A stretch of DNA of 64,000 nt from Spirochaetia bacterium (GCA_963675665.1 OY776510.1:4000001-4064000); one strand, 5' to 3'; numbered from the stretch's first letter, positions 1-64,000 are shown. Notes: generated by a model not told the origin, from the letters alone. Translations and numbers: made by a program.

Positions 1-156
1 CGGCTGTGGATTCTGAAAAACAAGACCGCATTTACTGCATTTTACAAAAGGAACAGTACTGTTTTTCCAGACAGTACTGGATTTACCGGCTTTGCATAAA
101 GCACATTCCACGTTTTTGAATTCTTGTTCAGACGGTGTTTTTGAAAAAGTCTTCAT
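1..156 (-). CDS. 5' part of a probable class I SAM-dependent methyltransferase with an N-terminal Zn-binding domain (runs off window)
   Basis: Manual translation from ATG at 156: MKTFSKTPSEQEFKNVECALC...VKCSKCGLVFQNPQP; the CxxC...CxxCGLVFxNPxP motif typically precedes such methyltransferase domains. Confidence 0.65.
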   Translation of the reverse strand, partial: MKTFSKTPSEQEFKNVECALCKAGKSSTVWKNSTVPFVKCSKCGLVFQNPQP

Positions 157-161
157 GGACT

Positions 162-1055
162 CTACTCAATAACTGTCAACTGGAAAGTCCGGCCCGTCTC
201 ATTTCCCGAATAATCGCTGACCAGCAGTTCGAATCTTGAATCGCCCGGCACCAGCGTAGTCTCTCCAAAAGAAATGAAGCCGTTATCCGAATAAAAATCT
301 GAATGACGAAGCTCTGTTTCAGTCTGAACTATAGAATCACCTTCTTCGGACCTGAGCGATTCGAAGTTGACATAAAAAATTTCTTCGCCGTTAAGAAAAA
401 GATGAATCTTGAACGGCGCCATTCTGCTGTAGTATTTATCAGACATGCACGGATCATACACATCGGCAAGAATTGTTGCTTTTCCTGCCTGGATAATCGC
501 CTTCCCGTCAACCTGAGTATAACCGGATTCGTTTTCAACTCCGATTTCCTTAATTACAGGAGCCTTGTTGTCCACAATAGAATTTAAAAGCAGAAGAGGA
601 TTAACAAATTGCTCGAATTCACTGTCTATAACGGAAAAGTACAAATTCGGAGAACCGGGTTCCTCATCGCTTCCGGCCGTACCGAGCACATCAGCGGTTG
701 TTACAGTTTTCAGGCGGCTTATACCATCAGAAAGGGCCAGCCCTGAATAAAGAGTTCTAATCTTTCGGGTGTGTTCAATTACCGCGAACGGACCGAGTCC
801 GCCTGGAAGTTCTGAATACCGGCTTCCGCTGTCGTAGAAAATGACTTCTCCGTCTTCTGAAGGCCTTACCTCAACACCTTCTCCGAGAATTTCGATTCCG
901 CTTCCGAAAGTGTCCCATTTATTCTGGCCGAATGTAGAGGCAACTACCGGTTCGGTAACCGGCCAGTTAAAAGCCTGAACCAATAGAGCCGACAGGGAAA
1001 AAAACAATAATGAAAAGACTATCGACAACCTGTATTTCAATCTTTTACCCCTCAA
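162..1055 (-). CDS. Exported M23/LytM-fold protein, probably catalytically inactive
   Basis: Signal peptide, then WPV..STFG, GIEI, DGEVIF, VIEH..TLYSGL, G.AGS..SPNLYF; Zn-binding His residues absent. Confidence 0.7.
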   Translation of the reverse strand: MRGKRLKYRLSIVFSLLFFSLSALLVQAFNWPVTEPVVASTFGQNKWDTFGSGIEILGEGVEVRPSEDGEVIFYDSGSRYSELPGGLGPFAVIEHTRKIRTLYSGLALSDGISRLKTVTTADVLGTAGSDEEPGSPNLYFSVIDSEFEQFVNPLLLLNSIVDNKAPVIKEIGVENESGYTQVDGKAIIQAGKATILADVYDPCMSDKYYSRMAPFKIHLFLNGEEIFYVNFESLRSEEGDSIVQTETELRHSDFYSDNGFISFGETTLVPGDSRFELLVSDYSGNETGRTFQLTVIE

Positions 1056-2091
1056 TCAAATCATACCTGACGATAATGTTGCCGGAACCTGCAAAAAAAC
1101 ATTTATCGCATGGATAAAAATATAATTCTCCGGGAGGAAAAGGAAAGTCGGCAATCCTGCCTATATCAGATCTGTATACTTTCAGCAGTCCCTGCTCTTC
1201 TCCTTCCGAGACAAGATAGGATATTTTTTTAACACTCGGAAATACAGCTTTTCTGACCGTGCCTGCAATCTGAACTTCTTTTCTGAGGAAAGTGGCTGTA
1301 CTGTATAAATCAATTCCATCAGGATTTTCAACATAAAGAAGTTTTCCGTCATTGCTGTAATCCAGCAGAAGATTTCTTCTGTATTCATTCTTCATGTTCA
1401 TTCTGAAAACAGGTATATACACTTCATTCCGCAACTCAAAACATACAAGCTGTTGGGGATACAATCCGGTAACCGCAGCTACCCTGTTTCCATCCTCAGT
1501 TACAGCACATGCGTACGCCACAGTATACCGGCTGTCGGTTGAGTAATATGTAAAGACCGGTTCCGGCGCACTGTCATACACCGATATACTGCCGTTGAGA
1601 AGACCCAGAACTATCACTCCTTCTCCGGCATCCATTGATGTTATCATCGAACCTGGTGAAAGCGTTAAGAGTAAATCTCCTTCGCTACTGTATTCCTTCA
1701 CAATCAGCCTGTCCGGAGAAATCACAAAAAATCTGTCATCAATAAAAAACGGAAGGCCCTCAGTTTCAATGCTCCCGACAATTCTGCCTGCAACATCCTG
1801 AATTACCAGTTTATCTGAAACACTGGAATAGTTCAGAAAGATATCGTCGGAAACCGCAGCACCATAGAAAATATTCTCCGAATAAAGGATTCTTCCGTTT
1901 CCGGAAAAATAACCGATTCGGGAATCAAGCATAAAAGGAAAAGCTTCTTCGGAATAAACTGCTTCGCTGTTTTCTATCGATGAAACCCAGGACGGAAGAA
2001 ATAAAATCTCCTTGGTTAATTGCTCAGGGAAGAAAATCATATACCCGGTCAAGAGGATAAAAAACAGGATTAAAAAAAATCTTTTTTTCAT
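1045..2091 (-). CDS. Membrane-anchored beta-propeller-like hypothetical protein
   Basis: 348-aa ORF, N-terminal TM segment, repeated short beta-strand blades; overlaps the downstream gene. Confidence 0.6.
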   Translation of the reverse strand: MKKRFFLILFFILLTGYMIFFPEQLTKEILFLPSWVSSIENSEAVYSEEAFPFMLDSRIGYFSGNGRILYSENIFYGAAVSDDIFLNYSSVSDKLVIQDVAGRIVGSIETEGLPFFIDDRFFVISPDRLIVKEYSSEGDLLLTLSPGSMITSMDAGEGVIVLGLLNGSISVYDSAPEPVFTYYSTDSRYTVAYACAVTEDGNRVAAVTGLYPQQLVCFELRNEVYIPVFRMNMKNEYRRNLLLDYSNDGKLLYVENPDGIDLYSTATFLRKEVQIAGTVRKAVFPSVKKISYLVSEGEEQGLLKVYRSDIGRIADFPFPPGELYFYPCDKCFFAGSGNIIVRYDLIEG

Positions 2092-2163
2092 AGCACTCCA
2101 GTCAATTGCATCCTATACTATTACATATGATGCTGTCAAACGGGGCAATATAAGGAGCAAAAA

Positions 2164-2598
2164 ATGAGTAATGATAGATTTGATGCTGAACAATTATTAA
2201 AAGAAGCGGCAAAAGCTTCTGAAATGTCATATTCTCCTTATTCCAATTTCACGGTCGGAGCAGCGCTTCTCTGTACCGACGGCGATATTATTACAGCCGC
2301 CAATGTAGAAAACCGCTCATACGGTCTGACTATCTGCGCTGAACGCAGCGCTATCGTAAAGGCTGTATCACTGGGAAAGACCGGGTTCGCGGCCCTGGCT
2401 GTTTACTGCGGTAAAGCAGACTACCCGGTTTCACCATGCGGCGCCTGCAGACAGGTTATAACAGAATTTTCGGCTCCGGACATGCCGGTTTACTTCAGCG
2501 GCAAAGATACAGGCAACAGAGTTGAAACCACCGCGGGAGAACTTCTCCCTTTTGACGCCCTTAAGGAAATGAAAGAGGGAAAGTATAGCAAAACCTGA
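2164..2598 (+). CDS. cdd: Cytidine deaminase (homotetrameric type)
   Basis: SYSPYSNFTVGAA, NVEN, CAERSA and PCGACRQ motifs; AAGGAG RBS. Confidence 0.95.
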   Translation: MSNDRFDAEQLLKEAAKASEMSYSPYSNFTVGAALLCTDGDIITAANVENRSYGLTICAERSAIVKAVSLGKTGFAALAVYCGKADYPVSPCGACRQVITEFSAPDMPVYFSGKDTGNRVETTAGELLPFDALKEMKEGKYSKT

Positions 2599-2618
2599 CG
2601 CTTTGATTTAAATTTTAT

Positions 2619-3422
2619 TTAAGAAGAAGATTCTTTCTTTTTTGAATCCTGATCCATCTTGGATTTCCAGATATCGATTTTCTTTTTCAGCTCATTGGCT
2701 TCTTCAGGTTCGCCTACGAGCGCATTGAGTCTTCTAAGACTTCCAAGAAAATTAATCGCAAGTTTAAAATCATCTATCCTTAGGGTCGACAGCTCATATT
2801 TTTCCCTGTAGCCGTCGGCAGAAGTCTGAAGAAGCCTCTTTACAAGCTTCAGATGTGCAAACCTCTCCTGGTAGAATTCCGCACGCGGATCAAGTCCGGC
2901 CATCAAAGTTTTCAGATTCAGCAGATTTTTTGCCACTACAGCAAACCGGCCTTCTATCTCTACAAAAGACCATTTCCACTTGGTATTTTCTCCGAATGCG
3001 TCCTTTATCGACTGGATAGAGAATCCGAGCTTCCTGATTAAAGCCCATCTTTTCGCTTCGTTGACAGCAGCTATCTTTTCAAGATGATCTTCGTATTCTG
3101 AAAACGGTACATCAATTAAATTTGAAACAGTATTTTCAAGATTGATAATTGCTTTGTAACAGGTTTTTCTGGCTTCGTTAAGATATGCATCATTCTTTAT
3201 CCCCAGCAATGCAACAGAAAGATTATTCATAAAAACCAGATATGAAACAATATTGAGATTTACATCAGATGCCTGAAGGTGTAACAGACCTGCTTTTTCC
3301 CTGTCGGATCTTGCTTTTGCTGCCAGACCTGCTTCCTTTTTACGCAGCTGCTCAAGTTCATCTTTGTATTCCTTTAATTTCCCAGTGTACTGTTCTTTAG
3401 CCTGCGCACTTATCTTTCCCAA
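2619..3422 (-). CDS. Helical hypothetical protein
   Basis: 267-aa ORF starting 7 nt after the recN stop. Confidence 0.7.
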   Translation of the reverse strand: MGKISAQAKEQYTGKLKEYKDELEQLRKKEAGLAAKARSDREKAGLLHLQASDVNLNIVSYLVFMNNLSVALLGIKNDAYLNEARKTCYKAIINLENTVSNLIDVPFSEYEDHLEKIAAVNEAKRWALIRKLGFSIQSIKDAFGENTKWKWSFVEIEGRFAVVAKNLLNLKTLMAGLDPRAEFYQERFAHLKLVKRLLQTSADGYREKYELSTLRIDDFKLAINFLGSLRRLNALVGEPEEANELKKKIDIWKSKMDQDSKKKESSS

Positions 3423-3429
3423 ATTCCAG

Positions 3430-5127
3430 TCAACCTCCTGCCGATTGAGCCGCTTTGGTCAGAAGCTCCTCGGCATGTTTCAACGACACATCCGCATTCG
3501 TGTCGCCGGATAACATTCTAGCAATTTCTTTAGTCCTTTCTTCGCCGGAGATACTCCGTATTTCAGTAAACGTTCTTCCTTCTTCGGAAATTTTACTTAC
3601 TCTTATATGATTATCGGCACGTACAGCTATTGACGCAAGATGTGTTATACAGAGAATTTGCTTATAACGCGACAATTTATACATATGTTCACCGACTGAT
3701 ACCGCAATCTCGCCTCCGATACCCGAGTCAATTTCATCAAACACCATACAATCAACGGTATCATTTCCTGCAAGCACCGATTTGATTGCGAGCATAACCC
3801 TGGAAATCTCCCCGCCCGATGCAATGTTGCGCAACTTTTTGGGTGGTTCGCCCTGGTTTGGAGAAATCAGAAATTCAACGAAATCAAAACCGTTAGGCCC
3901 GCATGACGGCTTGCCGTTATCGCCGATTTTATTTTCAACAATTATCCTGAATTCCGCTTTGGGCATTCCAAGGGTTTTCAGCTGTCCCTGAATAGCCTTC
4001 TGGAGCCCATCCGCTGCAGCACGACGATTTTTGGACAATTCCGAAGCCTGCTGTAATACCAATCTTTCAAGGTTGCCGATTTTTTCTGTATATCCCGCTT
4101 TTATTTCTTCCTGGTTTTCAACACTACTTACTTTATTCCGGCTGTCTTCAAGAAAACTGAAAATTTCTTCTACTGTATCTCCATACTTCTTTCTTAGTCT
4201 CAGGAGTTCAGAAAGACGTTCTTCACAGGCTGAAAGCTTTTCCGGGCTGAAACTGAAATCGTTCTTGTATTTTTCAATGCCGTCCAGTATGTCTTCAGTT
4301 TCGTAAAATGCATTTTCAAGTCTTCCGTAAGCCTCCTCAAAAGACTGATCGATACTGCTTAACCCTTTCAGAAAACCCAATCCTTTTCGAAGACCGTTTA
4401 AAGCTCCGCCTGTAGATTCGTTCAGACTTGTGTGTACCTGTTCAAAAAGGATGAAAAGTTTTTCTGCCTGTGAAAGCAGCCTGTGCTCATTTTCCAGCTG
4501 TTCAATTTCACCGGGCTTCAGTTCGGCAGCCTCTATCTCTTTCACGGCAAACGCCGCAATATCGGCTTCTCTTAACAGATTACGTTCATCCGAAACAAGT
4601 TTCTGATATTCCTTCTTTAAAATATTAAGGTCAATAAAGTCTGTTTTGAGTTTCTCGGCCGCATTTTTTAAACCGGCAAAACTGTCGAGAAGTTTACGAT
4701 GATTCTCAACAGAAAGCAGAGACTGGTGTTCATGCTGACCGTGAATATCAAACATCAGCGAAGTAAATTCTGCAATATCGTTTTTCGTTGAAGGTATTGA
4801 TTGAATAAATATATTTCCGCGTCCTGATGTTTTAAGGATCCTTCTCAGTATAACCCGGCCTTCATCAGTAACGATTTCATGCTCATCAAGCCATTTAAGC
4901 GCATCCTGATTGCCGGAAACATTTATTACTGCAGACACTTCGGTTTCATCTGCACCGGTCCGGATGACCGAAACATCACCCTTCTCGCCTAAAACAAGAT
5001 TTAACGCACCGATTATTACCGATTTTCCGGCACCGGTTTCCCCGGACAGGATATTGAAACCGCTTCCGAATTCTACAGTCAGCTTATCAGCAAGCGCATA
5101 ATTTTTTATATACAGAACTTCAATCAT
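3430..5127 (-). CDS. recN: DNA repair protein RecN
   Basis: SGETGAGKS Walker A, IHGQHEHQSL, ASGGEISRVML, FDEIDSGIGG, QILCITHL. Confidence 0.97.
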   Translation of the reverse strand: MIEVLYIKNYALADKLTVEFGSGFNILSGETGAGKSVIIGALNLVLGEKGDVSVIRTGADETEVSAVINVSGNQDALKWLDEHEIVTDEGRVILRRILKTSGRGNIFIQSIPSTKNDIAEFTSLMFDIHGQHEHQSLLSVENHRKLLDSFAGLKNAAEKLKTDFIDLNILKKEYQKLVSDERNLLREADIAAFAVKEIEAAELKPGEIEQLENEHRLLSQAEKLFILFEQVHTSLNESTGGALNGLRKGLGFLKGLSSIDQSFEEAYGRLENAFYETEDILDGIEKYKNDFSFSPEKLSACEERLSELLRLRKKYGDTVEEIFSFLEDSRNKVSSVENQEEIKAGYTEKIGNLERLVLQQASELSKNRRAAADGLQKAIQGQLKTLGMPKAEFRIIVENKIGDNGKPSCGPNGFDFVEFLISPNQGEPPKKLRNIASGGEISRVMLAIKSVLAGNDTVDCMVFDEIDSGIGGEIAVSVGEHMYKLSRYKQILCITHLASIAVRADNHIRVSKISEEGRTFTEIRSISGEERTKEIARMLSGDTNADVSLKHAEELLTKAAQSAGG

Positions 5128-5974
5128 CCGGACCTCCGGACCACTTGAGTTTTTTTCTTAATATCTCGTAAAAATTACGTTTGTCCGAGCTGATGATTAA
5201 TGCTTTTTCGGCTGCCTGCTCGAAACAGACGACATCATTCGGCTTGAGGGGAAAAACGGTTTGCCCGTCAACAGTCAGGATAACCTCGGCCCTTTGCTCA
5301 GACTCAATCGAGACCTGAATTTTCTTGTCGGAATGAACAACAATCGGCCGGTTTGAAAGCGTAAACGGGCATATGGGGTTTAAAAGTACAGCATCCATTT
5401 CAGGCTCCAGAAGCGGTCCCCCGGCAGCAGCTGAATACGCGGTGGAACCCGTAGGTGTGGACACTATTATTCCGTCGGCCCGATACCTTCCGAGCAGGGT
5501 GGCATTCAGCTTGACTTCAAGCCGAATCATCTTGGATATTCCGTATGCTGAAATAACCGAATCGTTAAGACAATGGTATTCAGCAACCTCTTTGCCGCCA
5601 CGAATAACCGAAGCCTTAAGCATAAGTCTGCGGCTTAAAGACAGCTTGCCGTCTAGATATTCCTCAAAGGTTTCACGCCATTCGTCCTTGGACACCTCGG
5701 TTATAAAACCAAAATTACCCATATTTACGGCAAGTACCGGGACTTCAAGCTTTGCCAGAGTTCTGGCGGAGAAAAGGACTGTTCCGTCTCCACCGAGAGC
5801 AAAAGCTATATCCGCATCATGTACCTCGGGCTCTATCGGCTCTCCACTGTAACTGAAAACAGTATAGATTATCCCCCTCGAATCGAGATAATCAGTGATT
5901 TCCCCGACAAGTTGCTCTGCTTCAGGTTTGAGCAGATTCACAATTATTACAGCCTTTTTTATATTTATTCCCAT
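5120..5974 (-). CDS. nadK: NAD(+) kinase
   Basis: LGGDGT, GNFGF, LND, DGIIVSTPTGSTAY motifs; conserved nadK-recN adjacency. Confidence 0.95.
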   Translation of the reverse strand: MGINIKKAVIIVNLLKPEAEQLVGEITDYLDSRGIIYTVFSYSGEPIEPEVHDADIAFALGGDGTVLFSARTLAKLEVPVLAVNMGNFGFITEVSKDEWRETFEEYLDGKLSLSRRLMLKASVIRGGKEVAEYHCLNDSVISAYGISKMIRLEVKLNATLLGRYRADGIIVSTPTGSTAYSAAAGGPLLEPEMDAVLLNPICPFTLSNRPIVVHSDKKIQVSIESEQRAEVILTVDGQTVFPLKPNDVVCFEQAAEKALIISSDKRNFYEILRKKLKWSGGPDD

Positions 5975-6007
5975 AATTTCAAAACCAAGCTTAACTCATT
6001 ATTCAGC

Positions 6008-7030
6008 TCAAGGCAATGACGACAATACCCTGGAAATAACAGAAATATTACTTTTACCGAGCATAGGGTATAACGGAAAGTTGACACAGCGCAACAGCAG
6101 GGTCTTGGCATTAGGGCACTGTGTTTGCACTTCATCAGAATATGCCGCGATTGAACCGGAGAAAGCCGGCTCCGTTATGACATTTTTTTTCCTCGCGTAA
6201 GCGGCCACCTCATGTATGCCTGTTTCAAGAACAACCGGGAAACTGTAGTTTACATTTTCAGCGTCACCCTTTTGTATCAGTTTTTTATGTCGCGTTCTCA
6301 TTAATGATTTTGAGAAGATATCGGCTATCTCGCTGCGTCCATCAAGATATTCCTCAAGACTTTTAAGCTGAACAATCCCAAGTGAGGCATTCATATCAGG
6401 AAGAAATACAGTCTGATGCAGATCATCAGTCATTTGAGTCAGTTGCGCAACGTCCTTTCTTGAGGATGCAAGAACAGCGGCGCCGCCGCCTGTTGTAATA
6501 AGGCCGTCCTCATCAAGGTTCAGAACCGTAAATCTGCCGAAAGTACCGGCCTTCTTGCCGTCTGTTTCAGCGCCCAGAGCCATGGAAATATCTTCAATTA
6601 TCAGGAGCCCTGTTTCCATAATTCTCTCCATATCAGGAACAAAGCCCATTTCATAGTTAACGATTATCGCCTTCGCATCTTCCGCCGCCGATTCAACAAG
6701 TTCGATATCTATAAGCGACGTGTCGGGATCGACATCTGCAATCAGGGGTTCAAGACCTGCTTCTTCAAGAACCATGGAGTACAGATTAGGCGCCAGTGCA
6801 GAAACTATAACGGAATCACCCTTTTCCAGCTCAAGCCCGTCAACAGCTGCTTTCACCGCTCTGTAATACTCCTTGAATGCGATACCGCCTTTCAGTCCCA
6901 GATATTCCGAGACATCCTTGATAAATTGTGCTGCGGCTTTTCCGAAGCCTATTCGATCCGAGACCATACAGTTTAATACTGCATCCATCTCTTTCCGTTT
7001 AATTGAGGGTTTAAATACAGATATGTTCAT
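6008..7030 (-). CDS. DegT/DnrJ/EryC1-family aminotransferase-like protein (PLP lysine apparently absent)
   Basis: GDSVIVSA, ADVDPDT, IIED, G.FGRF, ITTGGG, FPLYP features. Confidence 0.8.
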   Translation of the reverse strand: MNISVFKPSIKRKEMDAVLNCMVSDRIGFGKAAAQFIKDVSEYLGLKGGIAFKEYYRAVKAAVDGLELEKGDSVIVSALAPNLYSMVLEEAGLEPLIADVDPDTSLIDIELVESAAEDAKAIIVNYEMGFVPDMERIMETGLLIIEDISMALGAETDGKKAGTFGRFTVLNLDEDGLITTGGGAAVLASSRKDVAQLTQMTDDLHQTVFLPDMNASLGIVQLKSLEEYLDGRSEIADIFSKSLMRTRHKKLIQKGDAENVNYSFPVVLETGIHEVAAYARKKNVITEPAFSGSIAAYSDEVQTQCPNAKTLLLRCVNFPLYPMLGKSNISVISRVLSSLP

Positions 7031-7049
7031 TTATTTAGTATCCTGATGA

Positions 7050-7526
7050 TTAATTGAAATCTCCGAGAGCCTGTAACTCTTTTGGATCAAAAAGCCTGCT
7101 TATATCAAGAATAATCAGGTATCCGTCGTTTTCTTTAACTACACCCTGAATATACTCCGTGCCGATACCCGATATCATCTGCGGCGGAGGCTGGATTTCA
7201 GATTGCTCTATAGTCATTACCCTGGAAACTTTATCGATGTAGACACCGATAAACCTGTCATTAATTTTGATAATCATAAAACCGCTGAGCATCTGATCTT
7301 CTTCGCTCAAATCAGCCTTGCGCAGATGAAACCGCTTATGCAGGCTGATAATAGGGATTATATTCCCTCTGAGATTGAAAATACCCTCGACGTATGCAGG
7401 AGCGTTCGGGATTGTTCTGATTTCCCTGACCTTCTGAATCTCCTTAACATTCATTATATCTATACCGTACAGCTCTTCACCCAGTTGAAATGTAACCAGT
7501 TGAAGTTGTTCATCATGGTCTGCCAT
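7050..7526 (-). CDS. cheW: Chemotaxis coupling protein CheW
   Basis: QLVTFQLGEELYGIDI, IPNAPAYVEGIFNLRGNIIPII; start placed at ATG 7526 after a GGAGG RBS. Confidence 0.95.
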   Translation of the reverse strand: MADHDEQLQLVTFQLGEELYGIDIMNVKEIQKVREIRTIPNAPAYVEGIFNLRGNIIPIISLHKRFHLRKADLSEEDQMLSGFMIIKINDRFIGVYIDKVSRVMTIEQSEIQPPPQMISGIGTEYIQGVVKENDGYLIILDISRLFDPKELQALGDFN

Positions 7527-7661
7527 GCCGCCTCCTGTCTGATAAATAACTCTATTATAATACAATATTATCGAAAAACATCAATGATATAATTCTACTA
7601 ATCTTGCTTCTCGATTGCAACTGAAAAAGCTGATTACCGCCTTGGTAAACGTGGATAAACG

Positions 7662-9800
7662 TTATCTATCTCTTGACGGGCTGTCTTCAACCCATTCCAT
7701 CAGAGTTTTCATTTCTTCAGTATCAGCGGCACGGGCAGCCTCATTTCGGGTCATGTCAAGATAATCAAATTTCCCGGCCAATTCAGGATTGATTTCCCTG
7801 AGTTTGCTGTAATTTTTATTAACAAAACCATAATTCTCAAGTTCATGGTGCGTGCGCGCCAAGCCGAGAAGAACAGCCGGGCTGGAAGGGTTCAGGGCTT
7901 CCGCTTTCCCGTAATAGGATAGAGCGTCTGCCGGTCGCTTTTTTACCAGCATAATATTTCCTGCATTTATAAGAGCGGGAAGATATTCCGAATCAAAAGA
8001 TAAAATTTTCAAAAAATTATATTCTGCCTTATCAGTTAATCCGTAACGCGCATAAAGAGTTCCCAGACTATTAAGCAGCCTTGAGGACTCACCTTCCGAT
8101 GCAATTCTTTCTTCTATTTTATTCACTTTGGGATAAATTTCACTTTCAACAACAGTCTGAAATTCTTTTCCATATGCTTCTTTAACAATTTCGTCATCAG
8201 GTACTGTTATCTGGCCGGCCTGCCCGGGAATTCCAACCGGTTCAAAAACCCGCCATGCTTCATGAGTCGGATAAAGCCTGGCCTCGCCTTCGAACTCAGC
8301 TTCACGCCACTGCCTGCCCCCTTTCTTCCATGCGGAATAAAAACCTCCGGCAAGTTCGGTAATCTCATAAGGAACCCATACAGTGCCGTTGCTGACTATA
8401 AAATCATCACGGCTGCTAAAAACAGCTTCCGCTTCATCCGGGCTTACCCCTGCTTCAAAGGCGATGTAGATATGTCCGGGAACTGTGATAAACGCGGTTT
8501 CGATACCCACTGATTCAAAAAGAGCACAATTCAGAATTGACAGATCATCACAGTCGCCTGCCCGGTATTGCAGAGTCTGCCGGGGGAATTGCAGAAAATC
8601 CAGAACCATTGCGTCTTCAAATGACGGGTTTTGAGTTTCCGGATCTGTGACATAACTTATTCCGTACAATCTCATTATCTCGTTAAGAGCTATTGCGGTT
8701 CTTATGTTCTGACTGATAACTCCGCTGCCGTTCTCACGGGCTATTCCTGCAGCGGTCTTTGCCATGGTCAGAACAACCGGTTCTTTGGAAGTGACAAAAG
8801 CGGCAACCTTTCGATCATCATCCCAGATCGTTGCATTTCTGTTATATATCCTTACCGTTTCGATATACGTTTCCTGATACTCCAGACCGTCGAAATCATA
8901 GTTAAGTACAAGCTCTGCAGAAACCTTTGTCCCCTCGGTGATCTCCAGGATATTATCAGTAAACAGGGCAAAGAGCTCGACCGGTTCTTCTCCCCCCGGT
9001 TCAAGTAATTTAAGCGTGCTGCAGGTCTTGGGATTATCCATATATTTTTTAATAAACAGATTCAGACTGATATTTTCAATCGGTATATCAGTATTATTCG
9101 TCATAATTCCGGATCCGATTGAATGGTCGTCATAATAAGTATAAAATACCGGGAAAATATCAGTAATATTAAAATCATTCAGTACGAGTCTGTTTGATTC
9201 CGCCGCCTGCTGAAGCGGCACAGGTTCGCAGATCACAGGCCCTGATGATTTATCCGTACCTTTTATTTTGATTATTCCAGCCAGAGAAACTGCCGCGCCC
9301 TGATATAAGCCCATATAATTTTTATAACTTCCTTCCAGTCCCAGACTGAACCCGGAGTTAAAAGAAAATATCGTCCCAACGACAGGTTTTATAAACGGGT
9401 TTCCTCCGCCCGGTCCTGTACCGTTATTCAGCATACTGTAAAAATATCCTCCGCAGACTCCGAGATATACCGACAGCCATGAAGCCGGGTCAAGCAGAAT
9501 ACCTGCTTCAGGACCGACAGAAATGGCCGAAACCGCAGTATTCAGCTCAACCGGCAGATAATCATATCCCGCACGAAAACCCGAATAAAGCATCGGAACC
9601 GATCGGAATTTATATTTCATGACCACATCGCATCCAGCCCCTGCTGAAAAGAAATCCGTGTTGTCTTTCCCCAGGGGAAAACCGTATCCCGGGAAAATAC
9701 CGATAGACAGTGACGGTTCAATACTGTCGTCCGCCGGGACTTCTGACAAAACAATGCTGAACATTAAAAGAATAAGCGGCAAGATTTTTTTGATATTCAT
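7662..9800 (-). CDS. Secreted multidomain protein: beta-barrel-like N-terminus, Ig-like domain, transglutaminase-like Cys domain, TPR repeats (paralogue 1)
   Basis: Signal peptide; amphipathic aromatic-rich strands; GDCDDL, PGHIY, WVPYEIT; TPRs such as LNSLGTLYARYG and ALINAGNI. Confidence 0.8.
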   Translation of the reverse strand: MNIKKILPLILLMFSIVLSEVPADDSIEPSLSIGIFPGYGFPLGKDNTDFFSAGAGCDVVMKYKFRSVPMLYSGFRAGYDYLPVELNTAVSAISVGPEAGILLDPASWLSVYLGVCGGYFYSMLNNGTGPGGGNPFIKPVVGTIFSFNSGFSLGLEGSYKNYMGLYQGAAVSLAGIIKIKGTDKSSGPVICEPVPLQQAAESNRLVLNDFNITDIFPVFYTYYDDHSIGSGIMTNNTDIPIENISLNLFIKKYMDNPKTCSTLKLLEPGGEEPVELFALFTDNILEITEGTKVSAELVLNYDFDGLEYQETYIETVRIYNRNATIWDDDRKVAAFVTSKEPVVLTMAKTAAGIARENGSGVISQNIRTAIALNEIMRLYGISYVTDPETQNPSFEDAMVLDFLQFPRQTLQYRAGDCDDLSILNCALFESVGIETAFITVPGHIYIAFEAGVSPDEAEAVFSSRDDFIVSNGTVWVPYEITELAGGFYSAWKKGGRQWREAEFEGEARLYPTHEAWRVFEPVGIPGQAGQITVPDDEIVKEAYGKEFQTVVESEIYPKVNKIEERIASEGESSRLLNSLGTLYARYGLTDKAEYNFLKILSFDSEYLPALINAGNIMLVKKRPADALSYYGKAEALNPSSPAVLLGLARTHHELENYGFVNKNYSKLREINPELAGKFDYLDMTRNEAARAADTEEMKTLMEWVEDSPSRDR

Positions 9801-9824
9801 CTTTATTTATAACCCCTTAGTTGT

Positions 9825-11465
9825 TCAATTGTCTTTCTCACAGGCGCCCATAGACCATCCTCCGGCATTATCATTTGCCGGATCGTTGTCCGGACCGGCT
9901 GCAAGATTGGTCCGTGTTAAACCGTCGAAATCAGTTTCGAATCCCCAGCCGGAAAGTGAGCCGTCCAAACCTCCCTGCCTGACCTCTGCCGGTGAATCGG
10001 CCTTCAGATGCCAGTCGTTATCATTCATGGTTGAAAAATCATTGTCTGTCCCGTCAGGGTCAATGAGCAGAGGATCAGCATCCCAGTTCCCGCCGGCATA
10101 CCCCAGCAAATCTATATCGCCAAGTGTATCGATATCAGCTTCCCCGAAGGTATGGTAAAATATTGTATTACCTTCGATATCATGGAAATCATTATTATGA
10201 ATTGACTGGGCATTACCGTTGTTTGAGGTTGATTCGTATATACAGTATCCGCCTGAAACAGCAACTGAAAAAAGAATATTATTTTCGATAATCGGAGTAG
10301 ATTCATTCTGCAATGAAATTGCGGCACTCCAGTCACTTTCGCCTCCGGCTATAGTATTATTATAGACAGCTGCTGCACCTGAATTACAGATAATTCCAAA
10401 AGAGTCTCCTGATCCTGAAGCCTTGCCGCCAAAAATTATATTATTATATATTTTTGTTCCGTTTTCCGTATCGCTGATAATTCCCGTTGCGGCTCCATCA
10501 ACTGTACGACCGCCGTCAATAACGTTATTCTTTATTTCATTATAAAATCCCTGGTTCTTAACCGCGCAGGCTTCAGATTCTGCAGAACCTCCGAAAATGT
10601 AATTTCCTTCTACAGTCATCCGGGAATCTGTTCCACAGACTACAGCGAACGTCTTTGTCCCGACACCCCCGTCAATATTGTTATCGGTTATTGTTACATT
10701 GGAGCCCTCCTGAACAAGAACTCCGTTATTGCTGCTTCCTGATGTCCCTCCGGTAATAATATTTTCCTGAATTACGGGTAAAGAGTCTCTTGAAATAAAA
10801 ATACCTATATTAATAACAGTAGAAGAACCGCCGTAAATCTCATTTCTCCCTATTAAAGGTCTTGCTGCATCCACGGAAGAAACTGCTGCTGCAATTCCGC
10901 CGGCACTACCTGCATAGATAAAATTATTGGTAACAGTCGGAGATGAAGAAACTATATACAATGCCGTTGAAAGATCTCCGCTTCCGCCCTTTATAACAAA
11001 TCCGTCAAGGATTGTATTTTCAGTAACTCCTGACGGAACTGTAACGGCCTGATTTGTATCGCCTGCAATACCTCCGGAATCGCTCAGATCAATAATTACA
11101 GTAGAATTATTGACAGTATCCCTTGTAATAAAATCCGAAGAATACCCACCGTATAGTGAAACGCCTTCTTTTACAACAATATTATGCCCTTCCCTGTAAT
11201 TAACCTCATAAAGCCCAACAGCAACATAGACTTCCACCGTTTCGGCCAACCCGTCAGCAATATAGCCATAAGCTTTATCTATCCCGGCCTGTATGGTTTT
11301 AAGAGGTTCAGTTTTAACGCCCCGGTTCAAATCATTACCGGAATCAATGCTTACGTAGATAATATTTTCGAAACCCGTCATTCTTTCGATGTATGTCCGC
11401 AGGGCTATATCGCTGCATGAAAACAAAAGACATATAAAAAATAATACTGAAAACTTTCTCAACAT
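9825..11465 (-). CDS. Lipoprotein with a DUF1565-like start and a right-handed parallel beta-helix
   Basis: LLFSC lipobox; YVS...GND.N.G...PLKTIQAGI; repeated xxNxIxGG units; C-terminal DFDGLTR...SMGACE. Confidence 0.8.
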   Translation of the reverse strand: MLRKFSVLFFICLLFSCSDIALRTYIERMTGFENIIYVSIDSGNDLNRGVKTEPLKTIQAGIDKAYGYIADGLAETVEVYVAVGLYEVNYREGHNIVVKEGVSLYGGYSSDFITRDTVNNSTVIIDLSDSGGIAGDTNQAVTVPSGVTENTILDGFVIKGGSGDLSTALYIVSSSPTVTNNFIYAGSAGGIAAAVSSVDAARPLIGRNEIYGGSSTVINIGIFISRDSLPVIQENIITGGTSGSSNNGVLVQEGSNVTITDNNIDGGVGTKTFAVVCGTDSRMTVEGNYIFGGSAESEACAVKNQGFYNEIKNNVIDGGRTVDGAATGIISDTENGTKIYNNIIFGGKASGSGDSFGIICNSGAAAVYNNTIAGGESDWSAAISLQNESTPIIENNILFSVAVSGGYCIYESTSNNGNAQSIHNNDFHDIEGNTIFYHTFGEADIDTLGDIDLLGYAGGNWDADPLLIDPDGTDNDFSTMNDNDWHLKADSPAEVRQGGLDGSLSGWGFETDFDGLTRTNLAAGPDNDPANDNAGGWSMGACEKDN

Positions 11466-11664
11466 TTTAAATTTCCTGAAACCCGTTACAATAAAAACTG
11501 CTGGCTTACACGAATGTCTGACGGTAGAAAATCACGGATTTTTAATACTTTATTTAACGATAATACATTATGATGCTACATGAATCGTTTGGCAAGTATT
11601 ATATCTTTATCTGATAAGCACTAACGGGAAAAATATTTTCATGCCGGTATTATCCTGTCAAAAA

Positions 11665-12315
11665 TCAACCGTATAAAGCCATTTTTTCAGCAACATGTTT
11701 CCTGAGTACGGGGTCAACTTCATAATCAGAAAGATCTTTAAGATAGCCTTTTCGTACAGGGTCTCCGCTTCGGCTGCATATCATTTTCAGAATCTTTACG
11801 CAATCCTTGCGGTCAACAACGCTTGTATCAAGAACTATATCAAACAAATCCACATGATTCGGGGTAAAATAAAAGTTACTCTCAATGAATTTCTTTCTCA
11901 GGCGATCATCTTTCTTAATTATGGTCCCGGCTTCTTCCCGGCTGATTCCCAGCCTTCCGGCTTCGTTTGCTGCGCGAATATTAAACGGAGACTGGATTTT
12001 AACATGAATTACATTATTGAACTCATGCAAAATTCCATAACTTCCCCTTCCGGCGATAACGACATTATCATGCTGTGCTACTGCTATAATGATTTCTGTA
12101 AGAAATTTAACCGTTGTATGATGATATTCGTCCATTCTGTCCCAGAAATGAGAAACAGAATTATAGATATCGTCAAGTTTAATGATACCGTAATCCTTTA
12201 TAATATCCGCAATTCTGTCTTTGTCTATGTACTGGAATCCCGTTTCTTCGGCAAGACTGCGACCGATATATTCGCCGCCGCTGCCGAGCGACCTTGAAAT
12301 AGTTACTACACTCAT
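11665..12315 (-). CDS. Cytidylate kinase-like family protein
   Basis: VTISRSLGSGGEYIG, NVVIAGRGS, D..R..F, FDIVLDTS. Confidence 0.85.
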   Translation of the reverse strand: MSVVTISRSLGSGGEYIGRSLAEETGFQYIDKDRIADIIKDYGIIKLDDIYNSVSHFWDRMDEYHHTTVKFLTEIIIAVAQHDNVVIAGRGSYGILHEFNNVIHVKIQSPFNIRAANEAGRLGISREEAGTIIKKDDRLRKKFIESNFYFTPNHVDLFDIVLDTSVVDRKDCVKILKMICSRSGDPVRKGYLKDLSDYEVDPVLRKHVAEKMALYG

Positions 12316-12711
12316 GCTGTCCTCCTCAAAATAAAATTAATTCGGGAGACATAATTGTGCCTATGTAAAATATAATTACAGACAGATCTTAAATCAAATA
12401 ATTTAGATACACGTTTTAATTCCCTCTGTTGCCGGAAAGACTATTCTCCACAAGACGCTTAACATAGGTTTCCAGTTTTATATTAATTAAATTATCCTCC
12501 AGAAAAAATAGTTCATAAACAAGTGCCATGGATCTTACTCTGCCCTGGCCTAAGCCATGAAAAATACTTATCAGTTGTTTTACAAAAAATCGGGCTGAAG
12601 CATGTTCACATCACCTTTATTGATATCGCCAGAAAATCAATTGGTATTGCTGCTTTATCTTTAACCATCATAAATACCAGCCGGAATATTATTCCGCGTT
12701 AAGTTCTGCAT

Positions 12712-14469
12712 TCAACTTGTTCGTCTGTCAAGAACCAGGTTGCTTCCCTTTGTTTTTTTTGCATATTTCTTGAGCTCTCCGCATCGCCCGGAAACTTCAA
12801 GAAAATGGGACATATGAACTTTCCCGGTTATAACGCCGGCCATGCTGAACGCCATAATCGGGAATTTCATAATTTGTCCTTCCCTGTTTTTTTCTTCAAT
12901 ATATCCGTCATCCAGATGAATCTTACTGTAAAAGTTCCTGATTCCGTTATCAAAAAGACGGCAAATTTCATCGGCTGCGTTATGTACTGCCTCAGAAGGC
13001 ACTATAAAAATAAAATCATCGCCGCCTATATGCCCGCAGAAAGTGTTTTTTGACGGATAATGCGTCACAACTTTCTTAAGAATTCCGGCGGTAAAATGGA
13101 TAACCTCATCTCCTTTGGAAAAACCGTAAGTATCGTTATATGCTTTAAAGTTATCCAGATCGCCGTATACTATGGCTGTTCCTGCGTTCTCATTCAGGAC
13201 TTCCTGGATCTTTTTATTTATAACCCTGTTTCCCGGCAGTTTTGTCAACGGGTTTGCATCGAGGGCCCTGATCCTGAGGTTGTTTATCCATAAAATAAGA
13301 TATAAAAAGACTGAAAAATTGATAAAGAGAATGAAAAATATTAAAACGAGCGAATTTATATATGGAGCAAATGCCCTGGTATCATTTATCTCCATAATAT
13401 ATCCGAAATCCAGTTCTTCAATCCAGAACCCGGCCCCGATTACTCTTGAATTCAGATAGTTTCTGTACGTTTTTCCAAAGCCTGTAAGTCCGTCCGGCTT
13501 TTCTGATATCAAAGTATTTATTATCATGATATTTGATTGCTCCGGAAACCCTTCAATTTTTGTATATTTTAAAGGATTGATTACAGGAATTGTCTGGTAA
13601 TTTCCCGACCATCCTGCCGCTCTGAGCTTTTCAGAATATTCACTGCCGGAGGATAGCTCTGTTACAGGTTTACCCTCTTTATCTATCAGATAGCGATGTA
13701 CATTCTTAAACAATGAATAGATATCATCATTTGCATTAACCGAACGATCAGGTCCCGAAACCATTCCGCTTTCCGTCAGATTTCCGGTAATCATACCCAG
13801 CCGCGCTTCAGTAGCTATATACCCGCAGTTTTCTCCTGCGTCATCCCTTATCTCAATAAAAAAGTAGATAACCGGCTCCATAAAAGAAACTGTTTCGCTC
13901 AGCCGCATGTTTTCCAGCACAAAAAATAATCCGAAGCCTTTTTGATCAATTACCGTTTCCTTCAGTTTCTCAAAACTGGAAAATTCCCTGTAAAGTTTCT
14001 CCGGAATGGTTCCGGCTATAAGTATTCCATCGTTTGAAATAAACTGGACCGGCATGTTATTAACTCCCGGAGGAAGAGCTCCAGGTATTTCTGAATCTCC
14101 TGCGAACGGCTTTTCAGGAGGCTCATTTAAAGGTCTGTTTATATCGGAAGGAAAAATCCCGGTATTTTTATAACTTTCATAATATTCAAGATATTCGGAA
14201 AACTGGTTATAAAATCCGGGCAGTTCAGTCAGGGTTACCATATGGTCTCTGTAGCTGCTGTTTATATTGTCCAGCGCATTGCAGATATTTAAATATTCCT
14301 GTTGGTAATAGTGATAAAGATTTTTATCACTGGTTCTTTTCAGAAAAATAAACGAAAGAATAATAAAAAACAGGAAAAGGATCGATGCACTGAGAATAAA
14401 ACGCAAAACGAGCTTTCCAGGCCTGACGTCCTTATCATTAATAAACAGGCTTTCCAGTAGCATAACCAA
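12712..14469 (-). CDS. Membrane-bound diguanylate cyclase (2 TM, periplasmic sensor, GGDEF domain)
   Basis: NPLTKLPGN, DLDNFKAYNDTYGFSKGD, GHIGGDDF. Confidence 0.9.
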   Translation of the reverse strand: MVMLLESLFINDKDVRPGKLVLRFILSASILFLFFIILSFIFLKRTSDKNLYHYYQQEYLNICNALDNINSSYRDHMVTLTELPGFYNQFSEYLEYYESYKNTGIFPSDINRPLNEPPEKPFAGDSEIPGALPPGVNNMPVQFISNDGILIAGTIPEKLYREFSSFEKLKETVIDQKGFGLFFVLENMRLSETVSFMEPVIYFFIEIRDDAGENCGYIATEARLGMITGNLTESGMVSGPDRSVNANDDIYSLFKNVHRYLIDKEGKPVTELSSGSEYSEKLRAAGWSGNYQTIPVINPLKYTKIEGFPEQSNIMIINTLISEKPDGLTGFGKTYRNYLNSRVIGAGFWIEELDFGYIMEINDTRAFAPYINSLVLIFFILFINFSVFLYLILWINNLRIRALDANPLTKLPGNRVINKKIQEVLNENAGTAIVYGDLDNFKAYNDTYGFSKGDEVIHFTAGILKKVVTHYPSKNTFCGHIGGDDFIFIVPSEAVHNAADEICRLFDNGIRNFYSKIHLDDGYIEEKNREGQIMKFPIMAFSMAGVITGKVHMSHFLEVSGRCGELKKYAKKTKGSNLVLDRRTS

Positions 14470-14602
14470 ATGTTAATATATCCATCCCTTGTTTTCAAAT
14501 TCAGATGCCTGAATTTATAAATTAAAATAGAACAATTCCCCTTCCTGCCCAATTTTCCTGTAAAACCGTGACATTAATCAAATATAGGTATATTCTCATA
14601 AC

Positions 14603-16786
14603 ATGAGCAGCCCGTTTCTCTCTTCAGAAGAAAAAATCAGGGGAATAAAACATCAGTTTCGGCATCAAACTCTGAATGGAATGGGTTTCAACTTTCTCGG
14701 CGACACTCCGGTATCATTACTTGCAATTTACTTCGGTGCAACCAATACCGAAATAGGATATCTGAGCGCCGTTCTTTACATTTCAGGCCTGTTGCTTTCT
14801 TTCACACCAAAACTTCTGGCAGGTAAAAATATAGTCCGGGTACAATATCTTGCATGGCTGATAAGAGGGTTCGTTTGTATTCCGTATATAGCCCTTTTTT
14901 TTATCGACGGAAGACCCGCGGTACTTCTGATAATAGTAACTTATACGCTTTTCTGCTGTACAAGAATTGTAGGAGCATCCTTATATCAGCCGATTATCAG
15001 AATGATTTCCACAAACAGAACCAGAGGTGAGGTTCTTGCAGCATCATCTTTACGATTCCAGATTGCCACCACATTCTCAAAAGCAATAAGTTTTCTTGTT
15101 ACCTCGCTTAAGCAGCTGACAGGGATTACGGGAATACTCATCCTGGGCATGGCGGGAATAGTCATGAACACTCTTTCTGCTTTTGAAATCAGAAAAATTC
15201 CGTGTAAAGAAAAAATACATTATAAAAAAGGCCGGAATGTTTTTGCAATTTTTAAAGAATCTTTCAAAATCAGAAATTTACGCTATCTTCTTTTGCTTTC
15301 TTTTCTGAATGCCGCGTTAATAGTGCTTTTCGGGTTTATTATTCCTCTGCTTAGCCGCGATGCAGGGTTTTCCACATCGGAGATTTTCCTTGCTTCAATT
15401 ACAGCGGCTCTTGCGACCATTCTATCCGCCTATTTCTCCAGGAATTTCGCGGACAGAATAGGCAGCAGACCGCTTATTGTCGGGGTGCTTATTCTGCTTT
15501 CTTTCTCTTCGCTGATTTGGGCGTTGTCGGGCTTTATCACATATAAACCCGTTTATTATATAATCATGTTTTTGTCGACATTTTTCCTTAGAGCAAATGA
15601 TTTATTGATCGGCAGGCTGATTGTCGGCAGCCTCCCTGAAAAAGATTCTGTCGGTTTTTCAAGCATGATAAATTTTTTCATTGCATTTGTCGCCCTGTTT
15701 GCAGGAATAACCGGCGGAAAACTTGCAGACCTTTCGAGGGCATCAGTTATAATTGATTACCAGAGCAATTACATATATACGTTTTTATTTGCATTTATTC
15801 TTTGTATTATCTCACTTTTCTTTACAATTAAAATCAGGGAACAGGGAAGCCTGTCCCCTGCGGAAGCAGCATCAATTATCTTTTCTCCATCCAAACTGTC
15901 TACCTACATCAATATTGGTAAACTATATTCTGTAGAAGACCCGTTGCAGCGTAAAACACTTCTGATGAATATTGGAATGGATAACTCCAAGCTTGCCACA
16001 GATGAAATCCGCTCCATATTGTTCAGCCCGTTATCAAATGATAAGGGCCTGATGATAACTTCTCTCTTTTCAAATCCCAGACCCGTACTTCTACCGGAAC
16101 TCCTGAATGAAGCATCTGAACCGAATTCATATCATCAGCTGAAGGCGATCTTTGCTCTCGGAGCATACCCCTGCAAACAAACTGAAGAAGTCCTGTTGAA
16201 ACTCCTTGACAACCATGATTCTGCCGTCGCTTCAAACGCCGCAAAATCGTTAGGAAGAATAGGACATAAAGAGCAGCTTGAAAAAGTGAGAAAAATGGCT
16301 TCCGAAGCCGTAGGAATCTGGAATAACCTGAACCTGATTATTGCCCTGAAAAATATGGACGATACAGGCAGATACCTTTCAGGGGTATTCAATAAGGATA
16401 AAGTCTTGTCCGGAAGCATGTTTAACCAGACAATATACAGCCTGTATGCAAATATCCTTGAATTCGAACCGCCTCTTGCAGATATATACCAGAGCAGAAA
16501 CATGAAAAAAGGACAGGGGTTGCAGGACTTCCTCGACGAATCAAGGGAAGAAGAAGCCTTTTTTAAATATCATCAGGATTTTCTTTTATGGTTCAACAAT
16601 GACAACTATAACGGTATATGGTCCAAATCAAAAGAAATTGTGAACTCAATAAATACAGACCCATATTTCGAACATCTTAAGGAAAGCATCTTAACCTTCC
16701 CCCCTGAAAGAAGCGAATATGACGATGCCTTGGCCGCGGTTTATTTTACTTACCAGCTTTTGAAAATGTCGTCGGAAGGATTGTAA
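14603..16786 (+). CDS. MFS transporter fused to C-terminal HEAT repeats
   Basis: ~12 hydrophobic segments, FADRIGSRP motif; AIFALG and AAKSLGRIG HEAT-like repeats. Confidence 0.85.
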   Translation: MSSPFLSSEEKIRGIKHQFRHQTLNGMGFNFLGDTPVSLLAIYFGATNTEIGYLSAVLYISGLLLSFTPKLLAGKNIVRVQYLAWLIRGFVCIPYIALFFIDGRPAVLLIIVTYTLFCCTRIVGASLYQPIIRMISTNRTRGEVLAASSLRFQIATTFSKAISFLVTSLKQLTGITGILILGMAGIVMNTLSAFEIRKIPCKEKIHYKKGRNVFAIFKESFKIRNLRYLLLLSFLNAALIVLFGFIIPLLSRDAGFSTSEIFLASITAALATILSAYFSRNFADRIGSRPLIVGVLILLSFSSLIWALSGFITYKPVYYIIMFLSTFFLRANDLLIGRLIVGSLPEKDSVGFSSMINFFIAFVALFAGITGGKLADLSRASVIIDYQSNYIYTFLFAFILCIISLFFTIKIREQGSLSPAEAASIIFSPSKLSTYINIGKLYSVEDPLQRKTLLMNIGMDNSKLATDEIRSILFSPLSNDKGLMITSLFSNPRPVLLPELLNEASEPNSYHQLKAIFALGAYPCKQTEEVLLKLLDNHDSAVASNAAKSLGRIGHKEQLEKVRKMASEAVGIWNNLNLIIALKNMDDTGRYLSGVFNKDKVLSGSMFNQTIYSLYANILEFEPPLADIYQSRNMKKGQGLQDFLDESREEEAFFKYHQDFLLWFNNDNYNGIWSKSKEIVNSINTDPYFEHLKESILTFPPERSEYDDALAAVYFTYQLLKMSSEGL

Positions 16787-16789
16787 TTC

Positions 16790-18061
16790 CTATGACTGCA
16801 ATACGAATTTTTCCAGATTCAAATCCGCCGCAAGAATAAAAGCTTCACCTCTGCAGAAAAACTTCACTGAAACAGTAAGGCAAAGATGATTTGAAGCTGA
16901 TGATACATATATGCCTGAAATATATGAATTTTCGCCGTCGATAATATGTCTGCAGTAAGATCGTGTACTTCGGTCTGCGCCCTTTCCGCTGTTATCAATC
17001 ATATTAATAAAATCAGGGTGTACAACATTATTATCAATTTGCTGCCCCCTGCCGTTCATTACATACAGCAGTTCTATAAAATTATATTTATTAAAACAAT
17101 TTTTCAGATAATCATTAAAATTAATCCTGCAATCTGAAAGATCCTTTGCTATTTCTTCTACGGATTTAACAGCTTCATCATGCCAGTCAAGCCTAACCTC
17201 ACCCATATTTTCCAGAATATCCTTTACAACATTGTGTAATTGCTCAGACTGTTGATGTACCTGCCCTATCTGAAATGCGGATTTTTCAGCGCCTTCCAGT
17301 ATCATTTCAGCCGATCTTTCCTGAAGTTCGTTTCTTTTAACCAGAGATTCAACAAGCACGCTTATTTCATCAGATTCATTTTTTATATTTTCATTATGCG
17401 ACTCAATATCAGAAAAAACTTCATATATATAACCGGCCTCGTTTTTGCTTTTCTTTAACGACTCCGATGAATCAACAAATAATTTCTGAACGTCTTCTGA
17501 AGCCGACGTGAAATTGTTAACAATTTTTTCTACTTTTTTTGCCTAAAGCTCCGTTTCCTGCGCAAGAGCTTTCATTTCCCTTGCAATCACTCCGAAACCG
17601 GCCCCGTAAGCCCCCTGCCTTGCGGCTTCAATTGCACCGTTAATTGACAGAACATCCAGTCTTCCGGACAGATCTTTAATAATATTGGTCATTTTATTTA
17701 TTTCTTCCGATTTATTTTTAAATTCGCTGATAAATAATCTTCCCTTTTCAATCGATTCGGAAAGTCCGTTTATTTCACCCAGATAAGTTTTCTGTCTTTC
17801 AATTCCGGCCTTTGACGCATTATCCGCCTGATTTGAAGTCTGTTTCAGTCCTGTTGCTTTCTCAAGTATTTTATTTACCTCTGAAAGAGCATCGCTGTTT
17901 TCTTTCTGGACTTTTGAGGTCTGACCAGTCTGACTGTTAATATTTGTATTCAGAATTTCAACATTTTCACTTAAGGTAAATGCGCTTTCTGAGACTTTTA
18001 CCATTTGCCTGATTATATTCTTAAAAATATTGTTCTTTTTATCAACCGTTTCCATTTTCAA
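16790..18061 (-). pseudogene. Soluble methyl-accepting chemotaxis protein with C-terminal PDC/Cache-like domain, interrupted by one in-frame TAG (17543-17545)
   Basis: LSINGAIEAARQGAYGAGFGVIAREM MCP signature; the frame stays open for 61 codons after the TAG and joins ORF 16790-17359 (DRSTRSY...YVSSASNHLCLTVS). Confidence 0.85.
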
Positions 18062-18256
18062 TAACCCCGATTCAGTAAATATTTTTTCAGAACACTCCGG
18101 AATCCCCAGTTTTTACACCGCAGCTGAAACGTTCATGGAACTTTTTGTATTTTAATTTTATTGACCTTTAAGAAACATTCAAGGCTTTTCAGGAAATATT
18201 TTTATACAATATCTCTTTTAATCATGATAATATAATTCATCATAAAGAAATAATAT

Positions 18257-19494
18257 ATGAATGTGATTTCAGTTTTGACCATTTCCGCTGCCATTCTGTA
18301 CCTGTACTTTACCATCATGGTTATCCGGACAACAATATTTTCGGTGTCCAAATGGCTGCTTGCGGCATGTTCGTTCTGCCTTATGTACTGGGCATTTCTG
18401 GCATATTTCACCTACAATGCCTCGGATTTAAAACATATCCGTCTTCTTTTTCAGATTTCTTCAAGCGGTTTAATACTGTTCTTACCCCTGCAGAACCTGT
18501 TTTTAAAATCCCTCCACGGCAGGATAACCATTCCCCATATCCTGACTGTAAGCCTGCCGGCGCTGATATTCATCATAAGAAACACCTGCTGGGACGTAAC
18601 CTTCTCGGATTTCTATCTTGAAAACGGGCAATGGCTATTCGTAAAAGCCGAAGGCGTATGGAACCTCTTATGGAGCTTTTATATGCCGGCGATGGTTGCG
18701 GCGGGAAATATGTTCCTTCTGCTCTGGTACAGGAAAACCACTCTTAACCGGGAAAAGAAGCAGATAAGACTGCTTATAATATCCTCGACTATAACACTGA
18801 TACTTTCAGTAGCGGAATACTTGTTTCATCCGTTCTTTTCCGATCTATGGACAGTATCCATCTCGCCTGTCCTTTTCGTCCCCTGGGTTTACGGATTTGT
18901 ATTGGCGATTAAAAGATACCAGCTTTTTAACATAGTTATTGAGGATGTCACCCGGCGTATACTTGAATCCATCGATGAGCTTGTAGTTCTGGTGGGCTCT
19001 GATGGAAAACCGGTTTATTTCAACAGGAAAGCAGACGAATTTTTTCGTGAAACAGACAACAACATAAGAAAAGGCAATTTCAGTATTCTTATACCAAAAA
19101 CCGTTGGATCCAAAACCATAACACAGGTAGAAATCAATAAACTTCCCTTAAAAAAAATCTTGTGCTGTCGCCTGTAAAACCGGACAGGAGCATCCAATCT
19201 CTTAACGTTGAAATAACGTCCGTGAAGGATAAATTTGAAGACCCGCTCGGCTATCTTATTATCGGCGCTGAAGCCGAACCGTCCGGAAGCATGTACCGTA
19301 AGTTCAAACTCTCACAGCGGGAAGCCGATGTTGCAAGCGGACTTTTAAATGGTCTCAGAACACAGGCCATCGCCGAATCGTTGGGAATATCTGAACGTAC
19401 CGTAAAAGCCCATATAAGCAATATCTTTAAAAAAACGGGCGTATCAAGCAGGGTTGAGTTTATTTCAATGTTCTTTGAGGAGAAAAGACAGTAA
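18257..19494 (+). pseudogene. 7TM (HisKA_7TM-like) sensor, PAS-like region and LuxR-type HTH regulator, frameshifted at an A8 tract (19150-19157)
   Basis: 7 hydrophobic segments then ESIDELVVLVGSDGKPVYFN; the -1 frame encodes LSQREADVASGLLNGL...IAESLGISERTVKAHISNIFKKTGVSSR. Confidence 0.85.
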
Positions 19495-19568
19495 CCGGGC
19501 AGGCGTTCCAGGCTTACCTTAAACTCCAACCGAGCAAACCATAAAAAAAATTAAAAAAAATCTTTTTC

Positions 19569-19612
19569 TAGTACCTTCGTACGATGTTGAATTTCTCCGG
19601 CGGGGATATAAT
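19569..19612 (+). promoter_or_regulatory. Candidate activator-dependent promoter: palindrome TAGTAC-N4-GTACGA plus -10 TATAAT
   Basis: Imperfect palindrome at 19569-19584; TATAAT at 19607-19612; no consensus -35 at 17-bp spacing. Confidence 0.5.
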
Positions 19613-19642
19613 TTTCACAATAAGTGTATCCGGAGGAATGAT

Positions 19643-21709
19643 ATGTTCAAAAAGTTGATAATAACCATACTTATCTTATACCTGCTGATCACAGCATCTA
19701 TAAGTTCCGATCCTGAGAATCAGCTTGGTATAAGTATTACACCGCACGGAGCAATTCCCGTCGGCTCGAGCATTGAACTGTTCGGGTTCGGATACGGCGC
19801 CGACGCGTCTGTCTCATTCATTCCCGGATTTTTACAGTATATCGGAGCACAGGCGGGATTTACCTATACAAACCAGCCGCTTTCTTCAGCTAATTCCATA
19901 AACGTTATCCAGGGATGGGCAGGTCCCGTGGCGCGATACCCCTTCACCGAACGCCTGTCGGTATATGCCGCAGGCAAAGCAGGCTATTACTACTGGGCCC
20001 CGCTTGCCTGGGATGCCGAAGGCGTCAACGGAGGAGGTTTTACCGCAGGAGGCGGCGCCGGCGCGCTGTTTCGAATTACCGGACCGCTTACCCTTGGAGC
20101 AAATGTATCCTATGAATACCTTAACAAACTGTATAACGGTATAAGCGTCAACCTTGCAGTTAATTTCGATTTTCCGGGACTTAAAAGTGAAAGTATCGAT
20201 GTCGAGATAGATGATATCAGGATAATTCCGTTGTTCCCGGTCCTCTACGGTTACTATTCAAACCATCCCATAGGCACTGTAAAGGTCAGGAACACCGGAA
20301 ACCGTGCAGAGAAAGATATCAACATCCAGTTTTACCTGGAACGGTACATGGACAACCCGATGAAGGTCGGGTCGAACTTTGATCTTGCCCCGGGCGAAGA
20401 AAAAGATATTGATTTATTTGCGCTGTTCACCGAAGACCTGATGCAGATAACCGAGGGGACCAAAGCTTCGGCCCTGATCTCAGCTACAAAAACCGTCGGC
20501 GAAAAGGAGATAACGAAGGACTTTACCGGCGTAATCGACTTCTATAACAGAAATGCCCTGTCATGGACCGACAACCGCCGTATCGCATCCTTCATGACGG
20601 CGAAAGATCCGGAAATCATGAATTTTTCGAAGAATGTTATGACCTGGGTAAAGTCTTCACAGAACCCGGCAATCGACGAGAACCTTCAGAAAGCCATGGC
20701 GATGTTTGAGGCGCTGAAAAACCGCGGGGTAAGCTACGAGGTGGACCCGGCTACCCCTTTCCGTGAGTTTTCCGAAGAATCTGCGTCAATCGACTTTCTG
20801 CAGTTTCCCCGGCAGACGCTTCAGTACACAAACGGCGACTGTGACGACCTTACCACCCTGTATTGTACCCTGCTTGAGTCGGTCGGCGTTGAAACAGCCT
20901 TTATAACGGTCCCCGGTCACATCTACGCAGCTTTTACACTGAAGATGGGCCCTGATGAAGCGCAAAAAACTTTTCTGAATCCGGATGAACTTATACTAAC
21001 CGAAAGCAGGGCGTGGGTACCTGTCGAAATCACCATGTTTCAGGAAAGCTTCGAGCGGGCATGGGCCTACGGAGCGAAAGAATGGCGTCAGTACGATGCC
21101 GAAGAACTATCGGTACTGTATCCGGTCCGTGAAGCATGGCAAACCTTTCAGGCAGTCGGGTTCCGCGACTCATCAACCGTTGAACTGCCCGACAGACCCG
21201 AAGTGACAACGGCATTCATGAACAGCATTAACCGTCATGTCGATCGCGAAATCCACCCGCAGATTGAGCAGATCCGGAAGAAGATTGACGAGGGCGGCAG
21301 AGCAAAAACCCGATGGCAGAACAAACTCGGCGTAGTCTACGCGCGTTACGGTCTCTACGATAAAGCGTCTGAAGCCTTTGAAACGGTTCTGCAGGACGAA
21401 GAATACATTCCCGCGCTGAACAACCTCGGCGGTATATACTTTCTTAAGGAAAAATACGAAAAAGCACTCGAATACTACGACCGCGCGCTGCAGCAGGACG
21501 ACAGCAGCAAAGCAGCGCTGCTGGGCACAGCCCGCTGCAGCCATGAGCTTGAGAACTACTACCTTGTAAAGAAAACATACGCCAGATTAGCCGAACTCGA
21601 TTCTCAGCTGGCGGAACAGTATGCATACCTTGACATGAAGGGAGCCGAAGCCACCCGCGCCGCAGCCGCCGAAGAAATGAAATACCGAATCCTTTGGGAG
21701 GATGAATAA
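19643..21709 (+). CDS. Secreted multidomain protein: beta-barrel-like N-terminus, Ig-like domain, transglutaminase-like Cys domain, TPR repeats (paralogue 2)
   Basis: Shares blocks with 7662-9800 (FALFTE..ITEGTK, DFLQFPRQTLQY..GDCDDL, ESVG.ETAFITVPGHIY.AF, YARYGL, HELENY); GGAGG RBS. Confidence 0.85.
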   Translation: MFKKLIITILILYLLITASISSDPENQLGISITPHGAIPVGSSIELFGFGYGADASVSFIPGFLQYIGAQAGFTYTNQPLSSANSINVIQGWAGPVARYPFTERLSVYAAGKAGYYYWAPLAWDAEGVNGGGFTAGGGAGALFRITGPLTLGANVSYEYLNKLYNGISVNLAVNFDFPGLKSESIDVEIDDIRIIPLFPVLYGYYSNHPIGTVKVRNTGNRAEKDINIQFYLERYMDNPMKVGSNFDLAPGEEKDIDLFALFTEDLMQITEGTKASALISATKTVGEKEITKDFTGVIDFYNRNALSWTDNRRIASFMTAKDPEIMNFSKNVMTWVKSSQNPAIDENLQKAMAMFEALKNRGVSYEVDPATPFREFSEESASIDFLQFPRQTLQYTNGDCDDLTTLYCTLLESVGVETAFITVPGHIYAAFTLKMGPDEAQKTFLNPDELILTESRAWVPVEITMFQESFERAWAYGAKEWRQYDAEELSVLYPVREAWQTFQAVGFRDSSTVELPDRPEVTTAFMNSINRHVDREIHPQIEQIRKKIDEGGRAKTRWQNKLGVVYARYGLYDKASEAFETVLQDEEYIPALNNLGGIYFLKEKYEKALEYYDRALQQDDSSKAALLGTARCSHELENYYLVKKTYARLAELDSQLAEQYAYLDMKGAEATRAAAAEEMKYRILWEDE

Positions 21710-21731
21710 AATGCGCTTCGCACTTTTTATT

Positions 21732-21766
21732 GTGAAGTATGAAAAGCAGAGCTTTTCATACTTCAC
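21732..21766. repeat. Perfect 16-bp inverted repeat between the transglutaminase-like gene and the lipoprotein gene
   Basis: GTGAAGTATGAAAAGC-AGA-GCTTTTCATACTTCAC. Confidence 0.9.
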
Positions 21767-22189
21767 CGCATTATAACGCCGCCAAAACGTAAAACGGAGG
21801 AGATATGAAAATCAGTAAAAAAACAACAGCAGTTATTTTGATTATTATAGCCGCGCTGGCGGCAACAGCCTGTACGATTGAGTCGGAGTATGTAACGGCC
21901 TTAAAAGAGAAAATTGAAAATGATCTGAATCCGCCTGATACATCTGTTAAATTTCAGCTTACAATTATCGCCGGCTCCGGCGGCAAAATACTTTCCCCCA
22001 ATATTTCCCCTTTGGAGGTTAAAAAAGACGATCCGACTTCCATAGAAGCACAAGCCGATTCGGGATATCTTTTTGGATATTGGGCAATAACTTCTGGTGA
22101 AGCAGTTATTGATGATTATCTAAAGGCAAATACTTCAGTTATTCTCAGCATTGGAGATGCAACAATTCAGGCTATATTCACGGATATTA

Positions 22190-23010
22190 ATGCACCTGAG
22201 CCGCCGGTTGTCAGCGGTGAGAATAAAACAAACGACACAACCCCTACCTGGACATGGATCAGTTCCGATGAAGATGGAATCGGGGTTTTCAGATATAAGC
22301 TTGATGACAGTATTATGACTACAGGAGCAACGGAAACTACAGAAACTGCCTTTACACCTTCTTCTTTTTTAGTTGAAGGAAACCATACATTATTTGTTCA
22401 GGAGAAAGACGGTTTCGATAACTGGTCCAATATCGGCAGCCATACGATAGAGATTGATATTACTCCTCCGGAGAGCCCGGTATTCCATGTATCAAATTAT
22501 TCAAAAACTTCATCGCAACAACCCTCATGGACCTGGACCAATGGAAACGGAGACGGTATCAGGATCTATAGATTTAAACTGGACAACAGTGATCTCAGTG
22601 ATATTCCTGAAATAGATGAAACAACAGCTACAAGTTATACACCGGTAGAAAATCTCCCCGAAGGGGATCATACACTCTATGTGCAGGAGAAAGATAGTGT
22701 CGATAACTGGTCTGAATCAGCTTCCCATTCTATTGAAGTCGACATTACCGGTCCTTCGGCTCCCACGGTAACATCAGCATCTTCAAGTTGGGACATGACT
22801 CCTTCATGGAGCTGGACCAGTACTGCTTTAGACGGAAGCGGTACATACAGGTACAGGCTTGATAATAGTAACCTTGAAGATCAGGTTGGGGAGGCATCAA
22901 CATCATATACCAGCAGTGCACTCGGTAATGGAACACACCGTCTTTATGTTCAGGAAAAGGATGATGTAGGCAACTGGGGTACAATAGGCGATTACGCAGT
23001 TTCTGTCAGC
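22190..23010 (+). repeat. Three ~90-95-aa intragenic tandem domain repeats
   Basis: Recurring P.W.W...DG...[FY]R[YF][KR]LD.S...T.[FY]T...L..G.H.L.VQEKD...NW. Confidence 0.85.
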
Positions 23011-23184
23011 TGGAGTCCCCCGTCGTTGGTAACCCCTGCGAATGCCGGAGATTCTTATTGTGTTGAAGTCGACCTTGACTGGAATAATGTAACCAATGCA
23101 TCAGGTTATTACATACAGGTGGATAATGATCCTGACTTTAATAGTCCGTATAACTGGACAACTACGTAAGCGGTAATTCTTCCC

Positions 23185-24717
23185 CTATGACTTTATCTGT
23201 TCAGCGGTCAGGTTGAACGGTAGCAGTTTTTCATAATCTGCGGGTTCTTCACAGTACGGTAACTTGCGAAAAACATAGTAGAAGTAATCATAGACCGATA
23301 GCTTCTGCAATTTAGCAGATTCAACAAGACTGTAGAGTACCGCCGAAGATTCGGCTCCATGTTCGGTGTCGGAAAACAACCAGTTCTTCCGTCCGATTAC
23401 AAACGGCCGGATTGCATTTTCAGCAATGTTGTTCGACGGAGTAAGCAGCGGATCTTCCAGGTATAACTTTAACTGAACCCAGTTATCAAGCGTGTATGAT
23501 ATCGCCTTCCCGAAAGCCATTGTAGGCGGAGTCCCTGCTGCATGTTTAGTAAGCTGTTTGAATAAAGAATCAAGGATAGATCCGGCCTGGTTGGCTCGAT
23601 GCTTCTGAAAGCCTTTTTTGGAATATTGCTCGCGCAGGGCTTCAAGCTCGAACAGGTCTTTAATCAATTCAAGTATATGTTTTACTTCCGGAGATTTAGA
23701 CATCTCCCAGTATTTATAAAAATACCTTCTGGCATGCGCCCAACATAAAACATGACGAGGTCCATCATGTCCATCTTTTCGCAGCCTTTTCAAAGCAGTG
23801 TGATAGGCCTCATAATCATCAGTCTGCAACCAACCGGTATAACCTTGCAGAAAATCATACGGTATTTCATGAGAACGGCCTGTTTCATACTGAAACACTA
23901 CCGATTTTTTATCAGGTTTTCCGCCAAGAAAGACCCACATCCAGGATTTATCCTGTGCTTTGCGACCTTTTTCTTTCAAAACCTGTACCCGGGTTTCATC
24001 GGCATTTATTATCGGCCCGTTTTTAATATTATCTTTAAGCAACTCATAAATCGGTCTGCATTTATCAGCGCACTTTATTGCCAATGTGCTCAGTGTTGCC
24101 CTTGGAATATCTGCACCAATTGTATTCAGTCTCTTGCTCTGACGGTAGAACGGGAGAGCATATTCAAACTTCTCATTTATGATCCACGCGAGAAGGCTTT
24201 CATCGGCAATGCTCCCGGCGATCAGATGTTTAATCCCTTCAGCAGTCTGCACCCCCGAAGTTTCATCGGTGGTTCCTTCACAATTTCTGCAAACATATTT
24301 TTTCTTTATCTCACGCCTGACTACTACTTTCGCAGGAACTATGCATAGCCGTTCGGAGACATCTTCACCAATACAAATCTTCTCAGTTCCGCAAGCGCAT
24401 GTTTTATCTTCCTCATCAATATCGTATTCAATAATTTCTCGGGGAAGATCTTCTGACAGAGCTTTTCTACCGACACCCTTACGAACAGTTTTCGTGTGAG
24501 CTTTTACTTCACGGGTCTCAGTTTCTATTTCTTCGTTCTGCTCAAATGCCGTATCCTCTGCCTCGTTGAAAAGTGACGCCTGTTTTTTATCTTCATTCGT
24601 GAGCTTCTCTGATTTTGTTCCGAAATGAAGAGATTGCAAAAGCTGGACCTGCTCTTCTAATCGGGCAATTTTTATTTTTAATTTCTCATTCTCTTCAAGC
24701 AAAGCCTGGCTGTTCAT
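23185..24717 (-). CDS. tnpC: IS66 transposase TnpC
   Basis: FGTKSEK, CxC..IGEDVSERL, LPFYRQ, ADETRVQVL, LQTDDY, CWAHARR, NNIAENAIRPFVIGRKNWLF. Confidence 0.97.
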   Translation of the reverse strand: MNSQALLEENEKLKIKIARLEEQVQLLQSLHFGTKSEKLTNEDKKQASLFNEAEDTAFEQNEEIETETREVKAHTKTVRKGVGRKALSEDLPREIIEYDIDEEDKTCACGTEKICIGEDVSERLCIVPAKVVVRREIKKKYVCRNCEGTTDETSGVQTAEGIKHLIAGSIADESLLAWIINEKFEYALPFYRQSKRLNTIGADIPRATLSTLAIKCADKCRPIYELLKDNIKNGPIINADETRVQVLKEKGRKAQDKSWMWVFLGGKPDKKSVVFQYETGRSHEIPYDFLQGYTGWLQTDDYEAYHTALKRLRKDGHDGPRHVLCWAHARRYFYKYWEMSKSPEVKHILELIKDLFELEALREQYSKKGFQKHRANQAGSILDSLFKQLTKHAAGTPPTMAFGKAISYTLDNWVQLKLYLEDPLLTPSNNIAENAIRPFVIGRKNWLFSDTEHGAESSAVLYSLVESAKLQKLSVYDYFYYVFRKLPYCEEPADYEKLLPFNLTAEQIKS

Positions 24718-24755
24718 AAATAAATTTTAACATGATTAAATTCCGGTGTGAAGCA

Positions 24756-25100
24756 TTAAACGCGGGAATATGATAATTCTTTATGCGCGTTGAAGAAATC
24801 TATCCCGTCCAGCAGCATCTTAAGTTCCTCGAATCTGATTTCTCTGGCCTCTTCTTCTGTTTCAGGCCAGGGAAACTTGTTCTTCTCCAACCGTTTCTGC
24901 CATAGGCAGAATCCGTTTCGATCCCAGTAGACAATTTTCAAAAGTTTTTGTTGGCCGTTACAGAACAGAAACAAACTTTTCGAAAACGGGTCATTATGCA
25001 TTACGTTCTGAATCTGAAGGCTCAATCCGTTTACCCCTTTTCTTAAATCCGTTTTGCCGGGCCGTATAAAATATCGGTAATCTGTATAATCGAAAATCAT
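24756..25100 (-). CDS. tnpB: IS66 accessory protein TnpB
   Basis: TDLRKGVNGL, LFLFCN, KIVYWDRNGFCLWQKRLEKNKFPWP. Confidence 0.95.
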   Translation of the reverse strand: MIFDYTDYRYFIRPGKTDLRKGVNGLSLQIQNVMHNDPFSKSLFLFCNGQQKLLKIVYWDRNGFCLWQKRLEKNKFPWPETEEEAREIRFEELKMLLDGIDFFNAHKELSYSRV

Positions 25101-25393
25101 TCAAGTTCTCCGATTATTCTCAGAACTGATTTCAGCTCGGCTTCATCAAACCCGGCAGTTATTGATATTAAAAACTTTTTGGACTTCAATACAATTGGTG
25201 CAGCTGCTACAGATTGAACGGGTTTTATTTCTATTATCTCTGAGCTCTTTGACAGGTTCATACCGAACCGTTTTCTGTGCTTATAGAAAGTATTTGGATG
25301 AATTTCAATCTCTTTGCAAAACTCCGGAATTGATTTTCCGCTCATCTGTTGTTGTTCAAATATTTCTTCCCAGTTTTTGATTATCTTCTTCAT
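25097..25393 (-). CDS. tnpA: IS66 accessory protein TnpA
   Basis: W...QQMSGKSIPEFC..I...TFY HTH; start at ATG 25393 after GGAGG; 4-bp overlap with tnpB. Confidence 0.85.
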   Translation of the reverse strand: MKKIIKNWEEIFEQQQMSGKSIPEFCKEIEIHPNTFYKHRKRFGMNLSKSSEIIEIKPVQSVAAAPIVLKSKKFLISITAGFDEAELKSVLRIIGELE

Positions 25394-26333
25394 TTCATTC
25401 CTCCGTGATTCTTTTCCCGGAGGATAGTACATTTTCAGATTTTCGCAAGAAGGAAAGAATTACCGCTTACACAACTACAGCATCAGAATATGAATCCAGT
25501 ACAAGGCTGACCCCGGATGAAACATACTACTGGCACGTCCGCGCAAGGAATCCTGAAGGAGATTACAGCGCGTACAGCAGCCGCTGGAGTTTTTATGTAG
25601 ATCACAAAGATGACTGGTTGTTTTCTACAGGCCCTAGCGGCGGTGTTGTTATTTACGATGATGAAAATATAACGGAGATGCAGGACTTTTATATAAATTA
25701 TTTGGGTATGACCTCTGTTGATTTCAAAACTTTGCCGGGAGATTACCGCTACATAGAAATAGCTCCGGCTGATGCGTCATCAGATGCCATATTCAACAGT
25801 ATATATAGACCAACTTTTAATCAAACAACATCTACAGATATTGGAACAGGTCAGGCAAACTGCGATTCATTATGGGTAACGGACGGGGCTATCAATATAG
25901 CGGAGTCATTTTCCTGCTCCTACGATGGAAAGACTTATAGTGACTGGTTTCTGCCGTCATTGGATACTATGGAACTGGCCTGCTACTTATTGAATTCATT
26001 TCCGGTGGATAATATCGATGAATCTGTTTATTGGACATCCTCCTACGAAGCTTTACCTGTAGTGGGCGCTTATACAATAGCGTTTAAAGCTATTTCCGTC
26101 TCCGGCTATTCTTACTCGTTAGGTGACATCCTTCTGGCTCCTGAAACAGGCCCTCCGTCCGGAGAACCGAATATTGCAGTTCTGACGGGTCGCATGTTTT
26201 AACAGTTCCGCAGCCTTTCCATACCTGCAAAACTATCTTGTTCCGGAAGAATCTGCTGCGTCTCTGCAGTTTGACGTAGGTAAACATCCAAATGTTTTAT
26301 TTTGCGGGGCTGAAGCCCCCTAAAATAAAAAAA

Positions 26334-26410
26334 GCCTGGCGAAGATGCTGTCGCATCTTAAACGACCGGAAAGAGCTATTATTTAACTCTAACTCTGTCA
26401 TTTCCAGACT
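26334..26410 (-). other. Truncated and diverged 5S rRNA-like tandem copy
   Basis: Begins AGTCTGG and ends TCGCCAGGC-TTTTTTTATTTTA exactly like the adjacent 5S gene; 22-bp direct repeat at 26321-26342 and 26532-26553. Confidence 0.6.
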
Positions 26411-26544
26411 TCTCGATTTAATTTGAAACTTTCATTTCAATTAAATTGCTCTTTCTGAAGTTTCGTATCCGAAACTTCCAAGATCTTTCTTAGACTGGTA
26501 TTTTATTTTAAAAGACACTTTCAGTGCCTTTTAAAATAAAAAAA

Positions 26545-26653
<109 letters not shown>

Positions 26654-26780
26654 CTAATTATTCATAATTATATCTAACAGGGATAGAAACCGAACTCGAC
26701 AGGTTGCATTTTCAAGGAGTTTTCTTAAACTCACGCAGCCTATTGGTTCAATTCCTTGAGAATTGATTAAGGGGAAATAT

Positions 26781-29772
<2,992 letters not shown>

Positions 29773-30144
29773 ATATTACCTCTTAACCCTTCCCTGTACT
29801 TTTCATCTCCCTGTTATGGACGAAAAGTAATTAAAACTACCTTCTACAGCAGTTCCTTTCTATTTTAAAGAACAGTGAAGTTCAACGTTGTTGAACTTCC
29901 GAAGCTTTTTAAAAGCTTCACAAGTCATCGCTTCGCTCTGACTTTCAGGAGTTTTGCTTTCAGCAAAACATCCGCTTAATTTAACCGTTTAAGGTTTAGT
30001 TTTTTTAAGCAAATTTTTAAAATTTGCAGAAAAAAAAGAGCCATCAGCACAACTGCCAACAACCTTATTAACACACCTCATCGTTCGGTGCGGTGAAGTT
30101 TTCTTTGAAAACTTCAAAATTAAAAGGCGTAGCCTTTTAATAAA

Positions 30145-30219
<75 letters not shown>

Positions 30220-30475
30220 TAAAGCATCCTTCGGATGCTTTTCGGAGTTTTGCTTCACTTCGTTCCGCAAAACATCCATAACTGCAATCCGTTAGTGCTT
30301 TTAGCATCCTTAAACCAGGATACTAAATATAAAAAGGAAGAAGAGAGAGCGGAGAAACGGCAATCCGTTTCTCTGAAGTTTGACTTCGCCAAACTTCACC
30401 ATGTTTGTCATACCCATACGGGTACTTAATCCGGAAATTAGCAGCTGTGCTGACCACTTTCCGTTCCTTTCTCAC

Positions 30476-32015
<1,540 letters not shown>

Positions 32016-32290
32016 ATAGTCTAGCTAACCCTAAGATTAGCCAGTTTTATCCTAACAATTATTGAATCAGCAAGCTGATTCAATTTGAAGTTTCTTTCGA
32101 AACTTCAGACGGGTCATACAGTATTCTGCATATCTCAGCAGACTCACTGCAATCACCCAAACACAGGCTCTCTCCATCCCTATTTAATTTAAAAGAACAA
32201 GATTGAAAAACATAAAAGCTTTTCAACCATGAAGTTTGCCGAAGGCAAACTTCAAATTGAAACCCGGAGGGTTTCAATAAGCGTGCAGTT

Positions 32291-32319
32291 GTTTTACCAA
32301 ATACAGCTCTTTGTGTCAA
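32291..32319 (-). promoter_or_regulatory. Candidate rRNA promoter (proximal)
   Basis: TTGACA-17 bp-TAAAAC on the minus strand. Confidence 0.45.
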
Positions 32320-32414
32320 GCATGTCGTGAAAATAATTTCAAGTATTTTCAGAAGTTGCTTAATCGGTATGCCTTTTGAAGCTGTTCTTGCAAGCTTCTT
32401 TAGAAGGCTTGATA

Positions 32415-32443
32415 TGTATACTTATTTGCTTTAAAAAAGTCAA
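32415..32443 (-). promoter_or_regulatory. Candidate rRNA promoter (distal)
   Basis: TTGACT-17 bp-TATACA on the minus strand. Confidence 0.4.
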
Positions 32444-32450
32444 CACCTTA

Positions 32451-32774
32451 TCAGGAATTTCTTAATTCTTCTTCCTTGAAGGCTATATTTTTATCAACTT
32501 CAACCAGCTCATTTAAAATCTCTTTTACACCGGAGGATGCCTGGGTTAAGGATTTGCGCTCATTAACAAGAAAGGCTTCGTATGCTTTTATACCGAGCTC
32601 ATTAATAAGATCCTTCTTGCGGGTATTGAGCCTTCTGATGTCAATCTTTATGATACTTGTTTCTTCTATTTCTGCAGCCGCATCTTTGGCTTTTTTTAAA
32701 AATTGCTTAGACGTTTCTATGCCGTAAGCAAGACTATCGTTAAGACCGTCCTGTAACTTTTCATAAATAGACAT
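32451..32774 (-). CDS. Small coiled-coil hypothetical protein
   Basis: Start placed at ATG 32774 after GGAGGAG; helical charged sequence. Confidence 0.7.
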   Translation of the reverse strand: MSIYEKLQDGLNDSLAYGIETSKQFLKKAKDAAAEIEETSIIKIDIRRLNTRKKDLINELGIKAYEAFLVNERKSLTQASSGVKEILNELVEVDKNIAFKEEELRNS

Positions 32775-32879
32775 ATTCTCCTCCATATGCAATACTATAT
32801 AGGATAGACCCGACTTTGCAGTAATTCAAGCAAAATATTAAAATCGGGTTAAAGTTTACAAATGAAGTAGAGCAGGATA

Positions 32880-33113
32880 ATGACTGAAGATAATGTATCT
32901 TATATAAGGTGCAGAAATTGCGGCCGCTATATAGAGAAAAATCAGAGTATTAGTGAAATCTACTGTTCTGAAACCTGTGCCGGGACCTTTACCCGTTGCC
33001 CAAACTGTGGTAAATTTTTCCCGGCTTTGAATAAGGAACGCCACAACGGTTTCTGTTCACTCGAATGTGAAACAGTATATAACGAAGACGGTATCATAAT
33101 TTCAGAAGATTAA
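32880..33113 (+). CDS. Small Cys-rich double zinc-ribbon protein
   Basis: CRNCG...YCSETC and CPNCG...FCSLEC; AGGA RBS. Confidence 0.65.
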   Translation: MTEDNVSYIRCRNCGRYIEKNQSISEIYCSETCAGTFTRCPNCGKFFPALNKERHNGFCSLECETVYNEDGIIISED

Positions 33114-33155
33114 AAGAAACCCGACAGAAGGTTAAATCACAGAGGAGAAAATACA

Positions 33156-33788
33156 ATGAAACTAATTTTCTTGGGCCCCCCGGGTGCAGGCAAGGGAACT
33201 ATTGCATCAAGAATATGCGCTGAACTGAATATCCCGCATATTTCTACAGGCGATCTGTTCCGTAAAGCAATTAAAAACCAGACTGAACTTGGTAAAAAAG
33301 TTCAGCAGATCATCGAATCCGGCGATCTCGTTCCTGACGCCTTAACCGTTGCCCTGGTAAAAGAAAGATTGAATAATCCTGATGTTGAGAACGGATATAT
33401 TCTCGACGGTTTCCCGAGAACAATTGTACAAGCCGATTCACTTGCAAAATTCAGTGAAGTAGATGCCGTTATAAATTTTACCATTACCGACGACCAGGTT
33501 ATAAACAGACTCTCCGGCAGAAGAATGTGCACAAACTGCGGTGAAGGATACCATATCAGGACCGTAAAACCGCAACAGGAAGGAATATGTGATAAATGCG
33601 GCGGCGAGCTTATCACACGCCCTGACGACACACCTGAGGCAATCAAAAACAGGTTGTCTGTTTATTACGATTCCACAGAACCGCTTATAGACTATTATAA
33701 AAATAAAAATATTCTGAGAGATGTTGACGGTTCAGGATCTGTCGACGCAGTAGTTATTGAAACAAACACTGTAATCTCGACCTTATAA
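33156..33788 (+). CDS. adk: Adenylate kinase (Zn-lid type)
   Basis: GPPGAGKGT, HISTGDLFR, ILDGFPRT, CxxC-x16-CxxC lid. Confidence 0.97.
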   Translation: MKLIFLGPPGAGKGTIASRICAELNIPHISTGDLFRKAIKNQTELGKKVQQIIESGDLVPDALTVALVKERLNNPDVENGYILDGFPRTIVQADSLAKFSEVDAVINFTITDDQVINRLSGRRMCTNCGEGYHIRTVKPQQEGICDKCGGELITRPDDTPEAIKNRLSVYYDSTEPLIDYYKNKNILRDVDGSGSVDAVVIETNTVISTL

Positions 33789-33796
33789 CCTTACAA

Positions 33797-34765
33797 TTAT
33801 TCAGCCGGTGCTGAACCATCAGCATCGGCCTTTTTTTCATCAGGGCCAATGATTTCAAGAACATCGGAATACCACTCTGCACCGGAATTCTCGAGCAATC
33901 TGTCATAATACTCCTGCCCTTTCCAGCCGGTACCTACACTGTTCTGCAAAGCCTCAAAACCGTTATCCAAATCCTCCATGTATTTAAGGAGAATTTCAGC
34001 AATTTTAAAATATACTCTCCCCAGGGTTTCTTCAGGAAAAGACTCATCCTCTGCAGATTCGGCTTTCTGCACCAGCTGCCTGTAATCATCTACAGCTTCC
34101 GTATACATACGTCTTTCTGTAAAAACATCGCCTGAAAGTTCAAGCGCCTCAATATCTTCAGGATTCATTTCCAGTCTTTTTTCAAGCCACAGTGACGCGC
34201 TATCATAATTACCAAGTTCAGCTTCAAGAGAAGCTATTTCAAAGACAGCTTCCTCTTCATCAGGATAGTATTCAAAAAACTTTTTAAACCTTGCAAGAGC
34301 TTCTTCAAGATCCTGATTTTCAGACAGGAGAACCGCCGAATTATAGAGAGAATTCCTGCTTGTCTCAAAATCGAACAGAACTTCTTCATAAATAGCCAGC
34401 GCCGTCGAATCATCTCCCATCAAATGATAAACCCAGGCGCGGGTTTCCAGGATTATTCTGTTGGATGGATCTTCCACAAGCAATTCATCAAGCTGCTCGA
34501 GGCTTTTTTCATATTTTTCAAGAAAAATATAAACCCTGGCAAGATTAAAACCGGCGCTTAGCAGCTCGGAATCAAGCTGCCGGGCTCTTGTATACGCATT
34601 TACAGCGTCCTGATTTCTTCCCAGCTCGGTATATGCATTACCAAGATTATAATAAGCTTCGGCAGCCTCTTCGGAGGTAATACCGGCAGAGGTGCTGCAG
34701 CCGGCAAGAATAATCATTATAATCGCCGGCAGCAACGCTCCCAGGCGTAAACGAAAAATAGACAC
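33797..34765 (-). CDS. TPR-repeat lipoprotein
   Basis: LAGC lipobox; AEAYYNLGNAY and further TPRs. Confidence 0.85.
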   Translation of the reverse strand: MSIFRLRLGALLPAIIMIILAGCSTSAGITSEEAAEAYYNLGNAYTELGRNQDAVNAYTRARQLDSELLSAGFNLARVYIFLEKYEKSLEQLDELLVEDPSNRIILETRAWVYHLMGDDSTALAIYEEVLFDFETSRNSLYNSAVLLSENQDLEEALARFKKFFEYYPDEEEAVFEIASLEAELGNYDSASLWLEKRLEMNPEDIEALELSGDVFTERRMYTEAVDDYRQLVQKAESAEDESFPEETLGRVYFKIAEILLKYMEDLDNGFEALQNSVGTGWKGQEYYDRLLENSGAEWYSDVLEIIGPDEKKADADGSAPAE

Positions 34766-35827
34766 CTATATACCCAGAACTGTTTCTTCTATCTTCCGAA
34801 CCTGTGATCGGTAAAGCTGTGATATGCCGGCGCCGTAATCAGCAATCAACTGAATAATATTCCTTGGATAGGCTTCTGAATCAGAACCGTTAAGCCTGTC
34901 TCCTGCATCACCCAGACCCGGCATAATATAGGCTTTTTCATTCAGGACAGGATCCATCCAAAGAGTATATACCTTAACATTTTCCAGAGCCCTTACAATC
35001 CTGATCGATCCCTTAAGGGCTGAGATTACATTGAAAAAGCTGATTGATTTGGGCTTAACCCCGTTATCCAGCAGGTATTTGACGATGGTGACAAGGCTTC
35101 CGCCTGTCGCATTCATCGGGTCAGCAAAAATAAGGTCTTTTCCGTCCAGTGCTTCAAGATTAAAATATGACTTTTCAAGATCAAGAATGTACTCCATATC
35201 ACTTTCTTTTTTGGAATCATCCCTGTTAATCTTAAAGAGAGCAAATGGGGTTACATAACGTTTTGACGAGTATTCCTGTATTTCCTTGCTCATTATCATT
35301 GACGGCAACAAAGCGCCTCTGAGCATCACACACATTACAGAATTCTCGATTTTCTCATCAGCATCTGGAATTTTATGTACGGCATAGTTCTGGACCGGAA
35401 CATTGACCGGAGTTTTGGTAATGAGATAATTTTTCTCGGATGAGGCTCCGCCGTATGCCAGATTAAAAAGCATTTCATAAGCGCGCTGAATATAGTACAG
35501 AAATTCATGATGCTCGGTTCGAACATCACGCAGCTTCGCAATCAGCCGTGAAGCTTCTCCGTGGATTTCGCGGGGAGTTTTAAACGAATATACATTTATT
35601 GCAGACATCTCGTCTGTAATTTCCTGCATAAATTCTCCCATCTTATTATAAATAGTAATAAGCTCTTTCTTGCTGCCTTCACTCTTGTCAGTAAAATTCG
35701 ATGAACTGATTATATTAAAATGCGCCATTGCCTGATCGTAATATTCCTGCATCCTTGCCAGATTTCCTTTATCACTGTTTGTCAAATATCCGTCAAGATC
35801 TGTCGCTTTAAGAATTATTTTGCTCAT
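34766..35827 (-). CDS. upp: Uracil phosphoribosyltransferase (N-terminally extended form)
   Basis: [34 protein letters not shown]. Confidence 0.9.
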
Positions 35828-35955
35828 TCCTGCTCCTTTAAATCATTTTAGATCATTGTATAATAAAAAATGGATTTTTGAAGCAGAATTGTAATGAAAA
35901 ATATATAAAAATACATTATTATTAGTTATATACATTAAACGTTCTTGGAGGAAAA

Positions 35956-36414
35956 ATGAGAAAAAAAATATTACTACTTGTTCTTGTGCTTCTTGTATTT
36001 ACTGTTGCAAGCACATTTGCTACAGGTATAGGGATTCAGGGCGGCCTTGATTTTATGGATACGCCTTATGCTTCGAATCTGGCCCTTTCATTCAAACTGG
36101 ATGAATTTCCCATGATGTTTGGATTGGGCTGGAATTTCGCTGGAGGAGTAGCCATAGGCGCATCTGCAGACTGGTGGGTTTATCATGATGTATTAACAGG
36201 AATTATCAGCCTGTATGCCGGTCCGGGTATTTTCGGCGGATTTTCTACCGGAGGCTCCGGTAGTTTCTGGCTTGGCCCCCGTGTTGCATTCGGTTTTCAA
36301 ATTTTCCCTATTGAACCGCTTGAAATATTCCTCGAGCTTGACCCGTCTTTAGCCTTATTACCAGCTCCTGATTTTGTTTTCCAGGGATCCATTGGAGCCA
36401 GGTTCTGGTTCTAA
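35956..36414 (+). CDS. Small outer-membrane beta-barrel protein (DUF3996-like)
   Basis: Signal peptide, ~8 amphipathic strands, ADWW, EIFLE, C-terminal GARFWF. Confidence 0.75.
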   Translation: MRKKILLLVLVLLVFTVASTFATGIGIQGGLDFMDTPYASNLALSFKLDEFPMMFGLGWNFAGGVAIGASADWWVYHDVLTGIISLYAGPGIFGGFSTGGSGSFWLGPRVAFGFQIFPIEPLEIFLELDPSLALLPAPDFVFQGSIGARFWF

Positions 36415-36433
36415 CCAGATATTACAATTTGAT

Positions 36434-36461
36434 AAAACCGCTCTACCGGAGCGGTTTTTTT
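36434..36461 (+). terminator. Rho-independent terminator
   Basis: AAAACCGCTC-TACCG-GAGCGGTTTTTTT just after the stop codon. Confidence 0.8.
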
Positions 36462-36527
36462 ATAAACGTTGCTTTTCCCGTCCGCACCAAAAAAAAGACT
36501 GCTTCGTTTTCGAAACAGTCTTTTTTT

Positions 36528-36602
<75 letters not shown>

Positions 36603-36785
36603 CTAAGCTTTCACTTCGTGAAAGCTTTCGGAGATTTTGTTCTTTGAACAAAACTCCATATCTTTTTCACTTCGTGAAATTTTTTGAATTATTCTTCTGC
36701 GAAGAATACTTCATATATCAGATAATGGATGTTTAACTCTAAGAGTTAAACTCCAAAATAAAAATCCGACAGGATTTTTATTAAC

Positions 36786-36858
36786 TGAGCCGCACAGGGT
36801 TCGAACCTGTGACCCACGCCTTAAAAGGGCGTTGCTCTACCAGCTGAGCTAGCGGCCC
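36786..36858 (-). tRNA. tRNA-Lys(TTT); CCA not encoded
   Basis: GGGCCGCTAGCTCAGCTGGTAGAGCAACGCCCT-TTT-AAGGCGTGGGTCACAGGTTCGAACCCTGTGCGGCTCA. Confidence 0.97.
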
Positions 36859-36874
36859 TGCTTAATGCTCGCTG

Positions 36875-36903
36875 AATATAGCAACTAAGATAAAAAATGT
36901 CAA
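36875..36903 (-). promoter_or_regulatory. Sigma70 promoter of the tRNA-Lys/tRNA-Glu unit
   Basis: TTGACA-17 bp-TATATT, ending 16 nt upstream of tRNA-Lys. Confidence 0.75.
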
Positions 36904-37099
36904 CAGAAATCATTTTGTTTTTTTCAAAATAAAGTATCTCGGAAAACTCCAGCATTCAGAGATTCCGTTCCGGACTTACAGGTTGTTTATTTATTTACAG
37001 GAAAGGAAATAAACAAACATCAGCATAATGGGTATTGCACTTCTGTCAACCCTGATTAAGGGTTATCGGATATGGCCGTCTTTCTTATACGGCTTGCGG

Positions 37100-38278
37100 T
37101 TAAAGCATGAATCCCAGAGTCAGATTGTACACGGGCTTTGTTCCCGGCTGACTGGATTGTTCCGTACCGAACATTGCGGCATTTAGTGTAAATATCTTTA
37201 AATCCAGACCTAATCCGGCGTTAAGCAGGCCATCGGCAAGCCCTACCCTGACATCAAGAATTTCCAGCATGGTAATTTCGAGTCCGGTCTTTATATGCAG
37301 CAGCCAGTGCTCGGCTTCTGTCGGATAAAGTAAAAAATCAAAGATGTCGTCATATGCCGCCATGAAACGAAAATCAGTAATGAACTGCTGTATAAACGGT
37401 ATTGTCGGATTGAGTTCGAACCCGGCGTTAACCTTGAAAGGAACAATTCCGCTTTCCGGATCAGGAGCTGTAGTTTCAGAATCAAGAAAATCATTTATTC
37501 CGCTCAGATACGTATACCTGGCAGTAGGTGTAAAACAATCCTGGAAGCTCAATCCTGCCGACATAAAACCGTCCCAGATGTATAAAATTCCGGCATCCAT
37601 TCCGATTATCGTGCTGAACTCAAAGGGTTCGCTCAGAAATAAATCTGCTCCTATGCTGTCAAGCATTACAGGCAGTTCCAGAAAAGATTTTTCAATTGCA
37701 ACAACACCTTCCACTCCGCCTTTTAGCATAACGCCGATGTCCAGAACATGTTTTTCATCAACTGAGAGAGGGATTCGAAAAGAATATCCGCCCGCAAGCA
37801 GCAACTGCTCTCCAAGATCCATGGAAATTGAAAGAGGACCTTTACCCCGCAGCAGAAAGTCTGTTGTATTAAACAATCCGAAACCGAAGCCGTCTCCAAC
37901 ATACCCGAAGTATATTGGTCCCGTCATTGTAAAACCGGAATATAAACCGGTAAGAATTGCCTGGGTAGACGGAGAGGTCAGCAATGTGGTCATATCCTCT
38001 CCGGCCGACAGGCTGCCGATAATCAGGGATGCAATATCAAAAATTGGCCCGGTCAGCTGAAGGGTGAAATTTGTAAAAACAAGATCTTCCTGTGCAGACT
38101 TAAAAGCTGCAGGATTGGAAAAAATAGTTTCAAGACCTTCGTTATCCGTAGGATAGGGGCCGCCCAAACCTGAATCTACACCGGTAGGAACATAGATATC
38201 TTCAGCATAATAATCTGCAGCAAAACCGATTGCCGCAACAATGAATATCAGAATAACTGTACATATAATTCTCTTCAA
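37100..38278 (-). CDS. Outer-membrane beta-barrel protein (TraF/FadL-like)
   Basis: Signal peptide, GLGG..T...IFSNPAA plug motif, amphipathic strands ending YNLTLGFML. Confidence 0.7.
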   Translation of the reverse strand: MKRIICTVILIFIVAAIGFAADYYAEDIYVPTGVDSGLGGPYPTDNEGLETIFSNPAAFKSAQEDLVFTNFTLQLTGPIFDIASLIIGSLSAGEDMTTLLTSPSTQAILTGLYSGFTMTGPIYFGYVGDGFGFGLFNTTDFLLRGKGPLSISMDLGEQLLLAGGYSFRIPLSVDEKHVLDIGVMLKGGVEGVVAIEKSFLELPVMLDSIGADLFLSEPFEFSTIIGMDAGILYIWDGFMSAGLSFQDCFTPTARYTYLSGINDFLDSETTAPDPESGIVPFKVNAGFELNPTIPFIQQFITDFRFMAAYDDIFDFLLYPTEAEHWLLHIKTGLEITMLEILDVRVGLADGLLNAGLGLDLKIFTLNAAMFGTEQSSQPGTKPVYNLTLGFML

Positions 38279-38307
38279 ACCAAAACTCCATGTAGATATT
38301 TGCTTGA

Positions 38308-38940
38308 CTATTCAGGGATGGTTAAATCGCCGAATATTGTTGAAAGATCAACGCCCCCCTGGTCGGCCCAATACTGAGCCTGCACAAGGTCCGGATCTTC
38401 CGGATCAACAGTCCCCAGCTGATCAACTCCTCCGGCGTCATTAATAACAATAAGAAGCTGTGCTGCAGCGGCATTAGTGTATTGCTCCGGGGTCAGTACC
38501 ACTCCATCCATGTCTTCAGCCGCCTCTATAAGCGCAACGGCATCTTCAAGGTTATCAGTATCAATATCATCAAGCAAACCAGTAGTCAGATCTTCAGTTT
38601 CTCCCGAGGCAAATGCATCAAGCGCGCCGCTTACGGCATCGCCCAAACCGGAGGCCCCTACTGCCAAATCGGCAGCGAGTAAAACCATATCCGGATCTGC
38701 AGTACTGAGATCATCCGGAAGCATAGCTGCAATCTCATTGTAAGCAGCCTCGAGTTCTGCTGCTGTTGCCGTTCCCGAAGTAAGAAGATCTTCAGCATAA
38801 GAGAGCTTCTGATCATTGGTCATTGTAGAGATATCCGCTTCATACCAGAAGTATGCGCTGGTTGTAAAAACCTGCTGGCAGGATGTTAAAACTGCCAATA
38901 ACAGTAACCCTGTACAAAAAAATCTAAATCCGATTTTCAT
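38308..38940 (-). CDS. Acidic helical lipoprotein
   Basis: LTSC lipobox; very D/E-rich. Confidence 0.75.
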   Translation of the reverse strand: MKIGFRFFCTGLLLLAVLTSCQQVFTTSAYFWYEADISTMTNDQKLSYAEDLLTSGTATAAELEAAYNEIAAMLPDDLSTADPDMVLLAADLAVGASGLGDAVSGALDAFASGETEDLTTGLLDDIDTDNLEDAVALIEAAEDMDGVVLTPEQYTNAAAAQLLIVINDAGGVDQLGTVDPEDPDLVQAQYWADQGGVDLSTIFGDLTIPE

Positions 38941-38985
38941 TCGAATTTCCCCCTATAGCAATTATCGTGAGAATTGCTTAAAAAA

Positions 38986-40338
38986 TCAAATCCATTCCAG
39001 AAATCTGCAGATTATGCCGTTATTTTCAACAGCTTCAATTTTTGCTCTGCAGATAGTTCCATCTTTATTAATTATATCACATACTGTCGATTTTAAATAA
39101 TTTTCACTTGTTCCGTTCCATTTTTCACCGTTTTCGTCTTCTATAAGAACATCAACATCTCGACCAATCCATCCTGATGCATATTTCAGGTAATATTCGC
39201 CTGACAGCCGCCGCAATTCTCCCGTCCGCTGTCCTGATATACGTTCTGGAACCGGGTTTTTCATTTTCTCCGCAAGAGTTCCGGGCCTTGGTGAAAACGG
39301 AAAAACATGCAGATGGGCAAATTCGCATTCTTCAACCAGACTGAGGGTAAGCCCGTAATCCTCATCTGTTTCACCGGGAAAACCTGCAATAACATCCGCG
39401 GCCAGAAACGGATCGTCTTTTACGTTTCTCAGTGTTTTTACTGCATCTATTATCTTTGCACGATTGTTATGCCGCCGCATAAGCGAAAGGATCCTGTCGC
39501 TTCCGGATTGAACCGGTATATGAAAATGCGGGCACACTGCCGGACTGCTTACTGCAAGCGCCATTCTGTCGTCTATTGTTTCCGGTTCAAGAGACGAGAG
39601 TCTTATTCTTGCCGCCGGATGACCTCCGGGACCGTCAGTTCCGGCAATTACAGCAAGTTCGGTCAGAATACGGCTGAAATCATATCCTTGTGAATTATAA
39701 GAAGTTAAATTGACACCCGTCAGCACAATTTCCCGGTATCCTTTATCGAGCAAACCGCTGAACTGCCTTAAAACCTCTTCGGGCGGCAGGCTCACCCCGC
39801 GTCCCCTTGCGATTGTAACCCTGCAGTAAGCACAGCTGTTGTCGCATCCGTCCTGAATTTTCAGGAACGCCCGGGTATGATAATTGAAATCGACAGATTC
39901 ATACCAGAACCTGTCAGGATCCTGCAGCCCCTGGGAGGAGCCCCTCCCGAAGAAACCGCGCACAGCCCCGATTAAGCCGTCCCGGTCATCCTGCAGGTCC
40001 TTTAAAAACACGGGAAGCCTGCTAATCTCATCTTTTCTGTCATGCGGGACAACGACAACATTGCCGCCGAGGGAAACTTCTGCTTCATCAAGCTGAGCAT
40101 AGCAGCCGGTAACAAGAACAACCGAGCCGGGATGTTCGGTTGATAGTTTCCGGATCATCCTGCGGGCTTTCTGTTCAGCTTTCGAGGTTACCGTGCATGT
40201 GTTTATTATATAAAGATCAGCATCGCTGCGTACATCCTCAATAAAAAAACCCCGGCTGTCGAAGGACGATGCCAGGGCTTCACTTTCACATTGATTCAGC
40301 TTGCAGCCTAAGGTATATACAGCCGCTCTGAAATCCAT
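38986..40338 (-). CDS. mtaB: tRNA t6A37 methylthiotransferase MtaB
   Basis: TLGCKLNQCES, INTCTVT, TGCYAQ, KIQDGCDNSCAYC radical-SAM motif, HVFPFSPRPGT. Confidence 0.93.
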   Translation of the reverse strand: MDFRAAVYTLGCKLNQCESEALASSFDSRGFFIEDVRSDADLYIINTCTVTSKAEQKARRMIRKLSTEHPGSVVLVTGCYAQLDEAEVSLGGNVVVVPHDRKDEISRLPVFLKDLQDDRDGLIGAVRGFFGRGSSQGLQDPDRFWYESVDFNYHTRAFLKIQDGCDNSCAYCRVTIARGRGVSLPPEEVLRQFSGLLDKGYREIVLTGVNLTSYNSQGYDFSRILTELAVIAGTDGPGGHPAARIRLSSLEPETIDDRMALAVSSPAVCPHFHIPVQSGSDRILSLMRRHNNRAKIIDAVKTLRNVKDDPFLAADVIAGFPGETDEDYGLTLSLVEECEFAHLHVFPFSPRPGTLAEKMKNPVPERISGQRTGELRRLSGEYYLKYASGWIGRDVDVLIEDENGEKWNGTSENYLKSTVCDIINKDGTICRAKIEAVENNGIICRFLEWI

Positions 40339-40970
40339 TACCCGGCACCCAGCTTTTTCCTGACCCGGTCACGGCCCCTGACGGCTTCGGTATATGAAGA
40401 ATTAAGCTCTAATGATTTATTATATGCTTCCAGTGAATATTTCCAGTCTTCTGCCATCTCTCGTGCATAGCCCAGTCTTGACCACCACCTTGCTGAATTC
40501 GGAAAATGGTAAACCGCCGTTGTGAATGCGATATCGGCATGATTGTATTCACCGAGCCTGATGTAAATCTCACCCATAAAGTAATATGCAAGTTCGATTC
40601 TGTCGCCGGTCGGGGCAAGTACCGTATATTCTTCAAAATAATCGAGCGCTTCGAGATTTTTCCCAAGATAATAATATGCTTCCGCCGCTATCTCAATTAC
40701 GCGCGTGTCCCGGCGGGATATTTCAAGACCGGAAAGGCTTGAGTCCAACGCTTTCTGATAGTCCTCCAGTTTGATATAACTCCACCCCAGAACTACATAC
40801 GAATCCATATTCCTGGGCATCCGTTCAATTTCGGCCAGACAAATCTCAATAGCTTTATTGAAATCACCCTTTCTGTATTCGACCAGGGCATCTTCACGTT
40901 CCTGCGGGAACACTGTTGCGACTGCTGAAATGCTGAAGAACAGCAGAAAAACAATAATTTTATTCTTCAT
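40338..40970 (-). CDS. Exported TPR protein
   Basis: Signal peptide plus several TPR units. Confidence 0.85.
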   Translation of the reverse strand: MKNKIIVFLLFFSISAVATVFPQEREDALVEYRKGDFNKAIEICLAEIERMPRNMDSYVVLGWSYIKLEDYQKALDSSLSGLEISRRDTRVIEIAAEAYYYLGKNLEALDYFEEYTVLAPTGDRIELAYYFMGEIYIRLGEYNHADIAFTTAVYHFPNSARWWSRLGYAREMAEDWKYSLEAYNKSLELNSSYTEAVRGRDRVRKKLGAG

Positions 40971-41352
40971 TCTTCATTTCCTCATCTTTTGTTACTTCAC
41001 GCGGAGATTTCATGGTGCAGATCCCGTTAAAAGAACAGCCGCTTTCCATGATTATGTCGGGTGCCGTAATGTCTCCGTCAACATGCCCGCACGAAAATAT
41101 CTCGACTCTGTCGTAGGCGAAAATATTACCGTGCACAGTACCCATTACCGAAACAATATTCGCTTCCACCCTTGCATCTACAACCGCGCTTTCGGCGACA
41201 TAAAAATCACCTTCCGCTTTGACGTTTCCCTTTATGTGTCCTTTTATCATAAGAGATTTGTCGAATCCCAGATTCCCGGTAAAATCGATATCCTCGTTAA
41301 GTATTGTATCTATTTCAGCTTCATCTGTTATCTGTATCTGAATATCGCTCAT
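40960..41352 (-). CDS. Bactofilin (polymer-forming cytoskeletal protein)
   Basis: DTIL...FTGNL...IKGHIKGNV...GTVHGNI...VDGDITAP.I.MESG..FNGICTM. Confidence 0.9.
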   Translation of the reverse strand: MSDIQIQITDEAEIDTILNEDIDFTGNLGFDKSLMIKGHIKGNVKAEGDFYVAESAVVDARVEANIVSVMGTVHGNIFAYDRVEIFSCGHVDGDITAPDIIMESGCSFNGICTMKSPREVTKDEEMKNEE

Positions 41353-41402
41353 ATCATCTTAATGTACTTAGCCTGCCCTCAGCTGTCAAGCGTAAACTGC
41401 AA

Positions 41403-42119
41403 TCAGAACAGCGACATTGTTTCATCAAGAGCTTTCTTCAGCCGGATACGCATTTCTCCGGTATGCGGATTGAATTTCTGCAGGTCGTGAAACAGCTGAA
41501 CAGGGTCGTTGCAGGTCTGCTCAACTATCTCCTGAAGCTTCCGGTACCCGAGAGTCGCTATGGCGCTGTCTTTCAGATTCAGCTCATTCAGCACCCTTCC
41601 GATAAAGTGGGTTATACCCTGGGTAAATGCGGCTTCAAGATCATGCTCATCCGGAGTCATTTTATGTATTTCCAAACCCATCCGTCTGAATACATCATTC
41701 CAGAGGGGCCCGCAACCGTTAATATCGCGGACTGTGTGAAATACCAGCGGAAGGCCTTTGATTCCGTTGCGGCCCGAATCAGGACCGAACATCGGGTGCG
41801 TTGCAATAATACCGCAGGTTTCCGGAAGATACTTGTTCATCAGCCGCGCCGGCTCGACCTTTACCGAACAGGTGTCGATTACCACAGCGTCCTGCTTAAG
41901 TACGGGCGCAATACGTTGAAGCACTTCTTCTACAGCGCTTATTGCGCAGCAAAGAAAGACTGTATCATAACCGGTCAGCTGCTCTTCACTTTCAATACGC
42001 CCTACTCCTGCAGGTAATTCCCTGCGGCTCCTGCTGTAACCGGCAACATCAAACCGGTCAGCCAGCAGAGATGCCCAAAAGGATCCGAAACGTCCCATAC
42101 CGTATACTGCTATCTTCAT
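41403..42119 (-). CDS. tyrA: Prephenate/arogenate dehydrogenase
   Basis: GMGRFG, DTCSVK, THPMFGP, EHD...A.TQGITH. Confidence 0.88.
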   Translation of the reverse strand: MKIAVYGMGRFGSFWASLLADRFDVAGYSRSRRELPAGVGRIESEEQLTGYDTVFLCCAISAVEEVLQRIAPVLKQDAVVIDTCSVKVEPARLMNKYLPETCGIIATHPMFGPDSGRNGIKGLPLVFHTVRDINGCGPLWNDVFRRMGLEIHKMTPDEHDLEAAFTQGITHFIGRVLNELNLKDSAIATLGYRKLQEIVEQTCNDPVQLFHDLQKFNPHTGEMRIRLKKALDETMSLF

Positions 42120-42337
42120 GCTGAGATAATAAAAATTATCGCTGAAAAACGCAATATTCCATTACCGGCTTTTTATTAATATAGGGAGTCTCTTATACCC
42201 TAAAACCTGGATTATCAGGCATTCCCTGTTATATTTATGAAAAGCCTCACTTTGCAAAATCATTTTTTTATACTATTATTTGACAAAATAATGTCAGACA
42301 TTATTTTACCCAACGATATTTGAGGAGATTCATTATA

Positions 42338-43333
42338 ATGGCTTTCAAAGAATTAATGAAAGAAAAAGCAAAAAAACTTCAAAAGAATCTTGTACTGCCC
42401 GAAGGAACTGAAACCCGGACCATGAAGGCTGCAAGAATTATCATCGATGAAGGACTTGCGGCATCAGTTTCACTTATTGGAAATGCTGATGATATTCAAG
42501 CTGCAGCAGCAGATGCAGGCGTAAACCTGAACGGCGTCACCATTGTTGAACCCAAAAAATCTGAAAACTTCAGTGCTTACGCTGCTGAATATTATGAACT
42601 GAGAAAGAAAAAGGGTATTACGGAAGAAGAAGCCGGAGAAGCTATAACTGATCCGCTGAAATGGGGCTCAATGATGGTCCGCCTCGGCGATGCGGATGCG
42701 ATGGTTGCCGGCGCTGAAAACTCGACCGGAAACGTTCTGAGGGCAGCTTTCACGATTATTAAAACAGCCCCGGGGGTAAAATCAGCCTCAAGCTGCTTTG
42801 TAATGTACATGCCGGATTCAGACTGGGGAGTCAACGGAAACATGATTTTTTCTGATTGTGCGACCATACCCAACCCTACCGCCGAACAGCTTTCCGAAAT
42901 TGCCATCGCGGCATCCGAATCATGTAAAAAATTCCTTGATGCGGAACCCTGCACAGCGATGCTTTCTTTCTCAACAAAAGGTTCAGCCAGCCATGAATAT
43001 GTCGACAAGGTTGTCGAAGCAACAAAACTTGCAAAAGAAAAACGGCCTGATCTTAATATCGACGGAGAACTTCAGCTTGACGCCGCTATTGTTCCTGCAA
43101 TAGGCAACAGCAAAGCCCCCGGTTCAAAGGTAGCAGGAAAGGCAAATGTTCTGGTTTTTCCCGACCTTCAGGCCGGAAATATCGGTTACAAACTTGTGCA
43201 GCGACTTGCCGGAGCAGATGCATACGGACCTTTCCTTCAGGGATTTGCAAAACCGGTCAGCGACCTTTCGCGCGGCTGCAGTGTCGATGACATAGTAACC
43301 ACTGCTGCTGTTACAATGGCACAGTCGGAATAA
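42338..43333 (+). CDS. pta: Phosphate acetyltransferase
   Basis: [49 protein letters not shown]; start placed at ATG 42338 after GAGGAG. Confidence 0.96.
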
Positions 43334-43364
43334 AAAAAGACCGCAAAAAACGGTCTTTAACAGT

Positions 43365-43393
43365 GAAAAAAGCTGCCGGAAGGCAGCTTTTTT
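43365..43393. terminator. Bidirectional terminator between pta and the ABC operon
   Basis: AAAAAAGCTGCC-GGAA-GGCAGCTTTTTT. Confidence 0.85.
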
Positions 43394-44310
43394 TATTCCG
43401 TGTACAATTTGCCTGATATAAGGTAAAGATCTTTCCCGGGAGTTTTTCCTGAAAAGTATTCTGCAATCAGGGTAGTCAGCTCCTGCGCCATTGTATCAAA
43501 ATCCTGCTCGATTGTTCCGACAAATGGACCTTTCTTGCCTATTTCGGCCTTTGCAAAGTCGGTACCGTCTATTCCTACAACCTTAATCTCGGTTCTACCG
43601 GCGGCCTCAAGCGCCTGAACTGTTCCGTAAGCAGGTTCATCCCACCCGGCCCAGATGCCTGCAATAGAACCTTTACTGTTGGCGGTTATCAGGTCTTCGG
43701 CTATCTTCCTTGCATTATCAACCGGTCCGGGCACATCGATATGGAATTTATTAATTACCTTAATGCCGGGATAGCTGTCGAATACTTCCTGGGCACCGAC
43801 GGCCCTTGCGCGCACACCCGGATGCGGGTCATGAGTAAACATTATAACATTACCCTTTCCGCTTATTGTCTCGGCAAGCAGTTCTGCGGTTTTCTTTCCA
43901 AGATCAGCATTATCTGATGTGATATTAAGCACAACCCCGTCAGCCAGTCCGGCATCAAGACCGAAAACCGGGATCCCAGCTTCCTTTGCGGCGGCAAGGC
44001 CCTTGGTCATCTGGGCAGGGTCTCCCATTCCCAGAACAATCGCATCAACCTTCTGGGCGACTGCATCTTCAATTCGTGAGACCAGCATGCCGAAATCACC
44101 GGCAGTATCGGAAACATTTACCTTCCAGCCTTCGGCTGAGGCATCCTTCCTGAACTGCTCGATTACATAAGCTGTGGTTGCATTAGCCATATAGGGGGTG
44201 ACAACCGCTACTGTTTTCGAGTCTGCGGCAGCTTCTGATGTTCCTCCTGCAACTGCCGCCATTGCAGCGATCAGCAACACAAGTACTGAAACAATGATTC
44301 GTTTAATCAT
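43393..44310 (-). CDS. Sugar ABC transporter substrate-binding protein (RbsB-like)
   Basis: Signal peptide, VDAIVL, AGIPVFGLD, SDN..G, VVGIDG, TIEQD. Confidence 0.9.
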   Translation of the reverse strand: MIKRIIVSVLVLLIAAMAAVAGGTSEAAADSKTVAVVTPYMANATTAYVIEQFRKDASAEGWKVNVSDTAGDFGMLVSRIEDAVAQKVDAIVLGMGDPAQMTKGLAAAKEAGIPVFGLDAGLADGVVLNITSDNADLGKKTAELLAETISGKGNVIMFTHDPHPGVRARAVGAQEVFDSYPGIKVINKFHIDVPGPVDNARKIAEDLITANSKGSIAGIWAGWDEPAYGTVQALEAAGRTEIKVVGIDGTDFAKAEIGKKGPFVGTIEQDFDTMAQELTTLIAEYFSGKTPGKDLYLISGKLYTE

Positions 44311-44374
44311 TTCTTCCTCCGTTATTTTGATAATATAAAAGACAATTTCAAACCTGACGTGTTATGAAACAGCC

Positions 44375-45880
44375 TTATAAACCCTTAATATCAGAAAAGG
44401 ATTCTTTTAAAACAGGATACAGTTTCCTGAAAACAGGACCGGCTTTTCTGTAGAACTCAGTCATGTCATTATCGGGAAAAACAACCGTTTCATCATTTCT
44501 AAAAGAACCGGGCAGTTCAAAGGAATCAAACCAGCCGCTTGCCTTTCCGGCAATAAGGAGGTTGCCTGTAAGACCTGCTTCTGAAGTTGCGGGCGAGAGT
44601 ATTACGCGGCAGCCGGTAACCGAAGCGATTATTTCTGTCCAGAGACTGTTGGATGCGCCCCCACCTGAAATCCTGATTTCCAGGCGTTCATGACTGCCCT
44701 CTGTAATCGTCCCGAGAATTGAATCAAGCGAATAAGCCACCCCCTCAAGAACAGCCCTGAACATTGCGCCTTTGCCCGTGCCCCTGTTCAGTCCGATAAA
44801 CGCCCCGCGGGCATCAGGGTCTCTGAACGGCGAACGCTCGCCGGACAGGTAAGGCAGGTAAAAAACCCCGTTGCTGCCTGGTTTGACGGCAGAAGCTTCT
44901 TCCGTAAGGGTATGGAAATCAGCTGACGTGCCGGTTGCGCCCGATAATCCGGAGAGTATCCCGGCGGCCCATTCCGTGTTTCCGCCGGCGGTTATCATTG
45001 AACCTATATTTATCACTTTTGAAGGATCCGGATGCTTCAAATTGAATATTCCTGTTGCAGGGTCAACAGTACGGTCACCTGTTGTTGTAATCCAGCCTGA
45101 AGTGCCAAGATAACATGAAAGAACACCGGCAACCCCGGAGCCCGCACCTATAGTCGAAGAGCCTGCGTCGCCGGCCCCGTGTAACACAGTCAGACCGGCC
45201 GGAAGTCCGGTAAGTCCTGAAGCTTCGGCCGAAACTTTTCCTGCCGGTTCATCCGCCCCCTGCAGAACAGGAAACCTTTCTGTGGAAATACCTATAAAAT
45301 CAGCAAGCCCGCTGTTCCATGAGTTTTTATCAAAATCCAGCAGCTGGGTTGTTGATGCATTGGTATAATCCGTTACAAAAGCCCCGGTAAGCTTCCAGCA
45401 GATATAATCATGCGCACCCATCAGAAAAAATGTTTCGTCGTCAGCAAGCTCCGGCCGGTTTTTTCTGAGCCACAGGAATTTTGAAGGAAGCCCCGCTGCA
45501 TCACTCAGGTTTGCCGAAGAGGTTATAATACGTTTTTCACCAAACTCACGGTGCAGAAACTTCAGCTCATCAGCAGCACGTGTATCTGAATACAATATGG
45601 CGTTTCCGATCGGGTGGCCGTCTTTGATGCAGACAAGGTCCTGCATTTGCCCGCTGAGAACAATAAGCTCAAAATCATTACGCTCAGATTGATTCAACAG
45701 CTCTTTTGTTCCTCTGTAGAAAGCGTTCCACCAGTGTTCAGGATCCTGCTCGGCTCTTGTTCCGTCGGTTATAACGGGGTAGTTTTCCGAAGCTGAGGCG
45801 AGAACTTCCCCGCCTTCAGTAATTATAGCCAGCTTTACAGCGGTAGTTCCGATATCGGCCGACAGAATAACACTTTTCAT
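44375..45880 (-). CDS. FGGY-family carbohydrate kinase (xylulokinase-like)
   Basis: DIGTTAVK, EQDPEHWW, SGQMQ, TDYTNAS.T, GAGD, LGTSGW, LPYLSGERSP, RAVLEGVAY, SGGGA. Confidence 0.92.
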   Translation of the reverse strand: MKSVILSADIGTTAVKLAIITEGGEVLASASENYPVITDGTRAEQDPEHWWNAFYRGTKELLNQSERNDFELIVLSGQMQDLVCIKDGHPIGNAILYSDTRAADELKFLHREFGEKRIITSSANLSDAAGLPSKFLWLRKNRPELADDETFFLMGAHDYICWKLTGAFVTDYTNASTTQLLDFDKNSWNSGLADFIGISTERFPVLQGADEPAGKVSAEASGLTGLPAGLTVLHGAGDAGSSTIGAGSGVAGVLSCYLGTSGWITTTGDRTVDPATGIFNLKHPDPSKVINIGSMITAGGNTEWAAGILSGLSGATGTSADFHTLTEEASAVKPGSNGVFYLPYLSGERSPFRDPDARGAFIGLNRGTGKGAMFRAVLEGVAYSLDSILGTITEGSHERLEIRISGGGASNSLWTEIIASVTGCRVILSPATSEAGLTGNLLIAGKASGWFDSFELPGSFRNDETVVFPDNDMTEFYRKAGPVFRKLYPVLKESFSDIKGL

Positions 45881-46665
45881 GCAACCTCCAGGAACTGCCT
45901 GAACCGGGACAGATAACCCGAGATTTTGTTATCTCCGCCGATGACTGCTTTCAGAAAGGATGTGCCGACTATAACGGCGTCAGCGCCGGCCTTCTCTGCT
46001 TCAACCGCATCAGCCGGAGAGTTAATACCGAAACCGACGCCGACGGGAAGGCGTTCGGGCGCTGCCAGCCGCTTTGCCATATCAAGCCGTCTGAGAAACG
46101 ATTCTCCGACGGAGAATTGTCCCCCGGTCGGGCCTTCCGACGACTGAAGATAAAGAAAACCGCTTGTAAGGCCGATTATCTCTTTCATCTCTTTTTCAGA
46201 AAGTCCCGTTACCGCAAAACTGACAACCTCTACTCCTGTTTTCGAAGCCTCAACAAAAAGCTTTCTCCGGTTTTCCATGGTGATATCAGGAACAAGGACC
46301 GCACTGATTCCGCATTCCGCACAGTCGGAAACCAGTTCCCTTATTCCGTACTGAATAAGGGTATGCTCATAAAGCATCGTAATACCGTTAAGCCCGCAGG
46401 CGGTTATAATCTTTCCGGAATCAATGTTGAATGCCGAAATACTTCTGTCCGCTCTGGTCAGTTTTGAAAGTGTGCCTTTAATCAGTTCACCGTCAAGAAA
46501 GGGTGTAGCCGTCGGCATTCCGACCTCAATAAACTTCAGTCCGCCTTCGGCCAGTTGCCGGACTATACGGAGAAATCCGTCGTTGTCCGGAAAAAGCGCC
46601 GGAAGATACCCGATAAGAGGCGCCCTTTTTCGTTTTTCAATAAAATTGAATATTTCGTTTTTCAT
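45877..46665 (-). CDS. Tryptophan synthase alpha-subunit-like TIM-barrel lyase (orphan TrpA homologue)
   Basis: IEVGMP...P..DG, VLVPD, GFLYLQS..GPTG, PVGVGFGI, GADAVIVGTS; no trpB or other trp gene in the window. Confidence 0.88.
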   Translation of the reverse strand: MKNEIFNFIEKRKRAPLIGYLPALFPDNDGFLRIVRQLAEGGLKFIEVGMPTATPFLDGELIKGTLSKLTRADRSISAFNIDSGKIITACGLNGITMLYEHTLIQYGIRELVSDCAECGISAVLVPDITMENRRKLFVEASKTGVEVVSFAVTGLSEKEMKEIIGLTSGFLYLQSSEGPTGGQFSVGESFLRRLDMAKRLAAPERLPVGVGFGINSPADAVEAEKAGADAVIVGTSFLKAVIGGDNKISGYLSRFRQFLEVA

Positions 46666-47636
46666 CAGCCCTTCTTCTTGGCAAGACTTGAAACAAGGAC
46701 TGCCAGTATTATTATCATGCCGGTAAGGATCGATTGGACATAGGTGTTTATACCCAGAATATTAAGCCCGTTGCCCATCACCCCCATTATAAAAACCCCA
46801 AGCAGGGTCCCCCATACATTGGCCTCGCCTTCCCTGAATGCCGTCATTCCTAGAAAAACTGCTGCCGCTGCATTTAGCATAAACGGCGCGCCGGCCTGGG
46901 GATGCGCTGAATACAGGCGGCTTGTAAGCACAATTCCGCCGAGAGCAGCAAAAAATCCGGATATGCCGAAGGCCGCCATGCGAATCCTTCTTGTATTTAT
47001 TCCGGAAAGAAATGAAGCTTCCTCGTTGCCGCCAATCGCATAAAGCCTGCGCCCGTAAACCGTCTGTTCAACAAGGGTATAAATAATTACAAGTACCAGG
47101 AGCATTATCAAAACGGACACCGGAATAAATCCCAGATTCCCCTGCCCGATAAACCTGAAATTCTCCGGCAGTCCGAAAATTGTCGTCCCCTTCGACAAAA
47201 GAAGAGCGGCGCCCCCGTAGGCAGTCATGGTTGCCAGCGTACCTACAAAGGCCGACAGCCCCCCGTAAGCGATAAGCAGGCCATTCAACAGCCCAGCCGC
47301 TGTTCCGATTCCAAGAGCACAGATTATGCTCACAGCGGTGCCGGCGCCGGCCTGCATCATCATTGCGGCAATTATTCCGACCAGGCTTGATACCGCCCCT
47401 ACCGACAGGTCAAAATCACCCGTAATCATTACCACAGTCACGCCGGAAGCAACTATTGAAAGGGTTGCGACCTGTTCGATAATATTTCTCAGGTTTCTGG
47501 CCGACGGAAAAACATCCGGCCTGATCAGCGTAAAGATGATCATCAGCAGAATGAAACAAAGAAGTGTGCCCCAGGTTCTTATAAGTCTCACCGGGTTCAG
47601 TTTTTCAGTTCGGTATTTATTTTCTGTTAAATCCAT
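46665..47636 (-). CDS. Sugar ABC transporter permease (RbsC-like)
   Basis: TVVMITGDFDLSVG, AFVGTLAT, YGRRLYAIGGNEEASFLSGI; start placed at ATG 47636. Confidence 0.93.
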   Translation of the reverse strand: MDLTENKYRTEKLNPVRLIRTWGTLLCFILLMIIFTLIRPDVFPSARNLRNIIEQVATLSIVASGVTVVMITGDFDLSVGAVSSLVGIIAAMMMQAGAGTAVSIICALGIGTAAGLLNGLLIAYGGLSAFVGTLATMTAYGGAALLLSKGTTIFGLPENFRFIGQGNLGFIPVSVLIMLLVLVIIYTLVEQTVYGRRLYAIGGNEEASFLSGINTRRIRMAAFGISGFFAALGGIVLTSRLYSAHPQAGAPFMLNAAAAVFLGMTAFREGEANVWGTLLGVFIMGVMGNGLNILGINTYVQSILTGMIIILAVLVSSLAKKKG

Positions 47637-47638
47637 TT

Positions 47639-49135
47639 TCAGTTTTTCCTTCCATAGCAAAAATTAAGATACTGCTCCTGATTTATTCCCGAGTTTTTTT
47701 CAACAAAAGTCTGTTTGCCTTCGAAAAGAAAAAGTATTCTGTCGCAAAGACCTAAAATCTCATTAAAATCGGAACTTACAAGCAGTACAGCCGCACCTGC
47801 GTCGGCTATTTTCCTGATTAGTGTATAAATCTCGAAGCGTGCTCCGACATCGACGCCTTTGGACGGCTCATCAAGCAGCAGTAGCCTGGGCGGGTTGAGA
47901 ATCGTTTTAGCAAAAACAACTTTCTGCTGGTTACCCCCCGAGAGAGTTCCGGCATGGTTTCTGTAATCGGCTGTTTTAAGTTTAACATCCTTCCCCACGG
48001 ACTCTGCGGCCTGCCTGAGCTGCTTGTGTCTCAAAAACCCAAGCGAGGCAAGAGAATCAAGATACATAAGGGAAATATTGTCATAGATTGCCCTGTTCAG
48101 AACAAGCCCCTGTTTACGTCTTTCCTCGGGCACAAGTACAACGCCCTGCTTTACCGCCTGTTTGGGAGAGGAAGGCTTGTATTCACTGCCGGAAAGCTGC
48201 ATACTGCCGTTTTCAAGCTTTCTGGCCCCGAAGATAGTCTCAAGCAGCTCAGTCCGGCCGGCCCCGACAAGACCGCCTATCCCCAGGATTTCACCGCTTT
48301 TCACATCGAAATTGATATTATTGATATCGGAATTTCGGCAATTTTCCATTCTGAAGACAGTATTCCCCCGTACAGACTTTTTTTCCGGAAAAACCGACCC
48401 GAGATCACGGCCTATCATCAGTGATATCAGTTTGTCTTTATCGAGTTCCGATGCCGGACTTTCTTTAACAACCTGCCCGTCTCTCATCACCGTTACGCTG
48501 TCACAGATTCTCAGGACATCATCAAGATTGTGCGACACATAGACTATGGTCCGCCCCTGCTGCTTCAGTACGCTTATGACCTCAAACAGCTTCTCCTTCT
48601 CGATATCAGTCAAAGCAGTTGCCGGTTCATCCATAAAATAAATGGAACCGTCTACCGCAAACCCCCTGGCTACTGCAATCATTGCCCTTTCAACAGCCGA
48701 CAGATAGGATACAGGCCTGTTTATCGGGATTTTCATATTCAGCCTGTCAAGGATTTCAACTGTTCTTTTTCTCAGCCCTCTCCAGTTGATGAGCCTGCCG
48801 GGTTTTTCAGGGTAATCATGACCGAGAAATATATTTTCACATGCATTGAAATAATCAATCAGGTTCAGTTCCTGGTGAATAAAACAAAGCCCGGCATCTG
48901 AAGAATCTCTTGCTGTTTTTATATCGATCTTTTTACCGTTAACAAGAATGTCGCCTGAATCAGGTTTAACCACACCTGCAAGAGATTTTATCAAAGTTGA
49001 TTTCCCCGCTCCGTTCTCTCCTACCAGACCGTGTACGGTACCCTTTTCAAAATCGAGATCCACGCCTTTGAGTGCATGGACACCCGCGTAGGATTTACTC
49101 AGACCTTTTACGGTCAGTGCTGAAGTCTGCTTCAT
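47639..49135 (-). CDS. Sugar ABC transporter ATP-binding protein (RbsA-like, two ABC domains)
   Basis: GENGAGKST, MDEPA, GLVGAGRTEL, LSGGNQQK, LDEPSKGVDVGA. Confidence 0.95.
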   Translation of the reverse strand: MKQTSALTVKGLSKSYAGVHALKGVDLDFEKGTVHGLVGENGAGKSTLIKSLAGVVKPDSGDILVNGKKIDIKTARDSSDAGLCFIHQELNLIDYFNACENIFLGHDYPEKPGRLINWRGLRKRTVEILDRLNMKIPINRPVSYLSAVERAMIAVARGFAVDGSIYFMDEPATALTDIEKEKLFEVISVLKQQGRTIVYVSHNLDDVLRICDSVTVMRDGQVVKESPASELDKDKLISLMIGRDLGSVFPEKKSVRGNTVFRMENCRNSDINNINFDVKSGEILGIGGLVGAGRTELLETIFGARKLENGSMQLSGSEYKPSSPKQAVKQGVVLVPEERRKQGLVLNRAIYDNISLMYLDSLASLGFLRHKQLRQAAESVGKDVKLKTADYRNHAGTLSGGNQQKVVFAKTILNPPRLLLLDEPSKGVDVGARFEIYTLIRKIADAGAAVLLVSSDFNEILGLCDRILFLFEGKQTFVEKNSGINQEQYLNFCYGRKN

Positions 49136-49936
49136 CTACTCAAGGTCCTCCCAGAGTCCGGCATCGGAAAACCTGTCCGTCTCATTGCTTTCATCTTTCC
49201 GCCTGATTATATATTTAAATTTATTGTTCCTGCCGTATCTTGCCGATGCAATAAAAACAGATTGCCCCGGAAGAAATGCTTCATCAAAAATCACAACCCT
49301 GCCGTCAAGACTTAGGCTGATTCTTTGCGACAGGAAAACCGGCTCTCCCGAATTCACTTCAAGCAATCCGGATTCCGGTTCGGCAATAACAGCCGGAATA
49401 ACTATCTCGCGACCTTTTGTAAGCATCAGTCCCGCTTTTTCCGACATAATCTGATACAGTGAAGATTCCCGGCTGTAAGTTTCAATTATCTCTTTATATT
49501 CATCGGGAATATATGATCGCTGAAGTATTACCGGTTTTTCCCCGATTTTTCTTAATCTTGTCAACACTGAAAATTTTTCAACATTGTCTTTAAAAATACG
49601 TTTAACCTTGCTGTTTTTAATGCCGTAATCTTTTTGAATGATTTCCGTACTGATTTTCATGGATTTTGAATCCATCTCATTCTGAAAACCCTGCAGTGAA
49701 ATATTCTCCGAATGCATTCTTTGCGCCGACACAAAAGTCCCCGTACCGTGAACAACCGAGATCAGCCCTTCTTCTTCAAGCACAGACAAAGCCTGTCTTA
49801 TTGTCATTACCGATGTTTTAAAGCTCACAGAGAGCTCTTTCTGACTGGGAAGCAATGTTCCGTTCTGCAGAGCCCCGTCTATAATTCTGTTTTTCAGCAC
49901 CCGGGCAATTTCCAGGTATCTTAACTGTTTAGCCAT
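49136..49936 (-). CDS. GntR-family (HutC/UTRA) transcriptional regulator
   Basis: LPSQKEL...TSVMTIRQAL..L.EEGLI...HGTGTFV plus a UTRA-like C-terminal domain. Confidence 0.92.
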   Translation of the reverse strand: MAKQLRYLEIARVLKNRIIDGALQNGTLLPSQKELSVSFKTSVMTIRQALSVLEEEGLISVVHGTGTFVSAQRMHSENISLQGFQNEMDSKSMKISTEIIQKDYGIKNSKVKRIFKDNVEKFSVLTRLRKIGEKPVILQRSYIPDEYKEIIETYSRESSLYQIMSEKAGLMLTKGREIVIPAVIAEPESGLLEVNSGEPVFLSQRISLSLDGRVVIFDEAFLPGQSVFIASARYGRNNKFKYIIRRKDESNETDRFSDAGLWEDLE

Positions 49937-49957
49937 TCTCTACTCTTATAGTTATAT

Positions 49958-50005
49958 AGACTTCTAGATGTCTGTATTTTAAATATATATTGACAATCTG
50001 TCAAT
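49958..50005 (-). promoter_or_regulatory. Sigma70 promoter and candidate GntR operator(s) of the ABC/TrpA-like operon
   Basis: TTGACA (50004-49999)-17 bp-TAAAAT (49981-49976); palindrome AGACTTCTAGATGTCT at 49958-49973 over the predicted start; inverted repeat ATTGACA-ATC-TGTCAAT at 49989-50005. Confidence 0.7.
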
Positions 50006-50166
50006 CTTTTTTTTGCTTAGAAACCTGAAACTGAACAGTGCTTCTGCTCATAGAAACATTATGACTGATTTTCCTGCCATATTGCAAGAAGGATTAAGAA
50101 AATTCGTCAATTTATAAGAATACAGATATTTATGTTTTAAACGCCTGACTTTCTGCAGGAGTATCC

Positions 50167-50195
50167 TTGACAATTCATATTTCAAAAGTTATGTT
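50167..50195 (+). promoter_or_regulatory. Sigma70 promoter for the riboswitch-dapBA unit
   Basis: TTGACA-17 bp-TATGTT, ~20 nt before the riboswitch. Confidence 0.7.
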
Positions 50196-50214
50196 TAGTA
50201 CAAATTATTGCACC

Positions 50215-50388
50215 GGTAATAGAGGCGCGGTATTCAATCAGTAGTATGCAGAGGAAGCGGGTTCCGAAGAAGCATTATGAAAGGTGAAACCGCCGAAGGG
50301 TTTTTTCAGCCGCTGGAAGAATTCTGGGATTAAAAGAGAATACTTTTAATACTGTCAGTGTTTTCATAACGCTGGGGCGCTATCTACC
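50215..50388 (+). ncRNA. Lysine riboswitch (L-box)
   Basis: AGAGGCGCG...AGTA...GAAAGG...CGCCGAA...CTGGG...GAATA...ACTGTC...GGGGCGCTA with P1 GGTAATAG/CTATCTACC, upstream of dapB-dapA. Confidence 0.92.
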
Positions 50389-50453
50389 ATAACCTTTCAG
50401 AGTTGCAGCATCCTGTAGCCTCTTGATTCCGGGCAAAGAATAAGGGGTAAATA

Positions 50454-51212
50454 TTGGTCAGGGTAATTTTAATAGGCTCAAACGGCAGAATGGGACAGGT
50501 ACTCACTTCTCTTATTGATGCAAGAGAAGGGATGGCAGTAACCGCCGGTATTGATCTAAATACAAAATCAGAAAACTATCCGGTTTTTAACAGCCTTCAG
50601 GACTTCAATGGTAAAGCAGATGTAATTATTGATTTCTCACACCCGGATACTATCAGTGGTTATCTACCGGAAGCCGTAAAAAGAAAACTCCCTGTTGTAA
50701 TTGCAACAACCGGTCTTTCAGATAAAATAATTACGATGATCAATGAAGCTTCAGAAAAGATCCCTGTATTCATATCAGCAAATATGTCTCTTGGAATCAA
50801 TCTTCTGCAGCAGCTTATAAGCAAAGCAGCCATGGTACTCGGAAATGAGTTCGAGGTTGAAATAGTTGAAAAACATCATAAAATGAAAAAGGATTCTCCG
50901 AGCGGAACAGCGTTAATGCTGGCTGACTCGATCAATAAAGTTAAAGGAAACAAGTTCAGAAAGGTTTGTGGACGCGAAGGCACTGATTGCCTTCGTCAGT
51001 CTGATGAGATTGGCATCCATGCGGTGCGCGGAGGCACAATAGTGGGGGAACATGATGTATATTTTACCGGTACCGACGAGGTCATTAAAATCGGGCATAT
51101 TGCATATTCCAGAAATGTGTTCGCAACAGGCGCTATAGCCGCCGCTGAGTTTTTATACAAATGCAAACCCGGCATCTATGACATGCAGGATCTTATCAGC
51201 AGCTCGGTCTGA
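50454..51212 (+). CDS. dapB: 4-hydroxy-tetrahydrodipicolinate reductase
   Basis: GSNGRMG, IIDFS, ATTG, SANMSLG, EKHHKMKKDSPSGTA, RGGTIVGEH; TTG start. Confidence 0.96.
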   Translation: MVRVILIGSNGRMGQVLTSLIDAREGMAVTAGIDLNTKSENYPVFNSLQDFNGKADVIIDFSHPDTISGYLPEAVKRKLPVVIATTGLSDKIITMINEASEKIPVFISANMSLGINLLQQLISKAAMVLGNEFEVEIVEKHHKMKKDSPSGTALMLADSINKVKGNKFRKVCGREGTDCLRQSDEIGIHAVRGGTIVGEHDVYFTGTDEVIKIGHIAYSRNVFATGAIAAAEFLYKCKPGIYDMQDLISSSV

Positions 51213-51240
51213 CCAAAACCGACTATTCAGGAGGAAATTA

Positions 51241-52119
51241 ATGAAACTTGAAGGTGTCTTTACAGCACTGGTAACCCCGTTCAATGATGAAGGGGCTGTC
51301 GATGAAAAATGTTTGCGCGATCTTGTGGATTTTCAGATAGCCAAAGGAATTTCAGGCCTTGTTCCGGTTGGGACCACCGGTGAAAGCCCGACTCTCAATC
51401 ACCAGGAACACGACAAGGTTATTGAGACTGTAATTGAACAGACAGATAAACGTGTTCCTGTAATAGCCGGTACAGGCTCCAATTCAACTGCAGAAGCTAT
51501 CAGACTTACCAAACACGCAAAAGAAGCGGGCGCGGATCTTAGTCTTCAGGTTGCCCCTTACTACAACAAACCGTCCCAGGAAGGTTTTTACAGGCATTTC
51601 ATGGCAATAGCTGATGCTATCGACATGCCCATGGTCGTTTACAATATCCCTGGACGAAGCGGCAAAAATATTGAGAACAGCACCATGCTGAAGCTTGCCG
51701 ATCACCCGAATATAGTTGCTGTCAAGGAAGCCAGCGGCAGCATCCCGCAGGTTATGGATCTCTGCCTGAAAAAACCCGATGATTTCACGATTTTGTCCGG
51801 CGACGATAATCTGGGACTGCCTATAATCGCCTGCGGAGGACGGGGAATTATCTCTGTTGCTTCAAACATCATACCTGAAGAAATGGAAGAACTTGTAAGA
51901 AGCGCCAATGCCGGAAATTTTGAAAAAGCCAGGGAAATGCATTATCAGCTTCTGCCCTTCTTCAAGGCTCTTTTCATAGATACAAACCCTGTGCCGGTTA
52001 AATACGGATGCTTTCTGAAAGGAATGATGAAAGAAGTATACAGGCTTCCGCTTTGCGGAATGAGTGATGAATATAAAAAAGATTTCGAAGAAATTATGAA
52101 GAAAACCGGACTTCTTTAG
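51241..52119 (+). CDS. dapA: 4-hydroxy-tetrahydrodipicolinate synthase
   Basis: TALVTPF, GTTGESPTL, PYYNKP, YNIPGR, VKEASG, LSGDD; start at ATG 51241 after AGGAGG. Confidence 0.97.
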   Translation: MKLEGVFTALVTPFNDEGAVDEKCLRDLVDFQIAKGISGLVPVGTTGESPTLNHQEHDKVIETVIEQTDKRVPVIAGTGSNSTAEAIRLTKHAKEAGADLSLQVAPYYNKPSQEGFYRHFMAIADAIDMPMVVYNIPGRSGKNIENSTMLKLADHPNIVAVKEASGSIPQVMDLCLKKPDDFTILSGDDNLGLPIIACGGRGIISVASNIIPEEMEELVRSANAGNFEKAREMHYQLLPFFKALFIDTNPVPVKYGCFLKGMMKEVYRLPLCGMSDEYKKDFEEIMKKTGLL

Positions 52120-52133
52120 TCCTGATAATAAGT

Positions 52134-52170
52134 AAAAGGCCATCCTGTTTTACCGGATGGCCTTTTTTTC
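52134..52170. terminator. Terminator between convergent dapA and the HEAT-repeat gene
   Basis: AAAAGGCCATCC...GGATGGCCTTTTTTT. Confidence 0.85.
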
Positions 52171-52183
52171 AAATACTGATAAT

Positions 52184-53362
52184 CTACTGAATACTTTTCA
52201 ATGCGTTTTTCGCCATTCGCATTGTCTGGTTGCTCCAGTTCGAATATTCCACCATCATAAGCACGGCATTTGCATTGGGATTTCCGCTTGCCCCCAGAGC
52301 ATTTATGCATTCCCTGATTGTACGTTCATCCTTGTACTGAATTCCGTCGGCGCGCCTCTGGTTATGGTATTCCAGGTAGCTTGTCAGCACTTCTACCGCA
52401 CTGTCGCTAGAATAAGTGCCGAGCGCCTGCAGACATGTAATCTGTTCATTTACGGCTGTGCTTCTGTTAAGCATTAATCCGAGCCATTCTACAGCAGCCT
52501 CATCGGCAACAGAGAGATCCCGAATCATTTCACAGGCCTTCAGTCTTGACCGGTCCTGAAACTGGCGCTCCGTAGGGGTAGCAGCATTATATAAAAGACC
52601 GACTTCAATTGCGGCAATTGCCGCCTCAGTCATCCTGGTGGCGTCTGCACGGCTGCGCTCCTCCACCCCCAGGGCTGCAAACCTGACTTCAAACGTATTA
52701 TCAGCCCTGATAATGTCAAGGATAAGATCTGTTGGATCTTCTATCATATTAGTTAGCGAACGTTCAGCCTTTTTAATACTTTCACGCGAGTATCTGCCTA
52801 TCGATGCAAAAAAGACCGGTTCAAAGCCGACGGGATGTTTCAACCGTTCAAGGGCGAAAACACAGGCGTCAACAACGGATTCGCGCTGTTCATTGTTCTC
52901 AATCCTGATAATATCCGAGTTTATGTAACGCAGATGCTCAGCTATCTCGGCTGCGTAGTCCCGGGCCCCGGCGGAACCGAGGCTTGTAATCGCTGTTGCC
53001 CTGAGAAACTCATCCTCAGTATCCTGCATAACCTTGAACATTTCCGGCGCGGCATCGACAGCTTTCAGGCTGCCCAGTTCGAATATCATAATTCTGCATA
53101 AATCATCATACAGCTTCTGTTCATTAAAAGTTCTTGATTCGTCCCGTGAATATACAATTTCCTTAAGGGCTTCCGTTATTACCGGCACCATATCGCGATC
53201 ATGCAGATTAACCATATTCTGCATTACGTCTATCCTGGCATCCAGATCGTATGTAGTATTATAAATTCGTGACCATACTGCCGCCGTTTCATTACCGAAT
53301 GCCGGCAATACCGAAAAAACAAGAACTGTTCCGAATGCAATTAATGCAAACTTCTTCTTCAT
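52184..53362 (-). CDS. Exported HEAT-repeat protein
   Basis: Signal peptide; AITSLG, CLQALG, CINALG repeats. Confidence 0.75.
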   Translation of the reverse strand: MKKKFALIAFGTVLVFSVLPAFGNETAAVWSRIYNTTYDLDARIDVMQNMVNLHDRDMVPVITEALKEIVYSRDESRTFNEQKLYDDLCRIMIFELGSLKAVDAAPEMFKVMQDTEDEFLRATAITSLGSAGARDYAAEIAEHLRYINSDIIRIENNEQRESVVDACVFALERLKHPVGFEPVFFASIGRYSRESIKKAERSLTNMIEDPTDLILDIIRADNTFEVRFAALGVEERSRADATRMTEAAIAAIEVGLLYNAATPTERQFQDRSRLKACEMIRDLSVADEAAVEWLGLMLNRSTAVNEQITCLQALGTYSSDSAVEVLTSYLEYHNQRRADGIQYKDERTIRECINALGASGNPNANAVLMMVEYSNWSNQTMRMAKNALKSIQ

Positions 53363-53371
53363 CCTGACTCC

Positions 53372-54265
53372 CTATTCCCACACAATAATTTCTTCCGAAA
53401 TATATTCATACTCAGTTTCAGTCCAGTCTTTAAGATCGCCGTTCCCGTCGAAGTATTCAGCCTTTACGGGAGAACCGTACTCATCATTTACATATTTGAC
53501 TGTCCGTGACACTGAACCGTTTGCCCTGAGAGCTTTTTCGACTGCAAGGTTTCCGTCGTTATAAACATACTCAACAGCGTCGACAAGTTTCTCATTCTGA
53601 TAATGGTTTTTTCTGACAGGCATATTACCGGAATAATCAATCCCGAAATACTCAACAAGGTTCGCTCCGGCATCATATATTTCAATTCTGATGTTAAGTC
53701 CGTCTTTATAGATGTATTTTGTATCGGAAAGCACAACGCCGTCGCTGTCTGCAACACTCCAGTTCAATTTATTACCATGCTCATCGTATGAATATTTTGA
53801 CAGGCTCTGCAATTGTCCTTCCGAATTAAATGATTCGCTTTTCTCAACAAAACCCGCCGAATTACAGGTAAGGATTTTCCACGACTGTATTTCGCCTCTT
53901 GCGTTAAATAAACTTCGTTTTGTCACATTATCAGAAATTTTTTCATAGACAACAGATTCAATAATCTCATCAAACGAATCAAACATGTCTTCTCTGGCAG
54001 GATTCATATCATCATTGAAAGTAAAAACCTTGTAATTCTCAATATACCCGTCGTTATAATATTCCGTTTCCTTGACAACATACGGGGTATTAACCAGCTT
54101 CCTGATCTGTACTTTTTCTTCAATCTTGGCTTCTTCTTTTACAGTATGATCAGCTGCTTTTGGCTCCTCGACCTTTTTCTTTTCCAAATCTGCTTCTGAA
54201 GTGGTTACGCATCCTGTAAAAACAAGCATACCTGTCACAATCAAGGCAGTAATAATATTTCTCAT
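53372..54265 (-). CDS. Lipoprotein with YD/RHS-like beta-hairpin repeats
   Basis: FTGC lipobox; recurring Y.YD..GN and Y.Y.DG units. Confidence 0.7.
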   Translation of the reverse strand: MRNIITALIVTGMLVFTGCVTTSEADLEKKKVEEPKAADHTVKEEAKIEEKVQIRKLVNTPYVVKETEYYNDGYIENYKVFTFNDDMNPAREDMFDSFDEIIESVVYEKISDNVTKRSLFNARGEIQSWKILTCNSAGFVEKSESFNSEGQLQSLSKYSYDEHGNKLNWSVADSDGVVLSDTKYIYKDGLNIRIEIYDAGANLVEYFGIDYSGNMPVRKNHYQNEKLVDAVEYVYNDGNLAVEKALRANGSVSRTVKYVNDEYGSPVKAEYFDGNGDLKDWTETEYEYISEEIIVWE

Positions 54266-54349
54266 CTTCTGTTTCTCCTAAACATTTTTATTCAGAGTTT
54301 GATTTAAATTATAAGTATATGTTGTTCATTAGTCAAAACGGTTCAGGGA

Positions 54350-55219
54350 TTATTTTAAAGTTTCGGCTACAAGTCGGCTTAAATATTCTATCTGCTCGAC
54401 TGTCATTTCTTCAGCCCTGATATCCGGAGAAATTCCAGCCTGAACAACAGCTGTCAGCAAGGCATCCTTTCCAAGCCGGGCGCCGATTCGTCCCGAAGCC
54501 AGATTATTTGATATCTTTTTCCGCCTGGCATGAAAAAGATCTTCTATCAGCTGATAAAATACTTCCGGATTCCCGGGATTAAATCTGCCGTGAGGTCTCA
54601 ACTCAACGACTGCTGATTGAACTGCAGGCCTGGGATAGAACGACCCGGGTTTTAAATCACCATGCTGGATAATATCGTATTTGGACTGACATACAAGCGA
54701 GAAACTGGAATACTCTTTTCCACCCGGTTTCGCCGCCATTCTCTGTCCGACTTCTTTTTGAAGAGTAAAAGCCATACCCTTAGGTTGCAGAGACGATTTT
54801 ATTATCTCAGCTATCATTACAGAACCCGTAATATAGGGGAGATTTCCAAGGATATAATCGGGAGATGCAACTTCACCGGTTCCGATTTTTTTCAGGCTTT
54901 TAAGAAAATCCCCTTCGATCAGCTGAAAATTCTCCATGCGGCCGTAAAAGCCTTCGAGGCATTCGATAAATCCATGATCAATTTCAAAAACCGTAACATC
55001 AGCATCAAGTTCAAGCAGATGCCAGGTCAGGGCCCCGAGCCCCGGGCCTATTTCCCATACTCTCCGGCCTTTTTTTATCTGTAAACAGTCGATTATCTTT
55101 TCCCTGCCTCCCCGGTTTACAAGAAAATTCTGCCCGAACCTTTTTTTCATGCTGAAGTTTTTTGATTCTAAAAACTCTTTCAAATCAGCAGGCGAGTCAT
55201 AATTTACCGGATAGTCCAT
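54350..55219 (-). CDS. rsmA: 16S rRNA m6,2A1518/1519 dimethyltransferase
   Basis: KKRFGQNFL, EIGPGLGALT, FEID, GNLPY, QKEV, FYPRPAVQS; start placed at ATG 55219. Confidence 0.95.
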   Translation of the reverse strand: MDYPVNYDSPADLKEFLESKNFSMKKRFGQNFLVNRGGREKIIDCLQIKKGRRVWEIGPGLGALTWHLLELDADVTVFEIDHGFIECLEGFYGRMENFQLIEGDFLKSLKKIGTGEVASPDYILGNLPYITGSVMIAEIIKSSLQPKGMAFTLQKEVGQRMAAKPGGKEYSSFSLVCQSKYDIIQHGDLKPGSFYPRPAVQSAVVELRPHGRFNPGNPEVFYQLIEDLFHARRKKISNNLASGRIGARLGKDALLTAVVQAGISPDIRAEEMTVEQIEYLSRLVAETLK

Positions 55220-56627
55220 CCATTTTTCTCCTGTATATACTGTAGACAACAAGCACCAGAACAACAATAGCACACAGCAGGATTACTTTTCGGCCCTGGG
55301 TCGCTGCTGATACGCACGGAAAGCCGGCGGCTTTCTCAGCCGCGACAATCACAGCCTTATAAAGAAACTGCGCTGCCGTCGAAAAGACTGCCAACCCCGT
55401 TGCCAGATACAGTATACCGATCCATATGAAAACAGTCACTATCGGCGCGATAACAATTCCTGCGGCAATTCCGACAGGATACAATTCTCCGAATACCGTT
55501 AACAGCAGCGGTGTTACAAACAGCTGGGCTCCGATTGAACATGATAATGCCGCACAAAGCACAGAAGGCAACCAGGGGCACAACATTCTGTATATTATCG
55601 GCGAAGCGATAATTATACCGCCTACGGCAAGAAATGAAAGCTGAAACGATACGGTATAAAACGATTCCGGCTGAAAAATTACAAGCGTAATAAATGAAAG
55701 CAAAAGAATATCAAGGGCCCTGAATTTTCTGTAGAAAACAGTTGCCAATCCGCAGTAGAGATACATGACTGCGGCCCTGACAAGCGATACTCCGAAACCG
55801 GTCAAAAACAAATATCCGGATATTACAATACAGCTTATTATGAAGGCCGGTACTTTTCCCGGAAGAGGTTTTAGAAGAAGAAGCAGAATCGCTGACAGTA
55901 TACCAAGATGCATTCCCGACAGCGCAAGAATATGCGAACAGCCTGCCTTGCGGAAAATCCCGGCAGAATGGCCGGAGAGTCCGTCCCTGTTCCCGGTAAA
56001 AAGCGCAGCAAACAAGCCGCCAGCTTCCTCGCCAAGATCTTCACATCGGAAGTTTATACTTTCCAGTATTGAAGCCCTTATTCTGAATGATGCTGAACTC
56101 CAGCCCTTTTTTAAAAGGCTGCCTTCTGACGGGTACGAGATAAAGACCGCCGGGTCTTTTATCAGCGACAAAGATCCTGCTTTTTGAGTTTCATATAGCT
56201 CAGAAGTGTTTCCCGGAATCAACAGAGCCGCTTCAACTTCAAGGATTCTTCCCATGCCGACATTCGGATCCTCATTGAAAAACAGCATAACCTTACCGCC
56301 GGCTGAGGCTTCGCCGCCCCTGTCGTTACAGACGCTGCTCAACTCCATTTCCAGCAGGAAATTACCCGTGGAAAGCTTTCGACTGTCCGAAGCAGCCATG
56401 CCCTTCAAGACGGCGGCATTTCCCGCAGGTATACCGGCCCATGCCGGAGTTGCGTTCAGATTGAAACTTATACTGATTAATAACCCTGCGCCTGCAGCGA
56501 CCAGGAAAGCAGCCGGCAAAAGCCTATGCTTCAATACCGCAGCAAAAGCAGAAAGAGAAAGAATAATCCCGCAGAACAGCGGAACATAAAAGCGTATCCC
56601 GCTATTTAGATTTTCTATAAGCACCAT
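55197..56627 (-). CDS. comEC: ComEC/Rec2 competence-domain membrane protein (no C-terminal beta-lactamase-fold domain)
   Basis: GCSHILALSGMHL, SLVRAAVM, SFQLSFLAV. Confidence 0.85.
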   Translation of the reverse strand: MVLIENLNSGIRFYVPLFCGIILSLSAFAAVLKHRLLPAAFLVAAGAGLLISISFNLNATPAWAGIPAGNAAVLKGMAASDSRKLSTGNFLLEMELSSVCNDRGGEASAGGKVMLFFNEDPNVGMGRILEVEAALLIPGNTSELYETQKAGSLSLIKDPAVFISYPSEGSLLKKGWSSASFRIRASILESINFRCEDLGEEAGGLFAALFTGNRDGLSGHSAGIFRKAGCSHILALSGMHLGILSAILLLLLKPLPGKVPAFIISCIVISGYLFLTGFGVSLVRAAVMYLYCGLATVFYRKFRALDILLLSFITLVIFQPESFYTVSFQLSFLAVGGIIIASPIIYRMLCPWLPSVLCAALSCSIGAQLFVTPLLLTVFGELYPVGIAAGIVIAPIVTVFIWIGILYLATGLAVFSTAAQFLYKAVIVAAEKAAGFPCVSAATQGRKVILLCAIVVLVLVVYSIYRRKMDGLSGKL

Positions 56628-56697
56628 TCGTATCAGTAAAGAAGAAGAAAGACCATAAATGAAAGGATTACCGGAAATTTTTAAAATAAAACCATTT

Positions 56698-57894
56698 TTA
56701 ATTGTTTTTAAGATTTTTCAGAGCCTCCCTTGCCGCCCTCTGCACGGTACCGGAATAATTCAGATATCCGGTATACAGCAGATAATCGAAAGCAGTATTG
56801 TCCCCGAGTTCTCCGAGGTTTCTGATTACACTCAAAATAATCTGTTCGTTAACAAAATCGCCGTTCTCCGTATAGGAATTGAGAACTTCCAGATACAGCG
56901 TTAGCCTGACGGCAGCATCATGAGTACCCGAATTCCCCAGCGCATCAATTGCTTCTACAAGATTAACCTCACGGCACAATCCCTGTTCAAGCTCAAAAAC
57001 CGTACTGTCGAAATGTTTAACAAGATTATCCGTTACACCCGCCCAGTTTAGCGCCGTAATCTGACGGACAGCCTCATACCTCAGTTCACGCAGAACCGAT
57101 TCTTCCGCCTGGACTTCAGGCTCGGAATACAAACCAATATCAAGGGCTACCAGGGCTATGGCGGCTTTATCATCACGAGACAGATTCTCCTGGCCGTAGG
57201 CTGCCTTTAACGCCGCTATTTTTTCTTCCGGTATGCTGGAACGGATTACCTGAATAATATGATCGGTAAAATAACCGTCTATCTTTCCCAGAGCTTCGGC
57301 GGCGCTGTCATTAACTATCTGTTCGTAACCTATAGTACCTGTAGTAAATACGATAGGAAATGATGTAGGGTCTCCCAGTTTCCCAAGGGTTGCTACAATT
57401 TCGGCTACAAGTTTATTATCCGGTTTTTTACCTGACTTAAATTCGTTATTATAATCGCGCAGCCAGGCATTAATACCGTATATAATCTCCGGTGTGCCCG
57501 TTGCCGTATCTCCGAGGGCGTTCATGATTTCAACCCTGATTTGGGAATCGTCTATAAGGTTGAAGAACTGCCAGAGGTTCTCTGCAGATTCTTTAACGGA
57601 ATTCGTTCCCAAAAGCCTTACTGTAAAATTAATCAGATCCCGCCCGATAGTATCACCCTGAAGCATCCACGAATTACTGATTATAAAATCGAGAGAAAGC
57701 AGATAAAGAGGAGACATGTCTGCATCCTCGTATTCAAGCGAGTCCTGCAGGACACGAACCTTTGTTGCAAGACTTCCCCTGGTAAAATTTTTCCTGAAAG
57801 CTTCAACCACTTCGGGATTATCAGCACTGAAAAGCGGAACTGATAATATGCAGATAAGTATAATGCCGATAATAACAGTTGAAAATTTCCTCAT
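56698..57894 (-). CDS. Exported HEAT-repeat protein
   Basis: Signal peptide; IMNALG, VATLGKLG, AEALG, AIDALG, IRNLGELG. Confidence 0.8.
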   Translation of the reverse strand: MRKFSTVIIGIILICILSVPLFSADNPEVVEAFRKNFTRGSLATKVRVLQDSLEYEDADMSPLYLLSLDFIISNSWMLQGDTIGRDLINFTVRLLGTNSVKESAENLWQFFNLIDDSQIRVEIMNALGDTATGTPEIIYGINAWLRDYNNEFKSGKKPDNKLVAEIVATLGKLGDPTSFPIVFTTGTIGYEQIVNDSAAEALGKIDGYFTDHIIQVIRSSIPEEKIAALKAAYGQENLSRDDKAAIALVALDIGLYSEPEVQAEESVLRELRYEAVRQITALNWAGVTDNLVKHFDSTVFELEQGLCREVNLVEAIDALGNSGTHDAAVRLTLYLEVLNSYTENGDFVNEQIILSVIRNLGELGDNTAFDYLLYTGYLNYSGTVQRAAREALKNLKNN

Positions 57895-57903
57895 TAAATA
57901 TCC

Positions 57904-58938
57904 TTAATAATTCGAAACCCTGCTGCGACCTTTCTTCGGTTCGCGTTCTCCGAATATATTGTAAACATAAGACAGAAGCTGATTGCGGATAACAGGATTC
58001 AGCGGGGCAGCCTGAAGATGCAGAATTGACTGATTTTTCTTCGGATTAAAGTTTACACCCCGCACCGTACCAATCATTCGAATTTTATACGGCGGAAGAT
58101 TATACTGCAGTTTTACGGTAATACCTACCTTGGCTTTTCCTCCGATCATCAGCGCTGCGCCGCCTTCCGAAACATCAATCAAACGGCAGCGGAGCCCTGC
58201 CGTCTTTTCCTCCGAATCATTACTTTCAGTGATGTTTTTCAGTAAATAGAGCTGCGCCGGCCGGTTTACATCAATTCTGACCGACGAACGTTTCTGGCTC
58301 CGCACCAGATTATCGGAATGGGATATATGCAGAATTGCATAATTTTTTTCCGAATAATCCTGAAGGACGGTTGAATCAAAAACATAACCCGCATCATCAC
58401 CTCTCCAGAAAAATACATTAATATCCTGCCCTTTCCAGTCAAACCCTTCAGGGAGAACCGGACCTTCCGGATATGAAATTGCTATGTATTTTCTGAGATT
58501 TTCAACAACACTGGCCATATAGGTTCCCGCACCGGGAAGATTAATCTTGATCTTCTGATGGGTTGCAATTTTTCGGCTGGTTTTAAGACCCAGCTTGTAT
58601 TTGGGAAGATTCAATTCAACCCTGCGTCTGAAATCAAAAAGTTTTCCTATAAAATTTACATTTGTTTCTTCAGCATAGACGCCTTCATTACGAAACTTTG
58701 TTATGGTTCCCCTAATCGAACGATCAAGCTGCTTTATCGACCAGAACAGCGAAGTAGGATTCTCAAGACGGTTTTCAACAGCCACCTTCCGAAGTAGATG
58801 ACATTCGCGCATACTGAACCCGGATTCCCTGCCCTTGGCATAGAACTGGACCCATGGGAAATTACCTCCGCCCATCCTTCTGAGTGCAATTATGAGTACA
58901 AGGAACAGAATAAAAATTATACCAAGAATAATCCACAT
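57904..58938 (-). CDS. Membrane-anchored PilZ-domain (flagellar-brake-like) c-di-GMP receptor
   Basis: QKRSSVR (RxxxR) and DVSEGG (DxSxxG) motifs; N-terminal TM segment. Confidence 0.88.
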   Translation of the reverse strand: MWIILGIIFILFLVLIIALRRMGGGNFPWVQFYAKGRESGFSMRECHLLRKVAVENRLENPTSLFWSIKQLDRSIRGTITKFRNEGVYAEETNVNFIGKLFDFRRRVELNLPKYKLGLKTSRKIATHQKIKINLPGAGTYMASVVENLRKYIAISYPEGPVLPEGFDWKGQDINVFFWRGDDAGYVFDSTVLQDYSEKNYAILHISHSDNLVRSQKRSSVRIDVNRPAQLYLLKNITESNDSEEKTAGLRCRLIDVSEGGAALMIGGKAKVGITVKLQYNLPPYKIRMIGTVRGVNFNPKKNQSILHLQAAPLNPVIRNQLLSYVYNIFGEREPKKGRSRVSNY

Positions 58939-59024
58939 AATATTAGTATCGATCTTTCACCTTATTAACTGTAACTATCTGTTTTTTCTTGCAATTAGCA
59001 AAAATATTAGTAATATTCTACTGT

Positions 59025-59732
59025 GTGAATGATTTTTTTTCCAGTAGAAAGAATAAAAAAATTGATCTTGCAGTTTTAGAGCCGATTCTGCTGTTTTCCG
59101 CCTTTTTTCTTCCGGGCTATATCTCTCAGGGCATTCAGGAAACCGTCCCGGATATGTTCGAAAGCGCTTTTTTTAATTTTTACTACCTTTTCTCAGTAAT
59201 TCCGCAAATTCTACTGACAATGTATATCATTGTTTTAAAACCGGGAAGAAAACTTTCCGATTTTGACATCGGCCCGGCATCAGCGCATGACCTCTGGAAA
59301 GCGTTGCTTACGGTAGCAGGAATATATCTCTGTATTCTGCCTGTAGGATTTGCAGCTGTAACACTTGTTCCGGAACTAGACAATCCCGTTGTATACGGGG
59401 CAGGCTGGAAATTCTCAAACATGAAACTCGTCCCGCTGGTTCTGCTTTCATGCATGGCAACCGGATACTCTGAAGAATTGTTTTTCAGATCTTATCTTTA
59501 CAAAACTCTTCGCCGTGCCGGAACAGGAACGGTTACAGCCGTAATAATAACAACCCTGCTCTTCGGTACCGGGCACATCTACGAAGGCTACTATGCCTTT
59601 GCTGCAACATCGGTCATCGGGGCATTTCTGTCGTTTGTTTTTATAAAAACGAAATCCATTCATACAATCGCAATCGGCCATGGCCTTTATAATTTTTCAG
59701 TACTAATGTTAAGCATGACGGAGGAATTATGA
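59025..59732 (+). CDS. CPBP/Abi-family intramembrane metalloprotease
   Basis: EELFFR, FGTGH, HGLYN motifs; start codon uncertain. Confidence 0.88.
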   Translation: MNDFFSSRKNKKIDLAVLEPILLFSAFFLPGYISQGIQETVPDMFESAFFNFYYLFSVIPQILLTMYIIVLKPGRKLSDFDIGPASAHDLWKALLTVAGIYLCILPVGFAAVTLVPELDNPVVYGAGWKFSNMKLVPLVLLSCMATGYSEELFFRSYLYKTLRRAGTGTVTAVIITTLLFGTGHIYEGYYAFAATSVIGAFLSFVFIKTKSIHTIAIGHGLYNFSVLMLSMTEEL

Positions 59733-61432
59733 ACTTGATAAGAAAATTCTTTGTGTTTATGATACTGCTTTTATTTCTGACACAGTTCCTGCCAGCACAG
59801 CAGGCACCGGATTTTGAAATCAGTGCCGAAATAGTAAACGGTTCAGGCGCCGGATATCTGCTCCGGGTTGAGTATGATTTTCCTGAAGGCTTTCATCAAA
59901 CTTTCCAGGAGAATTTTTTTAAATTCGAGATAACTGCACCGGATTATTTGGAAGCCGGAACAATAATATACCCCGAAGGAAAGCAGGAAGGGGATGTTAT
60001 GAATTATTACGGCAGAACCGTTATCACAGCGGATCTTCTGAACTTTGATCCGACAAATACTTCACCCGTAACAATAAAGGCATTCTGGCAGCTTTGCAAC
60101 GAAGAAGGTATGTGCCTGTTCCCGCAGTCGGCAGAGGTTGAGGCTGACGCATCCTATTCCGTTATGCCCGTGGAACAGGAAAAAGCAGGTTTTACTTCCG
60201 GCATCCTGTTTTTTCTTATTCTATCATTCCTGGGCGGGCTTCTGCTGAATGTTATGCCCTGTGTTCTTCCGGTCCTTTCTATTAAGGCTCTCAGCCTGGT
60301 TAAACAGGGAGGTGAAGATAAAAAGCAGATACTTATATCTTCCCTGCTTTATACTGCAGGTATTCTCGTTTCACTGCTTGCACTGGCGGCAGTGGTCATA
60401 ATCATAAAAGCTTCCGGCGAACAGGTGGGCTGGGGATTCCAGTTTCAAAACCGCGGATTTGTACTTGTTCTTCTTACCATTATCTTTGTTTTTGCACTTT
60501 CCCTTTTTGAGGTCTTTACAATTTCCGCTCCTGTAATGAGAACAGGAAGTTCTCCGATTCGATCAGGAAAAAGCAGCGCCGGTTCGCATTTTTTCAGCGG
60601 GGTTATTGCGGTGCTTCTTGCAACCCCCTGCACCGCTCCGTTTCTGGGCACCGCCGCAGGTTTTGCTTTCTCCCAGACCGCTCCGGTAATAATCGGGGTT
60701 TTTCTCATGGTAGGACTCGGCCTTGCATTTCCTTTCATCCTGATAGGTATTTTCCCGTCTTTTGTATCGAGACTGCCCAAACCCGGAGCCTGGATGAATA
60801 CTTTTCGCGAGATAATGGGTTTTCTGCTTATCGGCACTTCGGTATGGCTTATTGACGTATTGATCTATCAAAGCGAACCGGGATTTCTTACCAGGGTTCT
60901 GGTGTATCTGACCGCCCTTGCCGTTTCAGCCTGGTTGTACGGAAGATTTTCAGCGCCCGGTGCTTCTACAAAGAAACGGCTTGCGGGTTTTGCTGCCGCC
61001 GTTCTGATAGCGGCTTTAAGCGCTTTCCTTCTTTTCGGCGGCGAACAGGGATCCAGACAGGAAATTACAGCCGATACCGCATCAAATTCCCGATATTCAA
61101 CATGGCTTGAATTCAGTCCGGAAACAGTGCTGAAGAATGCGGGAGGCAGCCGGCCTGTTTTTGTCGCCTTCGGCGCAAAATGGTGCATGACCTGCAGGAC
61201 AAATGAAAGCACCGTTATATTCACCGATGAAATCACAGATTTCTTTGAAGAAAGCAATGCGTTGCTGATTCACGGAGACTATACAAATAAAAACCCGGAA
61301 ATCGACAGCTGGATGAAAGACTTCGGCCGTGCAGGTGTTCCGTTTTATACCTGGTATCCGGCCGGTTCAACAGAAGCCGTACTTCTGCCTGAAATTATTA
61401 CCAAAAAAACCATAACCGGACTTTCAGAATAA
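59729..61432 (+). CDS. dsbD: Protein-disulfide reductase DsbD-family protein
   Basis: QLCNEEGMC alpha domain, LNVMPCVLP and ATPCTAP beta domain, WCMTC thioredoxin domain. Confidence 0.88.
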   Translation: MNLIRKFFVFMILLLFLTQFLPAQQAPDFEISAEIVNGSGAGYLLRVEYDFPEGFHQTFQENFFKFEITAPDYLEAGTIIYPEGKQEGDVMNYYGRTVITADLLNFDPTNTSPVTIKAFWQLCNEEGMCLFPQSAEVEADASYSVMPVEQEKAGFTSGILFFLILSFLGGLLLNVMPCVLPVLSIKALSLVKQGGEDKKQILISSLLYTAGILVSLLALAAVVIIIKASGEQVGWGFQFQNRGFVLVLLTIIFVFALSLFEVFTISAPVMRTGSSPIRSGKSSAGSHFFSGVIAVLLATPCTAPFLGTAAGFAFSQTAPVIIGVFLMVGLGLAFPFILIGIFPSFVSRLPKPGAWMNTFREIMGFLLIGTSVWLIDVLIYQSEPGFLTRVLVYLTALAVSAWLYGRFSAPGASTKKRLAGFAAAVLIAALSAFLLFGGEQGSRQEITADTASNSRYSTWLEFSPETVLKNAGGSRPVFVAFGAKWCMTCRTNESTVIFTDEITDFFEESNALLIHGDYTNKNPEIDSWMKDFGRAGVPFYTWYPAGSTEAVLLPEIITKKTITGLSE

Positions 61433-61555
61433 TCATTGTATAAATGATTACTCAATTATCAGCCGATAGCTGATAATTCTACTTATAGAAATAGACAACC
61501 CGGCCTGTATCTGGTATCCTTGTAGTAATTAACTATTATTATCCGGAGGAGCAGA

Positions 61556-63463
61556 TTGAAAAGCAGTAAAGATACTTTGGCGCAGAGATTAAAATTGATT
61601 TGTGCAAAATATGCTGACCTGAATATCTTTTTAATCAAGGATCAGAAGAACAATTTTCAGCCCCTGAAATTCAGGGATTTCTGGAATGAAGTAAAAGTCT
61701 ACAGTTCCGGGTTAAATGCAATAGGCATTAAACGCGGTGATCATATCGGGATAATTTCTGAAAACCGAAAAGAGTGGATAATGACTGATTTCGGCGTCAC
61801 AGGCCTCGGAGCAGTTGACGTGCCGCGCGGCTGCGATTCAACAGCTGATGAAATTCAGTACATTCTTGCGCACGCCGATTGTCCTGTTACATTCGCTGAA
61901 AATTACGCGCAGGCGGAAAAAATCCTCTCTAAAATCGACAGTATCAAACTCCTGAAAAAAATAGTTCTCTTTGATCCGAAGAATATGGACAAGCTCAAGC
62001 CTCCGGCGGATGTTGAACTTCTTTCTTTTGATGATGTGTACAAACTTGGAGAAGAGGCCTTTAAAAAAGAGCCCGACCTCTTTGAAAACGAAATGGAAAA
62101 AGGAAGCTGCGAGGACCTTGCTACAATCATATATACTTCCGGAACTACCGGCAATCCGAAGGGCGTCATGCTTACTCATAAAGCGTTTCTGTTCCAGGTA
62201 GACCGTATTAAACCACATCTTAATCTCTGTCCGGGCGAGATAATGCTTTCGGTACTTCCGATATGGCATTCTTTCGAACGCGCCTGCATGTATATTTCCG
62301 TCTTCCTCGGCCTTGCCACGGCCTTTTCAAAACCGGTCGGAGCAGTCATGATGCCTGATATGGAAAAAGTCAAGCCGCAGTGGCTGACCTCTGTTCCGCG
62401 CATATGGGAAAGCGTCCACGCGGCAGTACTTCGCAGCATCAACAGCGGAAGCGCAACCAAAAAAGGACTTTTCTTCTTTTTTCTCAGCATAAGCGAAATT
62501 CAGACCTATCTTTACGATATGTTTACCGGAACCCTTCCGCAGTTTTCCAAAAGGAACAGGTTCATAGATATCTTTGTCAGCGTAATTCCGCTGGCTGTCC
62601 TTACGCCGTTTAAGAAACTCGGGGATATTCTTGTTTTCAGCAAGCTGAAAAATAAACTCGGCGGCCGTTTCAAAGCCGGGATTTCAGGCGGGGGGGCCCT
62701 GCCCTCTCATATCGACAAGTTCTTCAGGGCGGTAGGAATCTCAGTGCTTGAAGGTTACGGGCTTACTGAAACAGCACCGATTCTTGCAGTACGAATTGAT
62801 TCCAAACCGGTGCCGAATACAGTCGGACCATTGCTGGAAGATATAGATTACAGGATCATAAGTAAAGACGGAGCTATCATGCCTGTAGGTTACAAAGGCG
62901 AACTTCATGTTAAAAGCGAGCAGGTTATGCTCGGTTACTACAAGGAACCTGAACTCACGTCAGCCATTCTTAAAAACGGATGGCTTAATACCGGTGATAT
63001 AGCTGTTTTTACCCATACAGGGGAATTTAAAATACTTGGACGCTCCAAGGAAACAATAGTGCTCAGGGGCGGCGAGAATGTTGAACCGGTGCCTATTGAA
63101 GACAAACTGAACCAGTCGGACTATATCTCACAGGTTATGGTAGTCGGCCAGGACCAAAAGTTTCTCGGTGCCCTTATAGTTCCGGACATCGAAGTAATTG
63201 AAAATCTGGCTATCGAAAAAGGCATTTCCTACCTTGAGAAGGAAGAGCTTTTCAGTAACCCGTTTATCGAAGAACTTATGAACAACGAGATCAAATCGCT
63301 TGTAAACGCAAAAACAGGCTTTAAAGCCTTTGAGCGGATATTCAGGTTCAAGCTCCTTCCAAAAGAATTCGAGGTCGGCGTTGAAATGACACATTCGCTC
63401 AAGTTGAGAAGAAATGTAATTACCAAGATTTATAAAAACGAGATTCGGGATCTCTTTAAATAG
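61556..63463 (+). CDS. fadD: Long-chain fatty acid-CoA ligase
   Basis: YTSGTTGNPKG, EGYGLTET, GWLNTGD, GRSKE...GGENVEP. Confidence 0.9.
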   Translation: MKSSKDTLAQRLKLICAKYADLNIFLIKDQKNNFQPLKFRDFWNEVKVYSSGLNAIGIKRGDHIGIISENRKEWIMTDFGVTGLGAVDVPRGCDSTADEIQYILAHADCPVTFAENYAQAEKILSKIDSIKLLKKIVLFDPKNMDKLKPPADVELLSFDDVYKLGEEAFKKEPDLFENEMEKGSCEDLATIIYTSGTTGNPKGVMLTHKAFLFQVDRIKPHLNLCPGEIMLSVLPIWHSFERACMYISVFLGLATAFSKPVGAVMMPDMEKVKPQWLTSVPRIWESVHAAVLRSINSGSATKKGLFFFFLSISEIQTYLYDMFTGTLPQFSKRNRFIDIFVSVIPLAVLTPFKKLGDILVFSKLKNKLGGRFKAGISGGGALPSHIDKFFRAVGISVLEGYGLTETAPILAVRIDSKPVPNTVGPLLEDIDYRIISKDGAIMPVGYKGELHVKSEQVMLGYYKEPELTSAILKNGWLNTGDIAVFTHTGEFKILGRSKETIVLRGGENVEPVPIEDKLNQSDYISQVMVVGQDQKFLGALIVPDIEVIENLAIEKGISYLEKEELFSNPFIEELMNNEIKSLVNAKTGFKAFERIFRFKLLPKEFEVGVEMTHSLKLRRNVITKIYKNEIRDLFK

Positions 63464-63478
63464 CAGGAACCTTCTTCC

Positions 63479-63525
63479 AAAAAAAGCTCTGCAGCACACC
63501 CATGTGTTCTGCAGAGCTTTTTTTA
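63479..63525. terminator. Bidirectional terminator
   Basis: AAAAAAGCTCTGCAG...CTGCAGAGCTTTTTTT between convergent genes. Confidence 0.85.
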
Positions 63526-63540
63526 TTACCGCCGGACAGT

Positions 63541-64000
63541 TTAGAATTTATACTGAAACATTATTGTGCTCTGCATTGTTTCTTCCTGCAGGTTTGTTCC
63601 GACAAGCGGAAACCCGAAAATATAGCCGACCTGGGCAAAATCAATAATATTCAGCGCAACCTCAAACCCTGTAGAACAGACGAATTCGCCGTTATCAGAA
63701 TCCCGGTATTCCGTATTAAAATACCTGCCCGCAAAGTAACCCATGTCAAAAAACAGGTTAATCAGTGGATTGGTATTGTCTATAAACTCTATACCATAAA
63801 ATCTGACGTCAAAATTATTAACGGCGGTAAATTCCGTTCCCATTGAATTGCTCTCAAATCCGCGCATCTTTGTACCAAGTGCCGGACTCTCCTGGTAAAA
63901 CTGGGGAATGGCCGAGCCGGTTGTATAGTCAACCTGTACCCTGTCGGCAAGGTAGATGCCGAGAAGTTCAAGCTCGCTGTTTTTCCGCTTTAAATCGAGC
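63541..64000 (-). CDS. 3' end of a probable Omp85/BamA-superfamily-like outer-membrane protein (starts outside window)
   Basis: Frame open to the window edge; MRGF resembles the VRGF/Y loop-6 motif; FFDMG; ends QYKF. Confidence 0.55.
   Translation of the reverse strand, partial: LDLKRKNSELELLGIYLADRVQVDYTTGSAIPQFYQESPALGTKMRGFESNSMGTEFTAVNNFDVRFYGIEFIDNTNPLINLFFDMGYFAGRYFNTEYRDSDNGEFVCSTGFEVALNIIDFAQVGYIFGFPLVGTNLQEETMQSTIMFQYKF

Follow-up and report, generated by a model that had tools for sequence, protein, structure and literature searches.

The window analysed here is a stretch of 64,000 nucleotides from the genome of a Spirochaetia bacterium (GCA_963675665.1, OY776510.1:4000001-4064000). 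Its minus strand carries, at 43393–50005, a tightly packed operon of six genes encoding, in order, a GntR/UTRA repressor, a two-domain ABC ATPase, a permease, a TrpA-like protein, an FGGY kinase and a receptor similar to ribose-binding proteins. All six ORFs lie where the initial annotation had placed them in a single operon, and belong to the families that it had named. It had also described the operon as free of trpB and other trp genes; no trp gene is present among the ORFs of 43393–50005, and a canonical trpB-trpA pair is found elsewhere in the genome.

The first gene (49136–49936) encodes a regulator of the HutC type, with an N-terminal winged-helix GntR domain (PF00392, 65.1 bits) and a C-terminal UTRA effector domain (PF07702, 62.9 bits), which reaches the cut-off of no NCBIfam equivalog. 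A direct reading of the sequence shows its TAG stop codon abutting the ATG of the ATPase gene (47639–49135) without a gap. Two nucleotides beyond the TGA that ends the ATPase gene stands an ATG (47636), a likelier start for the permease than the TTG at 47660 chosen by the ORF lister, from which that gene would span 46665–47660. The stop/start overlaps reported earlier on both sides of the TrpA-like gene (45877–46665) are indeed there: 1 nt (TGATG) is shared with the permease gene at 46665, and 4 nt (ATGA) with the kinase gene (44375–45880) at 45880–45877. The receptor gene (43393–44310) is preceded by a 64-nt spacer, has its own ribosome-binding site and encodes a signal peptide.

Upstream of the regulator gene, a sigma-70-type promoter-like site, TTGACA-17-TAAAAT (49976–50004, minus strand), agrees with the consensus at 11 of 12 positions. 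Its −35 box is inside a perfect palindrome, TTGACA-GAT-TGTCAA, read at 50004–49990. The −10 box is directly followed by an operator-like element, ACAGACATCTAGAAGTCTATA (49955–49975, minus strand), recognized by the conservation of this motif upstream of GntR genes. In 13 further loci (L132, L134-L137, L139, L145, L156, L159, L191, L199, L211 and L225), a near-identical motif, TATAGACATCTAGAAGACTATA(AG), stands upstream of the GntR gene; variants occur in L138 and L141-L143, and the TTGACA box is equally spaced from the operator in most related loci. This palindromic motif of ∼22 nt, located at the GntR gene's own promoter and conserved across families, is likely to be where the GntR/HutC-type repressor encoded in the operon binds. 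The sole other match in the genome with three or fewer mismatches sits within an ORF and is probably due to chance.

Two terminator-like hairpins with T-runs, found by scanning and by reading the sequence, lie after the receptor stop (43336–43388, minus strand). The first (∼43388–43366) has the form GCTGCC-TTCC-GGCAGC followed by T6; the second (43358–43336) probably also serves the convergent pta gene. The operon thus has candidates for the promoter, operator and closing terminator of its own that had been proposed for it. Consensus scans were not enriched overall compared to shuffled sequences (11 promoter-like sites versus a mean of 9.6); what supports these sites is their placement and conservation, not the scan count.

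The ATPase with its two ABC_tran domains, the BPD_transp_2 permease (PF02653, 127.9 bits) and the Peripla_BP_4 receptor are encoded together, as expected for an importer of the CUT2 (ribose) type. The best NCBIfam model for the ATPase is RbsA, with 474.6 bits against a cut-off of 745, and none of the operon's proteins reaches the cut-off of a substrate-specific equivalog (Rbs, Als, Xyl, Ara and Mgl models). The receptor, assigned by profile match and a structure model, has the ribose-binding-protein fold (Foldseek TM 0.81–0.91 to ribose-binding proteins). Of the eleven positions that we take to be the ribose contacts of E. coli RbsB, four are kept in this receptor and seven are changed.

The kinase (501 aa) contains both FGGY_N (PF00370, 165.4 bits) and FGGY_C (PF02782, 108.4 bits) domains, as well as the catalytic aspartate; Asp238, which aligns with Asp245 of GlpK, is invariant in the cassette kinases. 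Its nearest relatives are xylulokinases and gluconokinase, and its best NCBIfam model is XylB (TIGR01312), where it scores 316.6 bits, below the cut-off of 380.25. The cassette kinases share the signature residues M-Q-(A/S)-D-W, of which Met79-Gln80 is invariant, while Met-His occupies the first two specificity positions in the XylB-I signature (PMC3245297). A xylulokinase is rejected on both grounds. Elsewhere in the genome, three genes score above the XylB cut-off and are better matches than the cassette kinase. At least 28 FGGY paralogues are encoded in all, a number suggestive of a diet of many sugars.

The TrpA-like protein (262 aa), a putative C–C lyase acting on the kinase product, scores 125.1 bits with PF00290 (cut-off 27) and 116.4 bits with the trpA model TIGR00262 (cut-off 102.35). 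The latter margin is thin, and two full-length homologues from other cassettes fall below it (99.7 and 95.9 bits). Its AlphaFold2 model (pLDDT 94.8, pTM 0.92) is a TrpA-type (β/α)8 barrel, and its leading Foldseek hits are without exception chains of TrpA or BX1 (top TM 0.86–0.90). In an alignment with E. coli TrpA (23% identity), E47 and D58 correspond to the catalytic Glu49 and Asp60, Y172 to Tyr175, and T180-G181 of loop 6 to Thr183-Gly184, while G211-F212-G213-I214 and G234-T235 match the phosphate-binding stretches; the earlier by-eye assignment of these residues is therefore correct. One study describes mechanistic roles of Glu49 and Asp60 in TrpA and how poorly active this enzyme is when it lacks a partner (PMC11574760).

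Residue conservation was counted over 70 rows of the cassette clade (66 distinct), some positions having letters in only 69. Thr180, Gly181, G211-F212-G213, Gly234, Leu124 and Tyr172 are present in all 70 rows, Glu47 in 69/69, Asp58 and Tyr20 in 68/69 each, and Met97, Tyr99 and Phe150 in 69/70 each. These near-invariant catalytic, phosphate-binding and apolar pocket residues are consistent with a lyase of the TrpA type whose substrate is phosphorylated. The apolar pocket residues also pack the barrel, so that their conservation speaks only moderately for an apolar ligand. The pocket differs from that of E. coli TrpA by F22Y, A59L, L100M, A129P and I153F. Because the side chains at four of these positions (F22Y, A59L, A129P and I153F) are larger than in the E. 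coli enzyme, indole itself may not fit.

The initial annotation had also noted that residues facing TrpB are changed. This is true of the present copy, in which IPFSDPLADG has become MPTATPFLDG and YAN has become YEH, but only partly of the clade. Asn104 is kept in just 1/70 rows; at the TrpB-contact position Asp56, however, aspartate is found in 25/69, so that its loss is a trait of this copy and not of the clade. TrpB binding may therefore not be lost.

The TrpA-like gene is an extra paralogue beside a canonical trpA. A canonical trpC-trpB-trpA set, with a trpA (191.5 bits) that overlaps trpB, is located ∼1 Mb from the operon (trpB-trpA at G000:C1:5099460-5101396). Canonical trpA, trpB and trpC are present in 15/15 tested genomes with the cassette, always with trpA adjoining trpB, and a second full-length trpB is found in many of them (two matches over the cut-off in 8/15). 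In a tree that took in no BX1 sequence, the cassette TrpA-like proteins form a distinct clade, separate from canonical TrpA. The gene thus lacks the marks of a trp-operon trpA, namely a place next to trpB and retained interface residues.

The cassette recurs in 27 further loci, of which 14 are in genomes of the class sample, one was reached through the receptor and 12 are on metagenome contigs. A clade member is present in 14/400 other genomes of the class sample. Of these 14 loci, once fetched, 13 have the kinase gene directly after the TrpA-like gene, and the contig of the remaining one stops within the TrpA-like gene; the permease gene precedes it in 13, the exception being a decayed locus (L140). 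Apart from L140, wherever the locus DNA reaches far enough, the TrpA-like gene has an Rbs-like permease gene on one side and an FGGY kinase gene on the other. From the metagenomes, 80 loci were fetched and 46 had any TrpA match. Twelve of these carry a clade member (33–46% identity), all 12 in cassette order; the remaining 34 have no cassette neighbour, and their matches are canonical-like (≤31% identity), except for one 155-residue match on a 1.7-kb contig. A receptor-based search returned the same genomes and two more, one with a full cassette and a 32% identical TrpA-like protein, the other on a contig that ends after the kinase gene. No cassette lacking the TrpA-like gene was seen among the surveyed loci. 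The survey and the tree thus bear out the distinct clade, recurring with an FGGY kinase and an Rbs-like permease, that the initial annotation had predicted. It had named as fatal to its reading a gene that is the genome's only trpA and whose homologues lack conserved linkage; canonical trpBA is present here and in every other cassette genome tested, and the linkage is conserved. Its interpretation is thus supported in part, with indole-3-glycerol or a C-glycoside as the putative substrate.

The six genes are conserved as a unit, as are their promoter and operator. The genes flanking them are not conserved between loci, and no isomerase, dehydrogenase or second aldolase is a cassette member in the related genome loci. 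The identity of the GntR homologues heading the cassettes is 38–54% in these loci (33% in G608), that of the ATPase 52–66%. The TrpA-like protein and the kinase (33–51%) diverge much faster than the receptor and the permease (63–83%, also the range of the permease itself), a disparity that counts against the reading favoured below. The TrpA-like protein evolves fastest of the six (33–50% in the genome loci); in a genome of the same genus it is 47% identical while the neighbouring pta product is 85% identical. In one lineage of the clade it is fused to the kinase, and it is never fused to TrpB. One such ORF, in G734, contains Trp_syntA (16–250), FGGY_N (269–509) and FGGY_C (520–706), and 11 protein clusters of this kind (59–100% identical) have source names in Sphaerochaetaceae. 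Both its genomic surroundings and its fusion to the kinase suggest that the TrpA-like protein may work independently of TrpB.

The operon is best explained as a self-contained, locally repressed module for the uptake and cleavage of a substrate. The conserved cassette, carried by a small set of spirochaetes, suggests a route not yet described by which an imported compound would be cleaved to yield a sugar phosphate for glycolysis. The reading that we favour, to which we give slightly less than an even chance, is import followed by terminal phosphorylation and a TrpA-type retro-aldol cleavage to glyceraldehyde-3-phosphate and an apolar, probably N-heteroaromatic, leaving group. The receptor and the CUT2 importer would take up a monosaccharide-sized compound with a free glycerol-like tail, X-CHOH-CHOH-CH2OH, and the FGGY kinase would place a phosphate on its terminal hydroxyl. 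The TrpA paralogue, for which the kinase and not TrpB would be the working partner, could then hold this phosphate in the usual GFG / G-T site and detach X from the glycerol phosphate through the retro-aldol mechanism of TrpA, with Glu47 as the proton shuttle and Asp58 holding the N–H of X or its equivalent; Thr180 of loop 6 is also kept. D-glyceraldehyde-3-phosphate would enter glycolysis; for the apolar X, an N-heteroaromatic ring is the likeliest candidate, for instance indole or a smaller one. The substrate, or the phosphorylated intermediate, might free the operator from the GntR/HutC repressor.

A bolder version of this proposal, which we consider doubtful, is that neighbouring microbes shed a heteroaryl-glycerol (such as indole-3-glycerol or a smaller-ring analogue), and that the cassette imports and phosphorylates it before cleaving it to glyceraldehyde-3-phosphate, with release of the ring. 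It would be the first bacterial pathway of nutrient use or salvage to be built on a TrpA-family C–C lyase with a sugar kinase in the place of TrpB. A literature search returned no description of this gene set. Against the favoured reading in general, ribose-type binding proteins and FGGY kinases normally handle plain sugars and polyols, and we know of no precedent for an aromatic ligand in either family; nor is free indole-3-glycerol, to our knowledge, an abundant nutrient. If true, anaerobes would have a new route by which to gain carbon and to cross-feed one another with indole or tryptophan precursors, and TrpA would have left tryptophan synthase a second time, independently of BX1/IGL in plants.

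The main rival, possible though on the whole unlikely, involves a non-aromatic sugar: the kinase would make the phosphate of a ketose, deoxy-sugar or keto-deoxy-acid, which the TrpA-like barrel converts by enediol(ate) chemistry. This could be a retro-aldol reaction to glyceraldehyde-3-phosphate and a small carbonyl, as in DeoC, Eda and fructose-6-phosphate aldolase, or an aldose-ketose isomerization or epimerization with Glu47 as the proton shuttle. The ribose-type importer and receptor, the four retained RbsB contacts, the kinase's relatives and the many FGGY paralogues are all consistent with such a substrate, and the group of phosphate-binding barrels to which TrpA belongs also includes sugar-phosphate epimerases and isomerases. 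However, the Glu/Asp pair and the equivalent of Thr183, which serve enamine-type chemistry in TrpA, are strictly kept along with the apolar pocket, an unsystematic look noticed no conserved lysine or metal-binding site of the kind with which aldolases handle enolate leaving groups, and the cassette never includes the auxiliary enzymes listed above.

It is quite improbable that the TrpA-like protein is non-catalytic and binds a phosphorylated ligand to activate or regulate the kinase, thus mirroring the activation of TrpA by TrpB. Its rapid evolution and its fusion to the kinase would suit such a partner, but a mere scaffold would not need the catalytic and phosphate-binding residues that nearly all 70 rows retain. 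Least credible of all, to the point of being very improbable, is a spare α subunit of tryptophan synthase that works with TrpB and is in the operon by chance: the score above the trpA cut-off, the complete set of TrpA catalytic residues and the second trpB matches speak for it, whereas its separate clade, the homologues below the cut-off, the trpA already beside trpB in every cassette genome, fusions that join the kinase and never TrpB, and a permease–kinase position kept in the 27 further loci (bar the permease-less L140) speak against it.

The favoured scheme of phosphorylation and retro-aldol cleavage has counterparts among known systems. In pseudouridine catabolism, an analogy already drawn in the initial annotation, the kinase PsuK acts before PsuG, which breaks a C–C bond and so releases the sugar phosphate from its heteroaromatic ring. 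The likeness is one of logic only: PsuK, a ribokinase-type enzyme, and PsuG, with a fold of its own, are both unrelated to the cassette families, and the cassette has no nucleoside-type transporter. The Lsr system (LsrACDB, LsrK, LsrG and LsrF) follows the same logic as the cassette, with a CUT2 importer, an FGGY kinase and cleavage to a triose phosphate. An autoinducer-2 system of this kind is rejected: the cassette proteins score 120.3 bits with LsrK (cut-off 528), 374.1 with LsrA (586) and 134.3 with LsrC (388), and fall far below the cut-off of LsrD, and no homologue of LsrF, LsrG or LsrR is found in or beside the cassette. The E. coli rbs and als operons share the two-domain ATPase, BPD_transp_2 permease, Peripla_BP_4 receptor, kinase and local repressor, and in als there is likewise a single phosphate-binding barrel enzyme, allulose-6-phosphate 3-epimerase. 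In the cassette, by contrast, the kinase is FGGY and not ribokinase/ROK, and the barrel enzyme is a TrpA paralogue.

With TrpA of E. coli and Salmonella, the cassette protein shares the fold, Glu49/Asp60, Thr183-Gly184, Tyr175 and the GFGI and G-S/T phosphate site, but it is an extra copy of low identity, with an altered pocket and with Asn104 almost never kept in its clade, and its gene is never beside trpB, its neighbours being the genes of an ABC permease and of an FGGY kinase (the permease is missing in decayed L140). Plants have TrpA paralogues of their own, the stand-alone indole-3-glycerol-phosphate lyases BX1 and IGL, which share the catalytic pair and need no TrpB for their work outside tryptophan synthesis (PMC11574760). 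The model superimposes on maize BX1 (1tjr) with a TM of 0.87. The plant enzymes are fed by the cell's own indole-3-glycerol phosphate, whereas the substrate of the cassette enzyme would come from a dedicated kinase acting on an imported compound, with that kinase as its partner.

Domain and family models assign the six ORFs at 43393–50005 (minus strand) to exactly the families proposed in the initial annotation. These are a GntR regulator with a UTRA domain (49136–49936), an ABC ATPase with two nucleotide-binding domains (47639–49135), a permease (BPD_transp_2; 46665–47660), a TrpA-like protein (45877–46665; PF00290, 125.1 bits; TIGR00262, 116.4 bits, cut-off 102.35), an FGGY kinase (44375–45880; best model XylB, 316.6 bits, cut-off 380.25) and a binding protein, the receptor (Peripla_BP_4; 43393–44310), all on the minus strand. 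The genes are tightly packed, without space for signals between them, with the exception of the binding-protein gene, which alone is set apart by a 64-nt spacer and has its own GGAGG. At the junctions, the ATPase ATG abuts the TAG stop of the GntR gene, and the permease more likely starts at the ATG at 47636, 2 nt past the ATPase TGA. One base (TGATG, at 46665) belongs to both the permease and the TrpA-like gene, and an ATGA overlap (45880–45877) joins the TrpA-like and kinase genes. Two hairpins with T-runs lie beyond the last stop codon of the operon.

The operon neighbours are unrelated: a convergent phosphate acetyltransferase gene (pta) on one side, and on the other a lysine riboswitch (50212–50390, plus strand; Rfam RF00168, 105.9 bits), which is divergent from the operon and preceded by a promoter-like site (50167–50195). 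From their translations only, we take the ORFs behind the riboswitch (50454–51212 and 51178–52119) to resemble dapB and dapA. Elsewhere in the window are a complete rRNA operon (16S, tRNA at 30145–30218, 23S, 5S; 26545–32015, minus strand) and two further tRNA genes (36531–36602 and 36786–36858).

The TrpA-like gene is not the only trpA of its genome, which is a single contig of 5.15 Mb. A better trpA match (191.5 bits) overlaps trpB at C1:5099460–5101396, adjoining trpC. The same holds more widely, as a canonical trpA beside trpB, plus trpC, is found in all 15 cassette genomes (that of the window and 14 others). A second full-length trpB (528.8 bits; C1:2904590–2905732) stands alone between aminotransferase and Mur-ligase-like genes, and two trpB matches above the cut-off are present in 8 of the 15 genomes. 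Release of indole by the cassette, if it occurs, would make this second trpB relevant.

To relatives in a 5.8-billion-protein collection, the TrpA-like protein is 38–49% identical in about 15 cases, among them two clusters named Spirochaetales bacterium. Beyond one protein, P0017 (37%), identity falls to 32% or less, which corresponds to canonical TrpA. Among 1.84 billion cluster representatives searched with a profile, ∼24 clusters scored at least 241 bits, and a thin tail (209–188 bits) preceded the canonical continuum. One 630-residue representative from that search (P0110, 253 bits) proved to be a tandem canonical TrpA and was not counted as a member of the clade. An ESM Atlas look-up returned TrpA clusters only. 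A contig scan with the clade alignment yielded, among the matches listed, only canonical TrpAs (27–34% identity, mostly actinobacterial), because the peptide patterns were too general.

A quick maximum-likelihood tree was built from 88 sequences, comprising 38 of cassette type, 2 intermediate ones and 48 canonical ones, the latter being whichever the similarity search returned. A branch with an SH-aLRT of 85 sets all canonical sequences apart, and the main cassette subclade, with 34 sequences, is supported at 99%. Because the tree is unrooted and its branches are long, separateness alone is read from it; to that extent, it bears out the expectation that the cassette proteins are distinct from canonical TrpA. 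The two intermediate proteins (P0017 and P0018; 28–37% identical) fall on the cassette side and have the LIGYLPA and YLQS motifs of the clade. One cluster member of this group is named Bellilinea sp. (Chloroflexota); none of 401 Chloroflexota genomes contained a match to P0018 at E ≤ 1e-55. Clade members were found in 14 of 400 other genomes in a sample of the class, representing 11 of 156 genera (that of the window included), and in none of 400 other genomes in a phylum-wide sample, where the best match was 32% identical.

The 14 loci from the class sample were fetched and compared with the six proteins of the window. The kinase gene comes after the TrpA-like gene in 13 of them, the contig of the 14th stopping within the TrpA-like gene, and the permease gene is upstream in 13 of 14. 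Eight loci show the complete order regulator-ATPase-permease-TrpA-like-kinase-receptor; this count includes L139, with its fused genes, and L142, whose receptor is known from the receptor search. One locus (L138, G481:C203) has a five-gene cassette without a receptor, with sulfatase and CUT1 ABC genes after the kinase; a search of this whole genome (90% complete) gave no receptor orthologue at E ≤ 1e-60. Another (L140, G523:C70, ∼7706–10064) looks like a decayed remnant: the TrpA-like ORF is missing its first ∼80 residues, the kinase is shortened, the receptor is a 155-residue fragment, and the regulator, ATPase and permease are absent, with an adenosine-deaminase gene upstream. The decay is possibly an artefact of the fragmented assembly (380 contigs).

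Two further surveys agree with this arrangement. A motif scan of metagenomes gave at least 119 stretches; among the 80 that were fetched, a TrpA match was present in 46 loci. All 12 loci at 33–46% identity show the cassette order, and the remaining 34 have no cassette gene and identities of 31% or less, the single exception to the latter being a 1.7-kb contig with a 34% match over 155 residues. In two of the metagenome contigs (L156 and L159), the permease match is in two pieces, as is the TrpA-like match of L156, which suggests frameshifts or sequencing errors; the upstream regions of both are nearly identical to that of locus L137. The receptor-based search identified 14 other genomes at E ≤ 1e-118 and none further down to 1e-60. 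The TrpA-like gene is present in 12 of these, and two genomes were new: G608, with a complete cassette and a TrpA-like gene at 32% identity, and G621, whose contig ends past the kinase. In none of the genome, metagenome and receptor surveys was a cassette seen with another enzyme in place of the TrpA-like protein. The recurrence of the clade with an FGGY kinase and an Rbs-type importer, anticipated from the single operon, is thus found across class and metagenome loci. Since the flanking genes vary by locus, the six genes constitute a self-contained module.

One genome (G734) encodes the TrpA-like protein and the kinase in a single ORF of 759 residues (Trp_syntA 16–250, FGGY_N 269–509, FGGY_C 520–706). 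A search with its first 262 residues detected 11 fusion clusters (59–100% identical, 689–765 residues), all with the three Pfam domains and with source names Sphaerochaetaceae and Sphaerochaeta. The window protein as query found no longer fused relatives at E ≤ 1e-20, a weak negative since the fused-ORF query found them. The fusions form one well-supported branch of the tree, indicating that the fusion arose once and persisted. No other single observation speaks as strongly for the two proteins acting on successive steps and, probably, touching each other. Repressor, importer, kinase and TrpA paralogue together form a single conserved module, within which the kinase and the paralogue are obligately linked and in some cases joined in one protein.

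A promoter-like site, TTGACA-17-TAAAAT (50004–49976, minus strand), precedes the operon. Immediately 3′ of its −10 box lies ACAGACATCTAGAAGTCTATA (49975–49955, minus strand), and 13 other loci, which come from several families, have a near-identical TATAGACATCTAGAAGACTATA(AG) 5′ of their GntR gene; divergent loci carry recognisable variants. A whole-genome search with this operator-like motif gave one other match, which has three mismatches and lies inside a 637-residue ORF and was therefore taken as chance, leaving no second convincing copy in the genome of the window. A single conserved operator looks like what would be expected of a dedicated HutC-type repressor with one target. The −35 hexamer sits in a perfect 6-3-6 palindrome (TTGACA-GAT-TGTCAA, 50004–49990, minus strand), which was not seen in the related loci and could be either chance or a second protein site specific to the strain.

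The AlphaFold2 model of the TrpA-like protein has high confidence (pLDDT 94.8, pTM 0.92), and every one of the best structural matches is a TrpA or BX1 chain (TM 0.86–0.90 for the top ones). Residues were counted over 70 clade sequences (66 distinct) from genome loci, metagenome loci, fusions and representatives, in E. coli TrpA numbering. The pocket residues compared are those taken to line the E. coli site. Thr183, Gly184, Gly211-Phe212-Gly213, Gly234, Leu127 and Tyr175 are present in 70 of 70, Tyr102 in 69 of 70, Glu49 in 69 of 69 and Asp60 in 68 of 69. Consistent substitutions are Phe22 to Tyr (68/69), Ala59 to Leu (65/69), Leu100 to Met (69/70), Ala129 to Pro (64/70) and Ile153 to Phe (69/70). 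By these alignments, the clade retains the whole phosphate-binding and acid-base apparatus, with an apolar and somewhat narrower pocket. In TrpA, Glu49 is described as proton donor and acceptor and Asp60 as acting on the indole N1-H (PMC11574760). The same source describes TrpA as a poor enzyme alone because loops 2 and 6 need a partner to close. Of the proposed changes in residues facing TrpB, that at Asn104 is borne out (kept in 1 of 70), and that at Asp56 is only partial, as 25 of 69 sequences keep this residue; the clade may plausibly have lost the TrpB interface.

The cassette kinase has E. coli XylB as its closest relative among solved structures (187 bits), yet it scores below the XylB cut-off. 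At the five FGGY specificity positions, defined from GlpK Arg83, Glu84, Tyr135, Asp245 and Phe270 (PMC3245297), the cassette kinases have Met-Gln-(Ala/Ser)-Asp-Trp, with Met79, Gln80, Asp238 and Trp263 invariant; XylB-I has Met-His at the first two (PMC3245297). The genome of the window contains 28 matches to the XylB (FGGY) model at E ≤ 1e-40, an unusually large paralogue family; three of its members exceed the cut-off of that model, and the kinase of the cassette is eighth in rank. A xylulokinase operon was rejected given the score below cut-off, the different signature and the better XylB genes elsewhere in the genome. Also rejected were an Lsr autoinducer-2 system (scores far below cut-offs, no LsrF or LsrG), polyol catabolism (a dehydrogenase is never part of the cassette) and, by reasoning on chemical grounds only, pterin side-chain cleavage.

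The receptor model (pLDDT 87.4) has the ribose-binding-protein fold (TM 0.81–0.91, 22–29% identity). The receptor retains four (Asn13, Asp89, Asp215 and Gln235) of the eleven residues that we take to contact ribose in E. coli RbsB; the other seven are changed, including Phe15 and Phe16 to Thr, Phe164 to Asn and Asn190 to Trp. The predicted ligand is monosaccharide-sized and partly sugar-like, and is not ribose. Across the genome loci, identities are 33–50% for the TrpA-like protein and 40–51% for the kinase, compared to 65–77% for the receptor and 63–83% for the permease; divergence is far quicker in the two enzymes than in the transport proteins. In a genome of the same genus (G471, locus L132), the cassette lies beside pta, as in the window (42320–46665), and the pta product is 85% identical to that of the window, compared to 47% for the TrpA-like protein and 50% for the kinase.

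Since the cassette never has an isomerase or dehydrogenase, the imported compound would be phosphorylated directly by the kinase. The TrpA paralogue would act on the phosphorylated product, given its intact phosphate site. The retro-aldol reaction of TrpA would be the simplest chemistry, as the Glu/Asp/Thr machinery is intact (Glu47, Asp58 and Thr180 in the window protein). It would free glyceraldehyde-3-phosphate and leave a carbon nucleophile able to bear protonation, such as an enamine-like ring carbon (indole, pyrrole or imidazole) or possibly a phenol. We hold this retro-aldol reading tentatively, at a little short of an even chance. The main rival, possible though doubtful, is that an enolisable sugar phosphate is handled in the same geometry, the protein being an aldolase, isomerase or epimerase. 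When mapped on indole-3-glycerol phosphate, ketohexose 6-phosphate, 2-deoxyribose 5-phosphate or 2-keto-3-deoxy-6-phosphogluconate would have the scissile or reacting carbon at the place of indole C3; however, the leaving groups of such sugar phosphates normally need a lysine or a metal. Within the retro-aldol reading, indole-3-glycerol itself, the example of a substrate given initially, is an unlikely candidate. A purely regulatory role of the TrpA-like protein, whose catalytic residues are nearly invariant, is very improbable, and a spare trpA, in genomes that all have a canonical one, is hardly credible.

Whatever the substrate, the cassette would represent a new physiological role for the TrpA family and a new specificity for the FGGY family; if the lyase reading is true, it would be a new way to feed glycolysis from a C–C-linked conjugate. 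The module is small and self-contained, with a natural single-polypeptide form predicted to be a kinase-lyase and a highly conserved soluble receptor, whose mature form is 63–78% identical across the cassette loci; this makes the ligand question accessible to standard binding and coupled enzyme assays. Public records name cassette proteins “tryptophan synthase subunit alpha” or “xylulokinase”, and annotators should treat such labels on these genes with caution. We found no description of this gene set in the open-access full-text literature searched (open-licence PubMed Central and bioRxiv). To our knowledge, the only roles known for TrpA elsewhere are those of the alpha half of tryptophan synthase and, in plants, of a stand-alone indole-forming lyase; here, an ordinary-looking sugar-uptake operon has a recruited TrpA paralogue as its key enzyme.
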